Part shown: in pieces, positions 1 to 25,334 of the stretch
How the letters are laid out: each line of letters begins with the position of its first letter
How positions within the stretch are numbered: position 1 is the first letter of the stretch
IMG/VR virus record: IMGVR_UViG_3300008261_000144
Coordinates: 1 to 25,334 of that record
Length of the DNA: 25,334 nt
Direction: 5' to 3' (one strand)
DNA from: a virus
Taxonomy: Duplodnaviria; Caudoviricetes
Made by a program: the position numbers and the translations under genes
Notes under the pieces: model-generated
The model's database searches: none
Told to the model about the DNA's origin: nothing
What the model saw: the letters and a program-made list of their open reading frames with translations, nothing else

Positions 1-1
1 G

Positions 2-1009
2 TCAATGCATAAGTTAGAGGATACTAATTATGACTTAGTTATACATGACGAGCATCATAGATTTGGAGCATTTCCAAAACCAGGACTAGCAACTAAGACT
101 TACCAGCAGATGTTAGCTGACAAGCCAATGATTTTCTTGTCAGGAACAATGTCACCAGAATCATTCACTCAAATATACCATCAGTTTTGGGTATCTAACT
201 ACAGTCCGTTCAGACACTACGTTAACTTCTATCGATGGGCTGACGACTATGTATTTAAGTTTCAGCGCAAGATAAATGGGTTCATGGTCAACGACTATTC
301 AAAAGGTGATGAGCTTAAAATAATGGCTGCAATCTTTCCTTATGTCATTACATTCACACAGCAGCAGGCAGGATTCTCTACTGAGATTGATGAGGAGATT
401 TTATATGTTGATATGTCAGAGAAAACAAAGATGATTGTGAAGAAGCTTGAGAAGGACTTAGTTGTAGAGGGTAAGGATGAAGTTATATTGGCAGACACAC
501 CAGTTAAGTTAATGCAGAAGCTTCACCAATTATGGAGTGGCACTGTTAAATTTGAGAGTGGTAACAGCATGGTTATTGACACTACTAAGGCTGAATGTAT
601 AAGGTCGAGATTCTCGACCAATAAAATTGGAATATTCTATAAGTTTAAAGAAGAACTAAATGCACTTCATCAAGTGTTTGGTGATAGTTTAACTACTGAG
701 TTAGATAAGTTTGATAATGAAGGTTATCAGGTTATAGCCTTACAAATTATATCAGGACGTGAGGGTATATCCTTAAAAAATGCTGAATACTTGGTATTCT
801 ACAATATTGACTTCAGTGCTACGTCTTACTGGCAAGCGAGGGATCGACTTACTACAATGGAACGTAAGTTCAATAAAGTATACTGGATATTTTCAAAAGG
901 CGGCATTGAGGATAAGATATATAAGACCGTCAAAGCAAAGAAAAAATATACTGTTAACATTTTTAAGAAAGATTATGAAAAGAAGAACGAGACATCAGAT
1001 GTTACTTGA
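2..1009 (+). CDS. Superfamily 2 (SNF2-like/DExH) helicase, 5'-truncated by window edge
   Basis: Motif II LVIHDEHH, motif III FLSGT, motif V SGREGISL, motif VI QARDR; frame is open to the window start and Walker A is absent, so the gene begins upstream. Confidence 0.85.
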   Translation, partial: SMHKLEDTNYDLVIHDEHHRFGAFPKPGLATKTYQQMLADKPMIFLSGTMSPESFTQIYHQFWVSNYSPFRHYVNFYRWADDYVFKFQRKINGFMVNDYSKGDELKIMAAIFPYVITFTQQQAGFSTEIDEEILYVDMSEKTKMIVKKLEKDLVVEGKDEVILADTPVKLMQKLHQLWSGTVKFESGNSMVIDTTKAECIRSRFSTNKIGIFYKFKEELNALHQVFGDSLTTELDKFDNEGYQVIALQIISGREGISLKNAEYLVFYNIDFSATSYWQARDRLTTMERKFNKVYWIFSKGGIEDKIYKTVKAKKKYTVNIFKKDYEKKNETSDVT

Positions 1010-1268
1010 TGCAGTTATGGACTGCTATAGAGAGTTATATAAAAAATCTACACCATCAGCTGACTTTGATGAGTTGGTTGCGAATGCTCCATTAAATGAG
1101 AGAGGTCAAAAGGTTATTGATTTTAATGCTTATAAGCTAGATAGATTTACATATGAAGATATTGTAGAGAAGCACATAAAGCGAAACAAGTTGAAAAATT
1201 ATGAGGCTAAAAGTTTTAGGATTGAAATGTATTTAGGTTGTGGACCAACAACTAAGATTGATGATTAG
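975..1268 (+). CDS. Hypothetical phage protein (97 aa; start re-called at ATG 975)
   Basis: ORF track 780..1268 mostly overlaps the helicase; ATG 975 gives MKRRTRHQMLLDAVMDCYRELY... with a short overlap. Confidence 0.7.
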   Translation: MKRRTRHQMLLDAVMDCYRELYKKSTPSADFDELVANAPLNERGQKVIDFNAYKLDRFTYEDIVEKHIKRNKLKNYEAKSFRIEMYLGCGPTTKIDD

Positions 1269-1299
1269 TTGCACTTTGTTATATTTTTGTTTAGATTTG
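1269..1299 (+). promoter_or_regulatory. Bacteroidota sigma-A-type promoter (-33 TTG, -7 TAGATTTG)
   Basis: TTG 1269-1271, 20-nt spacer, TAGATTTG 1292-1299 in an intergenic gap, 5 nt before TTG 1305. Confidence 0.6.
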
Positions 1300-1304
1300 T
1301 CGAA

Positions 1305-1574
1305 TTGGCAACAGAGCAACAAATACAATCTAAATTAATTAAGCAACTTGAGAGTGAAGGATACTATGTCATTAAGCTATCTGTAACTAATAAGACTGGC
1401 ATACCAGATCTTTTAGCAATACCAAGAGGATCAAACGTAGAATTTATTGAGGTAAAACGACCTGGACAAAAACCTAGGCCTTTACAAGTTTATAGAATTA
1501 AAGAACTAAAAAAACATGACATCAAAGCAACGGTCTATGATGGAACACAATATTATGATGTTTCAGAAGAATAG
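1305..1574 (+). CDS. VRR-NUC (PD-(D/E)xK) nuclease / Holliday-junction resolvase-like
   Basis: N-terminal EQQIQ, G-IPDL and FIEVK motifs, PLQ helix; next to a helicase as is usual in phages; TTG start at 1305 inferred. Confidence 0.85.
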   Translation: MATEQQIQSKLIKQLESEGYYVIKLSVTNKTGIPDLLAIPRGSNVEFIEVKRPGQKPRPLQVYRIKELKKHDIKATVYDGTQYYDVSEE

Positions 1575-1878
1575 ATCTAATATAAAAGAATTAATGTTGG
1601 AGGGCGTTCCTATAAATGATATAAGTAATATTTTTGATACGACACCAAAAACAATTAAAAGAAATATAAAATGTATAACAGCTACTCATTTTGGTACTAT
1701 TGAGCTTGGGCAAAAGGAAGGTCCATACTATGAAACAGAAGATGAGATGTATGACTTTAAAGAGTATAATTATAATAATTTAAGTGATGGAGAAAGAGAA
1801 ATTTATATCGAACGAGAAAAAACTGGCGAGCTTGGTAAGTATTTTGCCAGTTCTCATGGACTTCATGGAGGACATTAA
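1555..1878 (+). CDS. Helix-turn-helix DNA-binding protein
   Basis: IKELMLEGVPINDISNIFDTTPKTIKRNI matches an HTH pattern; start re-called to ATG 1555/1558. Confidence 0.55.
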   Translation: MMFQKNRSNIKELMLEGVPINDISNIFDTTPKTIKRNIKCITATHFGTIELGQKEGPYYETEDEMYDFKEYNYNNLSDGEREIYIEREKTGELGKYFASSHGLHGGH

Positions 1879-2065
1879 AGTTGTATATCCAAATGTTTAT
1901 GTCCGACAAATTAAAAAAGCTGGAAATGACTTTATAAAAGAGGTTCTAAAAAATAGCGACCAAATTTATAAAAAGATGGACATAGAGAATGACGAGGAAC
2001 ATCGAGCATTCTTATATCAATTAGACAATATGGGTTTAGCATTTAGAAATTGGCTAAAAGATTAA
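1787..2065 (+). CDS. Hypothetical phage protein
   Basis: ORF with helical amphipathic sequence in a tightly packed operon; overlaps the upstream gene by about 92 nt. Confidence 0.65.
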   Translation: MEKEKFISNEKKLASLVSILPVLMDFMEDIKVVYPNVYVRQIKKAGNDFIKEVLKNSDQIYKKMDIENDEEHRAFLYQLDNMGLAFRNWLKD

Positions 2066-2235
2066 TAAAATATACTATCGTTTGGATCAGCCAAAATCTA
2101 GCCATTCCGTTTTGGGTAGTTGGTCATGTGCATTTATCTGTAAATGTGTATGAAGATATATATGAGATATTTGCATCGATTGGTATGAATATAATCGTAG
2201 CTATTGGATTTTGGATTGATTATAAAAACACTTAA
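2050..2235 (+). CDS. Small membrane protein (two hydrophobic segments)
   Basis: YTIVWISQNLAIPFWVVG and IFASIGMNIIVAIGFW hydrophobic stretches; TTG start overlapping the upstream gene. Confidence 0.65.
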   Translation: MAKRLIKYTIVWISQNLAIPFWVVGHVHLSVNVYEDIYEIFASIGMNIIVAIGFWIDYKNT

Positions 2236-2292
2236 TAGTTGCGGAATCTGTATAAAAATACTCGATTCAGCGGATAATAACTTAATATAATT

Positions 2293-2550
2293 ATGGAATC
2301 AAAAACCAAAGGTGTCTACTGTGCAGATGTAATAGTAAAAGCTATTCCTATCTCTATGAATTCCAAGCTACCTAAAGTCTTAAAAACTTTTGAAAATATA
2401 CCAATAGCTTTAGATAACAACTCAAAAGTTATTAATGAATATTTCATAAAAAGAGTGATGAAAAAAGAAAATATCTGCAAATATAAGATTAATTATGAGA
2501 TAATTATAAAAAAATATTTGTCAGGGTTATGTTATAATATAAATAAATAA
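2293..2550 (+). CDS. Hypothetical protein
   Basis: ATG with AT-rich leader, 85 aa, same strand as the operon. Confidence 0.6.
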   Translation: MESKTKGVYCADVIVKAIPISMNSKLPKVLKTFENIPIALDNNSKVINEYFIKRVMKKENICKYKINYEIIIKKYLSGLCYNINK

Positions 2551-2558
2551 TAAATTTG
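2551..2558 (+). promoter_or_regulatory. -7 promoter box TAAATTTG
   Basis: Exact TAnnTTTG directly after a stop codon and 5 nt before ATG 2564. Confidence 0.55.
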
Positions 2559-2563
2559 TAAAA

Positions 2564-2899
2564 ATGAAAACTTTTAATGTAATTAAAAAAAATGGAGAAT
2601 CAAGAGAATTTGATATCCAAACAGATGTAATCAAGCTAGAAGAATCATTTGTTAAATATGATATTTCAAAATATGATTCAGTTATGTTTCTTGCAAAAGA
2701 AAATATACAACAAACAATTTTTGATGTAAGCAATATTAAAGATTATTTTGTATTTGGTTTTGGTAGAAACAAAAAAATGAATATGAAGAATATTTTAACT
2801 GGAGGTGATTATTTTTTACTTGGAATGCATCAACCTTACATATTGTTTATAAAAAATAAATATGTAAATATAAATGAAAGAATAATTAACTTTTCTTAA
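2564..2899 (+). CDS. Hypothetical protein (very AT-rich)
   Basis: 111-aa ORF behind a promoter box. Confidence 0.65.
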   Translation: MKTFNVIKKNGESREFDIQTDVIKLEESFVKYDISKYDSVMFLAKENIQQTIFDVSNIKDYFVFGFGRNKKMNMKNILTGGDYFLLGMHQPYILFIKNKYVNINERIINFS

Positions 2900-2901
2900 A
2901 T

Positions 2902-3069
2902 ATGGAAAACATCAACTATGTAAATGCAGTAATGACAGAAATCAATGATTTAACTGACTGCATATATGAGTCTTTAGTTGATGCAGATTACAAAGAAATG
3001 AAATTAACCATACAGAACTTAATAAAAGTTCTTAGAGATCTAGACAAAACACATGAAGCATTACCGTAA
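2902..3069 (+). CDS. Small hypothetical protein, 55 aa (not in ORF track)
   Basis: Hand-translated MENINYVNAVMTEINDLTDCIYESLVDADYKEMKLTIQNLIKVLRDLDKTHEALP*; fills the gap between flanking genes. Confidence 0.7.
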   Translation: MENINYVNAVMTEINDLTDCIYESLVDADYKEMKLTIQNLIKVLRDLDKTHEALP

Positions 3070-4162
3070 AAGAGCTGTTGAATTATATAGTGAATTAAAA
3101 AATATAGAAAAAACAGCTACAAAAATTAAAGAAGAGTTTGATCTATCTGATAAGATCACATCAATAGAACGAAATATTTATAATTGGCTCGAAAAAGAAA
3201 CTGTATTTGACGAATGTGAAAATGTAGGTATAGATCCAAGTAAGGTCAAGCATTATTGGTACAAAGGCAAACATTATAGTATCAATGTAAAAGGTGAAGA
3301 AGATAAATTTGATCACGATAAATTTAAAGAAGATTTAATAAATGAAATCAAACAAATATCTCCTAGATATAGGCCAGTGCAAAGAAACATCTCGAAAGAA
3401 CCTCATTGCCTTGTGTTTGACCCTTCTGATATACACATCGGTAAGATATGCTCAAGCTTTGAAACTGGTGAAGATTATAACTCACAGATAGCAGTTAAAA
3501 GAGTAAGAGAAGGAATGCATGGAATATTGAATAAAGCTGTTTCATTTAACATCGATAAGATTATATTTATTGCTGGAAATGATGTTCTCCATGTTGACAA
3601 TCCAAAAAGGACAACAACAAGTGGCACACCACAAGATACTGACGGTATGTGGTATGATAACTTTGTTACAGCAAAGAAACTTTTAATTGAAGTAATTGAG
3701 ACTCTTATATCAATTGCTGATGTTGAGGTTGTTTACAATCCAAGTAACCATGACTACATGTCTGGATTTATGCTTATGCAATGCGTTGAGGCATGGTTTA
3801 GTAACTGCGTTAATGTTACATTTAACAATAATATGTCTCACAGGAAGTATACAATTTATGGAAACAATTTAATTGGAACTACTCATATGGACGGAGCTAA
3901 GGTATCTGATTTGCCGCTTTTAATGGCTCACGAGTCAGGTGCTTGGTGGCATGAATGTAAGCATAGATATATTTACGGACATCACATACACCATAAAAGC
4001 TCAAAAGATTATATGTCTGTTTGTGTTGAGACATTGCGCTCACCTAGTGGCACTGACAGTTGGCATCACCGTCAAGGATATCAACATGCACCTAAAGCAA
4101 TCGAGGCATTTATACATCACCCTGAGTATGGTCAAGTTGCTCGTTTAACACATTTATTCTAA
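3053..4162 (+). CDS. Calcineurin-like metallophosphoesterase with N-terminal helical/HTH-like region
   Basis: Motifs SDIHIG, GNDVLH, PSNHD, THMD, GHHIHH in canonical order. Confidence 0.85.
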   Translation: MKHYRKRAVELYSELKNIEKTATKIKEEFDLSDKITSIERNIYNWLEKETVFDECENVGIDPSKVKHYWYKGKHYSINVKGEEDKFDHDKFKEDLINEIKQISPRYRPVQRNISKEPHCLVFDPSDIHIGKICSSFETGEDYNSQIAVKRVREGMHGILNKAVSFNIDKIIFIAGNDVLHVDNPKRTTTSGTPQDTDGMWYDNFVTAKKLLIEVIETLISIADVEVVYNPSNHDYMSGFMLMQCVEAWFSNCVNVTFNNNMSHRKYTIYGNNLIGTTHMDGAKVSDLPLLMAHESGAWWHECKHRYIYGHHIHHKSSKDYMSVCVETLRSPSGTDSWHHRQGYQHAPKAIEAFIHHPEYGQVARLTHLF

Positions 4163-4326
4163 TGGTTACAGTTGAAGAAATGATAGCTCTCGTACAGGAC
4201 TACATCTACGAGAAGAAAAAAGTTAGGGTGGCTATCCATCTAAGATACCACCCTTTCTTTATACATTCAGATCTTAGCAAACTTAACTATTGTTATGGTA
4301 TTGCTCTTGATTACTTTAAAATTTGA
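4162..4326 (+). CDS. Small hypothetical protein, 54 aa (not in ORF track)
   Basis: TAATG stop/start coupling at 4160-4164; MVTVEEMIALVQDYIYEKKKVRVAIHLRYHPFFIHSDLSKLNYCYGIALDYFKI*. Confidence 0.7.
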   Translation: MVTVEEMIALVQDYIYEKKKVRVAIHLRYHPFFIHSDLSKLNYCYGIALDYFKI

Positions 4327-7300
4327 TCAACTGTTTGACCAGCTTTAATTCTATCTATATCTGACAATGTTGGCTGACTTATAGTCTTTAATAGCTTAAC
4401 ATATTCCTTCCCTTGAGATTCTGTCAGACCTCCATTTCTATCAATAAAATCTAATTCATCTATAGCTGTACTAGCTTCTTTTTTCTGTTTTATCAAATCT
4501 GATTCCCATCCAGAAACTTTTCTTCCTATCTCTTTTTCAACGTCAGTAATTCTATTATACTGATTCTCTGTTATACCTCTCTTCTTAACTCTATTAACAA
4601 CATTTCTAGATATCTGACCAACATCTTTTGGTAATACTCCCATAGAATATAATACCATTGGAGCAATTGTGTAACCAACTATCTTACGATCTTTTTCATT
4701 AATGTATTTTTTAGATATACGTCCTTGATACTCATCTTCAAATTCACCAGTTGTAGCTAATTTAGATATATCAATCAGTTCTTTATAAGTATCTCCAGCA
4801 ATTCCAATCATACCATATTTACGACCATTAAAGTCATCTGTAAATACCTGATATTCGCTTTCCTTTTTGAGATTTTCAATGAATGCTTCTTTCTCTCTAT
4901 CATTCATTTCTTCCTTACCATTAAGAACGAGGGCTTTGTTTTTATCTTCAACTGCTTTTTTAATATCAGCTTCATCAAGCATTGGTATTTCAGCAAGAGC
5001 TTTATTCAATCCATAAGTAACTAAATCATCAGTAATTGGAAGAGGTGAAACAATATCATTAACGATACTCTTTATTGGGTATTTTGTAGCGTTAATCATT
5101 TTTTTCTTTTTTGCTTCTTCATCTTCATCATCTCCCATTAATGATGCAGCTATTATATCGTACAATCTTCTTATACCAAAACCAATCAATTGGTATGTAG
5201 CTAGCTCGACTGATAATCCACCAAGAGATCTTGCAGCTGTTATCTTATCTTCTGTTGTAGCTGTCTTACTATACAATGTTGTGATGTCATTATACATTCT
5301 TGCCTTTTGGTTTAAGATAAATGATGCAAATGGAAGCACAACTTTTCTAGCTATTTTTCTAAATGAATCTTCGCTAGCTAAGAACTCACCTGCTAACATT
5401 GGATCAGATATGTTCTGCTGTCTATCAACCATCATCTGAGCGTAGTTAACTGCATCCATATCGGCTTCATGTGTATTCCAATCTATATCTGTAGATATTC
5501 CTCTATTTTTTAAATCTTGTATATAGTATGAAATAAATGATGATCGAGCAACCCAAACATCTGGTTTAGATAAGAATTGTTTTAAATACCATTGATTTAA
5601 TTTTGCAACATTCTTTAATGCATTGTCAAATGTTTCTCCTTTCTTATCTATTCTACTATCAATTGATTCAACTGTTGATTGTGATTCAAGACCTCGATTT
5701 GAAATTGGAGCACCAGTTCTATTAATCCAATCATTCATTTCTGAATTTACAGTTATAAATCTACCTGCATTTATAACAGTGTTAGCGATTACAGGAACAG
5801 TTTGCATTACGGCTTGATTTAAACCACCCAATGCTTTTCCAACACCTATAGATGTTATAAAGTTTGTGAGTTTATTTACTGAGTCCCATGTATCTCTCGG
5901 TGCAATTTTCTTTCCTTTTGCCCTTCTGATATAATTGTTAATTCTTCTTGTTATAAGAACTCTGTCGTCAGATTCAGTAAATAATTTTTTAAATCCTTTT
6001 GAGTTAACAAAACCATCAACTTGTCTGATAGCACTTGCTGTATTTATATCAACTAATGCGGCTTGAAGTGAATTTGAGTTATTTGTATCAAAATCAAGAC
6101 TAACATATCTATCATCAGGAATAACTTTTGGTCTTGTTGTTTCCATCAATACTCCAGTCTTATTTTTATCTGTATAATCAATACTAATAGAGAAAGCTCC
6201 ATTTCTTTCAATTAAATCTGAATCAAATTGAACTGATTCACCTGATAATTTTTTATACCTATCTGGAGTATAATTTAAATCACTTCCGAGTTGTGTGTTA
6301 TAAACTGACAAGCTTATATCTGATAATTCTTTATAGCTTTTAGCCCATTGATTAATCCACCAATTAACAGCTTCTCTATTACTTTTGCTAGCACTAGAAT
6401 TAATTACATCAATATCACCTTCATTAACATTAAGTTTGTCGAAGATCTCTTGATACATTTCTCCCATTTTCACTTCTTTTGAATCTCCATTTTCAATCAA
6501 AGTTTGGATACTTTGCTTAATCATATCAATTCTTCTATTCAACTCAGCTTTCATTTCAGCTTCTGTTCCAATAAGATTTCTATTTAAGAATGCAAGCATA
6601 CCTCTTTCGTATACATTTTTAGCATCCATAAAACCTTTTGAATTATAAAAATCTTGTTTTGAATAATCGTCAAGTATTTTATTGTGTTGATTATTTGCTT
6701 TATTTACACCATTAATTAATTTTGATAGACCTGCCATCTCCATAATTTTTGTAGCATTTCTAACACCATTAAACAGTTTTTCCATTAATAATGGAAGAGA
6801 ATAAAGTTCGTCACTATAGAATCTACCTATTGTTTTATTTAATAATAATTTAATAGGTCTAGCCTTAATGCCTTTGTTAACTAATTTGTTAACATTTTTA
6901 ACCCCCTCATAGTTACTAACAACTGCTTCAAGTCCACTTGTTATATTGTTATTTAAGAAGTTATCTATTGCCTCAACAACCTTTATAGCATCCCTTACTG
7001 ACATATCAGCTATGTCTATATCCATAACTTTTTTCATCAGTTCAATGGCATTGTTATCGATATCCAACTCTTCCCCAGTAAATGGATCAATTTTTGTTCT
7101 AACAATCGTTTCAAGTATTGGCTTCATTAAGTTTAATTTGCCATCTAGGAATGACTTGATATATCTTTCTTTTTCAACTGAATCCATTTTGGTAGTAGGA
7201 TCATTCAAAGAATTTATTATATCTTGCATTTCTTTCAATGACATATCTTTCGATATAACACCATCAGAAACTAATGAATTATAAACAGCAAGTATCTCGT

Positions 7301-10300
7301 CTTTGAGAACATTTTCCTGTCTTTTAATCTCATTATTTGTGTATTCAGAAACCTCAGCAATATTTGCAGCTTCCTTCATTACTACATCAAGTCCTTTTAC
7401 TCGTGATGGTTTAACAGCATTTACAACTTTTTCAGCCATTGCAATATATGCATCAATGTCCTCAACCATTGACGGATCAATTTTTGCAAAATCTTTAGCC
7501 ATACCAACCACTTCAGCTTGGTTTTCAGTTTTTAATGCCTTACGTATTGCCTTTCGTAATTTAAATGCATTATCAAGTCTTTCTTGGTAATCAGCTCTGT
7601 CAAATACTTTAGAAGCATAGTCAACAAATCGCTCAACCAATACTGGATTATCTAAGTTAAGATTGCTAATTCTTTTAATTATAACACCAGCTTGAGCAGC
7701 CTTTATTTTGCCAGTCTTAACCATACTACTAATAGCAGCAGCAAGAGATTTTCTCTTAGTATTCAAATCACCCTTAGCTTCACGAGCAGCTTTTGCCTCT
7801 AGTCTAATTTGGTCCTTAAGTGCTGACATCTCATTAACTGAAACCTGTTTTGCTTTAGGTTTACCTAATACCTTAGCAACTGATGGAGCTTTCTTAAGTT
7901 TTTCACCAAAGAATAATTTTAATTCTCTCTCAGCATTTTCTCTTTGTGTATCATCAGTAGTCTTATACCAGTCTGACTTTCTTAAATCATTTAATGCAGC
8001 ATCTACACCTTGCTTATGTGGATTACCTCTTTGCTCTACTGATAGCGTATATTTATCTTTTGCTTTTTGAATTGCTTCTTGTTTTTGTATACTAGATTTC
8101 TGCTTTTTAATAGATCTTCTTTTCTCAGGTTTATAAGATAATATTTCTTGATATTCATCTTTAATACTTTTTGGTAAATCTGAATTCATTATCATATCAG
8201 TTATCTGATCTTGAGTCATTTTGCTTGACTCTTCTTGAATTCTATATAGATCATCATATTTTCCTTCAGAATTTCTTATTTTATAAATCTTATCATATAA
8301 ATCATTGATTTTTTTACTTTTTGATTCAGGTATAACAGATACAAATCCTTTTTCAGTATTGCTTATATATTTTTCATCAAATGGTTTTACAATTCTACTA
8401 CCTTCTGTAATTTCAACATCATCAGGTTTGTATTCTTGAACTGTCTGTGCCCTTGTTCTATCTCCCCATTGTGCAACTGTCATACCATAGCCATTTTCAT
8501 CTGCTATTTTAGTTATATAAGCTAATTGGTCATTAGGTGTAAATGCTAATCCAGGAAATTCCTCATTAAATCTTTTTTCTGCTTCATCTATTAATTTTAA
8601 TGGATCTGAATTAAAGTCATAAACTTCATCTTTTGGTATTTTTACAATATATCTTGATGGACCAGTAACCATTCTTTCACCATCGGATGGTCTAGTGTAA
8701 TACATTGCAACACCACCAACTCTTCCGATGGCAGATCCTTCTGTTGAACTTGTTTTTAGGCTAGCTCCAGAACTTCTTTTTATTACATCATAATTTTTTT
8801 CACCTATATGGAAAAATACAAAATTACCTTTGTCATCTTCTGTAAGATTAGCATAATTAGAAGAATTTTCTGGAGTAATTTTTTGTTTTTTAACTTTACG
8901 AATTCCCATTCCATAAGGTGCAACAACTTGTTGTTGTTGTACTCTAGAAATATCTTCTTGATATTTTGATCTTATATCTTCTGGAAGTATGTCGTAAGAA
9001 TTTATAATAACATCTGGAACTCCAACTACTTCGCCAATTATATTATTTTCATATGTAGAATGATTTGATTTACCACCTATAGATTCTGGTTTTAAAACCA
9101 ACATTATATCTCCAATCTCAAAATTATTATCTCTATAAAAATCGTCTCTTAATGAATCATAATCAACAAATGCATTATAAGACTCTAATAATTTTTTTGT
9201 TTTAGTTGATTTTTTTTCTTGCTCTGATATAGCTATTAAAAATTGTTTTCTGTCAGAACCATTAAATAAATCATTATAGTTATTATATTTTTCTAATATT
9301 GTTTTTATATCTTTTGTAGGATTAGATTCTAAAATTGATGATTTAAATTTATTAAATTCAATAGATTGCTCTATTCTATTTTTAACAAAATTAGAAACAG
9401 TCCTATTAAACAATTTAGATTTCTGAGGAGATCCACTTATTATAAATATATAATCACTATCCTTTATTTTATTATCAAGCGTTTTTAAGTTTACTCCTGA
9501 TGCCCATATAATATTTTTATTTCTATTTTCTGGATCTAATGCAAATGACGGGCCTGCATCTAAATAATGTTTACCATTTATAATATTATCATCAACAAAA
9601 CCTCTTCCTAATTGATCAGCAACCCAAAACCAAACATTCTGATTTTTGTTTGCAATATCTTCTATTAGTAATCTTAAATCAATTAAATCTGATTTTTTTA
9701 CATAAGAAAGATTATATTTATCTTTTACCTCTACTTGTTTTTTAACTTTTTCAGTAGGAATAATTTTAGATTGTATACCTTCAGTAACTATATTTTGTCC
9801 AGTACTAATTCCTTTTGTTAAACTGTTTATAAAGTCAACAGCATTTTTAGCATTTGCTGCTGAAGAAAATATAGTTGGTAAACCAAGTTTTTTAGCTAAC
9901 TTATTAATTAAATTTTTAAATTGTTGGAATTTAGTTGTAGTTAACTCTTGTTGAGCTTCAGCCATAATTCCACCTAGTTCAGCTAAATATTCTTCAGCTT
10001 GTTCCGATCCGTCATAATTAGAAGTAAAACTATCTAATCTTTGTTTTAATCCCTTATCTGATATAACTGATTTTAGACCATTAGCTAAATCAATCATTGC
10101 TCCTGACTCAATACCTTTAACAGTAAGAGCATGATGCATCGCTTCATGCAACATTGTTACAACATCAGCACCATTTTCTAAATTTATATGAATCTCGCCA
10201 TCAACATAAGCACCTCTATCACCCTCATTTGATTTTTCACCTATACCTTGATCAAAATCTTGAGTTGTATTATGAATATAAATTTTAACCCCAGGTAATG

Positions 10301-13300
10301 CTTTCATTGCTAACTTAGCAGCAGTAAAAATTTTCTGAGCTATAGGTGTAGTTTGTTGAGATCTTAATTGTTCAACATTTTCTTCAGTAACTAAATTTTG
10401 TTGTGTTACTTCTGATCCTTTTGTTGTGTAAGATTGGTTTCGTTCTTTGGCTTTTTGTATGACATCACGAATGCTTTCCCATCTGCCTTGCTGTACTGCA
10501 TTTCTTTCAATCTGTTCAAGGATTTCTGACCTTCTGATAGAATCGATGAATTCTGATTGGACTGCTGATTTTGATTCTGAAGTGATTGTTCCGCCATATT
10601 CTAAATATTTATCTACAAATGTAGCATATTTTTCGTCAAAATTACTAACTGGATAGTCAAAAATATTAAAAAACATTATTTTATTTCCAGACATAGTAAA
10701 TCCATCTTGACTAAATCCTGCATCCTCAGCAGCTTTTAATGCTGCTTCTTGATTATCAATACCAATATCAAACCTATCAGCATTATGTTCATTTGTTTGT
10801 GGATCAACAGTTCTACCAGCAATTGTTGAATCTTGAACTTCTGGAGCTATCGCACCATAAACAGCAGCAAAATCTACAATGCTATTCCAATCTCCTGTTA
10901 CGTTTACAACTGTAGATACTTCAGATGTTCCTTCATATCCACCAATTGTATCTTCAATATTGTCAACTTGTATACCAAATCTTTGAGCAGTATCAGACAT
11001 ATCTTTTTTATAGTTCTGATACATTTCAGATTGTCTTATTGACTCAGCCTCTTGAACATTTGTAACCTTGGTATCAAATAAAGGAGCAATATTTATTTGT
11101 GCTGTTATTTGCTCTTTTTTACCTTCTTCGGCAGCGACTTTAGGTTCTGCTTGGGGTTCTCCTTGCGCCATTTCTCCGCCAACTGCGGTTTCTGGCTGTA
11201 CAGGAATTTCACCTGCTGTTTCGACTTGAACGGCATTTTCACTTATTGTTTTTAGTTCATTATTAATCTCATTAATCCTATTTGATATGGGAGTAACAAG
11301 AGCAGGGTCTTTCCCTTCCATTTGCTTACGCAAATTTTCTCTTTCGTTTATTAATTTAAAAGATGTATATCTATCATCATTTGATAAATTATCTGGTATT
11401 TGTCTTAGGACACCTTCAGATTCTTTCAATGAATTAAGTTCTGCCTGTCCTTGATCTTTCGTTATTTCACCTGATAAAATTCTATCTTTTATATTGAGAA
11501 CAAATAAATCTTTAATGTCTTTATTGTTTATAGTATTCTCAATATTGCTTAATTGATATTTATCTAACTGCTGCTTTGCAGTTAATGTAGCTTGAGTAAT
11601 TGATTGCATTCCAGCACCACCCAACAAACCAAGTAACCCAGCTTTGTTTGCTCTTTCAAATACTTCACCAAATGTTTTTGGATTTTCAAAGTATTTCTTT
11701 CCTTTTACTTGATTTAATAATTCTTTAGCACCTATTTCAGTTAGCTCTTGACCTGCCTCAGTAGAATATTCTATTAAACCAGCACCAGTGATTTTTAATA
11801 CTTTATTTGCTATTAATCCTTTTATTTCTTTTTCTACAGCATTATCAATCATCTCTGCTGTTGCATCGCTAGCTAGATTTTTTAGTGATTTAGAAAAAAC
11901 ATAATTTATTATCTTGTTATTTACTGGAGACTTGCTAAACATTTTAGTTAATCCGTACTTCTCTAGCAATGAAGTAATAGCTCCTACAGATCCAGCAAGT
12001 AGCATCTTTTCACCTTCAGATACATCTTTAAATTCAGGACCATTCATTTGATCTCTAAAATTTGTATAAGAAGATGCATATAATCCAAGTGTAGATCCAA
12101 CAGGACCACCAGTCATAGCACCTGCTAATGCTGCACCTCCAGAGTTAGCTAAACCAAAAACAACTTGCTCAAATGCATTTCTTTTTTCAGATGATAAGTA
12201 TTCTTCACTAAAAGATTCAGGTGCAAATTGAGATGTTATAATTCCCTTTGCAGATCCTCTTGCATATTCATCTCCTTCAACAATAATTCTAGCTGCTTGC
12301 TCAAAACCTTGGACAAATGAAAACGCAGTTCCTGATAAAATATTTCCCCTTTCTGATTCAACTATAAAAGCATTACCTGCTATATTTTTTACATCAGATT
12401 GCTCATTAGATATGTTTCTGTAGTCGTCTTTAAGTGACTTTATATTGTTATCAATTTCTTCCTTTCTTTTATTTATTTTAGGTAGGTAGTTGACATTATA
12501 ATCTTCTTCTGTTATTAAACCTTTTTTAAATGACTCATTTACGTCTTGCTCATATTTATTTAATTCAGAAGCTTCTCTTTTTATATCTTCTTTCTTTAAA
12601 ATAGTTTTAGTTATATTGTCATTTATTCTGTCTATTTCATATTTATCAAAAGCAGCAGCTGATCTATACTTATCTTTTGACATATAGTCAAGCTTCTTCT
12701 CTCTTTCTTTATCAAGTTGAGGTAACAACTCATCAAGTTCTTTTTGAAGAAATATTACATTGTATGGATTTGTTTTCTTTTCAGATTCAATTCTATCTCT
12801 TAGATCATTTACTTGTTTTTGTTTTTTGATGTACTCATCATTAACTATATTTACTTCTAAGAAACCCTTAAGTAATTTTGCTTCTTCGTTATCTCTATCA
12901 GTTGTCCAGTTGTCAAGATTAATAAATTTACTTTCGCCAGTTACATTATTTTTAATCTTTATACCATCATAACCTCTTCCAGCAGGTTCTATTTCAAGGT
13001 ATTCGTATTTCTTTAACTTACCTTGTAATTTTGATATTACCTCATCTTCGTTTGAACCTACTAAGTCAGTAGTAACAGTATTTAATATATCGTTGAGATC
13101 ATTTTCTTTTTGAACTTTCTCAACATCTTCTTGATATTTACCACTTTTAACATATTCAAAGTGAGCCTTCTCAAATTCTTTCTCTTGTTCTTTATCAGCT
13201 ATATTAAATAATTTACCATCAGCAATAGCTGGTTTAAATTGTTTTAATTCTGGAGCTTTTTTAGCTATTTCTTTTTGCCTTAACTCTTCTTCTTTTTTTA

Positions 13301-13844
13301 CTTTTTCTGGAGTTATATTATAAGCTTTTTCAATTTGTTTTTGATTAGCTAATTCATAGTTTGGTTGTACTGGATTGCCGTTAATATCAGCAATCATCTT
13401 TGCATTTTTATTTAGGTAGTCATATCTATACTTGACATTTCCAGATTTTATTTCTTTATAATCGCCAGCACCTGTTACATCTTTATACCAAACACCTGAA
13501 ACTTTTTTATAGTTTTGATTATTTTCTGGATTTGAATAAATACCATCATCTGGAGATGAATATTCCGAACGCTTCTTTCGAACCATTTCTTGTGTAACCG
13601 ATGAAACAGCTCCATTTTTTGGTGTTGATTGTGAAACCTCTTTTTTTTTTACTAAACCTAATCGATTTACAAAAACATTATAATCTTTAGGAGCATCAAA
13701 ACCATTATTCAATAAATATGAGTGATATTTTTTAGCGTTATTCTCATCGCTTAAAGCGTTAGCAAATGCATCATAATTTGGTGCAACATCAGCATTATTT
13801 GCTTTTAAATAATCGTAATACTTCTTTAAATTATCGTTAGGCAT
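4311..13844 (-). CDS. Giant polyvalent internal virion/DNA-ejection protein (3177 aa) with zincin metallopeptidase and ART-like domains
   Basis: Last gene of the ejection cluster; Gly/Ala hydrophobic segments near 11600-12170; HEAMHH (10131-10148) plus downstream EEYLAE; ART-like VFFH...AMYYT...YIVKIP (about 8600-8830); helical C-terminal region. Confidence 0.8.
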   Translation of the reverse strand: MPNDNLKKYYDYLKANNADVAPNYDAFANALSDENNAKKYHSYLLNNGFDAPKDYNVFVNRLGLVKKKEVSQSTPKNGAVSSVTQEMVRKKRSEYSSPDDGIYSNPENNQNYKKVSGVWYKDVTGAGDYKEIKSGNVKYRYDYLNKNAKMIADINGNPVQPNYELANQKQIEKAYNITPEKVKKEEELRQKEIAKKAPELKQFKPAIADGKLFNIADKEQEKEFEKAHFEYVKSGKYQEDVEKVQKENDLNDILNTVTTDLVGSNEDEVISKLQGKLKKYEYLEIEPAGRGYDGIKIKNNVTGESKFINLDNWTTDRDNEEAKLLKGFLEVNIVNDEYIKKQKQVNDLRDRIESEKKTNPYNVIFLQKELDELLPQLDKEREKKLDYMSKDKYRSAAAFDKYEIDRINDNITKTILKKEDIKREASELNKYEQDVNESFKKGLITEEDYNVNYLPKINKRKEEIDNNIKSLKDDYRNISNEQSDVKNIAGNAFIVESERGNILSGTAFSFVQGFEQAARIIVEGDEYARGSAKGIITSQFAPESFSEEYLSSEKRNAFEQVVFGLANSGGAALAGAMTGGPVGSTLGLYASSYTNFRDQMNGPEFKDVSEGEKMLLAGSVGAITSLLEKYGLTKMFSKSPVNNKIINYVFSKSLKNLASDATAEMIDNAVEKEIKGLIANKVLKITGAGLIEYSTEAGQELTEIGAKELLNQVKGKKYFENPKTFGEVFERANKAGLLGLLGGAGMQSITQATLTAKQQLDKYQLSNIENTINNKDIKDLFVLNIKDRILSGEITKDQGQAELNSLKESEGVLRQIPDNLSNDDRYTSFKLINERENLRKQMEGKDPALVTPISNRINEINNELKTISENAVQVETAGEIPVQPETAVGGEMAQGEPQAEPKVAAEEGKKEQITAQINIAPLFDTKVTNVQEAESIRQSEMYQNYKKDMSDTAQRFGIQVDNIEDTIGGYEGTSEVSTVVNVTGDWNSIVDFAAVYGAIAPEVQDSTIAGRTVDPQTNEHNADRFDIGIDNQEAALKAAEDAGFSQDGFTMSGNKIMFFNIFDYPVSNFDEKYATFVDKYLEYGGTITSESKSAVQSEFIDSIRRSEILEQIERNAVQQGRWESIRDVIQKAKERNQSYTTKGSEVTQQNLVTEENVEQLRSQQTTPIAQKIFTAAKLAMKALPGVKIYIHNTTQDFDQGIGEKSNEGDRGAYVDGEIHINLENGADVVTMLHEAMHHALTVKGIESGAMIDLANGLKSVISDKGLKQRLDSFTSNYDGSEQAEEYLAELGGIMAEAQQELTTTKFQQFKNLINKLAKKLGLPTIFSSAANAKNAVDFINSLTKGISTGQNIVTEGIQSKIIPTEKVKKQVEVKDKYNLSYVKKSDLIDLRLLIEDIANKNQNVWFWVADQLGRGFVDDNIINGKHYLDAGPSFALDPENRNKNIIWASGVNLKTLDNKIKDSDYIFIISGSPQKSKLFNRTVSNFVKNRIEQSIEFNKFKSSILESNPTKDIKTILEKYNNYNDLFNGSDRKQFLIAISEQEKKSTKTKKLLESYNAFVDYDSLRDDFYRDNNFEIGDIMLVLKPESIGGKSNHSTYENNIIGEVVGVPDVIINSYDILPEDIRSKYQEDISRVQQQQVVAPYGMGIRKVKKQKITPENSSNYANLTEDDKGNFVFFHIGEKNYDVIKRSSGASLKTSSTEGSAIGRVGGVAMYYTRPSDGERMVTGPSRYIVKIPKDEVYDFNSDPLKLIDEAEKRFNEEFPGLAFTPNDQLAYITKIADENGYGMTVAQWGDRTRAQTVQEYKPDDVEITEGSRIVKPFDEKYISNTEKGFVSVIPESKSKKINDLYDKIYKIRNSEGKYDDLYRIQEESSKMTQDQITDMIMNSDLPKSIKDEYQEILSYKPEKRRSIKKQKSSIQKQEAIQKAKDKYTLSVEQRGNPHKQGVDAALNDLRKSDWYKTTDDTQRENAERELKLFFGEKLKKAPSVAKVLGKPKAKQVSVNEMSALKDQIRLEAKAAREAKGDLNTKRKSLAAAISSMVKTGKIKAAQAGVIIKRISNLNLDNPVLVERFVDYASKVFDRADYQERLDNAFKLRKAIRKALKTENQAEVVGMAKDFAKIDPSMVEDIDAYIAMAEKVVNAVKPSRVKGLDVVMKEAANIAEVSEYTNNEIKRQENVLKDEILAVYNSLVSDGVISKDMSLKEMQDIINSLNDPTTKMDSVEKERYIKSFLDGKLNLMKPILETIVRTKIDPFTGEELDIDNNAIELMKKVMDIDIADMSVRDAIKVVEAIDNFLNNNITSGLEAVVSNYEGVKNVNKLVNKGIKARPIKLLLNKTIGRFYSDELYSLPLLMEKLFNGVRNATKIMEMAGLSKLINGVNKANNQHNKILDDYSKQDFYNSKGFMDAKNVYERGMLAFLNRNLIGTEAEMKAELNRRIDMIKQSIQTLIENGDSKEVKMGEMYQEIFDKLNVNEGDIDVINSSASKSNREAVNWWINQWAKSYKELSDISLSVYNTQLGSDLNYTPDRYKKLSGESVQFDSDLIERNGAFSISIDYTDKNKTGVLMETTRPKVIPDDRYVSLDFDTNNSNSLQAALVDINTASAIRQVDGFVNSKGFKKLFTESDDRVLITRRINNYIRRAKGKKIAPRDTWDSVNKLTNFITSIGVGKALGGLNQAVMQTVPVIANTVINAGRFITVNSEMNDWINRTGAPISNRGLESQSTVESIDSRIDKKGETFDNALKNVAKLNQWYLKQFLSKPDVWVARSSFISYYIQDLKNRGISTDIDWNTHEADMDAVNYAQMMVDRQQNISDPMLAGEFLASEDSFRKIARKVVLPFASFILNQKARMYNDITTLYSKTATTEDKITAARSLGGLSVELATYQLIGFGIRRLYDIIAASLMGDDEDEEAKKKKMINATKYPIKSIVNDIVSPLPITDDLVTYGLNKALAEIPMLDEADIKKAVEDKNKALVLNGKEEMNDREKEAFIENLKKESEYQVFTDDFNGRKYGMIGIAGDTYKELIDISKLATTGEFEDEYQGRISKKYINEKDRKIVGYTIAPMVLYSMGVLPKDVGQISRNVVNRVKKRGITENQYNRITDVEKEIGRKVSGWESDLIKQKKEASTAIDELDFIDRNGGLTESQGKEYVKLLKTISQPTLSDIDRIKAGQTVDQILK
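8883..8897. repeat. 15-bp direct repeat copy 1 (TTGTTTTTTAACTTT; encodes KVKKQ on - strand)
   Basis: Identical to 9735-9749; 852-bp in-frame spacing. Confidence 0.6.
9735..9749. repeat. 15-bp direct repeat copy 2 (encodes KVKKQ)
   Basis: Identical to 8883-8897. Confidence 0.6.
10406..10597 (-). CDS. Candidate nested +1-frame ORF (63 aa) inside the giant gene
   Basis: Same-strand ATG within TAT-GGC, A-rich leader with A at -3, 63 open codons, located in an inter-domain linker. Confidence 0.35.
   Translation of the reverse strand: MAEQSLQNQNQQSNQNSSILSEGQKSLNRLKEMQYSKADGKAFVMSYKKPKNETNLTQQKDQK
11105..11236 (-). CDS. Nested (overprinted) +1-frame small basic protein, 43 aa, MPFKS family
   Basis: Hand-translated MPFKSKQQVKFLYSQKPQLAEKWRKENPKQNLKSLPKKVKKSK*; leader AAAAACAATAAGTGAAA-ATG; local GC-rich codon anomaly; resembles, from recall, standalone MPFKSxxQ small phage proteins. 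Confidence 0.7.
   Translation of the reverse strand: MPFKSKQQVKFLYSQKPQLAEKWRKENPKQNLKSLPKKVKKSK
13546..13650 (-). other. Candidate slippage/-1 frameshift site (A10) with 31-codon alternative-frame tail
   Basis: GTA AAA AAA AAA GAG at codons 65-69; -1 frame reads RGFTINTKKWSCFIGYTRNGSKEAFGIFISR* ending at TGA 13548-13546. Confidence 0.45.
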
Positions 13845-13860
13845 GTTTATATATTTTTAA

Positions 13861-15327
13861 TTACCACTGAATACCAGAACTTCCTTTTTTATTGCTACTT
13901 GATTGACCTGATTTAGCCATTTTCCTAGCATTTTCCCAATTTAATGATACTTCTGCTGGTTCTCCATTATATACAAATTGAGCTAAATCTTTTGGTGTCT
14001 TAGCAAAAAAGACAACATCTCTACCCTTAGAAACTTCAATTCCTCCATTCTTAGGTGTATATGTATAACCTTGTTTTAAACCACCAAAATCAGGTCCACT
14101 AGATGATTTTACCCAACTACCACTTGATATTGTTGCATCAGGATCAGCACCCCAAGCTCTTAATGTGGCTTTATATCCAGCTATCAAAGCTGCATTTTCT
14201 TGACTTTTATCTTCGTTTTTTCGGCCTCCGCCTCCACCTCCACCTCCGCCTCCTCTATCAGGCTCATCTAGTTCAACCTTTCTTTCTAGTCTTGAGTCAA
14301 TAGCGTCCAATACAGTTTGCTTTGCATCTTCAATTTGTTTATTTGTCAAATTTGGCTGATAAACACCTTGATCATCTTGAGCAAGCAATATAAACTTTTC
14401 TTTCTCAGATTCAATAAACTTATCTAAAGCATAACCATCTAAAGCAGGTTTTCCAAGTTGTTTGTTAAGTTCATTTTCTTTAGATACTCTGTCTTGAAGT
14501 TTTGAATTTAAATCATCATTATTATAATAAAAATCGTAATTTCCGTCAGTATTGTCTTTTAGAATACTAGTTATAGCTCTAGGATTGCTTAATATACCAT
14601 TAGCCAAATCAAGTCTTGCTCTTTGTATAGCAGGATTTTGCAATGCGTCTGTTATAGTCTTATTACCTAATTCAATAGTCCAATCTTCCCAACCTTTTGT
14701 TTTCTCGTCGACAATAGTTGATAAATCAACTTTATTATCAATCATATTTCCTGGTTGAGATATAGATCTTAAATCCATTATAGTAGATGGGTCAAATAAA
14801 CCATCTTGACCTAGTTGACCAATGATAAAGTTACCATTGTTAGGATCTACTTGAGTTGCTTTATTTCTTAAATCTCCTAATTGAGAGAGTCTATTGTTCA
14901 GTTCTAACTCAAGACCTGAGCCTATACCTTCCTGTTGTCTTTTTAATGCTTCTTGCATTTGTTGGTCATAACTTTTTGCAGTATTAGCAAATGTGGACCA
15001 GCTATCCATCAAGTTGTTTATTCTATTTTTATACTCAAGAGGTGTAATTTGACCAGCTTTTAATAAACGATTCCATTCCATCATTGATTCTCTACCTTGA
15101 TTTGATCCAGATAGAATCAATTGATTTAATGTCTGACTTTTACCTAGTTCTGTATTTTGCAATATTTTACTATTATCATATTGCAATTTATCAAGTAGTT
15201 GTTTTTCAGCTTCTCTTGCAGCACCTATACCTTGTATAGTAGTAACTAAACCACCAGTAAGCTTTGCCCAATCTATTGGATTACTTGCTGGTATAAATCC
15301 TGTATATTCGTTGTATCTATTTGGCAT
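13861..15327 (-). CDS. Internal virion/ejection protein (488 aa) with Gly10 linker
   Basis: Position between the pilot-like and giant genes; helical Q/N/K-rich sequence; ten Gly codons at 14224-14253. Confidence 0.65.
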   Translation of the reverse strand: MPNRYNEYTGFIPASNPIDWAKLTGGLVTTIQGIGAAREAEKQLLDKLQYDNSKILQNTELGKSQTLNQLILSGSNQGRESMMEWNRLLKAGQITPLEYKNRINNLMDSWSTFANTAKSYDQQMQEALKRQQEGIGSGLELELNNRLSQLGDLRNKATQVDPNNGNFIIGQLGQDGLFDPSTIMDLRSISQPGNMIDNKVDLSTIVDEKTKGWEDWTIELGNKTITDALQNPAIQRARLDLANGILSNPRAITSILKDNTDGNYDFYYNNDDLNSKLQDRVSKENELNKQLGKPALDGYALDKFIESEKEKFILLAQDDQGVYQPNLTNKQIEDAKQTVLDAIDSRLERKVELDEPDRGGGGGGGGGGRKNEDKSQENAALIAGYKATLRAWGADPDATISSGSWVKSSSGPDFGGLKQGYTYTPKNGGIEVSKGRDVVFFAKTPKDLAQFVYNGEPAEVSLNWENARKMAKSGQSSSNKKGSSGIQW

Positions 15328-15338
15328 TTTTATTTATT

Positions 15339-16019
15339 TTATTCAGGAAGACCAGTCCACATATTATAATTCTGTGTAGTAGGTTGACCTTGATAAGCCA
15401 TAACACCACTACCAGGTTGTCCTGGTTTAGGTTTATCACCTACATTAAAATTAGTAGTGCTACCTGATTTCTTGTATAAGTTTAATGCGCCTGCTCCACT
15501 AGTTAATGCACTTCCTGCCGAACTAAACATACCTTCAATTGCAGCATTCTTTCTTTCTTCAGCAGCTTGTCTTTCATTTTGAGCACTTTGCATTTCATTT
15601 AATCCAATCATAAGATTACGTTCTTGCTGTCTAGCTTGAATACCTTGTTCTGCCTCAGCTTGTGCCATATCTCTTTGATACTGTGCTTGACCTGCCTGAG
15701 CAGCTAAATTTAAAGCTTGTTCGTTTCCAGCTTGAAGTACATTTCCTACTCCACCAATAACACCCTCAGCACCTGCACCCTGCAATGATTGCATTGCCTG
15801 TGTTGTTGCTTGAGCTTGTGATTGTTGCGCCAATTCAAATCCTAAAGTAGGAACTTGAACTTGCTTGAATGCGTTAAACTCCTTGATGTTTTTTAATTCA
15901 CCTGCCGCTTTAGCTGCCGCCTGTGATGCCGTTTTCATATCTTTATTGGCTTTGATAGCTTGAGCTGCACTCAAACCTAAACCACCTAAAGCTACTATCG
16001 TTCCTGTTACTGCTGCCAT
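15339..16019 (-). CDS. DNA ejection/pilot protein (P22 gp7/T7 gp14 analogue), 226 aa; start re-called at ATG 16019
   Basis: Hydrophobic N-terminus MAAVTGTIVALGGLGLSAA, Ala/Gln-rich coiled coil, Gly/Ala C-terminal segment; synteny. Confidence 0.7.
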   Translation of the reverse strand: MAAVTGTIVALGGLGLSAAQAIKANKDMKTASQAAAKAAGELKNIKEFNAFKQVQVPTLGFELAQQSQAQATTQAMQSLQGAGAEGVIGGVGNVLQAGNEQALNLAAQAGQAQYQRDMAQAEAEQGIQARQQERNLMIGLNEMQSAQNERQAAEERKNAAIEGMFSSAGSALTSGAGALNLYKKSGSTTNFNVGDKPKPGQPGSGVMAYQGQPTTQNYNMWTGLPE

Positions 16020-16020
16020 G

Positions 16021-16422
16021 TTATAATATTTTAACCATTTCTTGACAATTGCTATCTCCTTTAATAAAGCCACAATTGCTATATCTGTCAATTAGACTTT
16101 TACTCTTTAGTGATGTATAAATATATTTAAAATCACCTGCATCTTTAACTAATTCAATCAATACATTTATAAGAAATTCAAGAGCTTCATGCCTATCATT
16201 TTCTTTGTATTGAAAGTTAGATACTATAAATTCAATCCATGCTGCCTTTGAGTTCGTAAAGTAAACAAATCCAGCACATATCTCAACACCATCCTTAGAC
16301 ACCATTACCCCACCTGTACCATTCTCTGGTAACATATCAGCAGGAGGAGGAGTCCATCTCCAATCTCTCCACCACGATGACAATGTCTCATAGTCATTGC
16401 CATTCAATAGTCGAACTTCCAT
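16021..16422 (-). CDS. GNAT-fold protein in virion module (positional analogue of T7 gp13/P22 gp14)
   Basis: VRLL..D start, ICAGFVYF beta strand, YIYT...LIDRYSNCGF C-terminal GNAT pattern; lies between nozzle and ejection genes. Confidence 0.65.
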   Translation of the reverse strand: MEVRLLNGNDYETLSSWWRDWRWTPPPADMLPENGTGGVMVSKDGVEICAGFVYFTNSKAAWIEFIVSNFQYKENDRHEALEFLINVLIELVKDAGDFKYIYTSLKSKSLIDRYSNCGFIKGDSNCQEMVKIL

Positions 16423-16425
16423 ACA

Positions 16426-16433
16426 CAAATTTA
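16426..16433 (-). promoter_or_regulatory. -7 promoter box TAAATTTG overlapping the upstream stop codon
   Basis: CTG TAA ATTTG TGT ATG on - strand; 3 nt before ATG 16422. Confidence 0.5.
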
Positions 16434-17447
16434 CAGAAAACTTTTGAATACTGAAGAGCCTATAGCAAACAATTTTACTTCTTCAGTTAAATCATTAGAT
16501 AAATACACATTCATATAGTATCCACGAGCACCAAATGATTCAGCTTGGCTATTTTTTACAGATATCAAGAAGTCAGTTATTAGTGGTATACTTCCAACAC
16601 TTGTGTCTACAATTATCATATTTGATGATATTCCTACAATTGTTCCTACCAAAATTAAGTTACTTCCTGAATTTTTGTATAACTTATCTCCAATACTAAT
16701 GCTTGAGTCAACATTAAAAGAAAAGTTCAATTCAACAGCCGTTGGATCAGTTATGTCAATGCTATTTGCAGATCCTACCCCTTGAGTAGATAAGGCCTTA
16801 ACGTCAATAGTGTTGTCAAATCTTCTTATATAAGCAAACCATTGATTTTCTTTTTCTACAAAGTAAGTGTAGTCAATTGAACCTGCCGATATATTGGTAT
16901 ATATGTCAGCAGTCCAAGTGTGAGTACTGTTTAACGATAACGTATTAAATACTTTTACCTCTAAAGGTTGCTCATTGAATATCGTCCTTATTTTAGAACC
17001 ATACTGCTGACCATAGAAATTGTTTCTAGTTGTGTTCACGTTATGCTTCCAAAGCTCACCTTCTTTAAAAGTATAAAATGTGCTATTCATTTCAGTCATC
17101 CAGTCAGGCTGATAAGACCAAAATGAATTCCATCCTTCAGATACTTTTGAATATGTTACCGTTCTTTTTGGTTCACATTCTTCAGTACTAAATCCAGAGA
17201 AGTAAGTTGTATCAGACTCATTATCCCAATTTCCTATTGGACAATCTTCATCTTCAGCTAGCACCCATAAAAGTGACTCACCTAAAAATAAACACCACTT
17301 AATACCATCCCATGAAACAGTGAATTCATCTTCGTTATATATAAATTCATAGTAGTTCTTACTATTTATAATACCATTAGAAATAACCTCTGTAGATACA
17401 GGCTCACCACCAATTGGAATGTAGTTTATTTTTATGCAATCACACAT
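16431..17447 (-). CDS. Tail nozzle/stabilization protein, C-terminal part, with extra Cys-containing N-terminal domain
   Basis: TVTYS..GWNSFWSYQPDW..FYTFKEGELWKHN..RNNFYG..KVFNTL..FVEKENQWFAYI..ARGYY motifs, recalled as the C-terminal portion of crAss-like stabilization proteins. Confidence 0.7.
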   Translation of the reverse strand: MCDCIKINYIPIGGEPVSTEVISNGIINSKNYYEFIYNEDEFTVSWDGIKWCLFLGESLLWVLAEDEDCPIGNWDNESDTTYFSGFSTEECEPKRTVTYSKVSEGWNSFWSYQPDWMTEMNSTFYTFKEGELWKHNVNTTRNNFYGQQYGSKIRTIFNEQPLEVKVFNTLSLNSTHTWTADIYTNISAGSIDYTYFVEKENQWFAYIRRFDNTIDVKALSTQGVGSANSIDITDPTAVELNFSFNVDSSISIGDKLYKNSGSNLILVGTIVGISSNMIIVDTSVGSIPLITDFLISVKNSQAESFGARGYYMNVYLSNDLTEEVKLFAIGSSVFKSFL

Positions 17448-17451
17448 AGTA

Positions 17452-17459
17452 CAAAGATA
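17452..17459 (-). promoter_or_regulatory. -7 promoter box TATCTTTG
   Basis: In the 16-nt gap between the nozzle halves; 4 nt before ATG 17447. Confidence 0.6.
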
Positions 17460-17463
17460 TTAA

Positions 17464-20400
17464 TTATTCTTCTTCTTCTGGAGGAGGTGGTAACTCATTT
17501 CCGTATTGAATTAATGTAAATGTTTCTGTTGACCCATCACAATACTGAACAACGAAATCTACATTTCTTAAAGATTCAGAGTCATTACTATCTATATATG
17601 CATATATGTCTTGATCACCATAACCTGAGTCAATCAATATATCTACCCATGAAGTTCCATAACCTGAATCTTCTAGACTAATAGTCCAGTATGTATTAGA
17701 CATTATACTGAACATAAAATATGAATTTCCATCTGTGTTCCAAGGTAAATATCTTTGATCTTGACTAATTGAAAGTTCACAAAGACCTTGTTTGACATCA
17801 GTAAATGATAGAACATATGTATCATTATACGGATCATACATACCTAACTTTTGAGTATTAGGATTATCCTTTAATTCATCTCTAAAATAGTTACGCATAC
17901 CATTTGCTGATATCTCAATAACTTGATCGCCCAACATCTGAAGGACAGCACCTCGTCTTGAGTCAGTAAAAAACACCATGTTTGAAAACTTCGCAAAGCT
18001 CTCTGGGTTATTACTGATACCATACTCAGATGGATGAACAATTTGATTTCCTAACACCTCAGGTACAGATGCCACTTGACCACCACCAACAGCATCAACT
18101 AATAAGTTCTTTCCATAAAGAACTGACGTTATTTTGTCCTGCTGTAATACCATTAGGTTGGTATCTTGTGCATACAATTTCTGTATCGGTCCGTACTGCT
18201 TATCTAAATTCTTGAAGTTTGCCTGTGATAAATTAAATGAGTTCAATCGATTGGTTGATGTGTCTCCTTTATATATACCACTATAGCAAAGTGATGCCAT
18301 TTTTTCTTCCTGCTTATAGTCCTCAATAACGCTTGTTGCTCTAGGACTATACTTCATTGTAGGTCTTAAGTAGTTGTCGTAAATCCTATATGACTCAACA
18401 CCATTGCCAAAAGCAAATGCGTTGAAGTCTGAGTTGTCAGATGTTACGTTGTTTAATTGTAAAATTAATGGAGCTCCAATTCCTATATTTTGATTTTGTT
18501 CTTGTATATCATAGTAAACATTTCCAGGTATTACTTGTCCAGATAAAACTGATGATACATCTACATCAATTATTATTGCATAATCATTTATAATATGAAG
18601 TATGTTATAATATCCATTAAGAGGGCCATATATAGGAGGTATGGTATCTGTAGTTCTAAGATATATTCTTTCACCAACATTAAAAGAATGCATCATATCA
18701 GTATCTTCTATAACTGTTGTTGATTCAGGTCCTAGTACTATATAATTATCGAATTCAGCAGGTACGTCAGGCCAAATAGCTCCATATGTAAAATCAGCAT
18801 AATACCAAGATACCATGTGATTGCCGTTATCAATTCTATATGTCTTACGCATTTCATAGAATACGTCAACATCTGATTCTAATGGCACTGTCTCAGCAGA
18901 AAGTTGAACTGTTGGAGTTTGAGTTATATCTAATGTTGCTACAATCTCATTTCTATTACATACATAGTTATCTCCGACACCTCTTATTAACATACATAGT
19001 GTACCATTTATATCCTCTTCTATATAATTAGTTTGATCACTTAAAGAAGGATCTGTAGAATATTGAGGAGTTGAAGTTGATGACCTTCTAAATATTATAT
19101 TGTTTGCAGATGTTACTAAACTATCACTAAAATCTTTATATTTAAATGATTGATATGCACCTGATCTCCAAAACCACTCTTCTAAATTCTTATAATAATT
19201 ATCAGATGTCCATGTATTATTTTGATTCCTAACAGGTGCAGATGGATCTGTAGGAGCATAATCTCTTACTATATTTATATTTATGACTGCTCCAGGATAT
19301 ATTGGTCCATTATAAGCTAATATAGCATGACCTCCATACTCATCTGGAGATATATTTCCCATGTCATTATCTGAAGGAATACCACTATATGAATATATAT
19401 CATCTATTACTGTTGATGAGAATATATAAGGAGGTGTAATAGGTAAAGGATTATAAACACCATTACATCTTACATTAAATATGTATAAGTCACCTACATT
19501 ATAATTACCATCATCAAAATATAATTCAAAATCTGGTGGATCTCCATAAGCAGGTGTGAGTGCTATTGATAAGAAATAAAAAGAACTGGATGGTGGTATT
19601 GATATTGATGATCCCCATCCAGTATCAGAATCTGGAGCAGTAGATACTTGAAATTCTGTTTCTGAAACTATTTTTATTGATATTCTATAATCCTTACTTA
19701 ATTCTCCACCTGCATAAGCATATTGTATATTTATATCAGGAGCACCATTTTGATATGGATATATTAATGTATTATCACCATTATTAGCATAATACGAATA
19801 TTCAAATGTTACATCTGATGATCTATCTACTACAGGGCTAACAGTTTGATCTCCAAGACAAGTTACATTTGCATTATTTTTAGGACCTCTACCTTGTCCT
19901 GTTGCATTTGTTGGTGTAGATTGAGGCTCATTTAAAAATGCATCTACTGGATCAGCTTTAATTTTAAAATATAATCCCTCAGTAGTAAATGGACTTGTTG
20001 CTGTTTTATACTCAAGCTCAAGAACTTTAAATTGTTTGTTTGAATGAGTAGCTATACCATTAGCAGTTTTAAATATAATATATCCACCAACAGTAATTTT
20101 ATCTCTGTCAGCTTCATTAATTAAAAAATATCTAAATACACCATCAACTACAAATGTCATTGGGAATATATTATAATAATCACCTTGTGCTTGTTTAATA
20201 ACAAATCTATAATTTGCAGCCCAAAATGGAGGCTCATTATTTAATGTTACTATTATAGAGTTAGCAGTATCTGAATTTATTGGAGGGATATATAATGTAT
20301 TTTCTTTACTTGTTAAAGCAGTAGTCATTCGACCATATTCATCCAAATATACAATACCAATCTCATAGTCACGATCACTTCTAAATGTCTTTTTAGGTGC

Positions 20401-21525
20401 AGTAGTTATAGCTTCACTATCTAATGAAAGTAAATAGTCAGGAACTATCTTTATACCATTAGAATTTACGATATCTCTAAACTGAACATAATTACCATAA
20501 ACCAATCTGTTTCCAATTATCTCTTGTGCTTTTGCAGTTAATGGTACATTGTCAAATAGTCTTGTTACTTCACTTGATTCTAAAGGAGTGTAAATTTTGT
20601 TAGCACTAAAAGTTATTGAATACTTTGAGTCATCCAATATTGATAAATCATCTTTATTATAATTGTCAATTATATAAACATTTAATCTATAAGTATCAAA
20701 GTAAAGGACCTGAATTTGTTCAACAAACTCATTGCCAGTGTCAAATGTTACATCAACTTTATTATACTTATTTAGCATCCCTTTGTTGTCACCTGTATTA
20801 TAGTCATATGCGAATCCACTTGCATGGAAAGCAACAGATGAAAATGGAGATAGTGAGCTATATTGATTATCTTTATACTTAAATCGATATGAAAAGTATA
20901 TAAATTTATCTTGTATATTATTTGATGTATTAATATTTTCATCAAAAGACAAATCAATCTTAGGACTATACAATGGTGGTCTAAGAATTACATTTATATC
21001 CTCAACGATTCTAAGGTCGTCAGTAGTATAACTTTTAGATCTTGCTATATTTATTCTTCTAGGTGGATTTAATCCATCTGTCCAATATAAGAATGGGCCT
21101 TCACCCTTAGATGCAGGTATAAAATTAATTCCAGTTACAGGATAGTTTTTATTAAAATTTAATTGTCCTTGAGTACATAGCAAAACAATACTAGTAAAAT
21201 TGAATACTTCACTATACTCAAATATCGCGTCAAATGTATCACTAGTAACCAACCAATAGATAAGGTTATCAGCCTCATAAGTTACAGCTCCAATTGTCTT
21301 AGAATTTGAGCCAGAATAAGTAACTCCTTGAGCTTCAACTAATGTCTGAATATTAGAAACTAGTGCATTACCAAGTGAATTTGATACAGCACCAATATTA
21401 GATCCTGATGCAGTATCTATAGTTACGTTAATTGCATCAATATATTCACCATCAGGAATAAGGCGTTCATCAAGATCCTTATTCATTCTACCTTTAATAA
21501 AGGTCTTATTTAATTCAACTGCCAT
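17464..21525 (-). CDS. Tail nozzle/stabilization (muzzle, P22 gp10-like) protein, N-terminal part, with C-terminal BACON-like domain
   Basis: FIKGRMNKDLDERL..GEYIDAINV, LYWTDGLNPPRRINI, AKAQEIIGNRLVYGNY, GIVYLDEYGR, GNGVES, YGISNNPESFA motifs. Confidence 0.85.
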   Translation of the reverse strand: MAVELNKTFIKGRMNKDLDERLIPDGEYIDAINVTIDTASGSNIGAVSNSLGNALVSNIQTLVEAQGVTYSGSNSKTIGAVTYEADNLIYWLVTSDTFDAIFEYSEVFNFTSIVLLCTQGQLNFNKNYPVTGINFIPASKGEGPFLYWTDGLNPPRRINIARSKSYTTDDLRIVEDINVILRPPLYSPKIDLSFDENINTSNNIQDKFIYFSYRFKYKDNQYSSLSPFSSVAFHASGFAYDYNTGDNKGMLNKYNKVDVTFDTGNEFVEQIQVLYFDTYRLNVYIIDNYNKDDLSILDDSKYSITFSANKIYTPLESSEVTRLFDNVPLTAKAQEIIGNRLVYGNYVQFRDIVNSNGIKIVPDYLLSLDSEAITTAPKKTFRSDRDYEIGIVYLDEYGRMTTALTSKENTLYIPPINSDTANSIIVTLNNEPPFWAANYRFVIKQAQGDYYNIFPMTFVVDGVFRYFLINEADRDKITVGGYIIFKTANGIATHSNKQFKVLELEYKTATSPFTTEGLYFKIKADPVDAFLNEPQSTPTNATGQGRGPKNNANVTCLGDQTVSPVVDRSSDVTFEYSYYANNGDNTLIYPYQNGAPDINIQYAYAGGELSKDYRISIKIVSETEFQVSTAPDSDTGWGSSISIPPSSSFYFLSIALTPAYGDPPDFELYFDDGNYNVGDLYIFNVRCNGVYNPLPITPPYIFSSTVIDDIYSYSGIPSDNDMGNISPDEYGGHAILAYNGPIYPGAVININIVRDYAPTDPSAPVRNQNNTWTSDNYYKNLEEWFWRSGAYQSFKYKDFSDSLVTSANNIIFRRSSTSTPQYSTDPSLSDQTNYIEEDINGTLCMLIRGVGDNYVCNRNEIVATLDITQTPTVQLSAETVPLESDVDVFYEMRKTYRIDNGNHMVSWYYADFTYGAIWPDVPAEFDNYIVLGPESTTVIEDTDMMHSFNVGERIYLRTTDTIPPIYGPLNGYYNILHIINDYAIIIDVDVSSVLSGQVIPGNVYYDIQEQNQNIGIGAPLILQLNNVTSDNSDFNAFAFGNGVESYRIYDNYLRPTMKYSPRATSVIEDYKQEEKMASLCYSGIYKGDTSTNRLNSFNLSQANFKNLDKQYGPIQKLYAQDTNLMVLQQDKITSVLYGKNLLVDAVGGGQVASVPEVLGNQIVHPSEYGISNNPESFAKFSNMVFFTDSRRGAVLQMLGDQVIEISANGMRNYFRDELKDNPNTQKLGMYDPYNDTYVLSFTDVKQGLCELSISQDQRYLPWNTDGNSYFMFSIMSNTYWTISLEDSGYGTSWVDILIDSGYGDQDIYAYIDSNDSESLRNVDFVVQYCDGSTETFTLIQYGNELPPPPEEEE

Positions 21526-22433
21526 TATTTTATAATTTTATCTCTGCCTCTTAATGACATCAATAGTCTTGCTGGATGTAAATTACTCAATCTTATTTTG
21601 GTATTTCGCAAAGATGCTGTCTTAGCCTTTTGAACTCTATTAACAATGTATTCTTGAACTCCTGTTTTATTGCTAAGAACAGCCCACTTTAAATAATTGT
21701 AAATATATTCTTCTGCTAGTTTGTTGATTGTGATAAGAGAATCATCACCATTTTCCATACCATCTGAAATATACTCAAGCACAATATAACCATCCTCAAC
21801 ACCAGTTGAAAAGTCAATAACACCAGCAGCTTTATTAATTGTAAATTTTGGATTTCTATTTGCAGCGTCAGTCTCTAGACCATATCTTCCACCTATACCA
21901 TAACCAAAATACCAGTCACCATTATATGCCCAACCATAAGAACCATTATAAGGTCCAGGTCCTACATATAATTGTTTGTCTTGTCTCATTATGTCAAGCT
22001 TAGATGTGCCTGTAACAACCTCGCCATTTAAATCGAAAATTATATCAAGATTATTGTCTTGTAAATATGCTGTTGCTGATAGAACTGTTCTGTTTTCAGT
22101 TAGCTGAAATAGAACTCCATTTCTAAGTAAAGATATTCTAACATAGTTAACATAGTCTGGAGGCAATACCATTTTTAGTTGACTACCTAACTGCAATTCA
22201 AGAACCTTAATATTTCTTAATGCGTCATAGTTCAACTCCTGTATAGCTCTCTTTGCATGAAACAAAACAGTATATCGCTCAACATTATTAACTAATTTAT
22301 CGTTACCAACATACATTAGCATAAAATTATTCACAATGTCAGCTAAACTAACATATTGGTAAGAACCCCAATTTACATCTTCAGGCACTACACCATTGTT
22401 AGTATAATATTGATAGTTAGTAATATATGCCAT
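21525..22433 (-). CDS. Virion ring/head-tail adaptor structural protein
   Basis: AKRAIQELNYD, LPPDYVNYVRIS, IVLEYISDG motifs recalled from crAss-like ring proteins; TAATG coupling to the nozzle gene. Confidence 0.7.
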   Translation of the reverse strand: MAYITNYQYYTNNGVVPEDVNWGSYQYVSLADIVNNFMLMYVGNDKLVNNVERYTVLFHAKRAIQELNYDALRNIKVLELQLGSQLKMVLPPDYVNYVRISLLRNGVLFQLTENRTVLSATAYLQDNNLDIIFDLNGEVVTGTSKLDIMRQDKQLYVGPGPYNGSYGWAYNGDWYFGYGIGGRYGLETDAANRNPKFTINKAAGVIDFSTGVEDGYIVLEYISDGMENGDDSLITINKLAEEYIYNYLKWAVLSNKTGVQEYIVNRVQKAKTASLRNTKIRLSNLHPARLLMSLRGRDKIIK

Positions 22434-22436
22434 TTG

Positions 22437-23153
22437 TTATTGTTTTTGTTGTATTTCTTGTAACTCCTCAGCTTTTGCAGCAGCCATAACCTCTTGCTCT
22501 CTAATTGATACGCCAGCGTATTGTAATATCTTGACAACTAAGTCAGAGAAGTCACTCATTGGCATCTCAAAATCTTGATAATCTAAAGCTGATGGGTTGA
22601 ATAATGGATCACCTCCAACAGATGTATATGTCCACTTCGGCTCTTTTGGATATCTAATATAATGTGCTGACACATTATCAATTATTGTATCTGGATAAAC
22701 AGTGAAGTTTGAAACTGATGTAGTTGTATTATCATAATTATCAGCCATAGTATAAATAGGATACGCTACACTAGGAGCTGTTAAATTTGAAGCCAATAGA
22801 TATAAAGCTTTTTGATGGCTTGTTTTCTCTATTTCCTTTGTTCCATTTAAAACTAACTTCTGAATAAAATAGCTATCGCTCGGTGCTTCAAAGTAAGGAG
22901 CTGTGTAAGTCAATGTGTCTATTTTATAAAAAGTATCTATAACTTCAGAAAGCTTTTTAGGAACATCAGCATAACCTTCTCCATGCATTCTTGCATTTTG
23001 CTTTATAATTGCATTGCTATATAGATAGATATATCTCTCAAACACTTCAAGTTGTGCTTGCTTAGCGTAAAGGTTAAACTCAAATGGAGTTACATATCCT
23101 CGATTGTCTTTAGCTAATATAGATAGAACTGTATTTCTAACTTCATTTATCAT
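22437..23153 (-). CDS. Tail tubular/ring (adaptor) protein
   Basis: NRGYVTPFEFNLYAKQAQLE, YIRYPKEPKW, LVVKILQYAGVSIRE motifs; synteny. Confidence 0.75.
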   Translation of the reverse strand: MINEVRNTVLSILAKDNRGYVTPFEFNLYAKQAQLEVFERYIYLYSNAIIKQNARMHGEGYADVPKKLSEVIDTFYKIDTLTYTAPYFEAPSDSYFIQKLVLNGTKEIEKTSHQKALYLLASNLTAPSVAYPIYTMADNYDNTTTSVSNFTVYPDTIIDNVSAHYIRYPKEPKWTYTSVGGDPLFNPSALDYQDFEMPMSDFSDLVVKILQYAGVSIREQEVMAAAKAEELQEIQQKQ

Positions 23154-23168
23154 CGAAATGTCTTTTTA

Positions 23169-23176
23169 CAAAGATA
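23169..23176 (-). promoter_or_regulatory. -7 promoter box TATCTTTG for the tail operon
   Basis: TAnnTTTG 3 nt downstream of the terminator U-tract, 15 nt before ATG 23153. Confidence 0.65.
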
Positions 23177-23179
23177 AAT

Positions 23180-23206
23180 AAAAAAAGGCACTTAATAAAA
23201 GTGCCT
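23180..23206 (-). terminator. Intrinsic terminator
   Basis: 8-bp stem AGGCACTT/AAGTGCCT, 5-nt loop, followed by a T7 run (first T is the stem end) on - strand after the 106-aa gene. Confidence 0.8.
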
Positions 23207-23230
23207 CTTCCTTTCTAGTTTGATAGCTTA

Positions 23231-23551
23231 TTAAGCAATAGCTACAGATGTAATTAACTGTTGAGTTGCACCAACCAATGGTAATGCAGGAACAATAATA
23301 GCATCAGGATTTGATGCTGCGCTATTAGCTAAAGCTAAAGCATTAACTACAGCATAGTGAGATGCATAAGTAGCATCAGCAGTAGTAAATGTAATTGTAA
23401 TTACATCAGCAGTAGCAACACCACCAATAGCAGTAAGAACTAATGTTGATGTAGATGGCATTGTAATAAAGTATTCAGCATTAGCTGAAATCAACGCCTT
23501 TGGAAGTGCATCAGCAGCTCCAATCGTAAATTGCAAAAATTTTCTGTTCAT
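23231..23551 (-). CDS. Small Ala/Thr-rich beta protein, probable capsid decoration/auxiliary protein
   Basis: 106 aa, strongly biased GCT/GCA/ACT codons, own promoter and terminator, double TAA TAA stop. Confidence 0.55.
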   Translation of the reverse strand: MNRKFLQFTIGAADALPKALISANAEYFITMPSTSTLVLTAIGGVATADVITITFTTADATYASHYAVVNALALANSAASNPDAIIVPALPLVGATQQLITSVAIA

Positions 23552-23582
23552 TTTTAAAACGTTTTAAAAGTTAATAACGATG

Positions 23583-23590
23583 CAAATATA
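23583..23590 (-). promoter_or_regulatory. -7 promoter box TATATTTG(CA)
   Basis: Immediately after the TAG stop of the 259-aa gene; A/T-rich leader to ATG 23551. Confidence 0.7.
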
Positions 23591-24370
23591 CTAATTATTT
23601 GATAACTTATCGTCCAAGAACTGATACAGCTCAATACCTTCATCTGAATGTAAATATGAAGCTAAAACAGATGTTGCATTGTCACCAAATGGAATAGTTA
23701 ACAATTTCTTTTTGTTTTCTTTCAAATTGAAATACAAGTCCTTTCCATTATTCTTTAATACCAAATAACCATCTGATAAAGCTCTAGCTGCTATGTTGTT
23801 TATTTTTAATGATGGATCATTTACAGCTTCCAAGAAATCTTGTGGGTATCTCTTAGCGTAAATCATCATATCTCTTTTAATTTCAGAACTACTCATTTTA
23901 TCAACTTGTCCACCAATTAAAATACGAGCAACAGCCTCTAATGTATTAAAATTATTTGCAGCCAAATCTCTAGCGGCCAACTGTGCATCAAGTTCTGAAT
24001 ACATTGATTCAATATCTTCTTCAGCATCTTTTTCATTGTCAAATTCAAAAAATTCACTTCCATTTCCAGGATGGTAATGCAAGAATTGTTGTAATACTGG
24101 ATTTGTTCTAGGAACTGTCAAGACGCCATCTTCAAATACAATTGGTTCAACAATTACATTTTGGTCTTGCTCTTCCTGAAAAGGAGTATTTGAATTTCGT
24201 GCGTAACGAAGCGGGTGATTTGTATTAGTTTCTGTACAATAGTAAAGTAAACGTTGTCTAGGTGTATCCTTTGAAGCTATATAATAAGACAAAGGTGATT
24301 GATTATTTCGCAGAATATAAGTTCTGTCTTTTGGTTCGAGAGTAACTCTCTTAATTGCTAATTTTTCCAT
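23591..24370 (-). CDS. Conserved phage protein downstream of major capsid (function unknown)
   Basis: 259 aa; LRYARN..PF..EQ, IVFEDGVL.VP..NP.LQ.FL..HP motifs; synteny. Confidence 0.7.
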   Translation of the reverse strand: MEKLAIKRVTLEPKDRTYILRNNQSPLSYYIASKDTPRQRLLYYCTETNTNHPLRYARNSNTPFQEEQDQNVIVEPIVFEDGVLTVPRTNPVLQQFLHYHPGNGSEFFEFDNEKDAEEDIESMYSELDAQLAARDLAANNFNTLEAVARILIGGQVDKMSSSEIKRDMMIYAKRYPQDFLEAVNDPSLKINNIAARALSDGYLVLKNNGKDLYFNLKENKKKLLTIPFGDNATSVLASYLHSDEGIELYQFLDDKLSNN

Positions 24371-24390
24371 TTTATATAATTTAAATTTTT

Positions 24391-24420
24391 AAAAATAAAG
24401 AGGGGTACGAATACCCCTCT
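24391..24420 (-). terminator. Intrinsic terminator after major capsid gene
   Basis: 9-bp stem AGAGGGGTA/TACCCCTCT with UUCG tetraloop on - strand, followed by TTATTTTT. Confidence 0.85.
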
Positions 24421-24432
24421 CTGTATTTATTC

Positions 24433-25334
24433 TTATCCTTTGAAGATAAAGAAGTTGTTTGCACCAAGTGTACAAAGAGCTCTTTCAGACAAGAAGTTAA
24501 CCTCCATTGCATCAAGATCGCTAGTTGCAGCACCACCAGCAGAACCAGTCATCCAAGTTTTGTAACGTCTGTTTTCAGCCTCAGAAGCTCGGTAACGAAC
24601 ATGTAAGAATGGACGTTTTGCATTTTTACCAAGAACTTGGTCATAAACTGTAGTTGTACCAGCAGGAACTAAAACTCCGTTTACAGCTCCACCAACTAGA
24701 CCACCACGAAGAGTAGCATCGTTAAGATATTTCCAGTCAGTTTTGTAGAACTCATAACCTCTACGGAATCCTGTGAATCCAAGATTTAAAGCCATTTGCT
24801 CACTGTTATCGAATAATCCATAAGATGTACCACCAACTCCATAAGAGTTTTGAGCAGCCAACATATCATCGATATCGAAAGAGAATTGACGATTCAAGAA
24901 TAATGCATTCTCAGCGATAGCACCTTGCTTGTCAAGACGTTGTACGATAGTATCAAAGTCAGCCAAAGCAGATGGATTACCACCAGCCCATACATTTCCT
25001 CTTGTCTCAATGGAGTTAAATAAACCTTGAGTACCTTTGTTACCCAAATCACCAGTTGTTAAAGCAGCAGCTCCAGATCCAGAACCAGCAGGAACACCTT
25101 CTACCATAGCCATTTCCATATAGTCCTCAAAACGTAGACGAGTCTCATGTTCTGATTTCATATACCATAAATAACCTGTAGCACCATTTTCAGTAGTTAC
25201 TTCAACCCATCCAATTTGAGCCATATCAGATCCTGATACAACATATTTATCTTTGATGATAATAGGAGATACTTCGAAGATGCTATCTTCAGCTTCTAAA
25301 GAACCACTCATTCCATTTGATCCTTTTTTAAATT
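24433..25334 (-). CDS. Major capsid protein (HK97-fold, crAss-related), 5'-truncated
   Basis: Frame open to the window edge (FKKGSNG-MSG...); ETRLRFEDYMEMAMVEG, GTQGLF, FLSERALCTLGANNF motifs; highly biased codons; strong terminator downstream. Confidence 0.85.
   Translation of the reverse strand, partial: FKKGSNGMSGSLEAEDSIFEVSPIIIKDKYVVSGSDMAQIGWVEVTTENGATGYLWYMKSEHETRLRFEDYMEMAMVEGVPAGSGSGAAALTTGDLGNKGTQGLFNSIETRGNVWAGGNPSALADFDTIVQRLDKQGAIAENALFLNRQFSFDIDDMLAAQNSYGVGGTSYGLFDNSEQMALNLGFTGFRRGYEFYKTDWKYLNDATLRGGLVGGAVNGVLVPAGTTTVYDQVLGKNAKRPFLHVRYRASEAENRRYKTWMTGSAGGAATSDLDAMEVNFLSERALCTLGANNFFIFKG

Follow-up and report, generated by a model that had tools for sequence, protein, structure and literature searches.

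Does a 43-codon open reading frame lying inside a giant gene of a tailed phage encode a protein of its own and, if so, how did it come to lie there and what might the protein do? The window in which this question arises (the whole stretch of DNA analysed, 25,334 nt) has a minus-strand virion module that ends in a gene for a protein of 3177 amino acids (4311..13844, minus strand), made up of a conserved N-terminal module, a mosaic middle and a conserved C-terminal part. Where the conserved N-terminal module ends, at a position that we call the slot, the +1 frame of the same strand holds a small open reading frame (11105..11236, minus strand), which runs from an ATG at 11236 to a TAA at 11105 and starts one base into host codon 870. 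An earlier note on this DNA had reported this frame as a hidden small basic gene, and its coordinates, strand, frame and translation all proved exact. In the host frame, the same DNA (11106..11237, minus strand) is read as an acidic linker of net charge -6 (codons 870-913), which is open yet variable. The predicted small protein is strongly basic (5.2 kDa, net charge +12, pI 10.6), has no cysteine and no hydrophobic signal, and is modelled by AlphaFold as a two-helix hairpin (residues 6-15 and 17-26) followed by an extended basic tail (pLDDT 89). A GTG two codons 5' of the ATG would give a product of 45 amino acids; homologues start at the methionine of the 43-amino-acid form.

The giant gene and its two reading frames

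Three minus-strand genes upstream of the giant gene place the window among known phages. A 488-amino-acid gene (13861..15327) matches phrog_35506 (E 1e-7) and occupies the position of phi18:3 gp121, which is confirmed by mass spectrometry; a 225-amino-acid gene (15339..16016) matches the virion structural protein family phrog_13764 (E 2e-8); and a 133-amino-acid gene (16021..16422; phrog_17252) served as a marker that picks relatives irrespective of the nested gene. The marker matches genes of Elemovirus, of Cellulophaga phages phi18:3, phi46:3, phi13:2 and phi19:3, and of Gundel and Panino at 34-48%, and several of these matches belong to Pachyviridae; by this measure, the source phage is Elemovirus/Pachyviridae-like. 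Gundel is podoviral (PMC8776804). The gene order of the window matches that of phi18:3 gp120, gp121 and gp123, all annotated as virion proteins confirmed by mass spectrometry, such that the giant protein is likely to be a virion or ejected protein. In BLAST searches, the giant protein matched Elemovirus gp18 ('structural protein') in two segments and gave no match to phi18:3 gp123, and because of this 'ejection protein' is an inferred name. Near-identical DNA is present in freshwater metagenomes. We note that the giant gene is strongly mosaic relative to loci L083-L102, with L087 being 95% alike over residues 1-959, 91% alike over residues 1916-3154 and unrelated in between; that the giant protein has an HExxH motif at about residue 1232; and that the marker gene is inverted relative to its structural neighbours in Gundel (L107, Gundel_1) and phi19:3 (L108).

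The length of the small frame is unremarkable, since the giant gene holds five longer stop-free +1 stretches, and with the host peptide held fixed the +1 frame is open with an ATG in 26-30% of random recodings; length and openness are thus uninformative as arguments for a gene. The earlier note had also argued from GC-rich codons in the linker. This argument is weak, because the third-position GC of the host frame (0.25 vs 0.158) is matched or exceeded in 329 of 3134 sliding windows, even though all codon positions together reach a GC of 0.50 over 11100-11199, compared with about 0.3 in the surroundings. Hydrophilic +1 frames, however, exceed chance: when the giant gene was shuffled among synonymous codons (150 shuffles, counting hydrophilic +1 ATG frames of 28-95 amino acids), 0.04 such frames per gene were expected, with a maximum of one per shuffle, and two are observed, namely the 43-amino-acid frame and one of 63 amino acids at 10597-10406.

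Selection on the small frame is apparent from its variation. Across 41 distinct overlaps, entropy at small-frame codon positions 1, 2 and 3 is 0.40, 0.19 and 0.83, and the encoded proteins are 84% identical for the small frame as compared with 55% for the host frame. Per opportunity, substitutions that leave the giant protein unchanged while altering the small one arise at 0.010-0.018 and those of the reverse class at 0.11-0.17, the former being 6-17 times rarer; 34 of the 41 overlaps had been picked by the peptide, so this sample is biased. Among nine sequences picked irrespective of the peptide, the variable columns number 23 at third, 6 at first and 4 at second small-frame positions. An imperfect control, the 26 host codons immediately upstream, has 18/10/16 variable columns by host position and no clear third-position excess. 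Nested copies of a second, unrelated gene that can fill the slot (MPLKK, discussed below) vary in the same manner (30/10/6 and 13/7/3). Within the overlap, it is the host frame that varies and its third positions that are most conserved. Four lake metagenome runs contain many contigs that do not otherwise resemble the window and whose alignment to it is confined to about 11113-11240, and in three further runs this is the sole such alignment island across the whole giant gene. The overlap is also where summed contig depth is highest in each of the seven DNA runs, with aligned contigs having loose ends on both sides; this peak reflects the many otherwise unlike contigs that align there and is not a measure of abundance.

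The host frame is also kept open, since the -1 frame of free-standing relatives is open in only 1 of 45 genes and mostly holds 2-7 stops, and since the Phe3 codon is TTC in 48 of 48 nested copies as compared with TTT in 33 of 45 free ones. We set aside a related count, that of T-ending codons before AA, AG or GA (0/389 in nested copies vs 190/380), because it follows in part from how nested copies are defined, and count only the rarity of free genes with an open -1 frame. The earlier note had proposed checking related linkers for these features: the +1 frame and its start are retained (the ATG in 53 of 53 nested copies) and giant-silent change is suppressed, by the 6- to 17-fold ratio above. 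Its picture of a conserved small basic gene within an acidic linker is likewise supported, with the gene under its own selection and the linker variable. At the level of sequence comparison, we regard it as confirmed that the +1 frame is a genuine, selected, nested gene belonging to a large family.

Relatives, an exchangeable slot and the origin of the nesting

A search with the peptide found 20 close database relatives, and a profile of the family, which we call MPFKS, found 2,844 clusters at 50% identity. Forty of the 80 IMG/VR loci picked by the peptide have the gene nested in the +1 frame of a long host frame and 35 have it free; of the other five, one is in the +2 frame and four overlap an antisense frame. 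The family of standalone phage proteins that the earlier note had mentioned does exist, and searching with the 43-amino-acid peptide recovers its members. The suspicion that annotation would miss such a gene also holds, in that nested copies go unannotated in Elemovirus elemoF and in MW202828; in the elemo phage record NC_055853, the nested ATG is at position 52379. Free copies occur in S-CBS2, P-RSP2, Streptomyces phage FlowerPower, C75C1 and 023Pt, and even these are unannotated in three of the five records (S-CBS2, P-RSP2 and C75C1; L109, L110 and L113). The family profile also reaches distant homologues, 201phi2-1 gp383 and Phabio gp376. The family is absent from all five cultured Pachyviridae-type genomes searched. 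One candidate relative, P0083, was rejected as a spurious repeat match.

The nearest library family of the small protein is phrog_1375, a family of unassigned function of which the window copy is a shorter subtype, with nesting lying outside the family description; the phrog_1375 profile matches the window protein at E 0.018 and free relatives at E 3.6e-4 and 2.7e-3, and does not match the Elemovirus copy. Used at E up to 1, this profile is too loose to detect the family, as it matched 5 of 14 control genomes. Pfam gave no family for the 43-amino-acid protein at E up to 1, DUF3008 (PF11450) included; DUF3008 is a distant lead from Atlas, at a score of 0.85-0.86 on 14-15% of members. Searches of Pfam, PDB sequences and PDB structures (Foldseek) gave no functional match, Foldseek against BFVD matched solely uncharacterised relatives, and the best VIA structure comparison had a Z of 2.1 (rmsd 3.5, 34 residues aligned).

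The giant gene is not the only host. At three loci (L062:4272, L065:4567 and L066:6001), MPFKS is nested in the +1 frame of a different, acidic gene that follows a portal-like gene and precedes the likely capsid gene (located in L062). Based on gene order and phrog_13704, this second host is likely scaffolding-like and the adjoining gene likely encodes the major capsid protein; a sequence search with the latter protein gave no match.

Nor is MPFKS the only occupant of the slot. Fourteen of 17 loci picked by the marker gene reach the slot, with nine having MPFKS and five an unrelated gene, MPLKK, in the same frame. A wider marker profile extended this set to 73 loci, including the earlier 17, of which 25 were dropped for having less than 1100 amino acids of the giant protein. 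A nested gene of one of the two kinds is present in 24 of 25 close relatives (20 MPFKS, four MPLKK). Among 23 distant relatives, two have MPFKS embedded, one overlapped and one free, one has other basic +1 frames only, and 18 have neither family within the DNA retrieved per locus. Given these 18 and the five cultured genomes, the family must be dispensable or replaced in some phages. The MPLKK cassette of L088 and L101 passes the DUF6496 (PF20106) cut-off of 24 bits, with scores of 27.8 and 25.0. DUF6496 (also phrog_2423) resembles MPFKS in being a small basic protein of unassigned role that fills the same +1 slot; it differs in being unrelated in sequence past the first residues and is absent from the window. 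The DUF6496 gene itself is nested in 19 of 36 loci and free or otherwise placed in 17.

The exchange can be located closely. The window and L096 are 86% alike over the 300 bases upstream of the small gene, share 10 of its first 11 bases (11226..11236, minus strand) with L096 carrying the DUF6496 gene, and are 35% alike thereafter; because the likeness drops right after these 11 bases, we place the likely crossover in the shared start. In L011 and L102, a truncated MPLKK start lies at the slot with an intact small gene farther on, and in L151 MPFKS lies at the slot with a 3' remnant of MPLKK behind it. From these junctions, a doubly open cassette is likely to be both mobile and exchanged, with recombination taking place at the first 11 bases. 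Because one slot can take occupants that are unrelated to each other, a generic function could be tested by swapping them. The earlier note's proposal that nesting couples the small gene to the giant gene as its partner is weakened by the existence of a second host gene, by the unrelated occupant and by the lack of the family in cultured Pachyviridae.

Two loci bear on how the nesting arose. In L184 the small gene lies directly behind the stop codon of the giant gene (L184:17768), and in L180 the giant gene runs 17 bases into the small gene, with the two frames offset as they are in the window (L180:18424); the two are 96% alike at the giant 3' end. Lysine-rich DNA read one base earlier yields Glu, Gln and Lys. 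Given the genetic code, and the rarity of free genes with an open -1 frame, read-through into such a gene would produce a tolerable acidic linker once its stops had been recoded. We think that capture probably followed this route: a small gene once lay behind the stop of the giant gene, the giant gene then read on through the -1 frame of the small gene, lost the stops in that reading through recoding, and gained further domains beyond the linker. Since L184 and L180 present separated and overlapped states, the small gene is likely the older frame, engulfed by its host, and the acidic linker the derived reading. Hence the earlier note's idea of a gene internalised into a linker fits, as a gene probably captured rather than born in place, and its term 'overprinted' strictly belongs to the linker. 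Nested subtypes differ among L176, L190, L162 and L062, which suggests more than one capture; a tree of 90 rows by 43 columns is poorly resolved, requiring two changes with a single origin not rejected (p 0.07). L180 and L184 carry another subtype and may represent a parallel event rather than an ancestor of the nesting in the window. The separated, overlapped and embedded states form a natural series that illustrates how nesting of a pre-existing gene may come about.

Proposed role and probable expression of the small protein

Our preferred explanation as a whole, which we hold by a slender balance, is that an old family of small basic proteins has its own start on the giant mRNA and supplies a packaged core protein that binds nucleic acid. 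The small protein would be packed into the head alongside the giant protein, where its two helices and lysine tail would bind packaged DNA and offset its charge; this is a generic job, such that another small basic protein could do the same. That the modelled helices and tail act in this manner seems to us evenly poised. We propose a packaged core protein because of the charge of the protein, its company of basic mini-genes, its placement among head genes and its replacement by an unrelated basic protein. Small basic frames are concentrated near free MPFKS genes, at 0.85 per kb within 1.2 kb as compared with 0.05 per kb farther away (34 of 43 loci). Fusellovirus VP2 (PF25632) and phiX174 J, which are small basic virion core proteins, resemble MPFKS in size and strong positive charge. 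In P0048 the MPFKS module is joined to a VP2-like one (E 0.007), and VP2-like genes adjoin free MPFKS genes in L075 and L082. The 43-amino-acid protein itself gave no sequence or fold match to VP2 or J.

An alternative, which we consider doubtful, is that the small protein is made separately and acts late in the infected cell, on host or phage nucleic acid, ribosomes or RNA polymerase, rather than being packaged. The family spans phages with very different heads, and not every free gene belongs to an obvious head module (L041, L055, L059 and L068 do not), some being placed beside replication or metabolism genes; moreover, 201phi2-1 gp383 has no mass-spectrometry virion note, whereas its neighbour gp382 has one. 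A lysine-rich 5-kDa protein is easily missed by mass spectrometry, with the window copy yielding one tryptic peptide of 7 or more residues. Against a role confined to the infected cell, nested copies lie in head-module genes (the giant gene and the gene upstream of the likely capsid gene), and several free copies sit in head or late modules, often between portal and capsid genes or near terminase.

It is less probable still that the helix pair serves as a handle for head targeting or assembly, with protein (the inner wall of the capsid, a scaffold or the giant protein) rather than DNA as its binding partner. Of the best 150 relatives, 120 have the module at the N-terminus, where in 48 it leads longer proteins with unrelated bodies, and its conserved residues include the non-polar F3, P17, A20, L35 and P36. 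The helix pair may resemble the leaders that target T4 internal proteins to the capsid, and also the coat-binding helix pair of P22 scaffold. However, a single module would need to fit unrelated capsids, and the unrelated DUF6496 protein in the same slot fits a generic charge role better. We note that the longer module-led proteins (P0048, P0077, P0142, P0168, P0129, P0133, P0170 and others) have DUF5661, the VP2-like module or a cupin as partners, and that short recurring segments (ESF..., K-x-AY..LG) often come next after the module; we take these segments to recall head-protease sites and targeting leaders. Whichever role applies, the nested gene opens a way into a family with thousands of members, all small basic phage proteins whose role is unassigned.

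Both the packaged core protein and its alternatives presuppose a separate product. Very probably, ribosomes start at the A-rich internal ATG on the mRNA of the giant gene and make a separate 5-kDa protein. Adenines at -3, -6, -12 and -13 favour start codons in Flavobacterium (PMC6847099). The A-rich stretch 5' of the nested ATG (11237..11250, minus strand), which in the host frame forms the very end of the conserved N-terminal module, is likely its own initiation region. Among 53 nested starts, the frequencies of A at -3, -11 and -13 are 0.81, 0.87 and 0.87, compared with 0.70, 0.74 and 0.62 for 204 real starts and 0.37 for 4325 internal +1 ATGs; the nested starts are homologous, and hence these are not 53 independent tests. 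Ranked against internal +1 ATGs, the window start falls at the 97th percentile; against real starts, it falls at the 21st. Nested starts thus look Bacteroidota-like, and the A-rich Bacteroidota-type leader described in the earlier note is borne out at -3, -11, -13 and -14, with no A at -6 or -12 and the modest rank among real starts tempering it. The one RNA run analysed, X20, covers only 11885-12101 of the window, away from the overlap.

Ribosomal frameshifting might instead give access to the +1 frame, so that a shortened form of the giant protein would end in a basic tail, but we consider this very unlikely. The slot does mark the end of the conserved N-terminal module, and in one contig (P0022) the N-terminal 1033 amino acids of the giant protein are fused in frame to the MPFKS peptide. 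P0022 looks like a deletion or an assembly join, because its cluster mate P0173 is full length, and we have treated it as such. An ATG accompanied by start-like adenines is retained in each of the 53 nested copies; upstream of it the +1 frame is open for 0-24 codons, in one case 0, leaving little room for a frameshift, and inspection by eye revealed no common slippery run. Lastly, the frame might go untranslated and be open as a by-product of a conserved acidic linker or of a DNA or RNA signal; this notion is strongly disfavoured, since the ease with which recodings of the host peptide leave the frame open is outweighed by a host frame that is the more variable of the two with the most conserved third positions, by free-standing genes that encode the same protein, and by a second known family in the same slot.

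Known overlapping genes and further nested frames

The nearest parallel to MPFKS is lambda Rz1 within Rz, a whole small gene in the +1 frame of a larger gene on the same strand, in DNA that encodes a flexible linker of the host protein (PMC6139136). Embedded spanin genes are, like MPFKS, often overlooked by annotation, and stop-loss read-through has been proposed by Kongari et al. as one route to their embedding (PMC6139136). In that survey, no spanin family had embedded members as well as overlapped or separated ones (PMC6139136). MPFKS differs in presenting all three states, in having two host genes and in occupying a swappable slot, and its series thus displays a state that the spanin survey could only hypothesise (PMC6139136). 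MPFKS further differs from Rz/Rz1 in having no lipoprotein signal or cysteine and no lysis context, and its host, a protein of 3177 amino acids in a virion module, is unlike the short membrane-anchored spanin host.

Other overlapping phage genes, such as phiX174 E within D and MS2 L, arose de novo by overprinting. MPFKS resembles these in the dual coding of one stretch. It differs in that the polarity is reversed and the nested frame is widespread (2,844 clusters, with 35 of 80 loci free). No account of MPFKS nesting, DUF3008 or DUF6496 was found in the openly accessible literature searched; the accessible parts of PMC7077304 and PMC8776804 make no mention of nesting.

The second hydrophilic frame of the giant gene, of 63 amino acids (10406..10597, minus strand, +1 frame), lies at the end of a host domain that spans about codons 924-1150. 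Related +1 frames occur at the same domain end in L006, L011 and L017, and probably in L180, L184 and L186, with the host domain being only 26-28% alike in L011 and L017. Variant contigs differ from the window at 19 listed sites, of which 10 are third positions of the 63-amino-acid frame; a search with this frame alone matched only the near-identical contig. Its product may be a partner coupled to the domain, for example an inhibitor of it.

Four Cellulophaga giant genes (L103, L104, L105 and L108) each hold 3-4 unannotated, hydrophilic, mostly basic +1 frames where 0.35-0.61 would be expected, with those of phi18:3 gp123 (L103) lying at codons 173, 561 and 958; the same scan found no such basic frames in the giant genes of Gundel and Panino. 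This brings the count of nested genes or candidates to two in the window, three candidates in cultured phi18:3 and two in Elemovirus. We tentatively suggest, as a possibility that falls short of an even chance, that Bacteroidota podoviruses have giant virion genes of a polycistronic, two-layer kind, in which ejected domains are interspersed with acidic linkers that hide separately started small basic +1 genes, these doubly open cassettes having been engulfed from behind a stop, swapping at a shared start and encoding DNA-condensing core proteins. If true, this would add an unrecognised set of DNA-condensing core proteins to tailed phages. The nested frames point to proteins missing from the annotation of cultured phages, namely Elemovirus and, as candidates, Cellulophaga phi18:3, and the phi18:3 candidates could be tested in existing virion spectra. 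We also observed further recurring families of nested +1 frames at domain boundaries of giant genes, in L001 (elemoF gp18, codon 882) and L012 (codon 947), in L009 and L036, in L095 and L174, and in L083, L087, L090 and L092.

Follow-up and report, generated by a model that had tools for sequence, protein, structure and literature searches.

The window analyzed here, the whole stretch of 25,334 nt of phage DNA, contains a giant gene at the end of its structural module. The gene lies downstream of a crAss-muzzle-like gene and is preceded by two genes that likely encode the other two cargo proteins; this upstream pair matches phrog_13764 (virion structural protein) and phrog_35506, and the gene order around it is identical in phi38:1, phi19:3, and elemoA. 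The 3,177-amino-acid giant protein gave no PHROG or Pfam match. Its homologues bear PF18763, PF18760, PF18838, PF23802, and PF25735, and none of these effector domains was found in this phage's own protein. The motif HEAMH (residues 1233 to 1237) likely marks a zincin-like metallopeptidase domain, and MPTase is the commonest domain of polyvalent proteins (PMC5512222; this and the other papers cited by PMC number are cited from the portions of text available). The N-terminal module is predicted to form four helices, and in an AF2 model of the database homologue P0019, the corresponding residues 1 to 60 had a pLDDT of 74 to 88 per block. The phi18:3 protein gp123, whose gene is syntenic with the giant gene, was annotated from virion MS/MS. 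The earlier note had called the giant gene an ejection gene: gene order and analogy fit that name, but a family match is absent, and we regard the product as likely to be a virion cargo protein that, by analogy to crAss001, would be ejected. The sole long HMM match, P0028, was rejected as an unrelated repeat protein. Searches of cultured phages by tblastn with the N-terminal module and with residues ∼1968 to 3000 returned no match, and relatives were reached via the muzzle and ring-like genes instead.

Table 1. Positions of the features discussed, numbered along the window
Feature	Position	Strand	Reading
Giant gene, 3,177-aa frame-0 product, last of the structural module	4311..13844	(-)	Likely virion cargo/polyvalent protein
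HEXXH motif HEAMH, giant residues 1233-1237	10134..10148	(-)	Likely zincin-like metallopeptidase domain
Predicted 99-aa short isoform (N-terminal module + KKK + tail)	13546..13844	(-)	Database proteins with the same fusion
Hidden -1 frame, 31 new codons + TGA, basic/aromatic tail	13546..13641	(-)	Under selection in the -1 frame
Weak stem named by the earlier note	13580..13612	(-)	Unsupported as stimulator
A10 slip site, GTA AAA AAA AAA GAG, codons 65-69	13650-13641	(-)	Conserved in register in relatives
64-codon N-terminal module, two ∼33-aa repeats, common to both products	13653..13844	(-)	
Two genes upstream of the giant gene, 250 aa + 488 aa	13861..16091	(-)	Likely the other two cargo proteins

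The A10 run that the earlier note had placed near the 5' end of the giant gene, ∼2% into it, was confirmed, and a homopolymer count showed it to be the sole A or T run of at least 9 in the window (the second-longest homopolymers are one A8 and one T8). An A_AAA_AAA heptamer of the X_XXY_YYZ type is present there in the frame-0 register. One added A, or a -1 shift, gives a product of 99 amino acids ending in KKKRGFTINTKKWSCFIGYTRNGSKEAFGIFISR with its stop codon at 13548-13546, as had been claimed, and the predicted trans-frame peptides of this product include WSCFIGYTR and EAFGIFISR; the opposite shift gives a product of 122 to 123 amino acids. The 34-amino-acid tail contains 9 K/R and 6 F/W/Y residues. 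The rare frame-0 codons that had been pointed out also bore scrutiny, as two of the gene's four TCG codons, one CGT, and one CGA fall within the 32 overlapping codons. No indel at A10 was seen in the contigs of eight runs (six DNA and two RNA), contigs being prone to lose rare variants; both RNA runs lacked coverage of the site and are thus uninformative on expression.

To judge conservation, we used neighbor-anchored loci, that is, loci found by a neighboring gene without selecting for the A-run. The in-register A10 was kept in 13 of the 17 such loci with a visible 5' end, the run was exactly A10 in all 12 A-run-bearing metagenome loci, and KKK was present in 14/14 protein homologues, so that the run is not broken by AAG codons in relatives. 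Outside the cassette, KKK was encoded purely by AAA in just 6 of 82 triplets, and the 14 loci of ∼20 kb examined held zero to one other run of at least 9 each. Among cultured phages, phi38:1, Calle_1, Gundel_1, and elemoA_7-9A carry A10 followed by an aromatic -1 tail, and phi38:1 and elemoA contain no other run of at least 9 in 26 to 34 kb; the predicted -1-frame peptides are AFGIEFYLWSGSFK for phi38:1 and NSFGFSYTTTR and NNWGFGIFCWER for elemoA. The cassette was absent altogether from 4 of the 17 neighbor-anchored loci (L022 to L025, one clade), suggesting that the short form is dispensable there, and locus L004 had no A-run and a differing -1 tail. In host genomes, a first scan for the cassette gave no matches, and a second gave 23, of which 18 were chance and 5 were genuine cassettes; the latter sit on short contigs from MAGs of discordant taxa, which are likely to be phage DNA caught in the binning, and they allow no host assignment.

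The frame that is conserved past the run is the -1 frame and not frame 0. Both refuting conditions of the earlier note that sequence comparison can address, a run broken by AAG and an unconserved -1 frame, thus turned out in favor of its reading. Across 12 neighbor-anchored loci, 11 of 29 columns were invariant in the -1 frame, with 17 synonymous and 19 nonsynonymous variants, versus 5 of 29 columns and 11 and 30 variants, respectively, in frame 0. At six positions encoding Gly (three), Phe (two), and Ala (one) in the -1 frame, all variation is synonymous there but changes the residue in frame 0, third-position wobble tracks the -1 frame (GGN, GCN, and TTY), and Y/W and I/F exchanges preserve chemistry. 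Phages whose N termini are unrelated nonetheless retain the Gly/aromatic spacing YG[IF]x[IF]Gx[WY]FIG, and a stop codon follows 14 to 16 codons past the first residue of the motif in 67 of 94 unique cores. As judged from these alignments, the overlapping frame bears both marks of dual coding, synonymous-biased change and a conserved stop position. The +1 frame was rejected as a source of a functional product (lengths from 10 to more than 60 amino acids, no motif, and 5/29 invariant columns).

Fourteen database proteins of 63 to 106 amino acids have an N-terminal module of the giant-gene type fused in frame to the tail; the ten that were looked up each lie on a single contig. A homologue search with P0015 returned only itself and one further short protein. 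An AF2 model predicted the tail to form a three-stranded beta-meander (mean pLDDT of 76; strands 2 to 9, 14 to 22, and 25 to 33), and in many relatives the tail is a two-strand hairpin only, with strands of about five residues. A Pfam search of 40 tails gave no match (best E value, 0.22), an ESM Atlas search with the tail gave no usable match, and Foldseek found nothing at an E value of ≤0.001 with the tail against PDB or with the P0019 model against BFVD.

A scan for the hidden peptide that did not require an A-run yielded 100 genuine loci, 49 with A9 to A12 and 51 others, after removal by eye of nine false loci and one duplicate; sets collected by pattern in this way inherently favor the motif. 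Among the 51 loci without A9, 19 carried G_GGA_AAG, the slip site of lambda G/GT, in register (off register, 0; expected, 0.09). An H-type pseudoknot followed the slip site in 42 of the 48 testable loci of this class, compared with 23/577 native control sites and 3/48 A9+ loci; several candidate sites were scored at each locus and the best one retained, a choice that the codon-shuffle control mimicked and the native control did not. This second cassette layout consists of a slippery heptamer or an A_AAG tetramer, a spacer of 5 to 7 nt, and the pseudoknot, and it leads into the same peptide family, with part of the YGI codons able to form stem 2. The stem-1 helices comprised 27 distinct duplexes, whose arms fully pair across loci in 16 of 702 combinations. 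Many relatives have swapped the N-terminal module for unrelated tandem motifs, and N-module families common to both cassette types were found (14 of 47 cross-class matches). The family thus appears, from these sequences, to reach one product by two interchangeable routes, as dnaX does.

In this phage, no pseudoknot was found after A10, and neither a stimulatory stem nor a pseudoknot lies 5 to 9 nt downstream, where canonical -1 ribosomal frameshifting would have it. The stem that the earlier note had proposed as a stimulator (13612-13603 with 13589-13580) is part of the MFE fold (-9.2 kcal/mol), but it is weak, with z scores of -0.36 for 60 nt and +0.32 for 90 nt; a z of -2.0 is reached only when the sequence is cut to 50 nt to fit the stem, and that part of the proposal is not supported.

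We interpret A10 as a conserved slip site ahead of a -1 frame under protein-level selection, predicted to yield the 99-amino-acid isoform beside the giant protein, and we give this reading a probability of roughly 85%. A fraction of expression events would switch to the -1 frame at A10; with RNA polymerase adding one A, the short isoform would be made beside the giant. Polymerase slippage is the route that we somewhat favor, because loci whose run reaches 9 A, a length known for slippage in vivo, lack the pseudoknot. Transcriptional realignment would also be consistent with a homopolymer of at least 9 A/T that stays pure and in place across relatives and with no need for an RNA stimulator, as seen here and at most of the A9+ loci. 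A switch made by the ribosome, on two overlapping A_AAA_AAA heptamers or by structure-free sliding on three AAA codons, seems distinctly less probable. Ribosomal signals are clearly used by about half of the family, and A_AAA_AAA stands in register at every A9+ locus; against this, the pseudoknot is kept at A7 sites (7/8) while missing at A9+ sites, and the run ends in an AAG codon in only 1 of 49 A9+ loci, even though bacterial ribosomes shift most strongly at A_AAG (PMC5009743). Since ribosomes have been shown in Escherichia coli to slide on consecutive AAA codons (PMC4363877), our preference for slippage at A10 is a mild one; that polymerase and ribosome both contribute appears rather improbable.

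Several known systems resemble this arrangement in part. As in dnaX tau/gamma, one gene would give a long and a short product, and some orthologues use a ribosomal cassette and others a bare homopolymer: E. coli uses a -1 shift with a stem-loop, Thermus thermophilus uses slippage on a run of 9 (PMC5009743), and dnaX genes with A10 have been assigned to slippage (PMC3711429). Unlike dnaX, where the stop is near-immediate, the present site lies at the very start of a phage virion gene, and the new frame encodes a selected tail of 20 to 40 amino acids. In E. coli copA, a slippery site and pseudoknot near the 5' end allow the N-terminal domain to be made separately as the small partner protein CopA(Z) (PMC7558416); here too a 5'-proximal slip would release an N-terminal domain as a small protein, but the pseudoknot occurs only in relatives and the short form would end in a new, conserved tail. 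As with lambda gpG/gpGT, a phage morphogenesis gene would have a product ratio set by a -1 shift (PMC5009743), and G_GGA_AAG, which serves HCTV-5 as its g-t site, is highly prone to shifting in E. coli, just as runs of 9 A/T are efficient for slippage (PMC5009743). In lambda, however, the shift occurs at the 3' end of a gene in a long-tailed phage and lengthens the product, whereas here it would occur at the 5' end of a podovirus-like cargo gene and shorten it; overlapping ORFs that precede a tape-measure gene and give a longer fusion were not found, the site being in the last structural gene. Carboxysome CsoS2 likewise has two forms, A and B, produced by frameshifting and has been likened to a capsid-interior binder (PMC5009743), but it belongs to a bacterial microcompartment, and no sequence relation is expected. 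Polyvalent and crassvirus cargo proteins (PMC5512222; PMC10172136) share the giant late protein and HEXXH, with swappable DdrB-ParB/ART domains in homologues of the giant; the available text of these two accounts does not contain the word "frameshift" and describes no short isoform.

The role of the short protein rests on analogy, as its tail has no Pfam or significant fold match. Our leading suggestion, made tentatively, is that the short protein, produced late, serves as an adaptor in the assembly or delivery of the giant cargo protein. Its N-terminal repeats, common to the giant, would bind the giant or the site where it docks, the beta tail would contact a conserved surface, be it the capsid interior, the portal, or a membrane, and the slip rate would fix the ratio of short protein to giant. 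A broader version, to which we give slightly less credence, is that a large group of podovirus-like phages of Flavobacteriia hide a small, unannotated structural protein in the first 300 nt of the giant gene, with the beta-hairpin tail conserved and the N-terminal address module and cargo swapped; lineages would have repeatedly exchanged the ribosomal pseudoknot cassette for an A10 read by polymerase slippage, and the product would be the adaptor that loads or meters the giant anti-defense cargo into the head.

It is unlikely, though worth weighing, that the short protein is instead ejected alongside the giant and, via an amphipathic beta tail, acts upon the envelope or another target of the host. 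Its N terminus is identical to that of the cargo protein, the predicted tail meander has hydrophobic faces, and crAss001 cargo proteins have been proposed to exit N terminus first, forming a channel (PMC10172136); on the other hand, the five-residue strands of the hairpin in many relatives are too short to span a membrane, and visual inspection revealed no signal peptide. More doubtful still is that the slip merely lowers the dose of the giant, with the tail a by-product or degradation tag. An early stop would reduce giant output, the +1 frame likewise ends early, and a basic, aromatic tail might suit a tag, but a mere stop needs no pattern, and the YG[IF]x[IF]Gx[WY]FIG spacing is kept despite unrelated N termini and both cassette types. 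We consider it improbable that A10 is a DNA-level phase-variation tract, in which A9 and A11 genomes would switch the giant off in part of the population: an A9 splits the giant gene in five deposited genomes (phi19:3, phi18:3, phi13:2, phi46:3, and Panino) and the looked-up fused proteins lie on single contigs, but the metagenome loci are uniformly A10, a scan found the A11 form in 0 viral contigs, the eight runs showed no indel (the RNA runs lacking site coverage), and relatives with G_GGA_AAG and a pseudoknot cannot vary by tract length. That run and frame were inherited by chance, or kept as an RNA or DNA motif without a protein, is very improbable, since close relatives hardly differ in the first 17 nt past the run and the YGI codons of pseudoknot loci can lie partly in stem 2, but wobble and conservative exchanges follow the -1 frame, and in-register G_GGA_AAG far exceeds its chance expectation.

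A literature search found no paper on recoding in these giant genes, and the available main text of the family paper (PMC8776804) contains neither "frameshift" nor "slippage." The short isoform would add an overlooked gene product to a widespread aquatic phage group; because this group includes cultured members (phi38:1, Calle_1, Gundel_1, and elemoA), the prediction can be tested at once, partly within existing virion proteomes. A short isoform with the same N terminus, made at a set ratio, would offer a testable handle on how podovirus-like phages load and count giant cargo. The family also provides a natural panel of ∼100 putative recoding cassettes that appear to alternate between ribosomal frameshifting and a bare A-run, an interchange hitherto seen mainly in dnaX. 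The slip site would, in addition, explain split-gene annotations such as gp122/gp123 of phi18:3.

A run of ten adenines (A10), which the earlier note had proposed as a slippery site near the 5' end of the giant gene, is present, and no other run of A or T in the window is ≥9 nt long. Translation of the window with one A added at A10 gives exactly the 99-amino-acid product that had been predicted, and a codon check bore out the remark that the frame 0 sequence after the run uses rare codons. The stem suggested downstream of A10 does occur in the minimum free energy fold, but it is not unusual (z-scores of −0.36 and +0.32, reaching −2.0 only with a trimmed window), and a scan of the window with an H-type pseudoknot finder detected none after A10.

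Positions of the features discussed
Feature	Sequence	Position	Strand	Remark
Giant gene, 3177-aa ORF	window	4311-13844	−	last in structural module
A10 run	window	13650-13641		within giant gene
Stem	window	13612-13603 with 13589-13580		downstream of A10
GGAGGY poly-glycine repeat	window	14217-14260		in 488-aa gene upstream of giant
338-aa gene	window	16431-17447		PF25729
Second A10-A11 run	L018	12449		
Second A10-A11 run	L019	13622		
N-module with pseudoknot	L004	10180-10280		without A-run
Tandem WF[IF]G motifs	L195 (Panino)	28245-28345		hidden frame

The source genome, part of which the window covers, is that of a Flavobacteriia-type podovirus-like phage. The minus-strand module contains virion structural genes (PHROGs 13704, 14543, 13977, 14478, and 13764), including a crAss-muzzle-like gene (PF25731). 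The protein of this gene had matches in 91 phage records, chiefly from Flavobacterium elemo phages and the Cellulophaga phi38:1 and phi19:3 groups, with 35 to 40% identity among the 40 of the 91 matches listed. These phages share the gene order of the window and likewise close the module with a giant structural gene. The 338-aa gene, distinct from the 1353-aa muzzle gene, encodes a crAss muzzle C-terminal domain and has forms of 325 to 439 aa in relatives. The giant protein had no match in PHROG and Pfam and contains a single HEXXH motif. Its N-terminal homologues are 2551 to 3435 aa long and carry variable polyvalent-protein domains; across database proteins P0001 to P0014 and the window's giant, the N termini are near-identical, and the database proteins differ in their Pfam domains (PF18763, PF18760, PF18838, PF23802, and PF25735), a pattern of cargo swapping. 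Synteny, the MS/MS note on the record of the syntenic giant phi18:3 gp123, and background on polyvalent and cargo proteins in parts of PMC5512222 and PMC10172136 suggest that the giant is a packaged, ejected cargo protein.

Relatives were anchored on the 338-aa gene, ∼2.6 kb upstream and chosen so that the run itself was not selected for. The giant 5' end was visible in 17 of the 22 loci obtained, 13 of which have A10 as xxA AAA AAA AAA G; two of these are near-identical to the source phage and two are mutual duplicates, and the N termini of the 13 diverge widely. KKK occupies the slip position in 14/14 protein homologues found with giant residues 1 to 70, and the run, whose persistence in relatives the earlier note had named as a check, is indeed maintained. 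KKK triplets off the cassette are all-AAA in just 6/82 cases. A metagenome scan with the 17 nt following the run returned 105 loci, mostly by chance, and all 12 that have a long run before these 17 nt have exactly A10. With the run included in the pattern, 40 loci were found, 39 of them 24 to 97 codons into a long ORF and behind many unrelated N-terminal modules. Among annotated genomes, A10 followed by an aromatic −1 tail was also seen in phi38:1 gp101, Calle_1, Gundel_1 gp074, and elemoA gp21, and A11 followed by such a tail in the uncultured ctfjg026. In phi19:3, phi18:3, phi13:2, phi46:3, and Panino (L187 to L195), A9 as deposited splits the gene, by deposit error or as a real variant; because of it, the giant is annotated there as a small and a large ORF or as starting after the run. 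Gundel_1, a member of that family, keeps the frame with A10. The cassette is absent from four of the 17 anchored loci, a single clade (L022 to L025), and the short form is therefore not universally essential. Run, Ser-rich linker, and open −1 tail are all missing there and the N-module of L021 is retained, a natural knockout. In two other loci, a second run lies close to where the upstream gene ends, ∼12 nt ahead of the start codon of the giant.

The hidden −1 frame is under protein-level selection. Across 12 anchored loci (L017 was omitted as a duplicate), 11/29 columns are invariant in the −1 frame, five of them within a stretch where the nucleotides themselves do not vary and frame 0 is invariant too, compared with 5/29 in frame 0 and 5/29 in the +1 frame. 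Synonymous and nonsynonymous single-base variants number 17 and 19 in the −1 frame, 11 and 30 in frame 0, and 7 and 29 in the +1 frame. The informative −1 columns (F16, G18, G23, A27, G29, and F31) show third-base wobble with the residue altered in frame 0. The F/W/G pattern that the earlier note had named as a check is kept, with the family core YG[IF]x[IF]Gx[WY]FIG. Among 94 unique cores of the pattern set, which is biased by its own search pattern, close pairs gave synonymous/nonsynonymous counts of 64/45 (−1), 24/94 (frame 0), and 13/107 (+1); columns not fixed by the pattern still keep their chemistry (R/K, W/Y/F, and hydrophobic after FIG), and the −1 stop lies 14 to 16 codons past the motif start in 67/94. 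The source phage has a longer, three-strand form of the core, predicted by AF2 as a three-stranded meander (pLDDT 76). Panino has two tandem hairpin motifs.

Scanning for the hidden peptide alone, with no run in the query, gave at least 120 loci (about 170 estimated). Among the matches listed, 109 were unique; nine were dropped because they do not lie where a long ORF begins, and 49 of the 100 kept have A9-12. Among the matches listed, 19 of the 51 others have G_GGA_AAG in the frame 0 register and none off register (0.09 expected by chance, from 1 in 17,041 downstream codons), and A_AAA_AAA/G or xxA_AAG occurs in most of the remainder. An H-type pseudoknot (score of ≥30 with a simple finder) follows in 42/48 testable non-A9 loci but in 3/48 A9+ loci, both among the matches listed, compared with 23/577 native AAAG/AAAA sites located downstream in the ORFs concerned and with means of 5 to 8 after codon shuffling. 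The spacer is 5 to 7 nt in 43/44. Stem 1 comprises 27 different outer duplexes, with full cross-locus arm pairing in only 16/702 combinations. Both cassette types are found with shared N-module families (14/47 hits are cross-class) and would lead to one product; the joint count adds that they feed the same peptide family and are mutually exclusive at a 9-A threshold. In pseudoknot-type loci (among L067 to L185), the −1 frame of the pseudoknot region reads as a Cys/Gly-rich peptide (CxCG) that the GC-rich stems probably generate as a side effect. In L004, which has a distant N-module homologue, TCA_AAG is followed by a pseudoknot scoring 37 points, and the basic/aromatic −1 tail is of another kind that may represent a third type.

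We infer that a fraction of expression events enters the −1 frame (probability of roughly 0.85 to 0.9). In the source phage, polymerase slippage at A10 would be the favored route, because the pseudoknot is kept at A7 (7/8 sites) and lost at ≥9 A and the run stays pure A; runs of 9 or more have the length of efficient in vivo slippage according to parts of PMC5009743. Ribosome sliding over the three AAA codons, a process described in passages of PMC4363877, fits almost as well. Slippage and sliding alike would also leak into the +1 frame. The mechanism itself is known from dnaX, copA, lambda G/GT, and CsoS2, and dnaX orthologues, like the present phages, rely on a ribosomal cassette in some cases and on a bare run in others (parts of PMC5009743 and PMC3711429). 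Its use in the 5' region of a giant cargo gene of a phage, ahead of a hidden tail under selection, was not found in the open-access literature searched.

The short protein would combine the giant's swappable N-terminal repeats with the conserved tail; since the tail is conserved and the repeats are swappable, the tail would have to bind a conserved partner. Tentatively, the short protein may be an adaptor loading or metering giant cargo during head assembly, its role being the weakest step of the proposal. An ejected, envelope-acting peptide ranks below the adaptor as an unlikely role, and a mere dose-limiting tag is more doubtful still. Of the 16 hits obtained when 1.84 billion proteins were searched with a profile, 14 are proteins of 63 to 106 aa in which a giant-gene-type N-module is joined in frame to the tail; one of 67 aa has the tail behind an atypical N terminus, and one is unrelated. 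As the 10 short fused proteins looked up are all singletons, each from a single contig, we read them as run-length indel variants rather than separate genes. AF2 predicted four helices plus the meander for database protein P0019, with lower tail confidence (55 to 65). The N-modules of L027 to L066 are unrelated between phages and almost always contain a short motif twice in tandem (FVPPSDA, KPWEKY, EKYPEY, and YTKSFEEF types), which suggests a bivalent address tag.
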